A stretch of 64,000 nucleotides of DNA from a virus, in IMG/VR virus record IMGVR_UViG_3300045988_118866, positions 10,950 through 74,949 of that record; one strand, written 5' to 3'. The notes beneath the pieces are model-generated. The model was not told the DNA's origin and ran no database searches. It saw nothing but the letters and a program-made list of their open reading frames with translations. Shown here in pieces: positions 1 through 64,000 of the stretch (the stretch's first letter is position 1; each line of letters starts with the position of its first letter). The position numbers were made by a program, and so were the translations under genes.

Positions 1-64
1 GGTCGAATTTATATAATTATATAAAATTTATTTTTATATAATTATGAAAGGTAGATGTTTAATT

Positions 65-811
65 ATGATAGGAATTTATAAAATTACAAATAAAATAAAT
101 AATCATTGTTATATTGGATAGTCAATAAATATTTATGATAGATGGAAGCATGAAAAAAGTGATGCTTTTCGCGAATAGAGTAAAAACTATGATTATCCTC
201 TTTCACGAGCATTAAGAAAATATGGAGTAGAGAATTTTACTTTTGAAATTTTAGAAGAATGTTCTCGTGAAGATTTAAATAAAAAAGAAATTGAGTATGT
301 TAAAAAATTTAATAGTTATAATGATGGATATAATTAGACATTAGGTGGTGATGGAACCAAAGGGTTTCAAATAAAATTATCTAATGAAGATATTTATGAA
401 ATATATAAATTACTATTAAATGAAGAAATTACTCAAAATGATATAGCAAAAAAATATGGCGTTGGGATAGATACCATATCAGAAATAAATCACGGGAAAA
501 CTAGAATATTAGATGGTTTTACATTTCCTTTAAGAGATAACAGAAAAATTCATTTTTGTGTTGATTGCGGAAAAGAAATTTATCGTAGCTCTATAAGATG
601 TAAAGATTGTGATTCAAAAAATTAGAGAAAAGTAGAACGTCCTTCTCGTGATATTTTCAAATCTGAAATTAGAAATATTTCTTTTTTACAATTAGGTCAT
701 AAATATGGAGTTAGTGATAAATCAATATCTAAATGGTGTAAATATTATAATTTACCTAGTAAAAAATCAGATATAAAGAAAATTTCTGATGAAGATTGGG
801 AAAATATTTAA
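65..811 (+). CDS. GIY-YIG homing endonuclease (I-TevI-like), 4 in-frame TAG read as Gln
   Basis: ATG at 65 and TAA at 809-811. Translation gives MIGIYKITNKINNHCYIG-TAG-S (GIY...YIGQS motif) followed by R-E-TAG-SKNYDYPLSRALRKYGVENFTFEILEECSRED. The stops at 119, 173, 335 and 623 are all TAG. The C-terminal part has a Zn-finger-like CVDCGKEIYRSSIRCKDCD. Confidence 0.8.
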
Positions 812-833
812 TTTTTTAAACAAAAGAACTTTT

Positions 834-866
834 TTGATTTTATAAAAAATATATAATATAATATAT
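834..866 (+). promoter_or_regulatory. conserved phage promoter (TTGATT-N18-TATAAT + ATATAGAAAGTTGAGAAAGGAG)
   Basis: Member of the motif family. Confidence 0.5.
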
Positions 867-896
867 ATAGAAAGTTGAGAAAGGAGAAAATAAATA

Positions 897-1079
897 ATGA
901 ATATTGAAGTTGGTAATTCTTATTGTTTTGTCCCTTATCGCGGTCGTTGCTATCGCAGACAGTATCTTAAATGTACTGTTCTCCGAGTATTAAATTATCA
1001 GATTGAAGTCCTTGATGAACACGGTGAAAAATGGCTTCTTTCAGAAGATGATTTAATGCCAATTCAAAGACCTTATTGA
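897..1079 (+). CDS. hypothetical small protein (60 aa, Cys-rich)
   Basis: ORF preceded by the conserved promoter box and the RBS GAAAGGAG. Confidence 0.5.
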   Translation: MNIEVGNSYCFVPYRGRCYRRQYLKCTVLRVLNYQIEVLDEHGEKWLLSEDDLMPIQRPY

Positions 1080-1110
1080 CATTTTATAAAAAATATTATA
1101 TAATATTTAT
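1076..1110 (+). promoter_or_regulatory. conserved promoter (TTGACA 1076-1081, TATAAT 1099-1104)
   Basis: ttgacattttataaaaaatattatataat. Confidence 0.55.
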
Positions 1111-1163
1111 ATAAAATGAAAAAAGAAAAAAGGAAATAAAAAAACTTGGGTAAAAGAGAAAAG

Positions 1164-1200
1164 TTGATTTTTAAAAAAAAATATAATATAATAAATATAT
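1164..1200 (+). promoter_or_regulatory. conserved promoter variant upstream of tRNA array
   Basis: ttgatttttaaaaaaaaatataatataat. Confidence 0.45.
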
Positions 1201-1232
1201 AAAGTAAGGATTTTAAAAAGTCCTTCTTTTAT

Positions 1233-1309
1233 GGGAGATTAGCTCAGCTGGTCAGAGCGCTTGACTGTTAATCAAGATGCCATAGGTTCGAATCCTATAT
1301 CTCCCGCCA
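1233..1309 (+). tRNA. tRNA-Asn(GTT)
   Basis: Cloverleaf gggagat/atctccc, D-loop agctcagctggtcag, anticodon loop ctGTTaa, T-loop ggttcgaatcc, encoded CCA. Confidence 0.8.
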
Positions 1310-1548
1310 TTGGGGCGTTAACACGGATTTTATAAGTTTAAACTACCACCGATCGAAAGAGTATGTGGCTTGCGGAAAACGCCCGACTAAATATAAGGAA
1401 GCGAAGTAAAACTTATTGTGAAGTAGTGGCTATACTCACATTAATCAAGGCTATGGGTTCTGGGGATCCAAAAGAGTAAAAGTTGGTTCGAGTCCAACGA
1501 CTGACGAAGTTCGAATCTTCGCAATGTGGGTGATAAAACTCTTTATTT

Positions 1549-1633
1549 GCCGAATTGGTGGAATGGTAGACATAGCAGAATTAGACTCTGCCGCCTTAAA
1601 GGTGTAAGAGTTCGAGTCTCTTATTCGGCACCA
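1549..1633 (+). tRNA. tRNA-Leu(TAG), type II
   Basis: Acceptor gccgaat/attcggc, anticodon stem gcaga/tctgc with loop atTAGac, long variable arm, T-loop ttcgagt, CCA. Confidence 0.7.
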
Positions 1634-1721
1634 GTCCCTCCCTGGGAATGCGTTGAAGGCTTGCGAACTTTGAACGCAGGTGGTTGGCAACTCCATCTAT
1701 ACATAAATAAGTTGCGCTTCG

Positions 1722-1796
1722 GGCTTCGGGACTGCATGGCGTGGTCGTCTGTCTTGCACACAGAAAATCAGGTGAGTTCGATTCTCACGAGGTCCA
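1722..1796 (+). tRNA. tRNA-like, anticodon arm tctgt-ctTGCac-acaga (Ala TGC); irregular acceptor
   Basis: Clear anticodon and T arms (gtgag-ttcgatt-ctcac). Acceptor pairing is imperfect, so this may be a degenerate copy. Confidence 0.3.
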
Positions 1797-2264
1797 GTCA
1801 TCTAAAATTCACAACCGCCACGAGGTAGATGATGGGTAACGCTAATAGTGAATAGAAATGGTTATATGGTGTAAAGAGTAAGCACGGCGGTTAAGTAAAC
1901 CGCAAGTTCGGGAGCATTGCCCGATATAACCGATTATATGATTGGTGATAAAAGCAGCCAGAAATATTATCTTATTAATTAAACTTAATACAATATACTA
2001 AATGATATAATAGATAAGGTATATTAATAAAACTTATATACAATAAGATAATATATACAAAATGCTAATAGTGATTTTGGTTTCAGCGCTAAGAAAGTTT
2101 TTCCCACTAAGAAGAGAAAATTTGAAGAGTTAGCGTAGTCTAGAAGTTATTCTTAAATAACTCCCGTTTTGGTTTGTAGCCTTTTTCGGAAAATAAAATG
2201 GTATTATAGTAAATTATGCAAATCGTGACGCCGCGAAGGGACGGCCGCCCTAAAGTGCGATTAA

Positions 2265-2395
2265 GATTAGAAAGAAGTTGGAAGATCTTCTTAAAACTTC
2301 CATTAGATTAGAAAGAAGTTTTAAGGATTCTTCTTAAAAATCCAATTAGATGATTAAAAAGAAGTTTTGAGGATTCTTCTTAAAAATCCTCTTAG
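2265..2395 (+). repeat. three tandem about 43-bp units, each a hairpin with conserved loop CTTCTTAAAA and covarying stems
   Basis: Stems tggaag/cttcca, ggatt/aatcc and gaggatt/aatcctc around tcttcttaaaa. Each unit is preceded by gattagaaagaagtt. Confidence 0.6.
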
Positions 2396-2399
2396 TTAT

Positions 2400-2487
2400 G
2401 CTTTGATGGCGGAATTGGCAGACGCGATCGGCTCAAACCCGATTATCCGAACGGATGGTGAGAGTTCAAGTCTCTCTCGAAGCACCA
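2400..2487 (+). tRNA. tRNA-Leu(CAA), type II
   Basis: Acceptor gctttga/tcgaagc, D-arm gcggaattggcagacgc, anticodon loop ctCAAac, long variable arm, T-loop ttcaagt, CCA. Confidence 0.75.
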
Positions 2488-2604
2488 GTCACCTCCTTTA
2501 ATTAGTAGGTTAGTGTAGAAATGGTAAGCATTTATGAATATTGACGGCGGTGGAGTGGCGACCATCGTTAACAAATATCGCTTCTTGGTTAGTCTTTTAA
2601 TCTT

Positions 2605-2640
2605 TTGACATTTTATAAAAAATAAGTTATAATATTTATA
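2605..2640 (+). promoter_or_regulatory. conserved promoter (TTGACA-N17-TATAAT)
   Basis: ttgacattttataaaaaataagttataat. Confidence 0.55.
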
Positions 2641-2667
2641 GAAAGTTAAGAAAGGAAGATTTAAATT

Positions 2668-2775
2668 ATGTATAATGATTACTATGAAAGCTATGCTTGT
2701 GAGATTCAGAGTGATGAATATGCTGCTTATCAGGATCTTTCCCTTTATGAAGATGAGGATGAATACCGTGAATAA
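2668..2775 (+). CDS. hypothetical small acidic peptide (35 aa); alternative +1-frame ORF 2675..2923 is K-rich
   Basis: The ATG sits at the canonical spacing after the promoter/AAAGGAAG box at 2605-2660. Both candidate ORFs are short, so this call is uncertain. Confidence 0.3.
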   Translation: MYNDYYESYACEIQSDEYAAYQDLSLYEDEDEYRE

Positions 2776-2926
2776 AAGTTATATGAAAAAGAATAAGGAA
2801 GAACTCAATGAGTATCTTCAGTTGTTTCGACGCAGAGGATTTAAAGTTCCTGCGAAAAAAGGCAAAGGTTCATTTAAGCGAAAACAAAAGCACAAAAATC
2901 AAGATTATGATAGATGTGCTTAATAT

Positions 2927-3004
2927 GGCCCCATCTGACTAAATGGCTTAGGTGGCAACCCTCTCAAGGTTGAGATGTCAGTTCGAATCTGGCTGGGGTC
3001 ACCA
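2927..3004 (+). tRNA. tRNA-Glu(CTC)-like
   Basis: Acceptor ggcccca/tggggtc, anticodon stem caacc/ggttg with loop ctCTCaa, T-loop ttcgaat, CCA. The D-arm pairs poorly. Confidence 0.45.
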
Positions 3005-3072
3005 CCCGATTTAATTCATTAAACAATAATCGGAGGAGTTATACTTCTTCTTTAACAAAAAGTAATATATTT

Positions 3073-3149
3073 GCTCCCATCGACAAGCGGACTTAAGTCA
3101 CCAGCCTTTCACGTTGGAGTCGCCGGTTCGAATCCGGCTGGGAGTACCA
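3073..3149 (+). tRNA. tRNA-Glu(TTC)
   Basis: Acceptor gctccca/tgggagt, anticodon stem ccagc/gttgg with loop ctTTCac, T-arm gccgg-ttcgaat-ccggc, CCA. Confidence 0.6.
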
Positions 3150-3152
3150 TAT

Positions 3153-3228
3153 GGCCCCGGGGGCAGTCAGCAGAGCCGCGTGCCTGTCACGCACGAGATA
3201 GCCGGGTCGGCACCGGTCGGGGTCGCCA
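3153..3228 (+). tRNA. tRNA-Asp(GTC), GC-rich, atypical T-loop
   Basis: Acceptor ggccccg/cggggtc plus g plus cca. Anticodon stem cgtgc/gcacg with loop ctGTCac. The T-loop reads gtcggca rather than ttcRAnn. Local GC is far above the genome average. Confidence 0.5.
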
Positions 3229-3388
3229 TACGTTGGCATCATTCTTATGTCTATGTAAGTGCGCAGGTGGTCGCACAAAAGCCTCTACAAAAGTTGGCCA
3301 TTTGATGAGGTCTATTAAGAATTTTGGGACGATGGGTTAGAAAGTCCAATAGATATAATGGTCGCGAATATTATATCTATCCCATTTT

Positions 3389-3464
3389 CGGTCAATAGCT
3401 TAATTGGTAGAGCATTGTTCTCATAAGACAAGGGATATTAGTTCGATTCTAATTTGACCGACCA
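3389..3464 (+). tRNA. tRNA-Met/Ile2(CAT)
   Basis: Acceptor cggtcaa/ttgaccg, D-arm gcttaattggtagagc, anticodon stem ttgtt/gacaa with loop ctCATaa, T-arm attag-ttcgatt-ctaat, CCA. Confidence 0.75.
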
Positions 3465-3466
3465 TT

Positions 3467-3548
3467 GCGGTAGAGTGAAACGGATATATAAATCATGCCA
3501 GGCTCATAACCTGCGCGATACAGGGTTCGACTCCCTTGAACCGCAACC
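3467..3548 (+). tRNA. second CAT-anticodon tRNA-like gene (irregular arms)
   Basis: Anticodon arm cagg-ctCATaa-cctg and T-loop agggttcgactccct. Acceptor and D-arm are non-canonical. Confidence 0.35.
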
Positions 3549-3668
3549 ATAAGGCACACACAGCAATCATTTTCTATTGAAAGTATTTTAACTCATTGGT
3601 AGAGTATTTGTCTGTTAAACAAATTGTAGTTGGTTTAATTCCAACAAATATTTCATTTGTGTCTTGTA
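3548..3668 (+). other. leader/trailer cassette enclosing intact tRNA-Asn(3582-3653)
   Basis: Leader aaggcacacacagcaatcattttc and trailer catttgtgtcttg. The cacaca and tgtgtctt segments are complementary. Confidence 0.45.
3582..3653 (+). tRNA. tRNA-Asn(GTT) second copy, AT-rich, inside leader/trailer cassette
   Basis: Acceptor agtattt/aaatatt, D-arm actcattggtagagt, anticodon tttgt-ctGTTaa-acaaa, T-arm gttgg-tttaatt-ccaac. CCA is not encoded. Confidence 0.55.
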
Positions 3669-3698
3669 AATTAAAATAATCCAAAAGGAGATATCTAA

Positions 3699-3902
3699 AT
3701 GAAGTTTAAGTTTAAGCCCGGCGACAAGGTTTATTCTAAGAAGTACGGTAAGGGCTTTTGCCATCAGGTTGATGAACAGGATAAGGATTTTACTTATGAT
3801 TTCCATTTTAAGGATGGCACAATCATTTGGATGTCCCGATATGATGGTGAGCGTTATGTAAAGTTCCGCAGACCGAAGAACGCGGAACCCGCGAACGCAT
3901 AA
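3699..3902 (+). CDS. hypothetical protein (67 aa)
   Basis: ORF with RBS AAAGGAGA 8 nt upstream. Confidence 0.5.
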   Translation: MKFKFKPGDKVYSKKYGKGFCHQVDEQDKDFTYDFHFKDGTIIWMSRYDGERYVKFRRPKNAEPANA

Positions 3903-3928
3903 TTTATCTTTCCTTTCTTTTTGAATAA

Positions 3929-4002
3929 CAAAGACGCTAACAGCAAATTTTAAAACATTGATGTACTAAATACATATGCTTGAAATTGTTTACGGCGTCT
4001 TG
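3929..4002 (+). other. leader/trailer cassette (no tRNA inside)
   Basis: caaagacgc-taacagcaaatttt ... gcgtcttg inverted flanks. Confidence 0.45.
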
Positions 4003-4116
4003 TTCTATTTATATTGTTGATGTAGTACGATAAATAAAATATCACATTCTTTTAGTCAGTTTTAAAGGAAGAATGACTACGTGGAGAATCGGGAATCGTA
4101 GCAATATAAATATTAT

Positions 4117-4192
4117 GGGCGGATAGCTCAGCTGGTAGAGCGTAGGATTGAAGATCCTAGCGTCGGCAGTTCGATTCTGTCTCCGCCCACCA
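4117..4192 (+). tRNA. tRNA-Phe(GAA)
   Basis: gggcgga/tccgccc, D-arm gctcagctggtagagc, anticodon tagga-ttGAAga-tccta, T-loop gttcgattc, CCA. Confidence 0.8.
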
Positions 4193-4286
4193 AAAGACCA
4201 ACAAATGAGGAACCACTTTGCTGCTCGTGGCTGTTGGGATGCCTGTTAGAAAGGCTACTCTTCTATATATTTAAATATATAGAAAC

Positions 4287-4315
4287 AAAAGACTATACAA
4301 TAGAGAGAGTCTTTT
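4287..4315 (+). other. minimal AAAAGACT...AGTCTTTT hairpin (cassette-flank motif alone)
   Basis: aaaagactatacaatagagagagtctttt. Confidence 0.35.
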
Positions 4316-4601
4316 ACATCTAGTTCATTTTCTTACTTATCTTTCTGTTTGATTTCCCCTTTCGTTTGATATATAGATTGTTATTTTCTCTCACTTCTAT
4401 GGGAATGAATTGTTTTTCTACTCTCTATTTTGTTTCATAAAATTAAATAAAAAAGGAGGATTGTCTGATATGTTTAAAGATGTTGATGATTTGATCTTTG
4501 GCGATGAGTGCGAATTTTGTCCTAGCGAACGATAAGTGCGGTCGCCTACTTAATGCTACCATAGGCTGGTTCCAAGTCCAGAAAAGCAGAGGAGGTAGAA
4601 T

Positions 4602-4838
4602 ATGAAAAATATTTTAAGTTATAAAAATCCTTGTTTTAGCGGTCAAGAAATTCTTGATTGGGCTAATTACCAAGTAAATAATAAAACTTCTCATTATAAA
4701 CAGGGATTGAGAGTTTTAAATTTATTTGGTAATATTAAACCTGATAGAAAATATTATATTTTTAGTAATTATCGCACTTGGCGTAGTTATTGTGGATATA
4801 GTATTAAACCTAAGTTAATCATATATAGGTGTAAATAA
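4602..4838 (+). CDS. hypothetical protein (78 aa)
   Basis: ORF with RBS GAGGAGG upstream. Confidence 0.5.
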   Translation: MKNILSYKNPCFSGQEILDWANYQVNNKTSHYKQGLRVLNLFGNIKPDRKYYIFSNYRTWRSYCGYSIKPKLIIYRCK

Positions 4839-4930
4839 ATAGAATAATTGAGGCGTTGGGCGAGGGTGTGGTATGGTTTAAACGAGGATATCATCTGTTT
4901 AAGCAGTAAATTATTCTATTTATATATTAT

Positions 4931-5021
4931 GAAGGAGTGGCAGAGCTGGTTGAATGCGGCACCCTGCTAAGGTGTTGGCCTTATTTGGGGCCCGGAGGTT
5001 CGAATCCTCTCTCCTTCGCCA
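4931..5021 (+). tRNA. tRNA-Ser(GCT), type II
   Basis: gaaggag/ctccttc, anticodon gcacc-ctGCTaa-ggtgt, long variable arm, T-arm ggagg-ttcgaat-cctct, CCA. Confidence 0.75.
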
Positions 5022-5048
5022 TTAAATTTTAAATTAAGAGGATTAAGT

Positions 5049-6188
5049 ATGAATATTGTAAACGCTGGTTCTCGCTATCAAATTTATGGCGAGGACGTTA
5101 AGACTTATAAGCGACTTCCGCTTATGTCTTTTGAAATCTGCTTTAATAAGATGGCAGGTTTTTATCTTTCTTCTCGTTCTGATCTTGCGATCAATGAGGA
5201 AAAGATTTATGGTAATCATGAAGTTAAAGTCAATAAGGTGCTTAATTCTTTTAAGCACTCGGACCGCAATCTTGGTGTTATCCTAAGCGGACAAAAGGGT
5301 ATTGGCAAGTCATTGTTTGCTCGTATTCTTTCTCATCAAGCTATTGAAGACGGGTATCCTGTTCTCTTGGCTAATACTTATATGCCTGGTATCGCAGATT
5401 TTATTTCTAGCATCGAGCAGGAAGTCGTAGTTATTTTCGACGAGTTTGAAAAGAATTTTGCTTCTAATGTTGAGGAGCATGTGGGGCCATCTCCGCAGGA
5501 AGAAATGCTTTCTCTCTTTGATGGTCTTGATAATGGTAAGAAACTCTTTGTTATTACTTGTAATGAAGTTGATCGACTTAATACTTATCTATTGAATCGA
5601 CCGGGCCGTTTCCATTATCATTTTAAGATTACTTATCCAACAGAGGAAGAGATTGTAGAGTATCTTACCGATAAGGTTGATAAGAAGTATGCAGACGGCA
5701 TTAAGGATATTGTGAATTTCTCTCGCACCGTTAATATGACTTATGATTATCTTCGTGCTATCGCATTTGAACTTAATCAGGGTTATGGTGTGGCAGAAAC
5801 TCTTGAAGACCTTAATATCTCTCAGACTTCCAATGTTCGTTTCAATATCACTATTACTACGGTAAATGGTGATGTGTATAATACCTATGGTGCTTCAGTT
5901 AATTTGTTTAGCAATCCTAATACTAATCATCAAAGATGGTATGATGGTTATGCCTCGGATAGTAAGACTATTCGTTATGCATTAACCCCTGATTCAATTA
6001 AGATTGAAAAGGGTATGATTACTGCTGATTCGAAAAAGGTTGAAGTCTATATTGATCCTGATGACTTTTGGACGATCAGCAATGAGGAAAAGCGTAAGGA
6101 AGCTATTGAGAAGGCTAAGAATGAGCGCGTAATTAAGTCTGTTGTTTTAACTAAGGTCGCAAACACTATTGAACAGTATCTTTATTAA
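5049..6188 (+). CDS. AAA+ family ATPase
   Basis: Walker A GQKGIGKS and Walker B VVIFDEFE. Codon usage has GC-rich third positions, which suggests high expression. RBS AAGAGGA upstream. Confidence 0.75.
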   Translation: MNIVNAGSRYQIYGEDVKTYKRLPLMSFEICFNKMAGFYLSSRSDLAINEEKIYGNHEVKVNKVLNSFKHSDRNLGVILSGQKGIGKSLFARILSHQAIEDGYPVLLANTYMPGIADFISSIEQEVVVIFDEFEKNFASNVEEHVGPSPQEEMLSLFDGLDNGKKLFVITCNEVDRLNTYLLNRPGRFHYHFKITYPTEEEIVEYLTDKVDKKYADGIKDIVNFSRTVNMTYDYLRAIAFELNQGYGVAETLEDLNISQTSNVRFNITITTVNGDVYNTYGASVNLFSNPNTNHQRWYDGYASDSKTIRYALTPDSIKIEKGMITADSKKVEVYIDPDDFWTISNEEKRKEAIEKAKNERVIKSVVLTKVANTIEQYLY

Positions 6189-6189
6189 C

Positions 6190-6232
6190 GCGGCGGCCGA
6201 TGTAAAGTGAATATACTTTACATCGGCCCTTT
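6190..6232 (+). terminator. rho-independent terminator (core GATGTAAAGT...ACTTTACATC)
   Basis: cggccgatgtaaagtgaatatactttacatcggccctttttg. Confidence 0.7.
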
Positions 6233-6270
6233 TTGACTTTATAAAAAAAATATTATATAATAAATATATG
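6233..6270 (+). promoter_or_regulatory. conserved promoter upstream of tRNA-Leu/His pair
   Basis: ttgactttataaaaaaaatattatataat. Confidence 0.5.
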
Positions 6271-6284
6271 AAAAATAAACAAAT

Positions 6285-6371
6285 GCTTTTGTGATGGAAT
6301 TGGTATACATGCTAGACTAAGAATCTAGTGGGCGCAAGTTCGTGTGAGTTCGAGTCTCACCAAAAGCACCA
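6285..6371 (+). tRNA. tRNA-Leu-like type II with anticodon loop ctAAGaa (A34)
   Basis: gcttttg/caaaagc, anticodon stem ctaga/tctag, long variable arm, T-arm gtgag-ttcgagt-ctcac, CCA. Confidence 0.5.
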
Positions 6372-6372
6372 T

Positions 6373-6448
6373 GTGGCTGTAGCTCAGTTGGTAGAGCGTC
6401 TGATTGTGGCTCAGAATGTCGCGGATTCGAATTCCGCCAGTCACCCCA
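6373..6448 (+). tRNA. tRNA-His(GTG)
   Basis: gtggctg/cagtcac, D-arm gctcagttggtagagc, anticodon tctga-ttGTGgc-tcaga, T-arm gcgga-ttcgaat-tccgc, CCA. Confidence 0.75.
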
Positions 6449-6606
6449 ATAGTAAGTAGGTGAAATTATGAATTATACCGTAGATTAGTTAATCGCTGAA
6501 TGGAAAGATTAGATTGCTTCTATGAAGTATTATAATTATAGTCCAGAGATTATTGATAAAAATGAGTAGATTCTTATTTATTTCCAAGAGTTAAAGGAGT
6601 ATAAAG

Positions 6607-7125
6607 ATGGAAATCGAACGTAAGTTTGATATTAAAAATATCCCTTCTTGGATGAAGGAAAAGAGTGTTCGTCATAAGAAAATTGAACAAATTTATCTTA
6701 TGATTGATTTTGATAATGATGGTAAAGTGCTTGAAGAAATTCGAGTGCGGAAAGCCATTAATCTTAAAACCAATCAAGTTGATTATAAGATGACATATAA
6801 ATATGGCGATGGTCTGTCTCGTGAAGAAGTTGAAACATCTATTTCTGCGGATTTCTATGAAATGATTAGAAAAACTCGACACGAAGGTTATAATCCTATT
6901 ATTAAGGATTATTACATGGTTCAAGATATTCATAACCCTGGACGTTTGATCGAAGTTAGTGAAGTAGACGGAAAATTTTGTTATGCAGAAGTTGAATTTC
7001 CTGATGAAAAGACTGCTAATGAATATGTCTGGCCTTATCCTGAAATTTTAGGGCCAAAAGGTGAAATGACTAATCAACCGGAAGAACGAATGTCTGTTTA
7101 TTGGTTGAAATCGCGAGTTTCTTGA
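6607..7125 (+). CDS. CYTH-domain (triphosphate tunnel metalloenzyme, CyaB/ThTPase-like) protein
   Basis: N-terminus MEIERKF is the hallmark EXEXK start of CYTH domains, with acidic clusters downstream. A hairpin terminator follows. Confidence 0.55.
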   Translation: MEIERKFDIKNIPSWMKEKSVRHKKIEQIYLMIDFDNDGKVLEEIRVRKAINLKTNQVDYKMTYKYGDGLSREEVETSISADFYEMIRKTRHEGYNPIIKDYYMVQDIHNPGRLIEVSEVDGKFCYAEVEFPDEKTANEYVWPYPEILGPKGEMTNQPEERMSVYWLKSRVS

Positions 7126-7315
7126 CTCGCCGATCTGGGGTGGTAAGTCAAAGGCTAGACTAGGCGACTTATCTGTGGGTAGTTTAAATGGTAAAATATT
7201 GGAAGCGCTACAAAGATTTAAGTTCAAATCTTAGCTCACAGGCCAAATCGCTCAATGGAGAGTTCGAGTCTCCCTCGCCCTACCATTGTCATGGTATTTC
7301 CTTTCTTAACTAAAT

Positions 7316-7387
7316 AAAGACTCATACAGCAACTTTTTTGCTTGCAATAAGCGCTTAATGTGGGATTAAGAAGAATAAAGAGTCTTG
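7316..7387 (+). other. leader/trailer cassette (no tRNA inside), upstream of tRNA-Arg
   Basis: aaagactc-atacagcaactttttt ... gagtcttg. Confidence 0.45.
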
Positions 7388-7397
7388 TAGCGAATTT

Positions 7398-7474
7398 GTC
7401 CCCGTAGTTCAGTTGGATAGAACAAAGGATTTCTAATCCTTGTGTCGGGCGTTCGAATCGCTCCGGGGATGCCA
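7398..7474 (+). tRNA. tRNA-Arg(TCT)
   Basis: gtccccg/cggggat, D-arm gttcagttggatagaac, anticodon aagga-ttTCTaa-tcctt, T-arm gggcg-ttcgaat-cgctc, CCA. Confidence 0.75.
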
Positions 7475-7534
7475 AGGGTATATCCCATTAATAAGAATCA
7501 TTAAAACCTTAAAAATATTAAGGAAGGTGATTCG

Positions 7535-8392
7535 ATGAAAATATATTCTCCAAGCAATTATTCATATGTAAAAATTATTGAAATTCCAAAAGAAGAAATT
7601 AGTAAATTAGATATGGCGCTATGCGCTCAACCGCGTTAGACTTTAAAGCAATATTATGATAGTTGTGCGGTTAAACCTACTATTTTAACTAATGGTGGTT
7701 TCTTTAGTATGGATAATGGCGCTACTTGTTTTAATTATATGGACAATGGTATAATCATTAATTCCACTTCTTCTTATAAAGAAGGCTTTGGTATCATTAA
7801 TGGTGAATTGAAATACGGTATAATTGGAACAGAAAAGTTTGAAGATTTTGTTAGCGGTTATCCAGTATTAATTAAGGCTGGCAAAAAAACTCAAATTACT
7901 TATGCCAAAGAGTTAAATTATAAAGCCCGTAGAACAGTATTAGCATATAATAAATCTAATATTTATTTAATTGCTATTGAAAAGCCAGGTATGGCGTTCG
8001 CAGAAATGTAGAATTTACTTTTAGCATTAAAGGTTGATTATGCGATTAACCTTGATGGCGGTGGTAGCACAAAAGTTCTTTATAACGGGACTTGTATTAC
8101 CAAAGATTGGGGCGATCGCGCAGTAGATAATGTAATGGCCGTTTATCTCAAACCGCAAATCATTTACCGCGTTCAACTTGGTGCTTTTGGATCTAAATCT
8201 AATGCTGATGCTTTCTTATTGAAGATTAAAGCATTACCTGATACTATTGGAGCAGGTTATAAAAATGCTTATATTCGTAAGATTGGTAAGTATTATAAAG
8301 TTCAAGTCGGTGCTTTTTCTGTAAAAGCAAATGCTATTAAAGTAATCAATGATTTAAAATCAAAAGGTTATAACGCATTTTTAACTACTTAA
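7535..8392 (+). CDS. phosphodiester glycosidase-like (DUF2233/NAGPA-like) protein with C-terminal SPOR peptidoglycan-binding domain; 2 TAG read-through
   Basis: One frame from ATG 7535 to TAA 8390-8392 once the TAGs at 7634 and 8009 are read as Gln. It joins the 7709 and 8135 track ORFs. The C-terminus YRVQLGAFGSKSNADAFLLKIK...YKVQVGAFSVKANA is a SPOR repeat pair. Confidence 0.65.
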
Positions 8393-8401
8393 TAAAACTT
8401 T

Positions 8402-8440
8402 TTGACATTTATAAAAAAATATTATATAATAAATATATAA
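8402..8440 (+). promoter_or_regulatory. conserved promoter upstream of tRNA/cassette region
   Basis: ttgacatttataaaaaaatattatataat. Confidence 0.55.
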
Positions 8441-8620
8441 AGTTAAGAAATAAATAAGACAATTCAGATGGAGTCTTTAAACTAACTGATAACGTCGTAG
8501 GATAGGGTAATGGATGCCTCATTGAGAAGAACGGAATTATAAAGCCCTCCCTCACCGTAATGTGAGTAAAAACTATAAATTAAATTTGCCATTCAATTTA
8601 ATTTGTTTATAAAGACTAAA

Positions 8621-8732
8621 ACAGCAATTTTTATCATAAAGGGAACTATGTGTTGAAGGTTCAAGTCCTTCGCTCCCGGCCATCGGGAGTTAGCTCAACT
8701 GGTAGAGCAATAGTATTGATAATTTAGTCTTG
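8621..8732 (+). ncRNA. candidate circularly permuted tRNA gene (3' portion 8645-8682, then t, then 5' portion 8684-8721) inside leader/trailer cassette
   Basis: Upstream part is actat-gtgtt-gaagg-ttcaagt-ccttc-gctcccg-g-cca, which covers tRNA positions 39-76. One nt later comes cgggagt-ta-gctc-aactggta-gagc-a-atagt-attgata, which covers positions 1-38. The acceptor halves pair 7/7 and the anticodon stem atagt/actat pairs 5/5. Joining gives the loop atTGAta. The flanks aaagactaaa (8621-8630) and tttagtcttg (8723-8732) pair 9/9. Confidence 0.5.
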
Positions 8733-8736
8733 TTTT

Positions 8737-18327: not shown

Positions 18328-18360
18328 AAAGGCTCTCTTAATTGAGAGCCTTTTTTCTTT
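18328..18360 (+). terminator. rho-independent terminator
   Basis: aaaggctctcttaattgagagccttttttctttt. Confidence 0.7.
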
Positions 18361-18377
18361 TGGCCGAATTTAATATA

Positions 18378-18410
18378 TTGACATTTCCAAAAATTAATAT
18401 ATAATGTAGA
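18378..18410 (+). promoter_or_regulatory. promoter-like TTGACA-N16-TATAAT upstream of tail fiber 18572
   Basis: ttgacatttccaaaaattaatatataat. Confidence 0.4.
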
Positions 18411-18571
18411 TAGAAATTTAAGTTTGAAATTGATAACTTAAAATTTATAATATATTTGGTTTTACTCTTTTGGAAATGATTATTGAGAAAACTATTTTTA
18501 AATGGTGTTACTTCTAATTATACAAAAGAGGTAACACCATTTTTTTTATTTCTTCAAAGAAAGGAGATAAC

Positions 18572-20088
18572 ATGGCAAAGATATATAAAGGGCGCATATC
18601 TCAAAAACACGATACTAGTGAAAATTGGGAAAAAGCTGGTAATTTTGTCCCTTTAGCAGGCGAGTTAATTATATATGATGATTTGCGTAAAATAAAAATC
18701 GGCACAGGATCTACTAAAATAAAAGATTTACCTTTTGAAGCAATTGATGGAGCTTAGATTAGCGGTGGTATTAATTCTATTGGCAATGAACCAACTCACG
18801 TTGCTATAAATCCTGCTATTAATGGCGCCGGATTTGAAAGATTAAAAGGTTCTACAATTAAAATTTATTATGGCGATTATGAAATGCCTTTTAATACAAC
18901 TGCCATTGATAGTCTTTTTGACGGTAAAGCAAGAACTTATATTAACTTTTGCGGAGGATTTGCTGGGGATTTTGATTGGAATAGCTCTAAAACTTATCCT
19001 GCTGGAGCTTATGTAAAAGTTAATAATATTTGGTATAAAGCAATTAGTGAAAATACTAATATAAATCCAATATCTAATAATACTATTTGGGAAAATGTTT
19101 AGTCTCTCGCCGGAGAAGATTATTCATCTTATATAAATCTTAATGATATTCCAATAATAATAGATATTACTTTTTCAAATAGTATTAAATTTGAAAATTC
19201 TTTAGCATTATATTGGCGCGCTTATGGGTAGAATCCTAATTATATTAAAGTTGAAAAATATCGAGAAAATTATGGATGGTATACAGTTGAAGAATAGAAA
19301 GATATTCATTAGAATTAGACCGTAACGAATATCTATTTAGCAAATAATAATCCTCCTTAGAAACAATATCCCGGTAACGAAAATAAAATGCGTATTACTA
19401 TGTATGCACGTCCTAAGCAGGCTTGGTTTGCGCTTATTCAATTAGCTATAACTGGTATTTATGGCGGAATTGATGGTACTCTTTTAAATAGAGGTGGGGA
19501 AGTATCACTCCTTATAAAAAAAATGCTGCGGATTTAGGTTCAAGTAGTCTACCTTGGAATTATATTTATGCTTCTGGATACAAAGGCGAATCAGGTGATA
19601 TGACTTCTTCTTTTACTTAGGGATCGATAAGAAATAATCTTACTTCTGGAGATACTTTGCGCACAATTTTTGGAAAGATTTCTAAATGGTTCGCAGATTT
19701 GGGTTCATTAGCTTTTAAAAATAAAATCTCAAAAGACGATTTAGATAGTGATTTATAGAATAATTTAAGTAGTAGTAAGACTTTAATAGTTCAAGGATCA
19801 TACGTCGGAAACTGTACTAAAGGGACAGCAGGAACTTATTCTCAAAAAATAGAAACAGGGTTTCCTGTTAAAGGTGTTATTCTTTGCTCAGATACTTCTA
19901 AATCAATAAATAATAACGCTACAAATCAAGCATTTATGTTAAATAAAGCTATGTCTTCCCCATTTTTTGAAAGTTACGATGCAGGTTTTATTATTAAAGA
20001 AGTTTCTACACCTGGCACTAAAGGCAATTATACTTATACAGGTTTTAATTATTTAGGGACTGAATATTATTTTATAGCTTTTGGATAA
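18572..20088 (+). CDS. tail fiber protein; requires a -1 frame change at the A8 tract 19516-19523 (plus 5 TAG)
   Basis: The incoming frame with the motif KAGNFVPLAGELIIYDDLRKIKIGTGSTKIKDLPF runs to TGA at 19595. The -1 frame is open from 19489 to TAA 20086 and reads ADLGSSSLPWNYIYASGY. The two frames overlap only across AAAAAAAA. Confidence 0.55.
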
Positions 20089-20121
20089 ATAAATAATTTT
20101 TTTAAAGAAAGGAGATAGCTA

Positions 20122-20376
20122 ATGAGTGCTGAAGTGATGAGCGGTGGTGGAGGAAGCCCTAATTTACAAGATAAAATTGTTACACCATCAACATCTTCTC
20201 AAATTATAATACCTGATAATAATTATGATGGTTTATCTAAAGTAACTGTTAATGCCATGCCAGCTGGTATTCTTAACAATCCTACTATTAATAGTAATGG
20301 TTTAATTACTTCAAGCGTAGGAACTAGTGGCTATTTATCAAGTGGAACAAGTAAAACATTACAATTATCTACTTAG
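20122..20376 (+). repeat. about 255-bp module duplicated at 21503-21757 (about 80% identity)
   Basis: atgagtgctgaagtgatgagcggtggtggaggaagccct... versus atgagcgccgaagtgatgagtggtggcggaggaagccct.... Confidence 0.7.
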
Positions 20377-20910
20377 GGGTCAAAAACTATAATCCCTGGA
20401 AGATATTCTCAAACTGCGGTTAGCAGTGGAAAATATACAACTGGAGCTGTAACTGTAAGTGGAAGTAGTAATTTAGTTGCTGGAAATATTAAAAGTGGAA
20501 TAAGTATTTTTGGAGTAACTGGAACTTTATCAAGCACTCCAATAGAAGTAAGAAAAATTTAGCCTTCTCAAGGAACCACAACTTATACTTTTATTCCTAC
20601 AAAATTCAGTTTTTATGACAGAACATTATATCCATATCAAATCATAATGATTCGTGAAGGATATAGTTATAAATGTGGCTTTATTGCTCTTCAAAGCTAT
20701 ATGACAAATCAAAATTGGGGCGGAAAACTTTGGGCGAGTTACACTGATTGGAACGGGAATGCTGTTACTTCAGTTAATAGCTATATTGAAGTAACTTGGA
20801 ATTATGGTAATACAGGAAAATTTACTATTACATTAGAAAATAATTCTGATATTTACTTTAGCGGAGACCCATATTATTTATATGTAATATGTGAAAAAGC
20901 CCCAACTTAA
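20122..20910 (+). CDS. tail fiber/structural protein, paralog of 21503 gene (2 TAG)
   Basis: N-terminus MSAEVMSGGGGSPNLQDKIVTPSTSSQ...GLSKVTVNAMPAG is ~80% identical at the DNA level to 21503-21757. Confidence 0.65.
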
Positions 20911-20939
20911 TATAAATTATTTGAAATAGGAGGTTTAAT

Positions 20940-21506
20940 ATGGCAATTCCAAAAGTAATAAATATATTACGTAAAGGTGTAGAATATAACACTGAAACAT
21001 ATTGGAACGCGCAAACTGATTATATTCCAGCGTCAGGATCAATTATTGTTTATACTGATTTAAATAAAATGAAAATTGGCGATGGCACAACTAAACTCGG
21101 AGATTTAAATTTTATTTCTGTACCAGCCGAAGGAAATAGCGGAGACGCTCTTGTAAAAAATGAAAAAGGTAGCAAATGGGAAACTCCCGTAGAAGCTACT
21201 TTAGTTGAATTACCTATTGGAACTTTAAAAAGTGATGGTACAACAATTACAGCGATTACTACAAAATATTTAACAACTACTTTAACTGTAGCTAATTGGA
21301 GTAATAAAACTTATAGTTTTGAAACAACTTATCCAAATAGTTAGTATGATATTACTGTCTTTATTGCTCCAACTGCTACTACTGCTGAATATGATGCTTT
21401 TTCTAATGCTAAAATTTGCGGTGATGCCACTCAAAACATAATTAAGGCTATTGGCACTGTTCCTACTATTGCTATTCCAATTATTATAAAGGTAGTAAGC
21501 AAATGA
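20940..21506 (+). CDS. tail fiber N-terminal-motif paralog (1 TAG)
   Basis: Motif ASGSIIVYTDLNKMKIGDGTTKLGDLNF. TGA at 21504-21506 overlaps the ATG of the next gene (ATGA). Confidence 0.6.
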
Positions 21507-22267
21507 GCGCCGAAGTGATGAGTGGTGGCGGAGGAAGCCCTAAATTACAAACTAAAACAGTTTCTCCTTCTACTTCTTCTTAGAATGTAGCGCCTGATAA
21601 TGGCTATGATGGACTGTCTAAAGTAACTGTTAATGCTATGCCGACAGGTTCTTTAAGTGGAATTAGCGTGAATAGTAATGGTTTAATTACTTCAAGCGTA
21701 GGGACTAGCGGTTATCTTTCAAGTGGAACGAACAAGACGTTACAATTATCGACTTAGAGTGGTATTACAATAACTCCTGGGACTGATACAAAAATTGCTG
21801 TTAGTAATGGAAAATATACTACAGGTACAATACAAGTTCAAGGAGATAGTAATCTTATTCCTGAAAATATTGTATCTGGAGTATCTATCTTTGGAGTTAC
21901 TGGAACTCGATAGGATTTTTTTTATTGTATTACTCGAGCTGGAAATACACTTTTTGGCAATACGCAGACAATATATTGGGATGGTATAGCTATGCCCCCT
22001 AATTTTTAGATGCAATCTATCTCAATTAAGCCAAATGGATATTACGTCCCTTCTGATGGAGGGATTTATGCTTTTTTAGACGGATATTATGCTGTAAATG
22101 GTGATGTATTTTAGTTTGATGGATATAATAATAATAATATTAATTTTTCACACTTTTTTGACCAAAATTCTTCAAAATTTTATATGACGATTGGCAATTC
22201 AAGTTATTATTGGTCAAATACATATTATACATTAAATATTACTGGATATATTATACCATCTCAATAA
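21503..22267 (+). CDS. tail fiber/structural protein, paralog of 20122 gene (several TAG)
   Basis: One frame from ATG 21503 to TAA 22265-22267 once the TAGs at 21581, 21755, 21911, 22007, 22112 etc. are read as Gln. Confidence 0.55.
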
Positions 22268-22313
22268 ATATTTATCAATCTAAAATAATCTCTTAGAAGA
22301 AAGGAGATAATCA

Positions 22314-23171
22314 ATGAAAATATTATTACAAAATAAAAATATTGTTCTTACTAATAATAGTTTAATTTCTATTGATAGTGATAATATCGCGGAGAATGGT
22401 AATTTAGTAAGAACAAAGTAGGATTCTAAAAATAATATTATAAAAATAAATAATTCTTTAGTGCGCGCAAAAGTCGCTTCTGACCTCCCTATTATTCCTC
22501 CAAAAGGTTCAATTGTGAAGATGAATTTGGATGGGAGTGAAAGGCAATATAGAGTATTAAGTGTAAATGGAAATGTTTGTAAAGTATTGGGAATGTGGGA
22601 TGATTTTACAAGTAAATATAATGAAACAAGTACAACTACTACTTTTGGAAGTACTACTGCTCAAAAATATGAAGATTCTATTTTAGATATATATTTGAAT
22701 ACAACTTGGTATAATACATTGTCAAGTGAAGCAAAGAATGCTATTGTACCCGAGAATGTAGTACAGTATTGTTATAAATACTATGATGAACCAAATACAC
22801 CAAACACTCCAACTTATACATATCAATATCAATATAATGGGAATAAATCAGACTATGAAAACGCAGATAATGTTGGCAATGTCGTAGTAGGTAATAGAAA
22901 TGTATTTGCACTTGATTTGAAAGATATTTTTGATTATATAGGTAAAGTATGTATTACATCTGATGAACTAATGACTATGTTTTGGAATAGCACAACTAAA
23001 GTATCTAAATATCTGTGGTTGCGATCCTCTCGTGCCTCTAGTTCTGCTTCTGCGTGGACTGTGATTGGCTACACTGGTAATTTGGGCAACTTTGGTGTGA
23101 TCGATTCTTATGTTGTGCGGCCCGCGCTTAATCTTGACCTCTCAAAAATTGAATGGTCTACCATGACTTAA
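22314..23171 (+). CDS. hypothetical structural protein (1 TAG)
   Basis: RBS GAAAGGAGATAATCA then ATG 22314. It joins the 22461 track ORF. Confidence 0.55.
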
Positions 23172-23204
23172 ACAATAAAAAATCTTTAAAGAAAGGAAAA
23201 TAAT

Positions 23205-24329
23205 ATGGCTAATAAAACATATCAAGGTCGTATAGTCCAAAAGCATGATAATTCAGCAAATTGGGTGAAAGCGACTAATTTTATTCCTTTAAAAGGCGAA
23301 ATTATCATCTATGATGATTTAAATAAAATAAAAATCGGCGATGGAACAACTAAAGTTAATGATTTAGATTTTAATTCTTGTCTTCCTGACGGCGGAACCG
23401 CTGGTGATGCTTTAGTAAAAGACACAGATGGCGGAAAATGGGAAACTCCTGTTGAAGCTACTCTTGTTTCTCTCCCAGCTGGTATTTTAAAAAGTGATGG
23501 TACTACTATTACCGCGGCAACCGCAGGTATTGATTATCACTCAGTTACTAATAAATATACTTTCACCGTATCTGATTCTACACAATCAACATTCACTATT
23601 CCTTTTGATTTCAACAATGATTCTGGTACATTAACTGCTTATTATAATGGCGTAATGATGAAAGAAACTGATAACTATACTATCAGTAATAATACTCTTA
23701 CATTAGTAGATTGGACTGCTAAAAAAGGTGATTATCTTACAGTAATGGGTATTGAGGGCGCTGCCTCTGTTAATGTTGATGCTAAACTCGCTTTAATCCA
23801 ATAGGCAGTTGATAAAGCTAGTTCTGATATGGATTCTAAGGTGGCTTCCGCATCTACTGACATTAATAATAAAGTAAGTAGTGCTATTAAGCAAATTGAT
23901 GATAAATTAGCCACTATTCCTGACGATGTAGAGCAAGCAGTCTACAAAAATAAATCTAATATAATGACCGCCAGCGGTAAAATTACTATGGATAGTAGTT
24001 ATACTCCTTCCGCGAATGGCGATGTAGTTACCAAAAAATATGTAGATGATAGTGCTATTGGATTATTTTCAAGTACTAAAAATGGTATTGTTCCAAAATC
24101 AGACGGTAGCACTACTAAATACTTGCGCGCGGACGGTTCTTGGTCTACAATAGATAAAACTCCTGTAATTGGAACTACTACTGACTACGCTATTTATATT
24201 GGATCTACTAAACCTGCATCTGGAACTACGCCATTGCTTTGGGTTGATACTACAAGTTCTACGGGTTATTTAAAATATAGAACTTCTACTACTGGCACTT
24301 GGACCACTGTTCCTGTTGCTTGGTCTTAA
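23205..24329 (+). CDS. tail fiber protein (1 TAG), N-motif plus C-terminal LLWVDTTSSTGYLKY module
   Basis: Motif KGEIIIYDDLNKIKIGDGTTKVNDLDF. The C-terminal module is shared with the next gene. Confidence 0.7.
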
Positions 24330-24353
24330 TATTTAAGAAAGGAGTAAATAATT

Positions 24354-24947
24354 ATGTCTAAACCTTTACTTTTTCAACAGCTGCTTAGCGCGACTGAAAA
24401 TAATCAAACTAACGTAACTATTGGTGATGCTACAATTAATAAAGATGGTACAATAACTGGTACAATATTACAAACTACTGGTGCTACCAATAAAGCTGGT
24501 AAATTTGCTACCATAAATAACGGGTAGATTTATTATCGTGAACCAGCAGAAGTGTTAGCTGATATTGGAGCGGCTGCTGAAACTTCTATCAATAATTTGT
24601 CTACTGAAATTACTACTTTAAAGACTTCTGATTCAACCTTAAAAGATAATTTAACTGACCTTGAAACGAATTATTAGACTTTAAATAATTCAGTATCTTC
24701 TTTAAAAACAGCAAATACAACTACTGCTTCAAAATTAGATACTTTACAAACTCAACAAACTAGTTTCTCAGAGGATTTAAAAACATTAAGTAATACTGTA
24801 TCTACTACATTAACAAAAGTTTTCTCTATAGGAACAACTGCTCCAACAGACAAAAAACTCCTTTGGATAGATACTACATCAAATTCTGGATTAAAATATT
24901 ATAATGGTTCCGCTTGGGTTACGATGCCCGTCTGTTGGGGCGACTAA
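24354..24947 (+). CDS. tail fiber-like protein (2 TAG) sharing C-terminal module LLWIDTTSNSGLKYY
   Basis: RBS AAGAAAGGAG. The ORF is open to TAA 24945-24947 only when TAG is read through. Confidence 0.55.
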
Positions 24948-24950
24948 TTT

Positions 24951-25445
24951 ATGGAACACCGCATTAAAATTTTTTTCTTTTTAGATCAAGAAGATTTTGG
25001 TGATAAACGTAATTGTTCTTTAACGAGTATAACATCTATTTGTTATACTCGTTTCAGAAATCCTTCTATTAAAGAAATCTATAATATAGTCGAATCTATT
25101 GGAAAAAAATATTGTTATAATGATAAACGAGGAACTAATCCTTTGCTTATTAAAAATATTTTTAATAAATCTTTAGAGTATTTTTCTAAACAAAAATGTC
25201 AAACTAGTTCAAAGTATTTAAAAGAAATTGGGTATAATTTTACTACAATTAAAAATTTAATTGATATGAATAAACCTGTTATTCTATCTTTCTGGAAATG
25301 TGAAAAATATTCTAATCATACAATTACAATAATTGGATATGATGATAAAACACAAGATTTAATAATTGCGGATAACTGGTCCAAAAGGCCATAGAAAATT
25401 AATTATAAAAATATCTCAACAATTTCTTCAATAAACTACTTTTAA
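24951..25445 (+). CDS. papain-like cysteine peptidase (C39-like/BtrH-like) family protein
   Basis: Motifs ILSFWKCEKYSNHTITIIGYDD...LIIADNW. TAG at 25392 extends the ORF to TAA 25443-25445. Confidence 0.45.
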
Positions 25446-25453
25446 AAATTTTT

Positions 25454-25492
25454 TGACATTTTTAAAAAAATAATATATAATATATATAGAAA
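25454..25492 (+). promoter_or_regulatory. conserved promoter upstream of interrupted tRNA
   Basis: ttgacatttttaaaaaaataatatataat. Confidence 0.55.
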
Positions 25493-25645
25493 GTTGAGAG
25501 AGAAAGATTTTAAAAATTTTTTCTCTTATACTTTTTCTTTCGGCAACGAACTCTTTAATTGATAAGTTAAAGAGATTGGGAGAAAGAACGCGGGAACTGC
25601 GTTAGTGCCAATATGCTGGATTAGCTCAGCTGGTAGAGCAATTGA

Positions 25646-26123
25646 TTTGTCAATCAAACTCAATGAAAAAAATATGGAATTAACTTCTAAGCAAAAGGGA
25701 AATTTAACCGAGCTCCAATGTTTAACAGCCTTTATAGAGCAAGGTTGTGGAGTTAGTATTCCGTATGGAGATAACTCTAAATATGATTTCATTGCAGATG
25801 TGAATGGCGCTCTATTAAAAATTCAAGTCAAAACTTCTTCTCTTAAAGATGAAAATGCAATTCAATTTTCATGTAGAACCACTCATGTAAATTGCGCAGG
25901 AGTAAAAAATGAGAGATATTCAAGTGATGACATTGATTTCTTTGCAACTTATTGGAACAATCAGTGTTATTTAGTTCCTGTTGCAGAAAGTTCAGTTACG
26001 AAAACTTTACGATTTGCTCCTCCAAAAAGTGGGCAAATGAAGGGAATTAGTTTTGCCTCTGAGTATGAGTTAGCAAAACAATTATCCAAGTTAGGAGGAA
26101 GTAATTGAGCATTGATAGATAAA
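25646..26123 (+). mobile_element. intron-like insertion in tRNA anticodon loop (group I intron candidate) with PD-(D/E)xK endonuclease ORF
   Basis: Bounded by tRNA exon halves with complementary acceptor and anticodon stems. Taking a 5' exon ending in U and an insert ending in G places the junction at tt|...g|ataaa. Confidence 0.5.
25674..26108 (+). CDS. intron-encoded PD-(D/E)xK (Hjc-like) endonuclease candidate, inside interrupted tRNA
   Basis: ORF lies wholly between the two tRNA exons. Motif YDFIADVNGALLKIQVK. Confidence 0.5.
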   Translation: MELTSKQKGNLTELQCLTAFIEQGCGVSIPYGDNSKYDFIADVNGALLKIQVKTSSLKDENAIQFSCRTTHVNCAGVKNERYSSDDIDFFATYWNNQCYLVPVAESSVTKTLRFAPPKSGQMKGISFASEYELAKQLSKLGGSN

Positions 26124-26203
26124 TCAATAGGTCGGGGGTTCGAATCCGTCATCCAGCTCCATTAATCAAAAGATTAAAATAAATGTGTAAAAGGTGTAAA
26201 ATT

Positions 26204-26554
26204 ATGAATTATTCTCTGGACAAGTATAAGTTTTATGAGTACAATGATCCCAAGGGTAAGAAGACCGTGAGCGCGGTTTCCACGTATGCCGGTCGGACAG
26301 TCAAAGGCTATGCTAAGTGTGATCCTCGTGATAGTTTTAATGTTGAAAATGGCAAGAAGCTCGCGGCCGCGCGTTGTAATGCGAAGGTTTCCGCAAAGCG
26401 CATGAAGCGCGCTGAGTATAAGATGAAGGAAGCTCAGACTCTTCTTGATCAGGCTCAGGCTCATTACAACAAGATGGTGAATTATTTCAACGATGCTTCT
26501 CGTGATAAGTCTTTTGCCGAGAATGAGGTAAATTGTCTCCTTAAGGAGATGTAA
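26204..26554 (+). CDS. hypothetical protein, paralog of 50161 gene
   Basis: Shared segment AKCDPRD.../AKCHPDD.... A hairpin terminator at 26560-26590 follows. Confidence 0.5.
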   Translation: MNYSLDKYKFYEYNDPKGKKTVSAVSTYAGRTVKGYAKCDPRDSFNVENGKKLAAARCNAKVSAKRMKRAEYKMKEAQTLLDQAQAHYNKMVNYFNDASRDKSFAENEVNCLLKEM

Positions 26555-26559
26555 TAAAT

Positions 26560-26590
26560 AAGGAGAAGATTTTCTTCTCCTTTATATGCG
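26560..26590 (+). terminator. rho-independent terminator
   Basis: aaggagaagattttcttctcctttatat. Confidence 0.6.
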
Positions 26591-26677
26591 GGCGTGGTAG
26601 AGTTTGGCTTATTACACCGGTCTTGAAAACCGGCGAGGGGCAACCCTCCAGAGGTTCGAATCCTCTCGCCCGCGCCA
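26588..26677 (+). tRNA. tRNA-Ser(TGA), type II
   Basis: gcgggcg/cgcccgc, anticodon ccggt-ctTGAaa-accgg, long variable arm, T-arm agagg-ttcgaat-cctct, CCA. Confidence 0.75.
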
Positions 26678-26702
26678 ACTAATTTAATAAGGAGGATATT
26701 AT

Positions 26703-26996
26703 ATGAAATCTAATTCTCGTGCTTATAATCGTGATGTTTCCAAAAGAAAAGCGTTGAGAAAGCGTAGAATCACCAAAGAAGTGTATGGTGATCTTACTCA
26801 TCCTTATTATGATAATTTACATCAATATTCAAAAAATAAAATCCATTGTTCATGTCCTATGTGCTCGGCCAAGAGTAAAAATAGAGGAAAAAGACGTGGA
26901 AAAGCGTGGAATTATTCTCCTACTTATAATTGGAAGATCGCGGATTTGCGTAAATTCAATAAGATGGACATGAGCTGTGAGGACGCGGGCGTGTAA
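26703..26996 (+). CDS. hypothetical basic zinc-finger-like protein (97 aa)
   Basis: RBS AAGGAGG. Motif HCSCPMC. A terminator follows. Confidence 0.5.
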   Translation: MKSNSRAYNRDVSKRKALRKRRITKEVYGDLTHPYYDNLHQYSKNKIHCSCPMCSAKSKNRGKRRGKAWNYSPTYNWKIADLRKFNKMDMSCEDAGV

Positions 26997-27015
26997 AGTA
27001 AAAATACTTTACACC
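26983..27015 (+). terminator. terminator hairpin sharing core with 6190 terminator
   Basis: gcgtgtaaagtaaaaatactttacacc. Confidence 0.55.
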
Positions 27016-27030
27016 AATTTCCGCAATTTT

Positions 27031-27068
27031 TTGACATTTTTAAAAATTTAATATATAATATATATAGA
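27031..27068 (+). promoter_or_regulatory. conserved promoter driving permuted-tRNA cassette 27076
   Basis: ttgacatttttaaaaatttaatatataat. Confidence 0.55.
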
Positions 27069-27075
27069 AAATGAA

Positions 27076-27211
27076 AAAAGACTTTAACAGCAAAAATGGA
27101 CTGTAAATCCGTCGCTGATGCTACGCAGGTTCGAATCCTGCCCTCCCCACCACCATATGGCGGAGGTAGGGAAGTGGTTAAACCCAATGGAACTGAAAAT
27201 AATAAGTCTTG
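27076..27211 (+). ncRNA. candidate permuted tRNA gene #3, Tyr(GTA)-like (3' portion 27096-27152 with intact anticodon arm; 5' portion 27160-27191)
   Basis: 3' portion atgga-ctGTAaa-tccgt-12 nt variable-gcagg-ttcgaat-cctgc-cctcccc-a-cca. After the linker ccatatg comes gcggagg-ta-ggg-aagtggttaaa-ccc-a-atgga. The stem strand atgga is present in both portions. Flanks are aaaagactt and aagtcttg. Confidence 0.45.
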
Positions 27212-27230
27212 TTTTTGAATTAAAAATTTT

Positions 27231-27270
27231 TTGACATTTTATAAAAAATATTATATAATATTTATATAAA
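27231..27270 (+). promoter_or_regulatory. conserved promoter driving cassette 27277 and tRNA-Leu(TAA)
   Basis: ttgacattttataaaaaatattatataat. Confidence 0.55.
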
Positions 27271-27276
27271 ATGAAG

Positions 27277-27344
27277 AAAGACCTTATCAGCAAATATAAG
27301 AATAAAATCTTTACCAAACTTCAAGGATGTTATTTGAGGTCTTG
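27277..27344 (+). other. leader/trailer cassette (no tRNA) after promoter 27231; explains spurious ORF 27271..27498
   Basis: aaagacct-tatcagcaaatataag ... gaggtcttg. Confidence 0.45.
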
Positions 27345-27451
27345 TAAATATTATCTAAAGCCCGTGAGAGAAAAAATAGACGGACTGAGCGTCAGTAATT
27401 CTGGCTGGAACTTGAAGAGGAAGTTGTTGGCTGACATCAAAGCTGATATCT

Positions 27452-27539
27452 GCGGGCGTGGCGGAACTGGCAGACGCCTGGGACTTAAAATCCCATGAGG
27501 TGAACCCTCGTACGAGTTCGAGTCTCGTCGCCCGCACCA
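27452..27539 (+). tRNA. tRNA-Leu(TAA), type II
   Basis: gcgggcg/cgcccgc, D-arm gcggaactggcagacgc, anticodon tggga-ctTAAaa-tccca, long variable arm, T-arm acgag-ttcgagt-ctcgt, CCA. Confidence 0.75.
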
Positions 27540-27616
27540 TTAATAAAATATAAGGAGTGAGTCCAATGGGTTCTCGAATGGTTATCTTTTAACATCTTTT
27601 AAAGGAGGTTAAAAGA

Positions 27617-27928
27617 ATGAGTAGAAGTAGAAAAAAGACACCTTATAGTGGCGACCGCAAAGATCGTGGTTATAAGAGATACGCAAATAAAAAAGTTCGT
27701 CAAAAACTAAAAAATTCTGAAGAAATTTATAATCATAAAGAATATAAAAAAATTTTTTGTTCTTATGATATTTGTGATTATTATACCATAGAAGGTGATT
27801 TTGAAACTTTTTATAAAAATGAAATTTCACGTTGGTATCGTTGGCGAGTATATCCTTATTTAAATTATGAATTTCCTACTCGTGAAAAAGCATATCAAGA
27901 TTATATGCGATATTACATTAGGAAATAA
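27617..27928 (+). CDS. hypothetical basic protein (103 aa)
   Basis: RBS AAAGGAGG. Confidence 0.5.
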   Translation: MSRSRKKTPYSGDRKDRGYKRYANKKVRQKLKNSEEIYNHKEYKKIFCSYDICDYYTIEGDFETFYKNEISRWYRWRVYPYLNYEFPTREKAYQDYMRYYIRK

Positions 27929-27934
27929 GAAAAT

Positions 27935-27972
27935 TTGACATTTTTAAAAATTTAATATATAATAAATATATA
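27935..27972 (+). promoter_or_regulatory. conserved promoter upstream of tRNA-Gly
   Basis: ttgacatttttaaaaatttaatatataat. Confidence 0.5.
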
Positions 27973-28051
27973 AAACGTATAAAATTTTTTTCAATTCTTA
28001 TTCTCTTTATTGATTGTTTAGCATTTTCAACAATATAAAGAAAATGCTTAC

Positions 28052-28127
28052 GCAGGATTGGTGTTAGCGGCTAGCATTCCGGTCTTCCAAACCGGCGGGG
28101 CCAGTTCGAATCTGGTATCTTGCTCCA
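28052..28127 (+). tRNA. tRNA-Gly(TCC)
   Basis: gcaggat/atcttgc, anticodon ccggt-ctTCCaa-accgg, T-arm gccag-ttcgaat-ctggt, CCA. Confidence 0.65.
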
Positions 28128-28180
28128 TAGTTATTAATTCGGTCTATGATAAATCGCGATGCCTGATTAATTAACTAACA

Positions 28181-28286
28181 TAGAGCCATGCAGCAAATTC
28201 TTTTTACTGGTTCGCCAGTGCTATTAACTTATTTTAAGTTTCTACTAAAAGGATTGATGTAAAATCAAATGCTTGTAGGTCTATGA
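28181..28286 (+). other. leader/trailer cassette variant (catagagcc ... ggtctatg)
   Basis: Flank inverted repeats with a cagcaaattc core. Confidence 0.35.
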
Positions 28287-28440
28287 GTATGATATAATAA
28301 GTAATATAAATGGCTTGGCTCTAGAATTTAAAGCCGTTTATATGAAAATTATATTAGAAAATAGACGATTTGTTCTCTTTGGAGGATTGTTTGAAAAAAC
28401 TAAAAAATTAAGAGAGCAGGTTAGATTATAAATAACTATT

Positions 28441-37343: not shown

Positions 37344-38117
37344 AACATTATTTTATCACAGGTTAGCGACACTCACGGACGGACAGCCGAACGCTTAGAA
37401 ACTTTAAGATCTAAGCATCCCGATCTTAGGCCAGCGGAAACCGCATTAATTATTCTTGGTGATGCCGGATTTAATTTTTATCTTAATAAATCTGACTATA
37501 AGAATAAAAAGCAAGTAAATGATATGGGGTATATTGTTTATTGTCTTCGTGGAAATCATGAAGAGCGTCCTGAGAATATTTCTGGAATGACTATTATGGT
37601 AGATCATGATATCCATGGTGAAGTATATGTAGAATCCATGTTTAGCAATATCCGTTATCTTATGGATGGTAATGTTTATGATTTTGGCATTTTTACTACT
37701 CTTTGTATTGGTGGAGCTTATTCTGTTGATAAGTGGTATCGTCTTCAAAATTTTCGTCAATCTAATGGTTGGTGTGGATGGTTTGCGGAAGAGCAATTAT
37801 TTCCTGATGAAATGAATTACATTACTAAGAAAGTAAAAAATAATTACTTTGATTTTGTCCTTACTCATACTTGTCCTCGCTATTGGGAACCTACCGATCT
37901 TTTTATTAATGGGATCGACCAATCTGCTGTTGATAAATCTATGGAAGATTGGCTTGATAAATTAAAAGATCAAATTAATTTTACAGTTTGGTGTTTTGGC
38001 CATTATCATGCGGACCGCACTGAGGATGAAGGGGTAGAACAATATTTTTATGATATTGAAGAATTAACAAGTATTTGGGATAGAACTTTAGATCACATCC
38101 CTCGGAATTTAGAATAA
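37344..38117 (+). CDS. calcineurin-like metallophosphoesterase; start codon unclear
   Basis: Conserved motifs SDTHG (37386-37400), ILGDAGF and GNHE are in frame upstream of the first ATG at 37524. There is no in-frame ATG, GTG or TTG between the stops at 37338-37343 and 37524. Confidence 0.55.
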   Translation, partial: NIILSQVSDTHGRTAERLETLRSKHPDLRPAETALIILGDAGFNFYLNKSDYKNKKQVNDMGYIVYCLRGNHEERPENISGMTIMVDHDIHGEVYVESMFSNIRYLMDGNVYDFGIFTTLCIGGAYSVDKWYRLQNFRQSNGWCGWFAEEQLFPDEMNYITKKVKNNYFDFVLTHTCPRYWEPTDLFINGIDQSAVDKSMEDWLDKLKDQINFTVWCFGHYHADRTEDEGVEQYFYDIEELTSIWDRTLDHIPRNLE

Positions 38118-38134
38118 AATGTAGAAATGTAGAA

Positions 38135-38410
38135 ATGTGTTATTCAATTATATTATCAAAATCGGCTAAGAAGTTTTATGATAAAACCAATGAAAAAACT
38201 AAAAGAAATTTAGAAAGAACATTTTTAACCTTATCGCCAGAGGTAGATGAAAAGGTTAAAAATGTTGATAAAAAACGCGATCAATCAAATACTTATCGCA
38301 GACGATTAGGTCATTATCGAGTTGTTTATCAGAAACAAGGAGATATTCTTTTAATAACTCATTTGGATACAAAAACTAATTTCAAGTATAAAAAAACTGG
38401 TTGTTTTTAA
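38135..38410 (+). CDS. hypothetical basic protein (91 aa)
   Basis: ORF only. Confidence 0.45.
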   Translation: MCYSIILSKSAKKFYDKTNEKTKRNLERTFLTLSPEVDEKVKNVDKKRDQSNTYRRRLGHYRVVYQKQGDILLITHLDTKTNFKYKKTGCF

Positions 38411-38415
38411 CTTTA

Positions 38416-38455
38416 TTGATTTTATATAAAAAATATAATATAATATTTATAGAAA
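38416..38455 (+). promoter_or_regulatory. conserved promoter (wHTH and RNA ligase operon)
   Basis: ttgattttatataaaaaatataatataat. Confidence 0.5.
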
Positions 38456-38477
38456 GTTAAGAAAGGAAGAAAAAATT

Positions 38478-38837
38478 ATGCCAGGAAGGTCTAGAACAAC
38501 TACTCGTCCAGAAGTTAATGCAGATTATAAGTTTAGAATTTTGGATGTGTTAAATAACACAGATGGTTCTATGACTCTCGATGAAATTCGTATGGGAGAT
38601 ATGATTTTGCGTCCATTGTCTAATCAGAAGATTAGCCGTTTGATTAGTGATCTTATTGATTTTGGTTTGGTCCAAAAGGGTAAATCTAAGAGTCTTGGTC
38701 GAATGATGTATAAAGCAACATCAAAAATGCGAGAACAGGGGTATGAAGTTGATGACCCCGTAGATTTTGAGTATGGTTATGCTACTCATAATTGGGAATT
38801 AGAGGAAGAGAAAAGAATTAGAGAAAGGATTGATTAA
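38478..38837 (+). CDS. winged-helix DNA-binding protein (119 aa)
   Basis: Promoter box plus RBS AAGAAAGGAAG. Motif DEIRMGDMILRPLSNQKISRLISDLIDFGLV. Confidence 0.55.
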   Translation: MPGRSRTTTRPEVNADYKFRILDVLNNTDGSMTLDEIRMGDMILRPLSNQKISRLISDLIDFGLVQKGKSKSLGRMMYKATSKMREQGYEVDDPVDFEYGYATHNWELEEEKRIRERID

Positions 38838-38839
38838 TT

Positions 38840-40216
38840 ATGTCTTATAATGCATATGTTTGTAAAATCAAGAATTTGCGGAAGCACCCGAATGCCGATC
38901 GGTTGATGCTCGGTGAATGTTTCGGTAATACTGTGTGTGTTGATACTTCTTATGAAGTTGACGAACTTGGTATTTATTTCCCTACTGACGGGCAGGTAAG
39001 TCCTGAATTTGCTGAAAATAATAACCTTTTGCGCAAGAAAGATGAAAATGGTAAGAGCATTGGTGGTTATATGGACCCCATGAAGCGCAATATTACCACT
39101 ATTCGTTTGCGCGGAGAGAAGAGCGATGGTCTTTTCCTCCATCTTAATTGCGTTTCTTATACTGGGGTTCTTCTTAGCGAGCTGACCGAGGGTTTCGCTT
39201 TCACTACTCTGAATGGACATGAGATTTGTAAGAAGTATATTCCTATGCGTCAGAATCGTCAGGGTCATGTAAGTGAGGGAAATCATGTCCGTAAAAAGAA
39301 AGCTCCTATTGCTCCTCTGTTTATCGAGCATGCTGATACGGAGCAGTTGGCTTATAATCTTGATGCTTTTAAGCCGAATGACCTTATCGAAATTACTTTG
39401 AAGATGCATGGCACTTCTCAGCGCACAGGTTATCTTCCTATGTTTAAGGGTTATAAGAAGACTCTTTTGGATAGAATTATGCGCCGTGATGGCACTCCTA
39501 TTTATGAATATGGATATGTATCTGGTACTCGTCGCACTGTGCTAAATGACTGGGAGGGTGGCTTCTATGGTTCTAATATGTTCCGTAAGAAGCACGCAGA
39601 TTTCTTTGAGGGTAAGCTCCATAAGGGTGAGGAAGTCTATTATGAGGTTGTTGGTTTTACCGATGAGGGTATGCCTATTATGTCTTCTGCTTCTAATAGA
39701 AAGCTGAATGATAAGGATTTTCTTAAGAAGTATGGTGAAACTACTACCTTCTCTTATGGTTGCTCTTGCACTGGTTATTATACCTATGGTGATGGTAGCT
39801 ATGATATCCTCCCCAAATCTGACTTCTATGTTTATCGCATGACTATGACTAATGAAGATGGGGATGTTGTTGAATATACTCCTGATTTCATGCGCTATCG
39901 TTGTGAGCAGATGGGTTGTAAGTGTGTTCCTGTTCTGTGGAGAGGTTTTCTTGATGACACTACTGATTGGAATGATGCAGGTATGACTGCTGGCGAGCAG
40001 GTTAAAGAAATCGCTGAGCGATATTATGATGGTCCTGATCCGATCGGTAAGACTCATGTCCGTGAGGGTGTTGTAATTCGTATTCTTAATCGTCCGAAAT
40101 TCTGTGCTTATAAGCATAAGAATTTTGCCTTTAAGTGTCTTGAAGGCTTGGTAAAAGCAGAAGAGACCGCGCCCGATATGGAAGAGGCCGAAGAGGTACA
40201 AAATGACGAAACTTGA
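38840..40216 (+). CDS. RNA ligase (Rnl2/Rnl5-like, motif I KxHG) fused to N-terminal tRNA-binding (Myf/EMAP/CsaA-like) domain
   Basis: N-terminus KNLRKHPNADRLMLGECFGNTVCVD matches the hPnADkL OB-fold tRNA-binding signature. Motif I ITLKMHGTSQR, motif IV REGVVIRIL, motif V YKHKNF. Codon usage suggests high expression. Confidence 0.75.
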   Translation: MSYNAYVCKIKNLRKHPNADRLMLGECFGNTVCVDTSYEVDELGIYFPTDGQVSPEFAENNNLLRKKDENGKSIGGYMDPMKRNITTIRLRGEKSDGLFLHLNCVSYTGVLLSELTEGFAFTTLNGHEICKKYIPMRQNRQGHVSEGNHVRKKKAPIAPLFIEHADTEQLAYNLDAFKPNDLIEITLKMHGTSQRTGYLPMFKGYKKTLLDRIMRRDGTPIYEYGYVSGTRRTVLNDWEGGFYGSNMFRKKHADFFEGKLHKGEEVYYEVVGFTDEGMPIMSSASNRKLNDKDFLKKYGETTTFSYGCSCTGYYTYGDGSYDILPKSDFYVYRMTMTNEDGDVVEYTPDFMRYRCEQMGCKCVPVLWRGFLDDTTDWNDAGMTAGEQVKEIAERYYDGPDPIGKTHVREGVVIRILNRPKFCAYKHKNFAFKCLEGLVKAEETAPDMEEAEEVQNDET

Positions 40217-40394
40217 TGAATTGATGGAACACTTATCGTTAGACGCAGAGTGGGCTTCCGCTAATGAGTGGGAAGCCCCTATCTGCCTTTATGACGATAT
40301 TCTTGATGCTCTTACTATTTTAAGAGTTATAACGATTCTTAAAAGAATCGGAACATTAGACCAAATTGAATATGTCTTGGAGGATTACCTATGA
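40203..40394 (+). CDS. hypothetical protein (63 aa)
   Basis: ORF overlapping the ligase stop. Confidence 0.4.
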   Translation: MTKLDELMEHLSLDAEWASANEWEAPICLYDDILDALTILRVITILKRIGTLDQIEYVLEDYL

Positions 40395-40789
40395 CTGATG
40401 AAGCTGTAAGTCAAGCTAAAACTGATACATATGAAATTAGAGAACGAATTCCTGTTGCTCTTTGGGATAAAGTAAGTGAAGATTTAACACGAGATCAATG
40501 TTATTCTTATTGGCAGTATTGTCTTGAGTGCGTTCAACAGATGGCTGACGCTTGGGAAGAAGTTAATGGTGAAAATCTTATTTGGGTTCCAGGCCATTAT
40601 GAAAAGAAAGAAAAATCCAAAAGCAAAGATGTTCCAATTACTGAAGTAGTTAAGAAATGTGAGTGTTATCATTTAAGAGATGATAAAACCGCAGAATGTT
40701 GGGGCACTAAGGAACGTGAAATTTGTTCTTGTGGTGGCGATTCAAGATTTTGTAATTTTTATCATAACGGAGATAGGATTAGTGGTTAA
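40391..40789 (+). CDS. hypothetical Cys-rich protein (132 aa)
   Basis: ORF only. Confidence 0.5.
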   Translation: MTDEAVSQAKTDTYEIRERIPVALWDKVSEDLTRDQCYSYWQYCLECVQQMADAWEEVNGENLIWVPGHYEKKEKSKSKDVPITEVVKKCECYHLRDDKTAECWGTKEREICSCGGDSRFCNFYHNGDRISG

Positions 40790-41279
40790 ACAAATTACTT
40801 ATTATAAAAATAAAAGTCTATTAGACTTACCTCCTAAAATTGTAATTTGTCATCAGGTAAATTGCCAAGGCGTTATGGGCGCGGGTCTTGCCAAACAAAT
40901 CCGTGCTCGTTGGCCTGAAGTATATGAGGATTATAAAAAGACCATTGAAAATGCAGAAGCACAAGTCGCTCATTTAGAAAATCCACCTGATGACATTTTA
41001 CTTGGCACGGTTGCGTGCACTACCACAGTAGACGGTCATAGAGTAGCAAGTTTATTCGCTCAATATGACTGTGGATATGGATCACGCCGATATACTAATT
41101 ATGAGGCATTTGCTAATTGCTTAGAAAATCTAAATACATTAGTTCCTACCTATATCCCAATTGCTTTTCCTTATAAAATTGGGTGTGGTCTTGATGGAGG
41201 AGACTGGGATATTATTCAATTAATGATTAGAAAAATTCTCCATCACGAAGATGTTTATATCTGTCAGTTGGAGGATTGA
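40782..41279 (+). CDS. macro-domain (ADP-ribose binding/processing) protein; GTG start inferred
   Basis: KIVICHQVNCQGVMGAGLAKQI is the macro-domain N-terminal signature. The ORF track starts at 40680 inside the upstream gene. Confidence 0.6.
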   Translation: MVKQITYYKNKSLLDLPPKIVICHQVNCQGVMGAGLAKQIRARWPEVYEDYKKTIENAEAQVAHLENPPDDILLGTVACTTTVDGHRVASLFAQYDCGYGSRRYTNYEAFANCLENLNTLVPTYIPIAFPYKIGCGLDGGDWDIIQLMIRKILHHEDVYICQLED

Positions 41280-41280
41280 A

Positions 41281-41787
41281 ATGAGCGTTGTCGCTGCTAA
41301 AGTTTATGATGATAGAATTGTAATGAGTGCTGATAGTATTCTTACTAATGGCTATGAGAAGGAGCCTAATGTTAATTTTGCTAAGATTGCTAAGATTAAC
41401 GATATGATTCTTGGTGGAGTTGGTTATGGTGATGAACAAAGTCTAATGTGGCTTTATATGGAAAATCATCAACCAGTTGAAGCTAATGAACGAGAAATTC
41501 TTAATTACATTATTGAATTTTCAAAATGGAAAAATACTCTTATCGGTGATGGATTTCTAAAAAATGAATTTCTTATTGCTTATAAAGGACATCTTTTTCA
41601 CATTTGTAAGTTTATGGTAAGAGAGATCAAAGATTATTTTGCTATTGGAGCGGGCGCTCCTTATGCAACAACTGCACTATATTTAAAACATGATCCAGAA
41701 GAAGCGGTAAAAGTTGCGTGTGATATTTGTTGCTTTGTAAGTGAGCCAATTAAGACTTTCATTCAAGAAAAAGGAGATAAGGAGTAA
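41281..41787 (+). CDS. HslV/proteasome-beta-like Ntn-hydrolase family protein
   Basis: MSVVAAKVYDDRIVMSADS..., AIGAGAPYATTAL and VKVACDICCFVSE parallel the HslV motifs AIGSGGPYA and ALDIAGDICIYTN. Confidence 0.55.
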   Translation: MSVVAAKVYDDRIVMSADSILTNGYEKEPNVNFAKIAKINDMILGGVGYGDEQSLMWLYMENHQPVEANEREILNYIIEFSKWKNTLIGDGFLKNEFLIAYKGHLFHICKFMVREIKDYFAIGAGAPYATTALYLKHDPEEAVKVACDICCFVSEPIKTFIQEKGDKE

Positions 41788-41801
41788 TTCTTATCTCCTT
41801 T

Positions 41802-41843
41802 TTGATTTTTTTAAAAAATTATTATATAATATTTATATAAAAA
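41802..41843 (+). promoter_or_regulatory. conserved promoter
   Basis: ttgatttttttaaaaaattattatataat. Confidence 0.5.
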
Positions 41844-41859
41844 GAAAGGTGATATTATT

Positions 41860-42087
41860 ATGAATTATATCGTTTCTAAAGAAAGACTTCTTGAACTTCT
41901 TAAAGCTGAAAATGAACTTAATGTTCTTGAAGGGGACGGCGTTGATAACTGGACATGGTATATGGAAGGCCGAAGACAATATCTTAAAGAAGGCGCTGAA
42001 ATGTATGGTGTCAATATTGATGACAATGAAGATTTTGATTTTGAAGATTTAGCCGAATTAGATCTTCAGAACTTTGAGGAAATTTAA
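41860..42087 (+). CDS. hypothetical acidic protein (75 aa)
   Basis: Promoter plus RBS AAAGGTG. Confidence 0.5.
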   Translation: MNYIVSKERLLELLKAENELNVLEGDGVDNWTWYMEGRRQYLKEGAEMYGVNIDDNEDFDFEDLAELDLQNFEEI

Positions 42088-42531
42088 ATGATTGATAAAT
42101 TTGAAGGAGATTTTGCTTTTTTAAGCAACTTTTTTTATTCTCCAATTACAATAGAAGGAAAAAGATATCTTACGGTAGAAAACTATTTTCAGGCAATGAA
42201 AGCAGCGAACCCCGGAGATGCAGAAGAAATTAGATTGGCTCCCACTCCTGGCAAATCCAAGAGGTTAGGAAGACATTGTGTAATTCGTAAAGACTGGGAA
42301 GACATTAAAGAAGATGTTATGTATAAAGGTGTAAAAGCTAAATTTACACAAAACCCAACTTTGCGGACTGCCCTTGAAAAAACCGGAGAAGTCTGGCTTG
42401 AAGAAGGAAATACTTGGTGCGATAATACATGGGGTGTATGTCATTGTATTCGATGCCAAGACACTATGGCACATAATAAACTTGGAAAAATTCTAATGCG
42501 AGTAAGAAAAGAATTAAAAGAGGGAAATTAA
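42088..42531 (+). CDS. NADAR (YbiA-like, DUF1768) domain protein
   Basis: FLSNFFYSPITIEGKRYLTVENYFQAMK signature. Confidence 0.65.
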   Translation: MIDKFEGDFAFLSNFFYSPITIEGKRYLTVENYFQAMKAANPGDAEEIRLAPTPGKSKRLGRHCVIRKDWEDIKEDVMYKGVKAKFTQNPTLRTALEKTGEVWLEEGNTWCDNTWGVCHCIRCQDTMAHNKLGKILMRVRKELKEGN

Positions 42532-42729
42532 ATGTATTATTTGTTTTTAGCTTTGTTTTGGGCTTGTTTTGCCATTTGGTGTTTTTGCTTTATCCAGTGG
42601 ATTCAATGTACTTTTATTAAAAAGTATAAAGACACTGACAAAATGCTATATTGGAATATTTGGATTTTAGCAAGTTGTTTGGGAGTAAATATTTGTAATT
42701 TATTTATGAAACTTACAAGAGTGGGATAA
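42532..42729 (+). CDS. small membrane protein (65 aa)
   Basis: Hydrophobic, W/C-rich. A terminator follows. Confidence 0.45.
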   Translation: MYYLFLALFWACFAIWCFCFIQWIQCTFIKKYKDTDKMLYWNIWILASCLGVNICNLFMKLTRVG

Positions 42730-42739
42730 TTTCTCACTC

Positions 42740-42778
42740 TTGATTTTTTTATAAAAATATATTATAATATATATATAA
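42740..42778 (+). promoter_or_regulatory. conserved promoter (phosphatase operon)
   Basis: ttgatttttttataaaaatatattataat. Confidence 0.5.
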
Positions 42779-42800
42779 ATTAAGAAAGGATTGATATTTT

Positions 42801-43520
42801 ATGAATAAAACATACGCGGTGAGTGATATTCATGGTATGAAACCTCTTTGGGACCAAATTATGAAATACCTCGACCCAAGTGATACTCTTTATTGTCTGG
42901 GTGATTGTGCGGACCGCGGAAATGATGGCTGGGAAATCATTAAAGATGCTATCGCCGATAAAAGAGTTATTTATCTTAAAGGTAATCATGAAGATATGTT
43001 ATTTGAAGCTATGAAAGATTATCTTAAAGATGAAAATTTTAGTCATGCTTATGCTCTTCTTTGTAATAACAGTGGAGCAAAAACTTTTGAAGATTGGCAA
43101 ATTGGAGAACATGCTAATCTTGGATGGTATCAAGAACTCGCTAAACTTCCTCTTCGAGAAAACTATATGAATAAGAATAATCAAATTATTCTTCTTTCTC
43201 ATGCTGGATTCACTTTTGGAGATATGCCTAATCGTTATGATTTGATTTGGAGTCGAAATCATTTTTATGACCCGTGGCCTGAAGATAAAACTGCGGACCG
43301 CAGTTTTTGTATTCATGGCCATACGCCTTTTCTGCTAATGCCTAACTATGATCCTTATATTGCAGTAGGTAAAAGCTATAAAGATTTTGATTTGGAAAAT
43401 ATGAATCATTTTTGGTATTGTGATGGACATAAGTGCGATATTGATAATGGTTCTTTTGCTACTGGAAAAACTTGTCTCATTGACCTTGACACATTTGAGA
43501 CTATTGAATTTACTATGTAA
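42801..43520 (+). CDS. Ser/Thr-phosphatase-like metallophosphoesterase (lambda-PPase/ApaH family)
   Basis: SDIHG, GDCADRG, GNHE. Confidence 0.7.
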   Translation: MNKTYAVSDIHGMKPLWDQIMKYLDPSDTLYCLGDCADRGNDGWEIIKDAIADKRVIYLKGNHEDMLFEAMKDYLKDENFSHAYALLCNNSGAKTFEDWQIGEHANLGWYQELAKLPLRENYMNKNNQIILLSHAGFTFGDMPNRYDLIWSRNHFYDPWPEDKTADRSFCIHGHTPFLLMPNYDPYIAVGKSYKDFDLENMNHFWYCDGHKCDIDNGSFATGKTCLIDLDTFETIEFTM

Positions 43521-43531
43521 GGAGAAAAACA

Positions 43532-43810
43532 ATGGTTAGAGGTATGAAATATCATATTTATGAAACAAAAGAGGGTGTTAATCCACTCTGTTGGGATGAT
43601 AAAGCTCTTGAATTTGACACTATTGAATCTGCTTGTAGATTTTTATGTGATCTTTTTGAAATTGTAAAAGATACTGGTGAAGCAGAAATTTATGAAAATG
43701 CTACTGTTAAACATGATATACTTTATTATGATGGTGGCTATCTTGATGCTACAAATTTAACTATTGAGTATGACGCTGAGGAATGTGAAAATCGTTTAAA
43801 GGAAGTATAA
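43532..43810 (+). CDS. hypothetical protein (92 aa)
   Basis: RBS AAGGAGAAAAACA. Confidence 0.5.
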   Translation: MVRGMKYHIYETKEGVNPLCWDDKALEFDTIESACRFLCDLFEIVKDTGEAEIYENATVKHDILYYDGGYLDATNLTIEYDAEECENRLKEV

Positions 43811-43818
43811 ATTCTTTA

Positions 43819-43857
43819 TTGATTTTTATAAAAAAATATAATATAATATTTATAGAA
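43819..43857 (+). promoter_or_regulatory. conserved promoter
   Basis: ttgatttttataaaaaaatataatataat. Confidence 0.5.
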
Positions 43858-43881
43858 AGTTAAGAAAGGAATTGATAAAAA

Positions 43882-44073
43882 ATGGACGATTATGATGATA
43901 TTTCTATGGCAATCGCGGGTGTAGCTCTTATGTTTATTGAAGTAGCTATTATGCTATTTATTTGGAATACCGCTCTTATTCCTTGGTTTTGCTTTCCAAG
44001 CATTACTTATTGGCAGATGTTTGTCATTAAGATTTTTATTAATATCGCGGTTCCTTCTCGCTCAAAGGAGTAA
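43882..44073 (+). CDS. small membrane protein (63 aa)
   Basis: Promoter box. Two hydrophobic helices. Confidence 0.45.
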   Translation: MDDYDDISMAIAGVALMFIEVAIMLFIWNTALIPWFCFPSITYWQMFVIKIFINIAVPSRSKE

Positions 44074-44078
44074 TTCAA

Positions 44079-44354
44079 ATGGCATCTTATGAAAACCATG
44101 ATTTTTATTGTATGAATTGTGGACGAAAAGGAATTCCTTTATCTCGTCGAGTAAGTCTTCAACATGGTAAATTTCATCGTAAAAAGTTATATTGTATTTA
44201 TTGCAAAGAAGAAGTAAATCATATCGAATGTAGAACTCCAGAAGAAGTAAAAGAGTTTAAAGAAAATTTTGAGAATGGGGTGTATAAAGATGAAGCAAAA
44301 GAATCTTTGGATTATGTCCGGGGTGCCAGCATCGGGCAAAAGCACGTTCCTTAA
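44079..44354 (+). CDS. zinc-ribbon protein (91 aa); 3' end overlaps kinase gene
   Basis: CMNCGRK...CIYCKEE. The overlap makes its true stop uncertain. Confidence 0.4.
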   Translation: MASYENHDFYCMNCGRKGIPLSRRVSLQHGKFHRKKLYCIYCKEEVNHIECRTPEEVKEFKENFENGVYKDEAKESLDYVRGASIGQKHVP

Positions 44355-44799
44355 AAATCGTTGGCCTCAATGCGGTTGTGTTGTTTCTCGTGATGCTCTT
44401 CGTTTTCAAATGTTAAATGATGATGAAAGCTATTTCGCCAAAGAAGAAAGTGTATGGCATGCTTTTGTTAAAGCAATCACTCTTTCTTTAAAAGACTATG
44501 ATGATGTGTATGCGGATGCTACGCATCTTGGACCCGGCTCCCGCAAGAAACTTCTTAAAGCAATTAACGCAAAAGGATATGCAAATCTTAATGTGAATGT
44601 TATTTATTTTAATGTTCCTGTTGAAGTTTGCATTGAGCGCAATAAACAGCGTGATGGTCGAGCGCAAGTTCCAGAAGAAGTAATTCGGAATATGGCAAAT
44701 TCTTTTACTCCTCCCACTTTTAAAGAATATATTAAATATAACCTTATCCAAGAGGTTAATGAAAAAGGAGAAGTGATTCATACATGGCAATCTTTTTAA
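44290..44799 (+). CDS. P-loop polynucleotide-kinase-like protein (5'-OH kinase candidate)
   Basis: MKQKNLWIMSGVPASGKST Walker A. The track starts 7 codons earlier. Confidence 0.6.
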   Translation: MKQKNLWIMSGVPASGKSTFLKNRWPQCGCVVSRDALRFQMLNDDESYFAKEESVWHAFVKAITLSLKDYDDVYADATHLGPGSRKKLLKAINAKGYANLNVNVIYFNVPVEVCIERNKQRDGRAQVPEEVIRNMANSFTPPTFKEYIKYNLIQEVNEKGEVIHTWQSF

Positions 44800-45344
44800 C
44801 CAGTGATATGCACTTTGGACATGATCGAGAATTTATTTGGAAAGCTCGTGGTTATTCTTCAATTAAAGAAATGAATGAAGAATATGTCGAGAAATGGAAT
44901 AGCATCATTTCTGATGAAGATGACGTTTATATTCTTGGTGATCTAATGCTTGGAGAACCTTCTAATATTGAATATATTAAACGTCTTAAGGGTAAATTCC
45001 ATATTGTATTTGGCAACCATGATACAGCAACTCGGCAGAAGCTTTATGCGGATTTGCCTAATGTTGTTGAAATGGATTGGGCGATTATGCTAAATTATCG
45101 TAAATACCATTTCTTTATGACCCATTTCCCTTGTATGACTGGCAATCTTGAAAGAGAAAATCTTCATCAAATGACTTTGAATCTTTACGGTCATACTCAT
45201 CAAACCACTAATTTCTTTGAAGATCGACCTTATATGTATCATGTAGGTGTTGATTCTCACCATGGCTATCCCATTAATCTTGATGTAATCATTGATGCTA
45301 TGAAAGCCAAAGTTGAGGAATGTAAATCATTTCTTGATGAATGA
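44784..45344 (+). CDS. calcineurin-like metallophosphoesterase (2',3'-phosphatase candidate)
   Basis: DMHFGH, GDLMLG, GNHD, GHTH. Confidence 0.65.
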   Translation: MAIFLTSDMHFGHDREFIWKARGYSSIKEMNEEYVEKWNSIISDEDDVYILGDLMLGEPSNIEYIKRLKGKFHIVFGNHDTATRQKLYADLPNVVEMDWAIMLNYRKYHFFMTHFPCMTGNLERENLHQMTLNLYGHTHQTTNFFEDRPYMYHVGVDSHHGYPINLDVIIDAMKAKVEECKSFLDE

Positions 45345-45355
45345 GGAAAAACTAA

Positions 45356-45619
45356 ATGGCCCTTTATGATTATAAAGGTAATGATTTAACAAAAAAACTC
45401 ATTACTGGAAAAATGTCCTATAAAGATTGGGAAAAACTAATAACAAGACAAATGGAAAAAGCAATTTACAAAGAAGTAAAAGAAAAATTGGAACAAGATC
45501 CATTAGGTGTAGAAATCTCTTTCTTATGGGATGAAGATGGAGAATTTGAACATAATGGATACTATAATTCGATTGATGATGCTATTGAAGCATTATTCAA
45601 ATATAAGTATAAAATTTAA
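45356..45619 (+). CDS. hypothetical protein (87 aa)
   Basis: ORF only. Confidence 0.45.
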   Translation: MALYDYKGNDLTKKLITGKMSYKDWEKLITRQMEKAIYKEVKEKLEQDPLGVEISFLWDEDGEFEHNGYYNSIDDAIEALFKYKYKI

Positions 45620-45645
45620 AATTAAATAAATAAGGAGAATTATTT

Positions 45646-47031
45646 ATGCCCGCTATTATTTCATTTATCCTTCCGGCAATTCCCGTAGTTCTTATTGCGC
45701 TACTGGTAATTTTCATTTTCCTCAATGGTTATGTAAAGGCTCCGCCTGATATGGCTTATATCATCAGTGGTGTCCATAAGAAACCTCGAATTCTTGTTGG
45801 TAAAGCTGGCTTGAAGATTCCTTTCTTCGAACGTTTGGATAAGCTTGCTCTCGGAGCTATTCAAATTGATGTAAAGACTGGATCTGCGGTTCCTACTGCC
45901 GAATACATTAACGTTCGTGTTGATTCTACAGTTTCCGTTCGTGTGGGTAGAGATCCGGAAATGATTGCGCTCGCCGCTCAGAACTTCCTTAACGTAGGCC
46001 GTGATGAAATTTCTCGTAAGATTAACGACCTTCTTGAGGGTAATATTCGTGAGATCGTCGGTCAGATGAAGTTGACCGATATGGTTAGCGATCGTAAGCT
46101 GTTTAGCGAGAAAGTTCAAGAGAACGCAGTTCCTGATCTGGCACGTTATGGTCTTGAGCTGATTACCTTTAACGTTCAGAACTTCTCTGATGATAATGAT
46201 GTTATCACTAACCTTGGTATTGATAATGTCGCTCAGATTAGCAAGAACGCGGCGATCGCTAAGTCCAATGCGGAACGTGAGATTGAGGTCGCTCGTGCGG
46301 AAAATGCTAAGCAGTCTAATGACGCTAAAGTTAAGGCCGCTGAGGAAATCGCAATCCGCAATAACGATCTTGCTATCAAGCAGGCTCAGTTGAAGCAGGA
46401 AGCTGATACTAAGAAAGCTCAGGCAGAGGCAGCCGCTGGTATTGAGTCTGAAAATCAGCGTAAACTCAAGGATGTTGCCGCAACTAATGCGAATATTGCA
46501 AAGGCTGAGCGTGAAGCTGAACTGAAGCAGAAAGAAATCGAGCTTAAGGAATACGAACTGACTGCATTGGTTCGTAAGCAGGCTGATGCTGATAAGTATG
46601 CTGCGGAAAAGGCGGCTGAAGCAGACCTGATTCGTCGTCAGAAAGATGCTGAAGCTAAGGCTTATGAGATCGAGCAGGAAGCAAAAGCTATGCGTGCTCG
46701 TGCTGAAGCAGAAAAGTTCGCAGCCGAACAGAAAGCTGCTGGTATTGCGGCCGTTGGTGAAGCCGAAGCCACAGCAATCGACAAGAAAGCAGAAGCACAG
46801 AAGAAGATGGGTGAAGCTTCTATCATTGAAATGTATTTCAATGCAATGCCTCAAATCGTGGCAAACGCGGCAGCCCCTCTTACTAATGTGGATAAAATCG
46901 TCCAGTATGGCGATGGAAACTCTGCTCGTCTTGTAAAGGATGTTATGGGTTCCGCAAACCAGGTCATTGAAGCAATGTCTGAAAATGGCATTGACATCAA
47001 AGAGATGCTTACAAAGGCATTGAATAAGTAA
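45646..47031 (+). CDS. flotillin/SPFH (band-7) family protein with N-terminal TM helix and long coiled coil
   Basis: RBS AAGGAGAA. SPFH core then A/E/K-rich flotillin-type repeats. Codon usage suggests high expression. Confidence 0.75.
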   Translation: MPAIISFILPAIPVVLIALLVIFIFLNGYVKAPPDMAYIISGVHKKPRILVGKAGLKIPFFERLDKLALGAIQIDVKTGSAVPTAEYINVRVDSTVSVRVGRDPEMIALAAQNFLNVGRDEISRKINDLLEGNIREIVGQMKLTDMVSDRKLFSEKVQENAVPDLARYGLELITFNVQNFSDDNDVITNLGIDNVAQISKNAAIAKSNAEREIEVARAENAKQSNDAKVKAAEEIAIRNNDLAIKQAQLKQEADTKKAQAEAAAGIESENQRKLKDVAATNANIAKAEREAELKQKEIELKEYELTALVRKQADADKYAAEKAAEADLIRRQKDAEAKAYEIEQEAKAMRARAEAEKFAAEQKAAGIAAVGEAEATAIDKKAEAQKKMGEASIIEMYFNAMPQIVANAAAPLTNVDKIVQYGDGNSARLVKDVMGSANQVIEAMSENGIDIKEMLTKALNK

Positions 47032-47035
47032 TTTA

Positions 47036-47075
47036 AATAGACACTATGATTTATTTCATAGTGTCTATTTTTTTA
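47036..47075 (+). terminator. rho-independent terminator after flotillin gene
   Basis: aatagacactatgatttatttcatagtgtctattttttt. Confidence 0.7.
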
Positions 47076-47205
47076 TCCCTGATTAACGCGATCGGCCGTA
47101 GTTCCAATCACTCACACCCATAGAAATTTTTTCAGCAAAATCCTTAAAAGGCCACTTTCCATTAAAAATAAGCCCAATATTTATAAATAAATTAGGTAAA
47201 TAAAA

Positions 47206-47240
47206 TTTGCGAAATTGAAAAAATTTTGCTATAATTTATA
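47206..47240 (+). promoter_or_regulatory. promoter-like TTGCGA-N18-TATAAT upstream of 47261
   Basis: ttgcgaaattgaaaaaattttgctataat. Confidence 0.35.
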
Positions 47241-47260
47241 TTAAAGAAAGGATGAATAAA

Positions 47261-47713
47261 ATGTCTCTATCCGAAAAAGATGTTTTACTTTTAAAAATTA
47301 AAGTTTCTAAAGAATTAGAAGATGGTACTTTATTCGACGATAACGAATTAATTTCATAGTTAAATGAAATTTCTGATCTAGAGAATCAAGAAACTATTGC
47401 TATAATTTTTTATAATATTCAAAATTTTGAAATTCTTAGAAATTTAGAATAGATTAATAAATTATAGGATTTTATTAACAAAATTGATTATTTAAAAAAT
47501 AATATTCAAGTTTCAACAGCTATTGATTATCTATTCTTAGAAATAAAATTAGATTCAGATACAAAAGAGAATAATATAGAATTCTTTAAAAATTACAAAA
47601 TAAAAGAAAATAATTCTTTAAGATATTATTCTTTATTAAGCAGTATATTTATTAAATATCAATTATTTAATAAATTAGATGAATTGGAAAATATTATAAA
47701 AAATTTAACATAA
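47261..47713 (+). CDS. hypothetical protein (150 aa, 4 in-frame TAG)
   Basis: ATG 47261 after a promoter-like box. Open to TAA 47711-47713 only with TAG read-through. Confidence 0.45.
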
Positions 47714-47727
47714 GGAGGACATAATGT

Positions 47728-48432
47728 ATGGCTAATTGTTCTACAACTGGATGTGTTGGATCTTGTTTTGTAAGTTGTAGTAATGGATGCGACCATGGAT
47801 GTGGTGGAAATTGTTCTCTATGTGAAACTTGTGGAACAAGTGTTTGTCAAGGAAGTTGCAGAGGAGACTGTGATGGAAGTTGCTCTGGCTGTGGCGGAGC
47901 CTGTAGTAATAGCTGTTCGGGCGATTGTGAAGGAAAATGCTCTGGATGTGGCGGCTCCTGTAGCACTGACTGTACTGGCAGCTGTTCCGGTCAATGCTCT
48001 GGATGTAGTGCTGCCTGTCGTACTGACTGTACTGGCAGCTGTTCCGGTCAATGCTCTGGATGTAGTGCTAGTTGTAGAAATGATTGTTCTGCTTGTACCG
48101 GCAATTGTTCTGGAGCTTGCGATAATGGTTGTTCTACTTCAGCAAATGTAAATCTTTATAATTCTATTAGTTTAAGAATTGTTTTATATGCTGTTGATGT
48201 TGCTAATATTTATACTATGTTAAACAAAGAATTATCTAGACGTGGTTATAGTACTCTATCTACAAACGTTTCTTCCAATAGCAAAGTTAATACAACTTTA
48301 AAAAATGAAATATTTACAAACATTTCTAAAATGCAATCCACTTCTTATAGTGGAGATACTTGTAAAAAATCCGAAATGCAAAAAGCAATCACTGCTTTAA
48401 AAACTTTATATTCTAAAATTTTAAAAAGTTAA
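47728..48432 (+). CDS. extremely Cys-rich repeat protein (about 45 Cys in first 140 aa; candidate radical-SAM substrate)
   Basis: RBS AAGGAGGACATAATGT. CSGxC and CTGxC repeats. Contains a 57-bp tandem duplication. Confidence 0.65.
   Translation: MANCSTTGCVGSCFVSCSNGCDHGCGGNCSLCETCGTSVCQGSCRGDCDGSCSGCGGACSNSCSGDCEGKCSGCGGSCSTDCTGSCSGQCSGCSAACRTDCTGSCSGQCSGCSASCRNDCSACTGNCSGACDNGCSTSANVNLYNSISLRIVLYAVDVANIYTMLNKELSRRGYSTLSTNVSSNSKVNTTLKNEIFTNISKMQSTSYSGDTCKKSEMQKAITALKTLYSKILKS
47965..48078 (+). repeat. 57-bp direct tandem duplication inside Cys-rich gene
   Basis: actgactgtactggcagctgttccggtcaatgctctggatgtagtgct appears twice, differing only in the last 9 nt. Confidence 0.8.
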
Positions 48433-48458
48433 TTTATAAAGATAAAAAGGAGAAAAAT

Positions 48459-48767
48459 ATGAAAACAATTACAGTAAATGCTAATAATACAGATTTAAAT
48501 AATAAATTAGAACGAGCTTATCAAGATCTTCTCGCTCGTCAAAGTATTATTACATATATGATGAATAGTACTGCTTTTAATAATATAGAAAGTGAAAATT
48601 ATAAAAAATATCATCAAGAATATGTTGAAAAATTTATTGAATATGATAAAATAAGAAATAAAGTTGGAAAATATTACGATTTAGAAAAATATGGTAATAA
48701 TGCTTATTGGAGTATTGATTTTTCTACAAAAACTATTACAGTAACAATTAATGATGATGCTCAATGA
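48459..48767 (+). CDS. hypothetical protein (102 aa) between precursor and maturase
   Basis: RBS AAAGGAG. Its stop overlaps the start of the next gene (ATGA). Confidence 0.5.
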   Translation: MKTITVNANNTDLNNKLERAYQDLLARQSIITYMMNSTAFNNIESENYKKYHQEYVEKFIEYDKIRNKVGKYYDLEKYGNNAYWSIDFSTKTITVTINDDAQ

Positions 48768-50056
48768 GACGTAAATTTGAATAGTATAGTGATACAATTC
48801 AAAGACTATATCCAGAATTATGGAAAAAAGAAAATGACAAAATTTTTGATATAACTTTACAAGTTACTGATTCATGTAATTTGAGATGCAGTTATTGTTA
48901 TCAAACTTGTAAAAAAAATCATTTAATGGATTTTGAAACAGCTAAAAAATATATTGATATGCTAATAGTAAATCCTTAGAAAAATGATTATTTTGACCCA
49001 GATAATATCATAGGATTAGTTTTTGATTTTATTGGCGGAGAACCCTTTTTAAATATAGATTTAATAGATAAAATAATGGATTATACTATTTCTAAATTAA
49101 TTGAAATGAATAGCTCGTTAATTTATTTTACAAGATTTTTAATTTGCACTAATGGAACATTATATTTTGATCCAAAAGTACAAAAATTTTTGGATAAATA
49201 TAAACAATGGTTGTCTGTTTCTATTAGTATTGATGGAAATAAAGAATTACACGATGCTTGTAGAAAATTTCCTGATGGCTCTGGTAGTTATGATATTGTA
49301 GTAAAAGCGATAAAAGACTGGCAAGAAAAAACTGGAGAATACCCTTGCTCAAAAATTACCTTATCTCCTAATAATGTTATGTATTTAAATGACGCGGTAA
49401 AAGCTCTTTTAGACATAGGATTTACTTCTATATTAGGCAATGTAATTTTTGAAAAAGGTTGGACTTTAGAGCACGCTAAAATTTATTATAAGCAATTACA
49501 AGAATTAGGACAATACCTCCTTGATAATAATTTAGAAGAGGATATATATATTTCATTTTTTGAATATCCCGATTCAAAATTATTTAGACCAAAAGATTGG
49601 ACTAATAAAGATGAATTATAGAACTGGTGTGGCGGAAATGGGGCTATGATTGCTATGAATTATACAGGTAATTTATATCCTTGTTTACGCTATATGGAAG
49701 ATGCTTTAGGCGATTCTGTCCCTCCTCTTATTGTAGGAAATGTAAATAAAAATGAAATAGCGACAACAGAAGAACAAAAACAATTAACAAAAGAATTGAA
49801 AGCAATTAATTCTTATAACCAATCTTCTGATGAATGTCGTGAATGTCCTATCGCTACTGGCTGTGCTTGGTGTCAAGCATATAATTATCAAGAAACTGGC
49901 GTTCTTAACAAAAGAGTTACTTATATTTGTCCTATGCATAAAGCTCGTGCTCTTGCTAATATTGAATTTTGGAATAAATATTATAAAAAACATAATATAG
50001 ATGAAGAATTTCCAAATAATATGAAGCAAGAATGGATAGATGAATTATTAAATTAA
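48764..50056 (+). CDS. radical SAM / SPASM-domain maturase (anSME-like), 3 in-frame TAG
   Basis: One frame joins the 49076 and 49646 track ORFs. Motifs CNLRCSYC (CX3CX2C), GGEPF, and SPASM cysteines CRECPIATGCAWC...YICPMH. Confidence 0.7.
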
Positions 50057-50059
50057 AAT

Positions 50060-50098
50060 AAAGGCGAAAGTATTATACTTTCGCCTTTATTTTTTTTT
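50060..50098 (+). terminator. rho-independent terminator after radical SAM gene
   Basis: aaaggcgaaagtattatactttcgcctttatttttttt. Confidence 0.7.
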
Positions 50099-50160
50099 GC
50101 TTTTTAATAATTTTTATGTTAATATATTTATAGAAATAGATAGAAAGGAGTTCTACCACT

Positions 50161-50598
50161 TTGAAAAAAGAACCTTTATTTAGTTATAATCCTGAATCAG
50201 GCGAAGCTTCTTGTTTAATTGAGGACAAAGATGGTAATATTATTTATGGTATTGCTAAATGCCACCCTGACGATATGGATATGGCAAATGAAAAAACTGG
50301 ATGTAATTTTGCTTATAAACGAGCTTATATTAAAGTTTTACAAGCATATAAAAAAGAATTAAAAATTCAACTTGGAGCTTTAAATCAATTATATTATTCA
50401 ATAAATAGAAGCAAATATTTTAATCCTAAATCTTATGAAAATAAAATGCTTCAACGACAAATTCGCCAAAAACAAGAAGATATTAGTTATGTAAATGACT
50501 CTATTAAAAATGCTAAAGACGAATTAAATTATATCATAAAAGAAAAAGATAAATTTTACCAGAGTATTCGTAAACATCGTAATGAGGCCAAGAATTAA
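50161..50598 (+). CDS. hypothetical protein (TTG start), paralog of 26204 gene
   Basis: RBS GAAAGGAG 9 nt upstream of TTG. Confidence 0.45.
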   Translation: MKKEPLFSYNPESGEASCLIEDKDGNIIYGIAKCHPDDMDMANEKTGCNFAYKRAYIKVLQAYKKELKIQLGALNQLYYSINRSKYFNPKSYENKMLQRQIRQKQEDISYVNDSIKNAKDELNYIIKEKDKFYQSIRKHRNEAKN

Positions 50599-50890
50599 AA
50601 ATAAAAATATATAAATTTTTATAGATGTTAAGAGGTAAAAATCTTCAAATCCCTAATGAAAGGGTGAATATTTATTTTAACATTTATATTCGGAATAATA
50701 TTTATCGCATTTTTATACCCAATAGGAGATAGTTTAGTTAGTTTATTGACAACTTTTCTCGAATTGGTAAAGGGAAAATTAACTCTAAAAATAGCAGAGT
50801 ATAATTCCCAAATCGAAAAATTAGCAACTGACACAAAAACTTTGGTTCACGCGGTCGGATTTGCTATACCAAACATAGAAGAGGAAGAAG

Positions 50891-52153
50891 ATGATGAGTA
50901 CGAAGATGTATAAATTTTATGATACTTGTAGTTTACTGATGGCAGTTGATACATTTCTCCAAGAGAAAGAATATATACCTGTTATATCTTCTATTACTTT
51001 AAAAGAATTAGAAAATATAAAAACATCATCAAATAAAGATGCTGATGTTAAATATTCAGCTCGTAAAGTATTACATAAATTAAATGAAAACCCTGATAAT
51101 TATATTATCCAACTATTTAAATTAGACGGATTAAAAATAATTGAAGATTCTAACCTTCCAATTACTGACGATAGTAAAATTTTATCTACCGCAATTGAAT
51201 TTAAATTAGCTCATCCAAATACTATATTTATTACTAATGATTTATCATTAAAAGCAATGGCAAATCTTTTCTTCGATAAAAACCATATTCAAAGCATAGA
51301 TGAAGAATTAATTGATGAATATAAAGGATATGTGGAAATCACAATGTCCGACGCGGAAATGGCTGATTTCTATTCTAACCAATATGAAAATGTTTATAAT
51401 TTACATATTAATGAATATTTAATTATAAAAGATAAAGATAATAGTATCGTTGATAAAGTATGTTATACAGGTGATGGATATCGACCCATATCATTTGGTA
51501 ATTTTGATTCTACTCAATTCGGAAAAGTAAAACCAATAAAAGATGACCCATATCAGGCTTTATTTGCCGATAGTCTTATTAACAATACTATTACTATGGT
51601 TCGTGGCCCCGCAGGATCAGGTAAAACTTATTTAAGCTTAGCTTTTTTAATGAATCAATTTGAGCGCGGGCGCATTGATAAAATTATTGTATTTTGTAAT
51701 ACGATTGCCACTAAAAATTCTGCGAAACTAGGTTTTTATCCTGGCACTCGTGATGAAAAATTACTTGATAGCCAAATCGGTAATCTTTTAATTAGTAAAT
51801 TTGGCGGTCGTTTAGCTGTTGAGCGCATGATTGAAAACGAGCAATTAGTTCTTTTACCATTAAGTGATATTCGTGGTTATGATACTACTGGAATGAAAGC
51901 AGGTATTTATATTTCTGAAGCACAAAATATGGATATTTCACTTATGAAATTGACTTTACAACGTATCGGTGAAGATGGTATTTGTATCATTGATGGCGAT
52001 GATAAAACTCAAGTTGATGATATTGCATTCGCAGGAGCTAATAACGGTATGCGTCGTGCTTCTAAAGTATTTAGAGGATCAGATGTATATGGCGAAATTG
52101 AATTAAAACAAATTCATCGTTCTAAAATTGCGGCATTAGCTGAACATATGTAA
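50891..52153 (+). CDS. PIN-domain + PhoH-like ATPase (YlaK family)
   Basis: Walker A MVRGPAGSGKT. N-terminal PIN-like domain. Confidence 0.75.
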   Translation: MMSTKMYKFYDTCSLLMAVDTFLQEKEYIPVISSITLKELENIKTSSNKDADVKYSARKVLHKLNENPDNYIIQLFKLDGLKIIEDSNLPITDDSKILSTAIEFKLAHPNTIFITNDLSLKAMANLFFDKNHIQSIDEELIDEYKGYVEITMSDAEMADFYSNQYENVYNLHINEYLIIKDKDNSIVDKVCYTGDGYRPISFGNFDSTQFGKVKPIKDDPYQALFADSLINNTITMVRGPAGSGKTYLSLAFLMNQFERGRIDKIIVFCNTIATKNSAKLGFYPGTRDEKLLDSQIGNLLISKFGGRLAVERMIENEQLVLLPLSDIRGYDTTGMKAGIYISEAQNMDISLMKLTLQRIGEDGICIIDGDDKTQVDDIAFAGANNGMRRASKVFRGSDVYGEIELKQIHRSKIAALAEHM

Positions 52154-52216
52154 TTATAAGAAAGAGAAGATTTACTTCTTCTCTTTCTTTTTTATTTTTA
52201 TAGAAAGGAGGATAAT

Positions 52217-53518
52217 ATGACTAACATTGAAATAACTTGGAATTATTTGTATAAACGAATAAAAAACCCTTATGGAACGGCCGGGCTAATGGGAAACTTA
52301 AAAGCTGAATCAAATTTTAATCCAAAAAATCTTCAAAATAGTTTTGAAAAGACACTTGGATTAAATGATGAATAGTATACAAAACAAGTAGATAATGGTA
52401 AATATACTAATTTCATTTATGATAAAGCTGGGTATGGTTTAGCTCAATGGACCTATTGGAGTCTTAAAAAACAATTATATGATTTTACAAAAAAGAAAAA
52501 TACTTCAATAGGAAACTTAAATACACAACTTGAATTTTTAATTTATCAACTTTCTACATATTATCCTACCGTTTGGAATACTTTAATAAATTGTAAAGAT
52601 ATATAGACTGCTTCAAATATAGTTTTAACATAGTTTGAACGACCAAAAGATTAGAGTTTAAAAATCCAATAGTAGAGATTATATTATGGAGTTGAAATAT
52701 ATGATCAATTTATAGGAAAAGGTGAAGATATGAAAATTGTAGATAATTTAACAACATCTAATTATCAAAAAGGTAATAATAGAAAAATAAAATATATTGT
52801 AATACATTATTTTGGTTCTTTGGGGACGGCAAAAAATATTAGTAATTATTTCAAAAACCCTGTCGCTAAATCATCAGCTCATTATTGTGTTGATGAAAAA
52901 GATATTATTTATCGTAGTGTTAAAGATGAAGATATTGCTTGGCATTGTGGCACAAGAAAAGGGTATAAACATCCTGAATGTAGAAATGCTAATTCTATCG
53001 GAATTGAAGTAAGACCCTGTAAAATAAATAAATCTAATATTGTAGCCAGTGATACTGATTGGTATTTTGATCCAAGAGCGTTAGAAAATACAATACAATT
53101 AGTAAAACAATTAATGTAGAAATATAATATACCTGCGGACCACGTTATTCGCCACTATGATGTAACTGGTAAATTATGTCCTCGTCCATTATGTGGAACT
53201 GACATGAATAGTTATTATAGAACAAGTGGCGATTACCAATGGTAGTTATTTAAACAAAAAATTGGTGATAATATAAATATTAATGAGGAGGATGAAGATA
53301 TGACTCAAGATAAATTTAATGAAATGATGGAAGTTTATTTAAATCAACAAGCCGAAAAAAATGCAAGTTCTTGGTCTGATACGGAAAGAACTTGGGCTGA
53401 AAGTAAAGGATATATTAAAGGCGATAATTTAAATCGTAAAATGTATAAAAAATTTATGACTCGTGAAGAAATGATTGTAGTTCTTTATAGAATTATGAAA
53501 GATAAAGGGTTGGTGTAA
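52217..53518 (+). CDS. endolysin: phage lysozyme-like domain + N-acetylmuramoyl-L-alanine amidase (Amidase_2/PGRP) domain; 8 in-frame TAG
   Basis: RBS GAAAGGAGG. GTAGLMGNLKAESNF...YGLAQWTYW, then KYIVIHY...SAHYCVDE...DIAWHCG. It joins the 52730 and 53300 track ORFs. The last 72 codons (53300-53518) have their own RBS and could be a separate gene if TAG 53242 terminates. Confidence 0.6.
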
Positions 53519-53519
53519 T

Positions 53520-53915
53520 ATGAAACAAAAAAGAGAATTTTCTAAAACTCTGTTAATTCAAGAATCTGCTTTAATTTGGATTTCAACATTAGCATATGTT
53601 GTTTTAGCATTTTATTGTATTTATAATGGATATATGGGTTCTTTGCCTTGGCTTACCGCAAGCGCAAGTCTTCCTTGGGCGGCATATGGCGTGAGCCAAG
53701 TATACTATTATAAAAAATCAATGGCTGAAAATACTAAAGATGGCGTTAAATATGCTTCAGTTATGAAAGAGCTTGATGAAGCTTATAATAATTATAAAGA
53801 AGAATTAAATAATACACCAACAGTAGATAATACTGAAACTACTTCTATGAGTTATTATACTGAAGACGATTATAGCGATAATAGTGATCCTATAAATACT
53901 GATTATGGTATTTAA
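53520..53915 (+). CDS. holin-like membrane protein
   Basis: Two TM helices directly after the endolysin. A terminator follows. Confidence 0.55.
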   Translation: MKQKREFSKTLLIQESALIWISTLAYVVLAFYCIYNGYMGSLPWLTASASLPWAAYGVSQVYYYKKSMAENTKDGVKYASVMKELDEAYNNYKEELNNTPTVDNTETTSMSYYTEDDYSDNSDPINTDYGI

Positions 53916-53921
53916 TATAAA

Positions 53922-53960
53922 ATTGGATAGTATATAAAATATACTATCCAATTTTTTTAT
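53922..53960 (+). terminator. rho-independent terminator after holin
   Basis: aaattggatagtatataaaatatactatccaattttttt. Confidence 0.7.
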
Positions 53961-54054
53961 TTATATCTCTGGGCGCTTCTCTTAAATATAATATACAAAA
54001 AATTTTTTATCTCTGTCAAATTTTATTTAAATCGGCATTTTAAGCCACGATTTT

Positions 54055-54090
54055 TTGACTTTCCAAAATATTTTTGTTATAATATATTTA
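54055..54090 (+). promoter_or_regulatory. promoter TTGACT-N17-TATAAT (topoisomerase operon)
   Basis: ttgactttccaaaatatttttgttataat. Confidence 0.5.
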
Positions 54091-54124
54091 TAAAATAAAG
54101 AAATATGTTATTGGAGAAAAAAAT

Positions 54125-54736
54125 ATGAGTAATTATATTAATCATTTAAATACTGTTTTAACACATAAAAAATATGTATTTAAATATTGTAAAATGGCTG
54201 GTATCCCTTGGCGCGGTATTAAGCATGATTTATCCAAGTTTACTCCTATTGAATTCATTGAATCCGCTCACTATTGGACCGGTAATCGTTCTCCAATTGA
54301 TAATTGTAAAGATGTTAATGGATTTAGTAAAGCATGGCAACATCATAAAGGCCACAACACTCATCATTGGGAGTATTGGATTGATGATATTAAAGATGGT
54401 GGAGTAGGCCATCCAAAAGCACTATTAATGCCCTATGAAGATACCGTTGAACTTCTTTGTGATTATTTGGGTGCGGGAGCCGCCTATATGAAAGATAAAT
54501 TCAATGCAGAAAGTGAATTAAATTGGTGGCTTAAAAAGCGTGAAGAGGTCTTAATGCATCCAGCTGTTAAGTCTTTTGTTAATGTAATTTTTCTTAGATG
54601 GAAAAATGGAACTCCTATTGAAGAATTACTTAATAAAAAATATTTAAAAAAGTTATATAATGATTTAGTTTATGATTATAAATTAAATCAAATTATTCCT
54701 AAAGTTAAGGAGGAATCTAATGACAACGACAATTAA
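54125..54736 (+). CDS. hypothetical His-rich protein (203 aa)
   Basis: Promoter 54055-54090. Motif HHKGHNTHHWEYW. Confidence 0.5.
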   Translation: MSNYINHLNTVLTHKKYVFKYCKMAGIPWRGIKHDLSKFTPIEFIESAHYWTGNRSPIDNCKDVNGFSKAWQHHKGHNTHHWEYWIDDIKDGGVGHPKALLMPYEDTVELLCDYLGAGAAYMKDKFNAESELNWWLKKREEVLMHPAVKSFVNVIFLRWKNGTPIEELLNKKYLKKLYNDLVYDYKLNQIIPKVKEESNDNDN

Positions 54737-56504
54737 TTTAGATTCTTATGGAGTAAAAGATATTAAAACTCTTGAAGGTATAGAAGCAATTCGTCTTAGA
54801 CCAGGTATGTATATTGGTTCTACTGGGCCTGATGGAGTTAAACATATTACTCTTGAAATTATTTCAAATGCTGTCGATGAATATTTAAATGGTCATTGTA
54901 CTCGTTGCGATATTTCAGTATCTAAAGATGGTTATGTTGAAATCCGCGATAATGGACGTGGTGTTCCTTTTGGAAAAGCCAAAGATGGTAGTGAAACATT
55001 AGTAAATATTTATACTAAACTTCATACCGGTGCAAAATTTGATAGTAATGGAAAAACTGGATATAATACATCTGGTGGTATGAATGGCGTTGGGGCAAAA
55101 GCCACTAATGCTCTTTCTCGTTATTTTCAAGTTGCATCTTTCCGCGATGGTAAACACGCTGTTGCGTCTTTTGAAAAAGGAAAATTAAAAGATTATCAAG
55201 AAGAAAAATGGACTGGCAAAGAAACCGGAACTTGGGTTAAATTTTTGCCAGATGAAAGCATTTTTAAAGAAGGTATTCTTCTTGATTATGATGCTTTAAG
55301 AAAACAAATTCAAGAATTAGCTTATCTTTCTCCTGGTATGGTATTTCATTTTGCTTATCTTGATAAACCAGAAGAAGAGATTACTTCAAGAAATGGTATT
55401 CTTGATTATATTAAAGATTTAAATAACAATAAAACTTCTCTTACTTCAATTTTTTATACTGAAAATATTGAAGATAGAATTGGTGTAAAAATTGCTATGG
55501 AGTATAACGATACTTATAGCGACACTTATAAACTTTATACTAATTCAATTCCTAATAGTGGTGGAACACATCTGACCGGTTTTAGAACAGCACTTACTAC
55601 TTCTATTAATGAATATGCTCGTGATAAAGGCCTTTTAAAAGAGAAAGACGCTAATATCACTGGTGAAGAACTCAAAGAAGGATTAAGTCTTGTTCTTTCA
55701 TTTATTATGCCTGACCCGGTTTTCTCTGGTCAAACCAAAGATGTTTTATCCAGTAGTGAAGCAAGAACTATTGTTCAACGCCTTGTCTCAAAAGATTTAA
55801 AAGTTTGGCTTGACAATAATCCGAAAGATGCTAAAGCTATTGTAGATAAGGCAATGCTGGCGCGCGCTGCTCGTGAAAAGGCGAAAAAGGCCAAAGAAAC
55901 CGTTCGTAAGGTTGATACAAAGAAAAGAACCATTTTACCCGGCACATTAAGCGATGCCAATAGTAAAAATAGAAGTGAATGTGAAATTTTTATTGTTGAG
56001 GGACGTTCCGCGGAAGGTCCTACTAAAGAAGCCCGTAATCGCAATACGCAAGCAGTTTTGCCTGTAAGAGGTAAAATTCTTAATACTTTAAAGACAGATT
56101 TGCATAAAGCATTAGGAAATAAAGAAATTAGTGCGATGATTGATGCTTTTGGTCTTGAGGTTAAAGATGGTAAAGTAATTGTGGACGAATCTAAATTACG
56201 TTATGGTAAGATTATTATCACCGCGGATGCTGATGTTGATGGTAGCCATATTCGTATTCTGTTTCTTACATTTATTTGGAAGTTTGCGCCTGAATTAATT
56301 GAAAAAGGTTATATTTATGCAGCGGTTCCACCTCTTTATAAAGCGACTTGGGGCACGAATATTAAATATCTTAAAGATGACGCTGCTCTTGAAACATTCA
56401 GAAAAACTATGAACCGATCTTTTGAATTAGGACGTATGAAAGGGTACGAGGAAGTCTGGCCCTTACCTACTTTTCCGCTGATCGGCGGGGTCGCGAATTG
56501 GTAA
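54720..56504 (+). CDS. type IIA DNA topoisomerase ATPase/TOPRIM subunit (GyrB/T4 gp39-like)
   Basis: GHKL ATPase motifs and TOPRIM EIFIVEGRSAEG. Confidence 0.8.
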   Translation: MTTTINLDSYGVKDIKTLEGIEAIRLRPGMYIGSTGPDGVKHITLEIISNAVDEYLNGHCTRCDISVSKDGYVEIRDNGRGVPFGKAKDGSETLVNIYTKLHTGAKFDSNGKTGYNTSGGMNGVGAKATNALSRYFQVASFRDGKHAVASFEKGKLKDYQEEKWTGKETGTWVKFLPDESIFKEGILLDYDALRKQIQELAYLSPGMVFHFAYLDKPEEEITSRNGILDYIKDLNNNKTSLTSIFYTENIEDRIGVKIAMEYNDTYSDTYKLYTNSIPNSGGTHLTGFRTALTTSINEYARDKGLLKEKDANITGEELKEGLSLVLSFIMPDPVFSGQTKDVLSSSEARTIVQRLVSKDLKVWLDNNPKDAKAIVDKAMLARAAREKAKKAKETVRKVDTKKRTILPGTLSDANSKNRSECEIFIVEGRSAEGPTKEARNRNTQAVLPVRGKILNTLKTDLHKALGNKEISAMIDAFGLEVKDGKVIVDESKLRYGKIIITADADVDGSHIRILFLTFIWKFAPELIEKGYIYAAVPPLYKATWGTNIKYLKDDAALETFRKTMNRSFELGRMKGYEEVWPLPTFPLIGGVANW

Positions 56505-56704
56505 AATTTTCCAGTTGGCGGCTAACGAGGCAGTCTTAAATGAAAATTTTAAGATAATCTCGTGGGAAAGATTAAATATTTTAATCCAATCCTGTATCGA
56601 CTATCCCCTTTGTCGGGGAGTAGGAAGTATTATTGATACATACTTTCAAAAAGGTAGGCGTGATGATGGCAGTTAATACGTTAGCCGGAGCGAAGAAATA
56701 GTCA

Positions 56705-56917
56705 ATGCCAATAGTAATATTGGAGAAACATGTAGGCGAAATGGATACGCATGAAATGGAATTGGTTATGAATCCAGAAACTCGCACCTTAAAACAAATT
56801 ACAATGGATGATATGAATCTTGTAAATAAAACATTTATGGATTTGATGGGTGAATCAGTCGGCCCTCGTAAATCTTTCATTGAGTTAAACGCAGAAAGGG
56901 CCAATATTGATGTATAA
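56705..56917 (+). CDS. hypothetical protein (70 aa)
   Basis: ORF only. Confidence 0.4.
   Translation: MPIVILEKHVGEMDTHEMELVMNPETRTLKQITMDDMNLVNKTFMDLMGESVGPRKSFIELNAERANIDV

Positions 56918-64000: not shown

Follow-up and report, generated by a model that had tools for sequence, protein, structure and literature searches.

A tandem array upstream of tRNA-Leu(CAA)

Immediately in front of a tRNA-Leu(CAA) gene, within the 64-kb stretch of an approximately 190-kb phage genome that was analysed (referred to here as the window), positions 2260-2391 hold three head-to-tail units of 41-46 nt on the + strand, the last of which ends 8 nt before the tRNA (Table 1). Tandem Repeats Finder recovers them as a single array (2260-2389, period 46, 3.0 copies, 85% matches, score 172), in agreement with the tandem repeat and the stems that a sequence-only reading of the window had described upstream of this tRNA. 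Neighbouring units are joined by a conserved linker of 11-15 nt (motif UUAGAUUAGAA; consensus (A)TTAGAT(GAT)TAGAA, in RNA form (A)UUAGAU(GAU)UAGAA) and unique spacers are absent, so that the layout is not of the CRISPR type. The motif GAAAG lies at the junction of the linker and the first helix of a unit. Every S2 stem encloses a segment of the form ...CTTCTTAAA(A), 12 nt long in unit 1 and 9 nt long in units 2 and 3, and the composite motif AGAAGTTNNNNGGANTCTTCTTAAAA occurs twice in the array and nowhere else in the 64 kb, with none of 100 shuffles containing at least two matches. A 31-aa ORF (2216-2311) overlaps the array; its frame is not kept across the unit-number variants of the relatives.

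Table 1. Coordinates of the array, its pseudoknot units and the adjoining features (positions within the window; S1 and S2, helices; L1 to L3, loops).
Feature	Position	Strand	Sequence or basis
Conserved GC-rich element, directly upstream of array	2225..2259	+	GTGACGCCGCGAAGGGACGGCCGCCCTAAAGTGCG; in all array-bearing loci
Linker 1, A/U-rich, single-stranded	2260..2271	+	ATTAAGATTAGA; consensus recurs before each unit, all loci
Predicted pseudoknot unit 1 (type A)	2272..2301	+	Sequence and pseudoknot descriptor match
Unit 1 S1	2272-2277 with 2287-2292	+	AAGAAG with CTTCTT
Unit 1 S2	2280-2284 with 2297-2301	+	GGAAG with CTTCC
Unit 1 loops		+	L1 TT, L2 AT, L3 AAAA
Linker	2302..2312	+	ATTAGATTAGA
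Predicted pseudoknot unit 2 (type B variant)	2313..2343	+	Sequence and alignment
Unit 2 S1	2313-2318 with 2330-2335	+	AAGAAG with CTTCTT
Unit 2 S2	2325-2329 with 2339-2343	+	GGATT with AATCC
Unit 2 loops		+	L1 TTTTAA, L3 AAA
Linker	2344..2358	+	AATTAGATGATTAAA
Predicted pseudoknot unit 3 (type B, last unit in every array)	2359..2391	+	Sequence, descriptor match, alignment
Unit 3 S1	2359-2364 with 2376-2381	+	AAGAAG with CTTCTT
Unit 3 S2	2369-2375 with 2385-2391	+	GAGGATT with AATCCTC
Unit 3 loops		+	L1 TTTT, L3 AAA
Spacer, 8 nt, last pseudoknot to tRNA RNase P site	2392..2399	+	TTAGTTAT
tRNA-Leu(CAA), encoded CCA, presumed co-transcribed with array	2400..2487	+	ARAGORN; Rfam tRNA 51.6 bits

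The genome of the source phage has a GC content of 34% and 25 tRNA genes, among them genes with the suppressor-type anticodons CTA and TCA, and all 25 tRNAs as well as nearly all ORFs of the window lie on the + strand. HDV-like and twister-like Rfam matches were obtained in the tRNA region, and this part of the genome is generally rich in unusual RNAs, including theta/HDV-like ribozymes and suppressor tRNAs. A non-coding stretch near the array (1950-2125) is very AT-rich and 98-100% conserved. An ArfA-like ribosome-rescue gene follows 190 nt downstream of tRNA-Leu(CAA), and the window encodes RNA-damage-response genes, namely cREC_REC (a cyclic-phosphate-processing cREC domain), RlaP, a PNK-like AAA_33/KTI12 protein, metallophosphatases and a ligase. 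Between positions 1900 and 2700 there is no terminator-like site, and the sole full-consensus sigma-70-like promoter of that interval lies downstream of the tRNA (2605-2633); immediately before the array, the search yielded no assignable sigma-70-like promoter.

The GC-rich element that precedes the array varies among the array-bearing loci only by C/T at 2229 and A/G at 2236. A GC-rich hairpin had been noted here from the sequence, and while the element itself is present and conserved, its fold is weak, with only small hairpins of about -10 kcal/mol predicted for 2225-2259. The same interval has no Rfam match, and pistol, twister and HDV-like ribozymes, with which the element was compared by eye, likewise found no Rfam support.

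Two interleaved helices in each unit

The sequence-only reading took the units for hairpins with an identical loop, CTTCTT. In the relatives this hexamer changes together with an AAGAAG further upstream (from AAGAAG/CTTCTT to AACAAG/CTTGTT or to AAGAGG/CCTCTT) and is thus the 3' strand of a helix of its own (S1, helix 1). As S1 interleaves with the stem that had been recognised before (S2, helix 2), each unit very probably folds into an H-type pseudoknot, which would make the locus a pseudoknot array. In this predicted fold, S1 has 6 bp, L1 is U-rich (UU or UUUU(+)), S2 has 5-7 bp, L2 has 0-2 nt and L3 reads AAA(A), giving a unit core of 30-33 nt to which the A/U-rich linker is attached. L3 is invariant across units and, as modelled, its position would allow it to occupy the S1 minor groove.

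Pairs were counted in an alignment of 19 distinct units, which were N-padded to keep the register explicit. Standard pairs occupy 95.7% of the 231 cells, and 5 of the 13 pairs are changed on both sides, two of them in S1 (98% paired) and three in S2 (93% paired); these double changes correspond to approximately 4-5 independent events, the genomes being close relatives. The alignment of type A with type B units was guided by structure in S2, that of S1 was not. None of 500 column shuffles reached the observed covariation score or percentage paired, and sliding the partners by 1-3 columns reduced pairing to 45-63%. The best nested alternative, the MFE fold of the type A units, was 70% paired and showed zero covariation. 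Both helices are compensated within one unit in unit 3 of the L009-type relatives (AAGAGG/CCTCTT together with GGGATT/AATCCC), and pairing is retained through G.U in S2 of unit 2 in relative L030 (GGGTT/AATCC) and in several variants of unit 1 (GAGAAG, CTTTC and CTTCT). Broken pairs are confined to two units, unit 2 of L092 (C.C) and unit 2 of L057 (A.C). The former, reading AACAAG...CTTCTT, looks like a recombinant.

Of the proposals made from the sequence, that the S2 stems covary is borne out by compensatory and G.U changes in the window as well as in the homologues, and so is the view that the repeat is a structured RNA element and not a product of plain slippage, as pairing is kept by compensatory changes in both helices. 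Covariation across homologous loci had been suggested as a check, and it yielded the compensatory changes counted above. A generic pseudoknot descriptor matched 84 times in the window and approximately 39 times in shuffles. Such geometry is therefore common by chance in AT-rich DNA, and the significance of the array lies in repetition and covariation, not in foldability. With E values up to 10 and permissive filters, Rfam returned only noise for the array (2100-2420, and also 1-12000). Judged by its covariation, the array is a structured RNA motif, and one that Rfam lacks.

Single-sided changes, when read on the + strand, produce G.U seven times and A.C once. The excess of G.U, which on the - strand would amount to seven C.A mismatches, and the position of all tRNAs on the + strand point to an array that folds as + strand RNA. 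Folding energies of the whole region give z-scores of -1.05 for the + strand, no better than shuffles, and -4.9 for the - strand, values that are uninformative or misleading here, as ViennaRNA has no pseudoknot model. The better z-score of the - strand fold results from the G.U pairs that a T-rich strand gains in an extended hairpin, and the covariation of S1 and the asymmetry between G.U and A.C speak against that fold.

Occurrence and unit number among gut phages

The sequence-only reading had staked its proposal on recurrence in related genomes, and the array does recur, at the equivalent position in approximately 25 loci from one clade of human-gut phages with genomes of about 125-200 kb; 17 of these loci include the upstream boundary and the remainder come from further scans. 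GC-rich element, array and tRNA-Leu(CAA) follow each other in this order in nine IMG/VR contigs of 124-197 kb and in twelve human-gut metagenome contigs (both by exact-pattern scan), as well as in a single contig of 164 kb that had been assigned to a 'Mollicutes' MAG. Further array-bearing ENA assemblies were reached via the neighbouring AAA-ATPase gene. No match was obtained by BLAST in GenBank phages or PLSDB plasmids, and an exact pattern based on S1 found, in 185,579 GTDB species representatives, 46 single chance matches and the phage itself (in a MAG), a search that a diverged host cognate would escape. The linker-only pattern AGATTAGAAA...AGATTAGAAA returned the known relatives from IMG/VR, all new loci being unrelated coding or low-complexity repeats. 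A tRNA D-arm pattern was tried in IMG/VR as a homologue finder and gave mostly unrelated tRNA-Leu genes. The literature that was searched, including the theta-ribozyme paper on such phages, holds no mention of the array, nor of tandem pseudoknots with a phage tRNA. The element is thus undescribed and confined to one gut-phage clade.

Complete arrays contain 2, 3 or 4 units, apparently 5 in one contig where the array is split over two loci, and unit number differs even between near-identical genomes. Given this range of 2 to about 5 copies in relatives, units are clearly gained and lost by slippage or recombination. The order of units is fixed in all complete arrays, with type A first (S2 GGAAG/CTTCC) and type B last (S2 GAGGATT/AATCCTC or GGGATT/AATCCC). 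While the flanks are approximately 95-100% identical among the relatives and the sequence of tRNA-Leu(CAA) is 100% conserved among them, the array itself is the local hot spot of variation and evolves faster than its flanks, as would be expected for an element engaged in an arms race.

The array is missing from L224, a syntenic relative that is 62% identical in its AAA protein and shares the tRNA order, the promoter and the ArfA-like gene; there, the GC-rich element lies about 6 nt from tRNA-Leu with nothing of the array in between. Phages with an identical tRNA-Leu anticodon arm (L089, L091, L097-L100, L102, L106, L108 and L111) are array-less as well, including L099 and L100, two phages of approximately 200 kb found via the tRNA pattern. 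A related GC-rich element occurs about 6-10 nt from the tRNA in the array-less L089, L091, L097-L100 and L224, and in the distant L099, L224 and L102 a related element of the form GTGAYRCYGCC-hairpin-AAAKGTG stands directly upstream of tRNA-Leu(CAA). The absence of the array from distant phages that have the same anticodon arm or gene order indicates that it entered the tRNA leader as a lineage-specific insertion and is not among the requirements of the tRNA.

A possible decoy RNA and the competing explanations

Like the array, type III antitoxins (ToxI, CptI, TenpI and antiQ, and also the repeated abiF motif of RCd22) are direct tandem repeats of pseudoknot units in variable copy number (PMC3401426, PMC4627078, PMC5086642, PMC12373285). 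Their repeats measure 31-62 nt and occur in 1.9-5.6 copies, those of cptI measuring 40-48 nt (PMC3401426, Table 2), and the array falls within these ranges: its units have 41-46 nt, and there are 3 of them in the window and between 2 and about 5 in relatives. Every type III antitoxin of solved structure is an H-type pseudoknot that carries single-stranded tails, and in CptI, which has 45 nt, an A-rich loop lies in the minor groove of S1 (PMC4627078); an A-rich minor-groove loop and single-stranded A-rich tails are also found in the fold predicted for the array. The boundary between CptI units falls between GA and AAG (PMC4627078), which weakly resembles the GAAAG at the linker/S1 junction of the array. 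The cognate endoribonuclease cleaves the antitoxin repeats apart at the linker and is then inhibited by them (PMC5086642).

The differences are equally clear. A type III operon has a terminator and a gene for a toxin of the ToxN/CptN/TenpN/AbiQ fold, whereas here the fusion partner is a tRNA gene, and neither of the two was found. In the 64-kb window of the ~190-kb genome, to which the toxin search extended, ToxN, AbiQ and Abi_2 were absent from the best 25 of 42 and the best 25 of 31 Pfam families listed and from the PADLOC families for the 60 ORFs of at least 90 aa, and a PDB comparison of the small ORFs of the tRNA region at 6607, 10456 and 11441 revealed nothing resembling a toxin. The array bears no likeness in sequence or by Rfam covariance model to known antitoxins, nor to CptI(Er) (PMC4627078). 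ToxI and CptI consist of near-identical repeats, whereas the array combines two unit types that differ in S2 and in loop lengths; non-identical repeats have been reported for tenpI (PMC12283969). In addition, type III antitoxins reside on chromosomes or plasmids and the array on a large phage of lytic type. With the defining operon absent, the claim made here is only that the array would work like a type III antitoxin, not that it belongs to that class.

A phage-borne precedent exists in pseudo-ToxI of the Pectobacterium phage PhiTE, a non-coding repeat whose expansion from 1.5 to 4.5 or 5.5 repeats provides escape from ToxIN abortive infection (PMC3475682). Both are non-coding intergenic repeats of variable number, and PhiTE, a large myovirus, likewise carries tRNAs (PMC3475682). 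Pseudo-ToxI acts as an RNA mimic that suppresses the Abi toxin (PMC3475682), whereas the role of the array is proposed by analogy, and the homology of pseudo-ToxI with the host's ToxI is easily recognised, whereas the exact-pattern scan of GTDB gave no such counterpart for the array.

Taken together, the likeness to type III antitoxins, the precedent of PhiTE and the fast evolution of the array lead us to propose, tentatively and as a reading that falls somewhat short of probable, that the array may serve as a phage decoy against a host endoribonuclease toxin. By this analogy it is best viewed as a putative variant of the repeat-pseudoknot antitoxin or decoy RNAs that is fused to a tRNA gene. 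Transcription on the + strand would place the array within the 5' leader of pre-tRNA-Leu(CAA), and cleavage by RNase P at 2399/2400 would free it from the tRNA. The freed RNA could then bind protein in trans, as a multivalent decoy comparable to ToxI, CptI, TenpI, antiQ and PhiTE pseudo-ToxI, each pseudoknot with its A-rich tails neutralising a host endoribonuclease, probably an abortive-infection toxin, and the phage would thereby escape an RNA-targeting defence. The RNA-damage and ribosome-rescue genes of the window fit a decoy, although they do not prove one. More doubtful is the extended scenario of an orphan type-III-like antitoxin that was grafted onto a tRNA gene, is freed by RNase P and evolves fast against host toxins, through compensation and through gain and loss of units, within an 'RNA-damage counter-defence island' of tRNAs, ArfA-like factor and RNA-repair genes.

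Alternatively, the pseudoknots could function in cis as a leader of the tRNA, where they would lend stability or timing to pre-tRNA-Leu(CAA) maturation, for instance by blocking 5'-to-3' exonucleases, by controlling the access of RNase P or as a pause module for transcription or processing, with no role in trans. In every case the array precedes this one tRNA by 8 nt and shares its strand, within a tRNA region full of cis-processing RNAs (the HDV-like and twister-like matches). Yet the other 24 tRNAs of the window are without such a leader, relatives with the same anticodon arm or gene order are entirely array-less, and neither a variable copy number nor two types of unit would be expected of a maturation signal, so that we regard this explanation as unlikely.

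Perhaps the array is nothing more than a selfish or neutral minisatellite that is self-complementary by accident or only to help the repeat propagate. A spread from 2 to ~5 copies among nearly identical genomes, and a hybrid unit (unit 2 of L092) suggestive of unequal recombination, would suit such an origin. It is made very improbable by substitutions in two helices that are compensatory or lead only to G.U, by the invariant AAA of L3 and the strongly conserved linker motif, and by the fixed order in which type A comes first and type B last.

The riboswitch classes preQ1-I, SAM-II and SAM/SAH also typically fold into small H-type pseudoknots whose minor-groove loop is A-rich. Tandem ligand-binding aptamers of this kind would agree with the array in size and topology, both being compact H-type pseudoknots with an A-rich 3' loop, and here the core has ~30-33 nt with a U-rich L1 and an A-rich L3. 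No riboswitch of Rfam matches the array (E up to 10, permissive filters), however, and the type B units do not have the L2 nucleotides for a ligand pocket of the preQ1-I type. An expression platform is also absent: there is no terminator and no controlled ribosome-binding site or start codon, and the downstream gene is a tRNA. A riboswitch-like function is thus highly improbable.

The same slight weight is given to repeats that act at the DNA level, namely the origin iterons, packaging site or operator palindromes for a phage protein that had also been considered from the sequence. Tandem repeats of ~41-46 bp near the conserved AT-rich stretch (1950-2125), with an imperfect palindrome in each unit, would agree with them. 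These readings are opposed by two interleaved complementarities that both covary, by pairing retained through G.U, a pair without meaning in double-stranded DNA, and by the strand-specific ratio of 7:1 of G.U to A.C. As S2 differs between units of one array, one protein could not read all of them. The GC skew is positive throughout the window with no switch, and no replication initiator gene was recognised near the array. Least probable of all are simple hairpins with a conserved loop and no pseudoknot (sRNA hairpins or a protein site recognised through the loop), for although S2 covaries and alone forms the MFE structure of unit 3 (-7.2 kcal/mol), CTTCTT changes only jointly with AAGAAG (CTTGTT/AACAAG, CCTCTT/AAGAGG), the one exception being unit 2 of L092.

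To return to the proposed decoy, RNA-based anti-defence is to our knowledge represented by very few cases, such as PhiTE pseudo-ToxI, which was found under laboratory selection, and the RNA anti-CRISPRs. If the proposal is true, mimicry of type III antitoxins would be a standing viral strategy, naturally fixed in abundant gut phages, and the sequence of the array would serve to find the host toxins that match it. Phage tRNA genes would moreover gain a new role, that of handles through which other RNAs are processed. Should the decoy proposal be mistaken, what was found is still a new RNA motif supported by covariation, not in Rfam and situated within a region rich in unusual RNAs.

Three consecutive small H-type pseudoknots adjoining a tRNA-shaped domain are also known from the upstream pseudoknot domain of tobamoviruses and from PK2-PK4 of tmRNA, and the array resembles them in having three in a row beside such a domain. 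Those pseudoknots, in contrast, are not sequence repeats of each other. ARAGORN found no tmRNA, and what adjoins the array is a true tRNA gene, complete with anticodon and CCA, for an ordinary tRNA-Leu(CAA).

Conserved and inserted DNA around tRNA-Leu(CAA)

In every lineage that has it, the GC-rich element is positioned just 5' of tRNA-Leu(CAA), and its flanks (GTGAYRCYGCC ... AAAKGTG) are conserved across several phage lineages. The central hairpin of this element, with loop GTCCGGAA, shows compensatory change between lineages (GGCGG/CCGCC vs GAGG/CCTC), and a search of Rfam with the element gives no match. Unlike the AT-rich non-coding stretch farther upstream, the segment at 2140-2224 occurs in two allelic forms among the relatives (homologous loci of one human-gut phage clade that share the array of three tandem predicted pseudoknots), each containing a compensated hairpin of AT-rich sequence and, directly after it, CCCGTTTTGG.

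On the 3' side of the tRNA, the trailer starts with a copy of the 16S rRNA 3' end (anti-Shine-Dalgarno). This whole segment of ~115 nt (2488-2604) is missing from L224, a syntenic phage without the array whose AAA protein is 62% identical, and the promoter there lies directly 3' of the tRNA. The clade therefore carries specific insertions on both sides of tRNA-Leu.

Features of the tRNA region and its surroundings (window coordinates unless a locus is named)
Feature	Position	Strand	Details
AT-rich non-coding stretch	1950-2125		very AT-rich; 98-100% identity in all relatives
17-nt tandem repeat	2035-2070		inside AT-rich stretch
GC-rich element	2225-2259; L224 3925-3963	+	conserved flanks; also in L099/L100 and L102/L106 (more distant phages without the array)
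tRNA-Leu(CAA) trailer region	2488-2604	+	opens with GTCACCTCCTTTAAT, then GC-rich stretch GACGGCGGTGGAGTGGCGACCATCG
Promoter, perfect TTGACA-17-TATAAT	2605-2633	+	upstream of ArfA-like ORF
ArfA-like ORF, 82 aa	2675-2923	+	motif LFRRRGFKVPAKKGKGSFKRKQKHKNQ
tRNA-Glu(CTC)	2927-3004	+	starts just after ArfA-like ORF; gap 4 nt
HDV-like ribozyme match (F. prausnitzii type, 'theta')	1797-1855	+	28.5 bits; directly 3' of tRNA-Ala
HDV-like ribozyme match (F. prausnitzii type, 'theta')	10259-10313	+	27.7 bits; directly 3' of CTA-anticodon tRNA
Twister-P1-like ribozyme match	4547-4597	+	40.4 bits, E 3.9e-6; gathering score 67.2
Weak Y RNA-like (YrlA) match	8633-8742	+	33 bits
Weak Y RNA-like (YrlA) match	6321-6431	+	29.5 bits
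tRNA	7173-7242	+	Rfam, 41.8 bits; not in ARAGORN list
Suppressor-type tRNA, anticodon CTA	10186-10258	+	reads TAG
Suppressor-type tRNA, anticodon TCA	11537-11616	+	reads TGA

An ArfA-like gene between tRNAs

The product of the small ORF downstream of tRNA-Leu aligns with the E. coli alternative ribosome-rescue factor A, at E 7e-5 (under the cutoff) for Pfam PF03889 and E 0.02 for the PDB ArfA chains. The layout of promoter, ArfA-like ORF and tRNA is retained in the distant relative L224, there with a KKGKG motif. A phage ArfA-like gene adjoining a tRNA is reminiscent of E. coli arfA, which is regulated via truncated mRNA.

Ribozyme-like matches and suppressor-type tRNAs

Both HDV-like matches have GGGTAAYGCTAA in common and score under the gathering score of 44; comparison among the relatives gives low conservation at 1800-1849, within the first of them. 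The twister-P1-like match is located between tRNA genes, and the YrlA-like matches overlap with or adjoin tRNA genes. DUF2828, MVP_shoulder and Band_7 proteins are also encoded in the window. Despite the two suppressor-type tRNAs, the window's long ORFs are intact under the standard code.

Host and gene content

This phage clade is represented by a nearly complete genome (L156, CAMELE010000001.1, 163,874 bp) deposited as a contig of an 'uncultured Mollicutes' MAG; either the contig was binned wrongly or the MAG hints at the host.

The matches listed for the window's ORFs as a whole include conflict-related gene content. Among these listed matches are RNA-related and ligase families (cREC_REC, RlaP, AAA_33/KTI12, ATP-dependent ligase), three metallophosphatases, PIN_4, ParE_toxin-like, Macro/DarG-like, NADAR and PD-(D/E)XK, together with GIY-YIG homing endonucleases, two Mtd_N proteins (DGR-type tropism) and both gyrase A and gyrase B.

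Follow-up and report, generated by a model that had tools for sequence, protein, structure and literature searches.

Can a tRNA gene whose anticodon loop is interrupted by an endonuclease gene still give rise to a tRNA and, if so, which activities would remove the insert? This question is raised by a locus in a phage of about 190 kb, of which we analysed a stretch of 64,000 nucleotides (the window).

Layout of a split tRNA-Thr gene

The tRNA-Thr(UGU) gene at window positions 25615-26161 is split in its anticodon loop by a 471-nt insert located between tRNA nucleotides 36 and 37 (Table 1), which agrees with the original prediction of an intron-like element of about 470 bp at this place. The complementary acceptor strands (gctggat, 25615-25621, with atccagc, 26152-26158), the complementary anticodon stem (attga, 25641-25645, with tcaat, 26124-26128) and the canonical D arm (stem gctc/gagc) that had been proposed are all present in the sequence. 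The T arm (ggggg-ttcgaat-ccgtc) is present as well; it had been called canonical, and with one G51.G63 mismatch it is nearly rather than fully so. CCA is encoded at the 3' end of the gene, and the 5' half of the tRNA matches annotated phage tRNA-Thr genes in a blastn comparison. A putative promoter lies approximately 130 nt upstream.

Table 1. Features of the split tRNA-Thr gene and candidate RNA-processing genes, in window coordinates
Feature	Coordinates	Strand	Basis
Putative sigma-70-type promoter, TTGACA, 17 nt, TATAAT; 12/12 consensus matches	25453..25481	+	Consensus match alone
Exon 1, tRNA-Thr(UGU) nt 1-36: acceptor 5' strand, D arm, anticodon-stem 5' strand attga, loop TT and anticodon TGT (25648-25650)	25615..25650	+	blastn matches to phage tRNA-Thr genes, ARAGORN, family alignment
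Rod 5' strand: nt 27-31, nt 32-33, anticodon nt 34-36, intron +1 to +7 (caatcaa); unpaired A +8 (25658), then +9 to +14 (ctcaat)	25641..25664	+	Covariation; MFE and centroid folds
Intervening sequence, 471 nt, between tRNA nt 36 and 37	25651..26121	+	Alignment with intron-less syntenic alleles L222-L231
ORF, 144 aa, predicted PD-(D/E)xK homing endonuclease, I-Ssp6803I family (PF11645)	25674..26108	+	Profile, PDB match, model
Shine-Dalgarno-like AGGAGGA at ORF 3' end, 5 nt before rod	26093..26099	+	Motif count
Rod 3' strand: attgag (-18 to -13), unpaired c and a (26110-26111), ttgatag (-10 to -4), ata (-3 to -1, with anticodon TGT), A37, A38, tcaat (nt 39-43)	26104..26128	+	Covariation; fold
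Exon 2, tRNA nt 37-76: A37, A38, anticodon-stem 3' strand, variable loop aggtc, T arm, acceptor 3' strand, discriminator T, CCA	26122..26161	+	Sequence, ARAGORN on spliced form, intron-less alleles
Phage RNA ligase, candidate sealing enzyme (context)	38834..40213	+	phrog_968 RNA ligase, E 1.4e-64
Polynucleotide kinase, candidate end-healing enzyme (context)	44251-44796	+	AAA_33 E 4.8e-21; phrog_505 E 1.5e-22
Phosphoesterase, candidate end-healing enzyme (context)	44763-45341	+	phrog_547 E 3.3e-42

ARAGORN missed the split gene at default settings and called a tRNA over its entire length when introns were allowed. When the insert was removed in silico, the program returned tRNA-Thr(tgt), and the spliced sequence is predicted to adopt a standard tRNA fold with a 7-nt loop, U33, A37 and the anticodon UGU. 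Other 'introns' that ARAGORN reported with the -i option in the window and related loci are artefacts joining neighbouring tRNAs, as Rfam finds complete tRNAs there. Since standard tRNA finders miss such split genes, phage tRNA repertoires are under-counted.

The anticodon, which the original prediction had left open, is UGU by three lines of evidence: criteria confined to the tRNA itself, the intact tRNA-Thr(tgt) genes found in synteny, and the ARAGORN call on the spliced sequence. The previously listed alternatives ATA and TTA arose only from the complementarity between the anticodon and the final three bases of the intron. A junction between nucleotides 33 and 34, giving AUA or ACA, is inconsistent with both the tRNA body and the intact, syntenic tRNA-Thr(tgt) genes, and was rejected. 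The predicted spliced exon junction reads GAGCAATTGATTTGT followed by AATCAATAGGTCG, and the predicted back-spliced intron junction TTGATAGATA followed by CAATCAAACT.

It had also been suggested that a 17-nt imperfect direct repeat at the insert boundaries represents a homing footprint. The repeat exists in the window allele, where the anticodon stem attga/tcaat is by coincidence similar to the intron helix atcaa/ttgat, but the family as a whole does not conserve it: it is gone in relatives with other anticodon stems, e.g. gctgc/gcagc. We have likewise rejected a target-site duplication, because the repeat is unconserved and a staggered-cut duplication would copy the anticodon in direct rather than inverted orientation.

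Public data hold 608 homologous proteins, and one metagenome scan yielded 234 relatives, 80 of which were fetched; the family analyses rest on 73 non-identical loci. At least 73 related loci, from rumen and gut phages, carry the same insert, always between nucleotides 36 and 37 according to tRNA-only criteria, and at least eight tRNA types serve as hosts (Thr, Asn, Lys, Val, Ile, Met, Ser and Pro). ARAGORN calls standard tRNAs for 73/73 spliced sequences (58 Thr tgt, 6 Asn, 3 Lys, 2 Thr ggt, 2 Val, 1 Met and 1 Ile); Ser(GCU) in locus L009 and Pro(UGG) in L085 also fit the insert pattern. The split architecture is far beyond chance, being found in 73 loci that have 49 different acceptor strands.

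The endonuclease and its homing behaviour

Of the 471 nt of the intron, 435 belong to the ORF, which is preceded by 23 nt of non-coding sequence and followed by 13 nt past the stop codon. The ORF matches Pfam PF11645 (E 4.8e-30, 104.8 bits, cut-off 26.1) and PDB entry 2OST (E 1.7e-10), and a Foldseek search with its model retrieved 2OST (TM 0.71, probability 1.00), with Hjc next. Profile, PDB match and model fold thus agree with the earlier proposal of a PD-(D/E)xK nuclease homologous to I-Ssp6803I, and the encoded protein is predicted to be a homing endonuclease of this type. Residues E13, D38, Q51 and K53, which we take from the description of 2OST to be the catalytic positions, do not vary among 10 diverse and 21 close homologues. 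D38, Q51 and K53 are aligned and identical in 2OST, where E13 stands opposite a Q. Throughout the family the ORFs are intact once in-frame TAG is read as Gln. The endonucleases have diverged down to 45% identity, and their clades follow anticodon type and rod subtype.

An enzyme of the I-Ssp6803I type would be expected to target the pseudo-palindromic anticodon arm at the DNA level (PMC3384342). By cutting this arm in intron-less alleles, the endonuclease would allow the element to spread. Such alleles exist: in the phages designated L222-L229 and L231, the syntenic site is occupied by an intact tRNA-Thr(tgt) whose flanks are near-identical but whose tRNA body is divergent, and uninterrupted-site phages are at least 97% identical in a flanking gene. 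(A pattern scan for intact tRNA-Thr was uninformative for synteny.) The window allele is a mosaic whose outer ends match the L226/L228 type and whose inner part differs. From these alignments, presence and absence at the same site together with exon co-conversion is the signature of homing, and the homing behaviour that had been anticipated for this locus is borne out by the uninterrupted site in near-identical phages and the converted exon sequence.

An exon-intron rod and the known intron classes

Covariation in the alignment showed that the intron ends pair with each other and the last three intron bases with the anticodon, so that the anticodon stem is lengthened to a pseudo-symmetric rod. 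It consists of a symmetric arrangement of 7 bp + 3 bp + 7 bp (5+2, 3 and 2+5), after which come a conserved 1x2 internal loop and one more helix; the ORF occupies the terminal loop. The junctions 36/+1 and -1/37 are dyad-related and lie 3 bp apart with a 3' stagger. The TGA stop codon of the ORF sits within the 3' strand of rod helix 4. When the pairing was scored over the alignment, 86.8% of the cells were paired, compared with 28-41% when the partner was slid, and 370 cells were changed on both sides versus 54-80 in controls; 0/500 shuffles reached the observed values. Both the MFE and the centroid fold recover the rod between nt 27 and the end of helix 3 (z = -4.15). In a hand tally from the pairing table, G.U pairs are common (about 98) and A.C pairs rare (about 12), which indicates a structure of the sense RNA rather than a DNA cruciform, and on these grounds excision at the DNA level is ruled out as well.

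The anticodon pairs with intron positions -1 to -3 in 64-67/67 loci, and these three bases vary with the tRNA type: Thr genes have ata or aca, Lys genes aaa, Asn genes aac and Val genes gta. The final base of the intron is complementary to nt 34 (TA 53 and GC 8 of 67), and U36 pairs with A(-3) in 65/67. The inner pairs 33.37 and +1.-4 are formed in 66/67 each, the outer pairs 32.38 in 31/67 and +2.-5 in 45/67. The spacing to the internal loop is fixed at 7 bp in all 67 ungapped sequences, and the unpaired bases are conserved (+8 A in 57/67, -11 A in 61/67, -12 C in 45/67); a Lys/Asn subfamily (tgacc...gctgat) has a different internal loop.

Adjacent to the rod, the AGGAGGA motif is kept at the nucleotide level in two different reading frames. 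The Shine-Dalgarno (SD) core occurs at the ORF 3' end in 51/72 loci, as compared with 3.4% of ORF-interior windows, and upstream of the ATG in 5/72 loci; in the window, no SD-like site was found upstream of the ORF's own ATG. The rod may bring the SD at the ORF 3' end beside the ATG, and the endonuclease would hence be translated only from correctly folded or excised RNA.

The conservation of the rod could reflect endonuclease expression or mRNA processing rather than splicing. An alternative built on this idea, which we regard as unlikely although far from negligible, is a selfish endonuclease gene that disrupts the tRNA and is never spliced out. tRNA-Thr(UGU) would be dead in the carriers, and the rod would serve the element by bringing the 3' SD to the ATG, or as an RNase III-type processing or stabilising stem of the endonuclease mRNA. 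The split arrangement of SD and ATG would give the rod such a splicing-independent role. Phage tRNAs are often dispensable, and the sister phage L230 is without tRNA-Thr at the site altogether. Because the exons co-convert, both stem strands coming from one parent, intact tRNA stems are no proof of a working tRNA; co-conversion can keep them complementary without selection. Moreover, locus L007 has a free-standing endonuclease gene adjoining an intact tRNA-Thr and an orphan 3' tRNA fragment, and no splicing enzyme was found among the scanned window ORFs. On the other hand, such a gene disruption leaves unexplained that the three terminal bases of the intron change in step with the anticodon across at least eight tRNA types, that the constant insertion position gives a 7-nt loop upon removal, and that the intron arm mirrors the anticodon arm at a fixed 7 bp. 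It is also difficult to reconcile with the 73/73 exon pairs that are still ARAGORN-valid despite endonuclease divergence to 45% identity, and with phage L008, which carries three such interrupted genes within 3.4 kb.

Group I introns are marked by a P3-P9 core, a G as last base and a 5' exon U paired with an internal guide G (P1). The 5' exon of the split gene does end in U, but the partner of U36 is A(-3) and not a guide G, and the last intron base in the window is A. With 435 of 471 nt taken by the ORF, 36 nt of non-coding sequence remain, and the four-fold sites in the ORF vary freely (entropy approximately 1.4-1.9 of a maximum of 2 bits). Rfam detected neither Intron_gpI nor any other intron over 24500-27500 at E up to 10, nor an intron in 14 related loci at the gathering threshold. 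The original prediction had implied an analogy to group I introns and recommended the Rfam intron models as a check; for lack of a match, of non-coding room, of a terminal G and of constrained synonymous sites, the analogy has to be abandoned. By comparison, bacterial tRNA group I introns measure 184-894 bp, the endonuclease-bearing ones more than 500 bp, and the endonuclease family is common to those of cyanobacterial tRNA-fMet genes (PMC13011429).

The insert starts with caatc and ends with gata, and its ORF encodes a predicted PD-(D/E)xK nuclease. It thereby differs from group II introns, which have 5' GUGYG, 3' AY, domain V and usually a reverse-transcriptase ORF; as Rfam gave no match either, this class was rejected. 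Bulge-helix-bulge introns are marked by two 3-nt bulges containing the splice sites with a 4-bp helix between them. A pseudo-two-fold-symmetric exon-intron helix holding both junctions is also present here and recalls their logic; however, the pairing is continuous, with a junction on either side of a 3-bp helix, the two junctions cannot be placed in 3-nt bulges in any register, and the position is 36/37. The hosts are bacteria, as indicated by a murein amidase and by related phage contigs binned with Oscillospirales genomes, the likely host group, and no EndA-like gene was found in the window ORFs scanned. Taken together, a canonical intron, be it group I of the cyanobacterial tRNA-fMet type or an archaeal bulge-helix-bulge intron, appears extremely improbable.

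Catalysis could alternatively reside in a small, undescribed motif of rod and tRNA body, made up of the conserved A / CA internal loop and the CAAAYU...RGCAUUG sequences, possibly acting by reversible cleavage and ligation via 2',3'-cyclic phosphate ends. Self-sufficiency would benefit a mobile intron that invades many phages, the positions left unpaired (+8, -11, -12) show strong conservation and keep a constant distance to the junctions, and no ORF-less mini-versions of the rod intron were found in IMG/VR. Yet the two junctions are embedded in regular, covarying pairing, a geometry that disfavours in-line attack; only some 36 nt are non-coding, and the internal loop of the Lys/Asn subfamily differs. 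Known small ribozymes gave no Rfam family match in the window (E up to 10) or in the 14 related loci, and the CUGAUG string of the Lys/Asn subfamily is not in a three-helix hammerhead context. We therefore judge self-splicing to be very unlikely.

Proposed protein-dependent splicing in relation to known systems

In the absence of a self-splicing ribozyme, removal of the insert probably needs protein enzymes. On comparative sequence grounds we lean towards a mobile, ribozyme-less intron whose removal would involve cutting by a protein endonuclease and joining of the ends by an RNA ligase. A dimeric endoribonuclease of host or phage would measure the symmetric rod and cut both strands, and an RNA ligase would seal the nick in the anticodon loop to give a functional tRNA-Thr. 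The same ligase may circularise the intron, the ends of which form a mirror-image stem-loop. Candidate sealers are the phage ligase acting with kinase and phosphoesterase (Table 1), or the host RtcB. The ligase ORF matches Pfam RNA_ligase just below the cut-off (E 7.7e-6) and T4 Rnl2 at E 0.025, and the window also encodes a cyclic-phosphate-processing domain. RNA-repair genes are common in tRNA-rich phages; the ligase, kinase and phosphoesterase genes are not intron-specific and must also occur in the intron-less sister phages.

As for the cut itself, no EndA-like or RNase III gene was found among the matches listed (25 of 47 Pfam families) for 63 scanned ORFs of the 64-kb window, in which all but about 12 ORFs were scanned individually. 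RNase III leaves a stagger of 2 nt, and EndA needs bulges; to our knowledge, no RNA endonuclease characterised so far would produce a 3-nt 3' stagger in a helix that lacks bulges. On DNA, I-Ssp6803I probably leaves 3-nt 3' overhangs, a point on which nothing in the present argument depends. A more far-reaching and rather doubtful proposal is that of a protein-only mobile intron, in which the intron's own PD-(D/E)xK protein or a recruited partner would cut the RNA at both junctions. The rod would then be an RNA copy of one half and the centre of the endonuclease's pseudo-palindromic DNA target, and RNA would be cut with the same symmetric geometry as DNA. A phage or host RNA ligase would seal the tRNA and circularise the intron, and the circle or rod-closed RNA would be the sole translatable form of the endonuclease mRNA.

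Introns of bacteria and phages are generally regarded as self-splicing members of group I or II, and the splicing of tRNA introns by proteins is taken to be characteristic of archaea and eukaryotes; we know of no bacterial system in which a protein enzyme excises a tRNA intron. The abundant family described here, found in large phages of rumen and gut, is too compact to contain a ribozyme but has preserved a symmetric exon-intron helix that covaries. If the insert is spliced, this would represent an unrecognised cut-and-ligate route of tRNA splicing in bacteria or their phages, provide a concrete job for phage RNA ligase/kinase modules or host RtcB, and make the origin of bulge-helix-bulge introns experimentally testable. 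Were the protein-only proposal true, it would be the first protein-dependent tRNA splicing pathway of the bacterial world and a missing link for a descent of bulge-helix-bulge introns from endonuclease-bearing self-splicing introns. If the insert is not spliced, the family would represent a novel mode of tRNA-gene parasitism by a homing endonuclease, involving a ribosome-binding site that is split in an unusual manner.

An earlier description of a rod-type tRNA intron was not found in the literature searched. Homing endonucleases tied to phage tRNA gene clusters are familiar from T4 SegB, a free-standing GIY-YIG enzyme that is encoded between genes and not within a tRNA gene. T4 Pnkp and Rnl1, a kinase/phosphatase and an RNA ligase, reseal an anticodon-loop break after host nuclease attack; this is the chemistry proposed here for exon joining, except that T4 repair removes no insert. 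Lak megaphages, which infect Prevotella, carry 'enigmatic' introns that interrupt tRNA genes including tRNA-Thr(TGT), are conserved and Rfam-unclassified, and are present or absent between related phages (Devoto et al. 2019, PMC6784885). Compared by description rather than by sequence, they differ from the present insert in host (Prevotella versus Firmicutes), and the available part of that report mentions no endonuclease ORF, whereas the present insert encodes one; it contains no structural analysis of the Lak introns (PMC6784885).

The cyanobacterial tRNA-fMet intron that encodes I-Ssp6803I lies at 33/34 and belongs to the self-splicing group I ribozymes (PMC13011429). It shares with the phage insert the endonuclease family and fold, a gene inside an anticodon-loop insert and homing-like mobility. 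The phage insert differs in its position at 36/37, in having a simple rod instead of a ribozyme core, in lacking a terminal G, and in its range, which covers phages of gut and rumen Firmicutes and no fewer than eight tRNA types. Archaeal bulge-helix-bulge introns reside in tRNA and rRNA genes, and some of them encode LAGLIDADG homing endonucleases and form circular introns. Common to both are the absence of a ribozyme, splice sites on one pseudo-two-fold-symmetric exon-intron helix and a homing endonuclease ORF. The phage junction lies at 36/37 and not at 37/38, the central helix has 3 bp and not 4 bp, bulges are lacking, the hosts are bacteria, in which we know of no splicing endonuclease, and the endonuclease is of a different family. 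The symmetric exon-intron helix suggests a symmetric protein endonuclease plus ligase, and the phage intron, too, may be circularised.

A split tRNA-Thr gene and its endonuclease

Inspection of the sequence revealed a tRNA gene on the plus strand at 25615-26161, the anticodon loop of which is interrupted by a 471-nt insert (see table). Default ARAGORN misses this gene; its 25 tRNA calls in the window all lie elsewhere, none of them being a tRNA-Thr(UGU). With introns allowed, the program spans exactly 25615-26161, as the original prediction of a tRNA gene split in its anticodon loop by an intron-like element had it. The T arm of exon 2 contains one G.G mismatch. Only tRNA rules (position of the T loop, an anticodon stem of 5 bp, U33, a purine at 37 and the D stem) were used to place the junction; in 73 related, non-identical loci they put the insert between nt 36 and nt 37. 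When the insert is removed in silico, each of the 73 is recognised by ARAGORN as a regular tRNA (58 Thr(tgt), 6 Asn(gtt), 3 Lys(ttt), 2 Thr(ggt), 2 Val(tac), 1 Met(cat) and 1 Ile(gat)); all 7 acceptor pairs are present in 64 of the 73, and 49 different acceptor strands occur. Hand inspection revealed the same design in Ser(GCU), Thr(AGU) and Pro(UGG) genes of the related loci L009, L100 and L085, respectively. One phage contig (L008, 2941-6312) has three interrupted tRNA genes in 3.4 kb, one Thr(UGU) and two Lys(UUU), with endonucleases from different clades.

The anticodon had previously been left undetermined. Judged from three agreeing lines of sequence evidence, the split tRNA is Thr(UGU): its 5' half matches annotated phage tRNA-Thr genes, sister phages have an unbroken tRNA-Thr(tgt) gene at the syntenic position, and the spliced loop reads TTTGTAA. 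The alternatives ATA and TTA arose solely because the last three intron bases complement the anticodon.

Features of the split gene, the rod and other loci of the window
Feature	Position	Strand	Details
Predicted promoter	25453-25481		perfect consensus match, TTGACA-17-TATAAT
Exon 1	25615-25650	+	acceptor 5' strand gctggat, D arm gctc-agctggta-gagc, A26, stem strand attga; loop bases TT then TGT
Exon 2, 5' part	within 26122-26161	+	A37, A38, stem strand tcaat, variable loop aggtc
Exon 2, 3' part	within 26122-26161	+	T arm ggggg-ttcgaat-ccgtc, acceptor strand atccagc, discriminator T, CCA
Rod, anticodon pairing	25648-25650 with 26119-26121	+	TGT with ata, from sequence
Rod, intron helix	25651-25657 with 26112-26118	+	caatcaa with ttgatag, one A.A mismatch
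Rod, internal loop	25658 opposite 26110-26111	+	unpaired A opposite ca
Rod, outer intron helix	25659-25664 with 26104-26109	+	ctcaat with attgag
Large RNA-binding protein	28742-30274	+	phrog_850, E 4.5e-135
Cyclic-phosphate-processing receiver domain	34518-34841		cREC_REC
RlaP-like nucleotidyltransferase	35459-36262
Short ORF	37005-37337		resembles C-terminal part of phage homing/HNH endonuclease families; weakly DUF2726/RAP
Metallophosphoesterases, further	37344-38114; 42795-43517
RNA ligase	38834-40213		phrog_968, E 1.4e-64; Pfam RNA_ligase just below cut-off
Macro	40677-41276		weak match
NADAR	42088-42528
Polynucleotide kinase	44251-44796
Phosphoesterase (metallophosphoesterase)	44763-45341
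Endonuclease-like ORF with GIY-YIG domain	62613-63035

The product of the ORF at 25674-26108 (144 aa) is a nuclease of the I-Ssp6803I type. Pfam PF11645 (PDDEXK_5; E 4.8e-30, 104.8 bits, cut-off 26.1) and the I-Ssp6803I structure 2OST (E 1.7e-10) both match it, its AlphaFold model (pLDDT 81) superimposes best on 2OST (TM 0.71) and then on archaeal Hjc resolvases, and E13, D38, Q51 and K53 are invariant across diverse and close homologues. The earlier assignment to PD-(D/E)xK nucleases like I-Ssp6803I or Hjc was therefore correct.

In several related ORFs, what look like premature stops are TAG codons, in frame and at positions where Gln is conserved (among L038, L056, L061, L062, L069, L075, L077, L078 and L091), including the Q of the QVK motif (Q51), which we take to be a catalytic position. 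Since these codons belong to TAG-recoded phages, the ORFs are intact. The pattern indicates a putative TAG-to-Gln recoding in related phages, in which the endonuclease would probably be expressed late. In the window itself, default ARAGORN finds suppressor-type tRNAs with anticodons CUA and UCA at 10186-10258 and 11537-11616. In L085 and L087, the PD-(D/E)xK domain of the ORF is extended at the C-terminus by a part with CxxC...CxxC and a segment resembling a helix-turn-helix. A free-standing, 58%-identical homologue is found in L007 (2885-3470), where an intact tRNA-Thr(tgt) is followed by the ORF with its own upstream Shine-Dalgarno (SD) sequence and by an orphan 3' tRNA fragment (T arm and acceptor strand); this arrangement suggests a former intron that was resolved or has decayed.

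Presence and absence of the insert among sister phages

Ten IMG/VR phages (L222-L231) share the product of the gene immediately downstream (26207-26551) at 94-98% identity, and their flanks match the window almost base for base. In nine of them the tRNA-Thr(tgt) is uninterrupted and ends some 46 nt upstream of that gene; the tenth is without the tRNA. The tRNA body, at about 2379-2455 in each of L222-L231, occurs in four versions, and the window exons are mosaic: their outer ends match the type of L226 and L228, the inner part being different. The aligned genes thus show presence/absence polymorphism and tracts of co-conversion, the pattern that endonuclease-driven homing would give; the element behaves as the homing element that the original prediction had suspected. 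The intron-less tRNA of L227 is similar to the exons of L022, an allele with the intron, and shows an A31.C39 mismatch; the intron may once have been lost here, or the variant may resist the endonuclease. The hosts are bacteria, as related contigs fall into bins with Acutalibacteraceae, Oscillospiraceae and Ruminococcus genomes and a murein amidase is encoded in the window.

A symmetric RNA rod across both junctions

The anticodon stem, pairs 32.38 and U33.A37 and the intron pairs form one continuous helix from nt 27, the rod, with the ORF in its terminal loop. From the anticodon stem through the intron-side stem before the internal loop (helix 3), it is present in the MFE and centroid folds of the 547-nt precursor (z = -4.15). 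Covariation was assessed with 67 distinct fixed-length constructs around both junctions, in an alignment that is gap-free save for one misplaced row. Standard pairs occupy 86.8% of the cells, compared with 28-41% in controls with the 3' partner slid by 1-3 columns; 370 cells are changed on both sides (54-80 in slid controls, 117 in shuffles), the covariation score is 0.612 (0.06-0.13 in slid controls), and none of 500 shuffles reaches any observed measure. Single pairs change type readily: counting intron positions from the 5' (+) or 3' (-) end, pair +1/-4 is U-A in 40 and C-G in 25 of the 67 constructs, +11/-15 is U-A in 34 and C-G in 26-27, and +3/-6 is formed in all 67 with six pair types. 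Pairs between anticodon and intron end are retained in 64-67 of the 67, the intron end tracking the tRNA type (ata/aca for UGU, aaa for UUU, aac for GUU, gta for UAC), and endonuclease clades track both anticodon type and rod subtype. G.U pairs are frequent and A.C pairs rare (about 98 versus about 12 in a hand tally of the pair table); hence the rod is selected on the sense transcript and not on double-stranded DNA.

The helix is pseudo-two-fold symmetric. Its tRNA side consists of the 5-bp stem and pairs 32.38 and 33.37, its centre of 3 bp between the anticodon and intron positions -1 to -3, and its intron side of pairs +1.-4 and +2.-5 plus a 5-bp stem. The inner pairs (33.37 and +1.-4) are formed in 66/67 each, the outer ones (32.38 and +2.-5) in about half (31/67 and 45/67). 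Beyond the intron arm follows a conserved 1x2 internal loop (+8 = A in 57/67, -11 = A in 61/67, -12 = C in 45/67), the position of which mirrors the 26/44 junction of the tRNA side. The junctions are dyad-related and 3 bp apart, with a 3' stagger. In a Lys/Asn subfamily (L008:4299-4841, L084, L088, L094, L095, L080), UGAC / GCUGAU replaces the CAAAYU / RGCAUUG internal loop; its facing GA dinucleotides may be likened to the tandem sheared G.A pairs of kink-turn or box C/D motifs. The tRNA-Pro(UGG) genes of L085 and L087 (1440-2289) show the same rod design with a 775-nt insert.

The ATG of the ORF is preceded by an A-rich tract without an SD sequence. A strong SD-like AAGGAGGAAGUA lies at the 3' end of the ORF (26093-26099), 5 nt before the rod, and is kept at the nucleotide level in two reading frames (GGSN* and KEEVAEH*). 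This 3' SD core occurs in 51/72 loci, versus 3.4% of ORF-interior windows and 5/72 upstream of the ATG; four of the five loci with a 5' SD are without the 3' one. The rod would bring the 3' SD alongside the ATG. The endonuclease apparently depends on the folded rod, or on circularisation of the intron, for its translation, and the ribosome-binding site looks as if it were assembled across the rod or after circularisation.

Removal of the insert and comparison with known introns

Scanned permissively with Rfam (E up to 10), 24500-27500 yielded no intron or ribozyme family, the single match being a weak tRNA (25615-25693), which did not uphold the previously drawn group I analogy; at gathering threshold, 14 related loci returned tRNAs only. 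The last intron base is A in the window and, across the family, the complement of nt 34, and the partner of U36 is A at -3 instead of a guide G. To our knowledge, the last base of group I introns is universally G. The ORF fills 435 of the 471 intron nt, with 23 nt preceding the ATG and 13 nt following the stop; bacterial tRNA group I introns measure 184-894 bp, and endonuclease-bearing ones >500 bp (PMC13011429). In a 62-sequence codon alignment, synonymous sites are free to vary along the entire ORF, hence no ribozyme is concealed in the coding sequence. Rfam, the 36 non-coding nt, the terminal A, U36.A(-3) and the synonymous variation speak strongly against a group I intron; group II signatures are absent from the insert, and a canonical bulge-helix-bulge motif cannot be drawn on this precursor. 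A known intron class is thus highly improbable. A small ribozyme of an undescribed kind is conceivable but unlikely, since the junctions lie within a regular helix.

We lean towards protein-dependent splicing. A putative dimeric protein endoribonuclease would cut both strands of the rod in the precursor, giving two stem-loops, each nicked in its loop, i.e. the anticodon loop of the exons and the mirror-image loop of the intron; an RNA ligase would then reseal the tRNA halves. In the main rival, which we consider a serious but distinctly less probable reading, the insert would stay in place for good and the rod would have no function beyond the expression or processing of the endonuclease. Because of co-conversion, intact exon stems count for less as an argument, and one of the sister phages does without this tRNA; however, the pairing that tracks the anticodon, the invariant 36|37 position and the fixed-length mirror-image arm would all be superfluous for a pure expression device.

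Owing to its repair enzymes, the window has a predicted capacity to heal and seal an anticodon-loop nick. The genes of 34518-45341 form an RNA-repair-like cluster. RNA-repair modules are common in tRNA-rich phages, and the same modules must also be present in the intron-less sister phages. Two stretches of 1.5 kb and 2.5 kb (28730-30295 and 30683-33256) contain overlapping long ORFs on either strand; the product of 30734-33253 has no PHROG match.

Among the nearest known elements are archaeal bulge-helix-bulge introns bearing endonucleases; the archaeal splicing substrate follows the same logic as the rod with a different motif. Full-text literature searches found no description of elements such as ours. 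Closest in the literature, besides the archaeal introns, come the inserts of Lak megaphage tRNAs described as 'enigmatic' introns (PMC6784885) and the cyanobacterial group I introns bearing PF11645 (PMC13011429). The latter are inserted in tRNA-fMet at 33/34 (PMC13011429), whereas the present insert lies at 36|37. By its sequence, the element would be a mobile, endonuclease-bearing tRNA intron, itself a known kind; its removal, if protein-dependent, would be new for the bacterial domain.

Follow-up and report, generated by a model that had tools for sequence, protein, structure and literature searches.

A phage-encoded radical SAM/SPASM maturase adjoining a CXXX-repeat protein, its predicted substrate

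The window analysed here is a 64,000-nucleotide stretch of viral DNA (positions 10,950 to 74,949 of IMG/VR virus record IMGVR_UViG_3300045988_118866), and all coordinates are those of the window. The DNA is that of a gut phage and carries a four-gene unit in which a radical SAM/SPASM maturase and a small accessory protein are encoded next to a protein dominated by cysteine repeats. The features of the unit, and the phage tRNA that it requires, are as follows.

10186..10258, + strand: phage tRNA with a CUA anticodon, the TAG suppressor required by the maturase and by the first ORF of the unit
47035..47070, + strand: intrinsic-terminator-like hairpin at the end of the preceding Band_7 gene (15-bp stem, then a T run), the upstream boundary of the unit
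47071-50093: four-gene transcription unit, with terminators at both sides
47207..47235, + strand: promoter-like site, TTGCGA-17-TATAAT with an upstream TG (a consensus match only; the total count of promoter-like sites was not higher than the shuffled expectation)
47252..47713, + strand: 153-aa ORF, first gene of the unit, with 3 in-frame TAG codons
47728..48432, + strand: CXXX-repeat protein, 234 aa, predicted substrate
47737..48132, + strand: Cys-repeat region (residues 4-135, 35 Cys) of C-[S/x]-G-x units
47936..48069, + strand: 57-bp (19-aa) tandem repeat, 2.4 copies, 92% match
48139..48429, + strand: helical "D-domain" of four helices at the C-terminus of the CXXX-repeat protein (residues 138-234; pLDDT 75-87)
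48459..48767, + strand: 102-aa accessory protein, by sequence a probable divergent member of TIGR04116 (CXXX_rpt_assoc)
48764..50056, + strand: 430-aa radical SAM/SPASM maturase of family TIGR04115
48875..48898, + strand: radical SAM cluster motif CX3CX2C (C38, C42, C45)
49628..49930, + strand: SPASM auxiliary-cluster cysteines, C289 to C389
50055..50093, + strand: intrinsic-terminator-like hairpin (18-bp stem, then a T run), the downstream boundary of the unit

The 153-aa ORF was confined to this phage lineage, and searches of Pfam and PHROGs returned no match to it. A ribosome-binding site (AAGGAGGA) precedes the ORF at 47728-48432, and the start of the maturase ORF overlaps the stop of the 102-aa gene as ATGA. 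No protease or transporter gene was found within the unit. In the window, the cassette is located among auxiliary genes, with an endolysin 2 kb downstream, and is ~23 kb away from the tail-fibre genes (at about 14-24 kb). The DNA of positions 47000-51000 had no match among 50,697 deposited phage genomes.

A sequence-only reading of this DNA had described the 430-aa product as a radical SAM enzyme with a CX3CX2C motif and a C-terminal SPASM domain, and the complete cysteine set bears this out: C38-X3-C42-X2-C45 and the whole SPASM set (C289-X12-G302-X4-C307, C358-X2-C361-X5-C367-X2-C370, and C389) were invariant across 24 homologues. Against TIGR04115 (NCBIfam "radical SAM peptide maturase, CXXX-repeat target family"; rSAM_Cxxx_rpt), the maturase scored 401.6 bits (curated cut-off, 350), with residues 30-402 aligned to profile positions 4-359 of 359. 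The runner-up families, all thioether formers, were PapB (189 bits), the SCIFF maturase (134 bits), and the QhpD type (107 bits). The closest solved structure was CteB (5wgg; E 3.8e-32), aligned over CteB residues 88-442; because the alignment begins at residue 88, the N-terminal recognition domain of CteB is missing from the maturase. The sequence thus places the maturase in the CXXX-repeat-target family and shows it to be a radical SAM/SPASM enzyme with three clusters. The counter-case that it might cluster with anaerobic sulfatase maturases does not apply; it shares their radical SAM/SPASM architecture without an N-terminal recognition domain, but scored 77 bits against TIGR03942 (cut-off, 349) while passing the TIGR04115 cut-off, and no sulfatase was found in the neighbourhood. 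When the maturase was compared with the same 50,697 phage genomes by tblastn, the matches were unannotated human faecal phage fragments (36% identity) and a different radical SAM enzyme in Erwinia and Salmonella jumbo phages (25-28%), and therefore included no cultured phage with virion proteomics.

Across relatives, the maturase never lacked a small accessory protein as partner, and a Cys-repeat protein accompanied it in almost all cases. The 102-aa protein of the window matched TIGR04116 over nearly its full length at 18.1 bits (E 2e-3; cut-off, 50). A jackhmmer search started from it gathered ORFs in 166 loci, 142 of which lay directly upstream of a maturase, and TIGR04116 was matched by 16 of 49 of these linked ORFs (best, 5.7e-30); via such intermediate sequences, the protein is probably a divergent TIGR04116 member. 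Its confident structural model, a helical hairpin on a three-stranded sheet, ruled out the winged helix (three-stranded sheet, then three helices) of a PqqD-like recognition element, for which a check had been suggested.

The predicted substrate contains 36 Cys in 234 aa, short of the ~45 at first claimed, and all but one fall within residues 4-135, where Cys makes up 26% of the sequence. The reported 57-bp tandem duplication is present, and the Cys-rich proteins of sister phages differ in length by 19-aa steps (196, 215, 234, and 253 aa). Successive Cys are 4 residues apart in 25 of 34 gaps (3 apart in 7 and 5 apart in 2), a regularity matched by 0 of 20,000 shuffles; a target of tandem Cys-x-x-x units therefore adjoins the maturase. 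The repeat region had no predicted fold (pLDDT about 35), which made this part unusable in a Foldseek search of the 234-aa model against PDB and viral structures, where nothing better than E 2 was returned. The protein had no match in Pfam or NCBIfam, metallothionein and ferredoxin families included, and its sole match in PHROGs was phrog_6085, a family without functional annotation. The 18-residue TIGR04114 repeat model did not match it, and a relative (P0149) fell short of the model's cut-off (16.7 bits; cut-off, 20). Some homologues carry the Pfam label PF27846. Taken as one module of radical SAM/SPASM maturase, Cys-repeat substrate, and small partner, the locus stands as originally proposed, with the TIGR04115 cut-off passed and TIGR04116 membership probable via intermediates; the earlier observation was real, yet slightly overstated, and is partly confirmed, and its interpretation is supported in part.

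The ~100-aa helical D-domain is common to the substrates of the family, with conserved residues E168, R171, and R172. It is N-terminal in most CXXX-repeat proteins and C-terminal in the window protein, and the two versions are homologous (hhalign, 98.2%; E 5.9e-14). Among 1.84 billion representatives, a search with the D-domain gave 333 matches, and all of those inspected were CXXX proteins or fragments thereof; judged by these matches, the domain is restricted to the CXXX-repeat family. A role as a general fibre anchor was considered, and none of the matches inspected was on a non-Cys protein. In some relatives the Cys-repeat genes lack a D-domain, and in some the substrates carry exchangeable globular C-terminal domains behind a conserved linker; those of the L058-cluster proteins measure 190 aa and 136 aa. 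Neither the D-domain nor these extra domains matched Pfam, PHROGs, or PDB sequence profiles, and no known fibre family was recovered.

More than 500 relatives were found in viral contigs and more than 500 in Clostridia genomes. Cultured candidate lysogens with the cassette are Caproicibacterium (CP135996, two copies), Eubacterium pyruvativorans i6, Neglectibacter timonensis SN17, and Desnuesiella massiliensis mt10. An adjacent Cys-repeat ORF (14-98 Cys) accompanied the maturase at nearly all loci where that enzyme was 37% or more identical, and the CXXX substrates were 176-574 aa long. The cassette usually has tail-fibre or baseplate genes on one side and lysis genes on the other: upstream neighbours included Mu Gp48 (8 times), Baseplate_J (6), tail-collar fibre (4), and Mtd_N (4), and downstream neighbours included amidases, GH25, and holins. 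Of 44 clusters, 29 had tail or lysis hallmarks near the cassette, as had 31 of 41 genome loci, and the cassette is overwhelmingly phage-borne. Position alone leaves a structural role unproven, because the tail/lysis junction is a common site for cargo genes too. The idea that the Cys-rich protein might be a homologue of a structural spike or knob protein is partly in play, in that relatives lie in tail-fibre/lysis modules and the substrate resembles a modified protein more than a leader-core peptide, but no known fibre was matched. Annotation databases have for years listed this type of cassette, defined by computation, as a system for peptide maturation by prediction; its phage-borne spread, its position at the tail-fibre/lysis border, and a 176-574-aa substrate with a private helical domain and in some cases exchangeable globular tips are context added here. 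No experiments on TIGR04114/04115/04116-type systems were found in the literature searched.

The maturase ORF yields all 430 aa only if its TAG codons (48782, 48977, and 49619) are read through, as Gln; in sequence comparisons, TAG aligns with Gln. TAG suppression is required by the maturase gene, the 153-aa upstream ORF, and the endolysin. Recoded TAGs had been reported in both the maturase and the Cys-rich gene, which holds for the former, whereas the latter has none in frame in the window. Late expression of the unit is plausible from the TAG use and the tRNA-CUA.

Among known systems, the closest is the CXXX-repeat system of TIGR04115, TIGR04116, and TIGR04114, with which the window shares a maturase that passes the cut-off, an accessory gene directly upstream of it, and an adjacent tandem C-x-x-x target. 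It differs in an accessory protein below its cut-off, a substrate without a repeat-model match, a helical domain that is C-terminal rather than N-terminal, and a large TAG-recoded phage as host of the cassette. QhpD is a SPASM enzyme that installs several Cys thioethers in QhpC, a protein subunit of quinohemoprotein amine dehydrogenase; there, as predicted here, the target stays a protein, but QhpC receives only a few links, not dozens, the context is non-phage, and the QhpD-type score of the maturase is far under the cut-off (453). CteB, the SCIFF maturase, has the same radical SAM core and SPASM domain with two auxiliary clusters, together with the recognition domain absent here; the window maturase falls well short of its TIGR03974 cut-off (425), and a SCIFF peptide is ~45 residues long with six Cys, in contrast to the 234-aa window substrate with its 36 Cys. 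In freyrasin, a ranthipeptide, PapB joins Cys sulfur to the Asp beta-carbon in repeated CX3D motifs (PMC10177961; PMC12373016). PapB, the second-best family match, resembles the predicted window system in that a single SPASM enzyme links a repeated Cys motif at many sites. The window maturase is nonetheless below the PapB cut-off (340), its substrate, 5-10 times as long, retains a folded domain, and the repeat lacks the CX3D acceptor pattern because a period of 4 places Cys at i+4 in 25 of 34 units.

We consider the unit to be, with fair probability, a TIGR04114/04115/04116-type modification system whose product is a D-domain-bearing, thioether-linked rod, most likely a fibre-type or fibre-associated component of the virion, a role that is more tentative for this phage, where the cassette is not next to the tail-fibre genes. 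Thioether chemistry in the TIGR04115 family is predicted by homology alone. Translation of the unit would take place late, when TAG suppression by the phage tRNA-CUA has set in. The accessory protein would stand in for the N-terminal recognition domain carried by related maturases and would dock the helical D-domain of the substrate. The maturase would then generate 5'-deoxyadenosyl radicals and take hydrogen from a neighbouring residue, whose carbon would be joined to a Cys sulfur bound on an auxiliary cluster, as described for PapB and Tte1186 (PMC10177961). Iterated over ~35 CXXX units, the linking reaction is predicted to give a dense thioether-cross-linked rod that retains its D-domain, a modified protein neither cleaved nor exported as a peptide. 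The protein reading is favoured because there is no protease or transporter, the substrates of the family are of protein length, and globular C-terminal domains follow a linker; a virion fibre-type or fibre-associated product is favoured because the cassettes of most relatives belong to the tail-fibre end of the structural module.

The best-surviving alternative, though unlikely, is a classical RiPP, in which the D-domain would be cut off as a large leader or follower and lysis would free the cross-linked, Cys-rich core to act for the phage or lysogen as a bacteriocin, a signal, or a peptide against competitors. The maturase family is named for peptide maturation, its nearest relatives are ranthipeptide and SCIFF enzymes, and the protein P0132 weakly matches TIGR04118, a short Cys-rich RiPP family in NCBIfam. 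A D-domain at either end recalls leader and follower peptides, and domain-sized leaders are known (NHLP and Nif11), but the cores would comprise 130-400 residues with up to 98 Cys, far exceeding known RiPP cores, and some substrates carry the extra globular C-terminal domains. The unit is cargo-gene-like in having its own promoter-like site and terminators, but no peptidase, transporter, or immunity gene was found in or beside the cassette, in the window or in the surveyed loci, and TAG recoding would tie expression to the lytic late phase. Should the product nevertheless be released as a peptide, Cys-rich RiPPs would have a large and unexplored reservoir in the phages of gut anaerobes.

That the enzyme performs chemistry other than thioether formation (conversion of Cys to formylglycine, epimerisation, or another link along the repeat) appears less probable still; anaerobic sulfatase maturases, cyclophane-forming enzymes, and other SPASM enzymes are among the weaker matches of the maturase, but the sulfatase maturase model scored far below its cut-off with no sulfatase nearby, and the best-scoring characterised families (PapB, SCIFF maturase, and QhpD) and the CteB structure are those of Cys-thioether formers. 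The least probable reading is a metallothionein-like protein whose Cys repeats chelate metal or clusters while the radical SAM enzyme has a task other than Cys cross-linking: the density and regular spacing of Cys and a repeat without a predicted fold of its own, as in an apo metal-binding protein, would suit it, but no metallothionein or ferredoxin family was matched. The protein is, moreover, strictly paired with its maturase, and since the closest relatives of that enzyme draw the cross-link donor from substrate Cys, the pairing speaks for the Cys residues as substrates.

Extending the thioether-linked fibre reading, we tentatively raise the possibility, itself rather doubtful, that the whole TIGR04115 family is a phage structural-protein modification system with thioether-stapled fibre shafts and exchangeable receptor-binding tips. 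If so, hundreds of gut Clostridia phages and prophages would have covalently laddered, protease-resistant fibres, their Cys-repeat shafts stapled by dozens of thioether bonds before assembly. Enzyme-installed covalent cross-links of this class would be new for virions, and no known radical SAM substrate would have as many sites. A cross-linked fibre would likewise add radical SAM chemistry to the viral ways of hardening particles and provide a natural enzyme that puts tens of thioethers into one chain. The locus also illustrates cleanly how an enzyme-substrate pair can be gated by TAG-to-Gln recoding; in sister phage L004, the Cys-rich gene itself has a TAG at the position of a CAA (Gln) codon in the window.

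A cassette in the window, comprising genes for a Cys-rich CXXX-repeat protein (the predicted substrate), an accessory protein, and a radical SAM/SPASM maturase, belongs to a module type previously defined computationally. The maturase matches NCBIfam TIGR04115 ("radical SAM peptide maturase, CXXX-repeat target family") over the full profile at 401.6 bits (curated cut-off, 350) and scores below the cut-offs of the PapB (189 bits; cut-off, 340), SCIFF maturase (134 bits; cut-off, 425), and QhpD-type (107 bits; cut-off, 453) families. Identity as an anaerobic sulfatase maturase was rejected (77 bits; cut-off, 349). The CX3CX2C motif and SPASM cysteine set, already noticed in the sequence-only reading, are complete and unchanged across 24 homologues, and the enzyme has the three-cluster architecture. 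Among solved structures, thioether-forming CteB is the nearest (E = 3.8e-32); its N-terminal recognition domain is absent from the window maturase, since the alignment begins only at CteB residue 88.

Flanked by a Band_7 gene on one side and a PIN-PhoH gene on the other, the cassette has an endolysin 2 kb downstream and forms part of a four-gene unit between two hairpins.

Features of the window
10186-10258: tRNA with CUA anticodon
14105-15595, 16009-16518, 17825-18325, 18572-19603, 20940-21506, 23205-24329: tail-fibre-like paralogues
45646-47031: Band_7/SPFH protein (461 aa) with a long Ala/Lys/Glu-rich helical region; cassette flank
47035-47070: strong terminator-like hairpin, upstream edge of unit
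47252-47713: lineage-specific 153-aa ORF with three TAG; also part of unit
47728-48432, + strand: Cys-rich protein gene (234 aa), with AAGGAGGA just ahead of the ORF
48459-48767, + strand: accessory gene (102 aa)
48764-50056, + strand: maturase gene (430 aa), its start overlapping the accessory stop as ATGA
50055-50093: strong terminator-like hairpin, downstream edge of unit
50891-52153: PIN-PhoH protein gene; other cassette flank
52217-53518: endolysin with 8 in-frame TAG (Phage_lysozyme2 and Amidase_2 in sister phage)

The window is a phage fragment (GC content, 34%; 25 tRNA genes) from a large phage lineage (sister contigs, 47 to 201 kb), in which numerous long reading frames are open only with TAG readthrough. 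TAG is read as Gln in this phage, because two of the three in-frame TAG codons of the maturase gene (codons 7, 72, and 286) align with Gln (codon 7 in 16 of 23 homologues; codon 286 in 14 of 23) and a TAG in the sister-phage Cys-rich gene matches CAA at the same site in the window. The earlier claim of a recoded TAG in the Cys-rich gene was wrong for the window itself. Expression would be late, because translation requires the phage suppressor tRNA, and the endolysin TAGs are consistent with recoding that gates lysis. Neither the Band_7/SPFH nor the PIN-PhoH gene has an in-frame TAG. The tail-fibre-like paralogues (13863-24329; common N-terminal domain) mostly have at least one; the 18518-19603 frame reaches the maximum of 8, and the gene at 14105-15595 has none. 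All 25 tRNA genes fall within 1233-28705; they include a tRNA-Cys (28629-28705) and a tRNA with a UCA anticodon (11537-11616), potentially able to decode TGA, yet TGA still terminates the accessory gene.

The Cys-rich protein contains 36 Cys rather than the roughly 45 first estimated; residues 4-135 account for 35. Consecutive Cys are spaced by 4 (25 cases), 3 (7), or 5 (2) residues, a regularity matched by 0 of 20,000 shuffles, in units of C-[S/D/T/R]-G-[S/D/x]. Repeat analysis confirmed the 57-bp tandem duplication seen earlier (47936-48069; 2.4 copies). Protein lengths suggest that its copy number is polymorphic between strains: sister-phage proteins (P0121-P0130; contigs L015-L020) of 196, 215, 234, and 253 aa differ in exact 19-aa steps, the size of the 57-bp unit.

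The 84 homologues of the Cys-rich protein share an N-terminal repeat, a C-[D/N]-N-[G/A]-C-[T/S] junction, and a C-terminal domain of ~100 aa with an invariant E..RR; AlphaFold gave this domain four helices (pLDDT, 75-87) and the repeat no structure (pLDDT about 35). Most other cassettes reverse the order, with an N-terminal domain starting M-I-T-A-x-x-L-x-x-L-K-x-K-V-K-x-E-M-x-R-R, a conserved S-S-S-C-R-G-A-C-T-G-L-C junction, and 100-400 residues of CXXX repeats holding up to 98 Cys. The two versions are homologous (hhalign, 98.2%; E = 5.9e-14; 87 columns); the domain, here called the D-domain, occurs at either protein end. It is private to the family: its profile found just 333 proteins in 1.84 billion representatives, all those inspected being CXXX-repeat proteins or fragments thereof, and searches of Pfam, PHROGs, PDB sequences, and fold libraries gave no match to it. 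Pfam PF27846 is attached in the protein collection to some Cys-rich homologues (P0132, P0134, P0149, and others).

The 102-aa accessory protein matches TIGR04116 ("CXXX repeat peptide modification system protein") weakly and at near full length (E = 2e-3). Iterated searching ties it to ORFs in 166 of the loci searched, immediately upstream of the maturase in 142; 16 of 49 such ORFs match TIGR04116 (best E, 5.7e-30). Pairing of maturase and accessory is obligatory and pairing with a Cys-repeat protein near-obligatory, a Cys-repeat ORF adjoining the maturase in almost every locus with maturase identity of ≥37%.

The maturase shares ~50% identity with thousands of metagenomic proteins and matches proteins of Caproicibacterium and Anaerosporobacter that NCBI names as TIGR04115 is named. 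Pattern scans, each covering about 600 candidate stretches, then confirmation, gave at least 525 relatives in viral contigs and at least 569 in reference genomes, nearly all Clostridia among the matches listed. In Caproicibacterium, baseplate J, a Mu gp48-like protein, and two short fibre-like proteins precede the CXXX protein, accessory, and maturase, which are followed by a 105-aa ORF, a GH25 lysin, and lysis-module ORFs (including, in related contig L003, a Phage_holin_4_1 holin). One representative for each of 44 maturase clusters was surveyed, three genes either side. Upstream neighbours were chiefly Mu Gp48 (8), Baseplate_J (6), tail-collar fibre (4), Mtd_N (4), DUF2612 (3), P2 gpI (2), and Dit (2); those downstream were mostly amidases, GH25, SH3 domains, and holins. 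When six clusters were probed with PHROGs, the genes just upstream received tail-fibre or baseplate calls in L058, L101, L055, and L135 but not in L010 or L011, and a small seed panel placed tail or lysis hallmarks in the flanks of 29/44 clusters and 31/41 genome loci. The tail link is a property of the CXXX family and not of the window locus, because the window cassette is flanked by the Band_7 and PIN-PhoH genes, and the tail-fibre-like paralogues are elsewhere, at about 14-24 kb.

In a cluster of 28 siphophage contigs (L058 cluster; typically 30-60 kb), Dit, a minor tail protein, and an 800-aa structural protein precede the CXXX protein. In 24 of the 28, this otherwise near-identical protein carries, after a conserved linker (AQAFGAVV..ED.TVDLIANG), either a C-terminal globular domain of about 190 aa or an alternative one of about 136 aa (e.g., in L062, 3984-5633, and L063, 4179-5633), fused or as a separate next ORF; neither domain matches Pfam. 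Receptor-binding proteins typically show mosaicism of this kind, and a proposed role as a structural fibre best fits both the genomic context and the domain swapping.

The cassette has no protease or transporter, and the product would stay a protein. A cleaved, released RiPP is unlikely, as the usual processing and export genes are missing and the cores are very large. We propose that the accessory protein would stand in for the missing recognition domain and dock the D-domain, and that the enzyme would install numerous links along the repeat, each from a Cys sulfur to a carbon atom in a neighbouring residue. PapB and Tte1186 form Cys-sulfur-to-carbon links while an auxiliary cluster binds the substrate Cys (PMC10177961). 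Chemistry other than thioether formation is improbable. A metal-binding role for the Cys-rich protein, for which amino-acid composition is the one argument, is also improbable.

To our knowledge, searchable papers do not describe the family's phage and tail-module association, the sharing and permutation of the D-domain, or the exchangeable C-terminal domains, some of which the curator notes to the NCBIfam models and to PF27846 may cover. A related radical SAM subfamily of ~711 aa, mostly in genomes of Clostridium and other Clostridia (L142, L145, L147, L150, L153-L157, L159, L161-L163, L165, and L168), had no Cys-repeat ORF detected within 4 kb; its members carry an additional domain with Cys at the C-terminus, and the accessory gene lies directly downstream. 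Some cassettes hold several Cys-repeat genes in tandem (L010, 5137-6612; L101, 6325-7662), one with the D-domain and few Cys, then one or two nearly pure CXXX-repeat genes without it (up to 64 Cys in 265 aa). Caproicibacterium CP135996 (L002, 854248-867567) has two copies of the cassette, each in a different prophage tail module; a ParE/YoeB-Phd toxin-antitoxin pair adjoins one of them and RnlA/RnlB the other.
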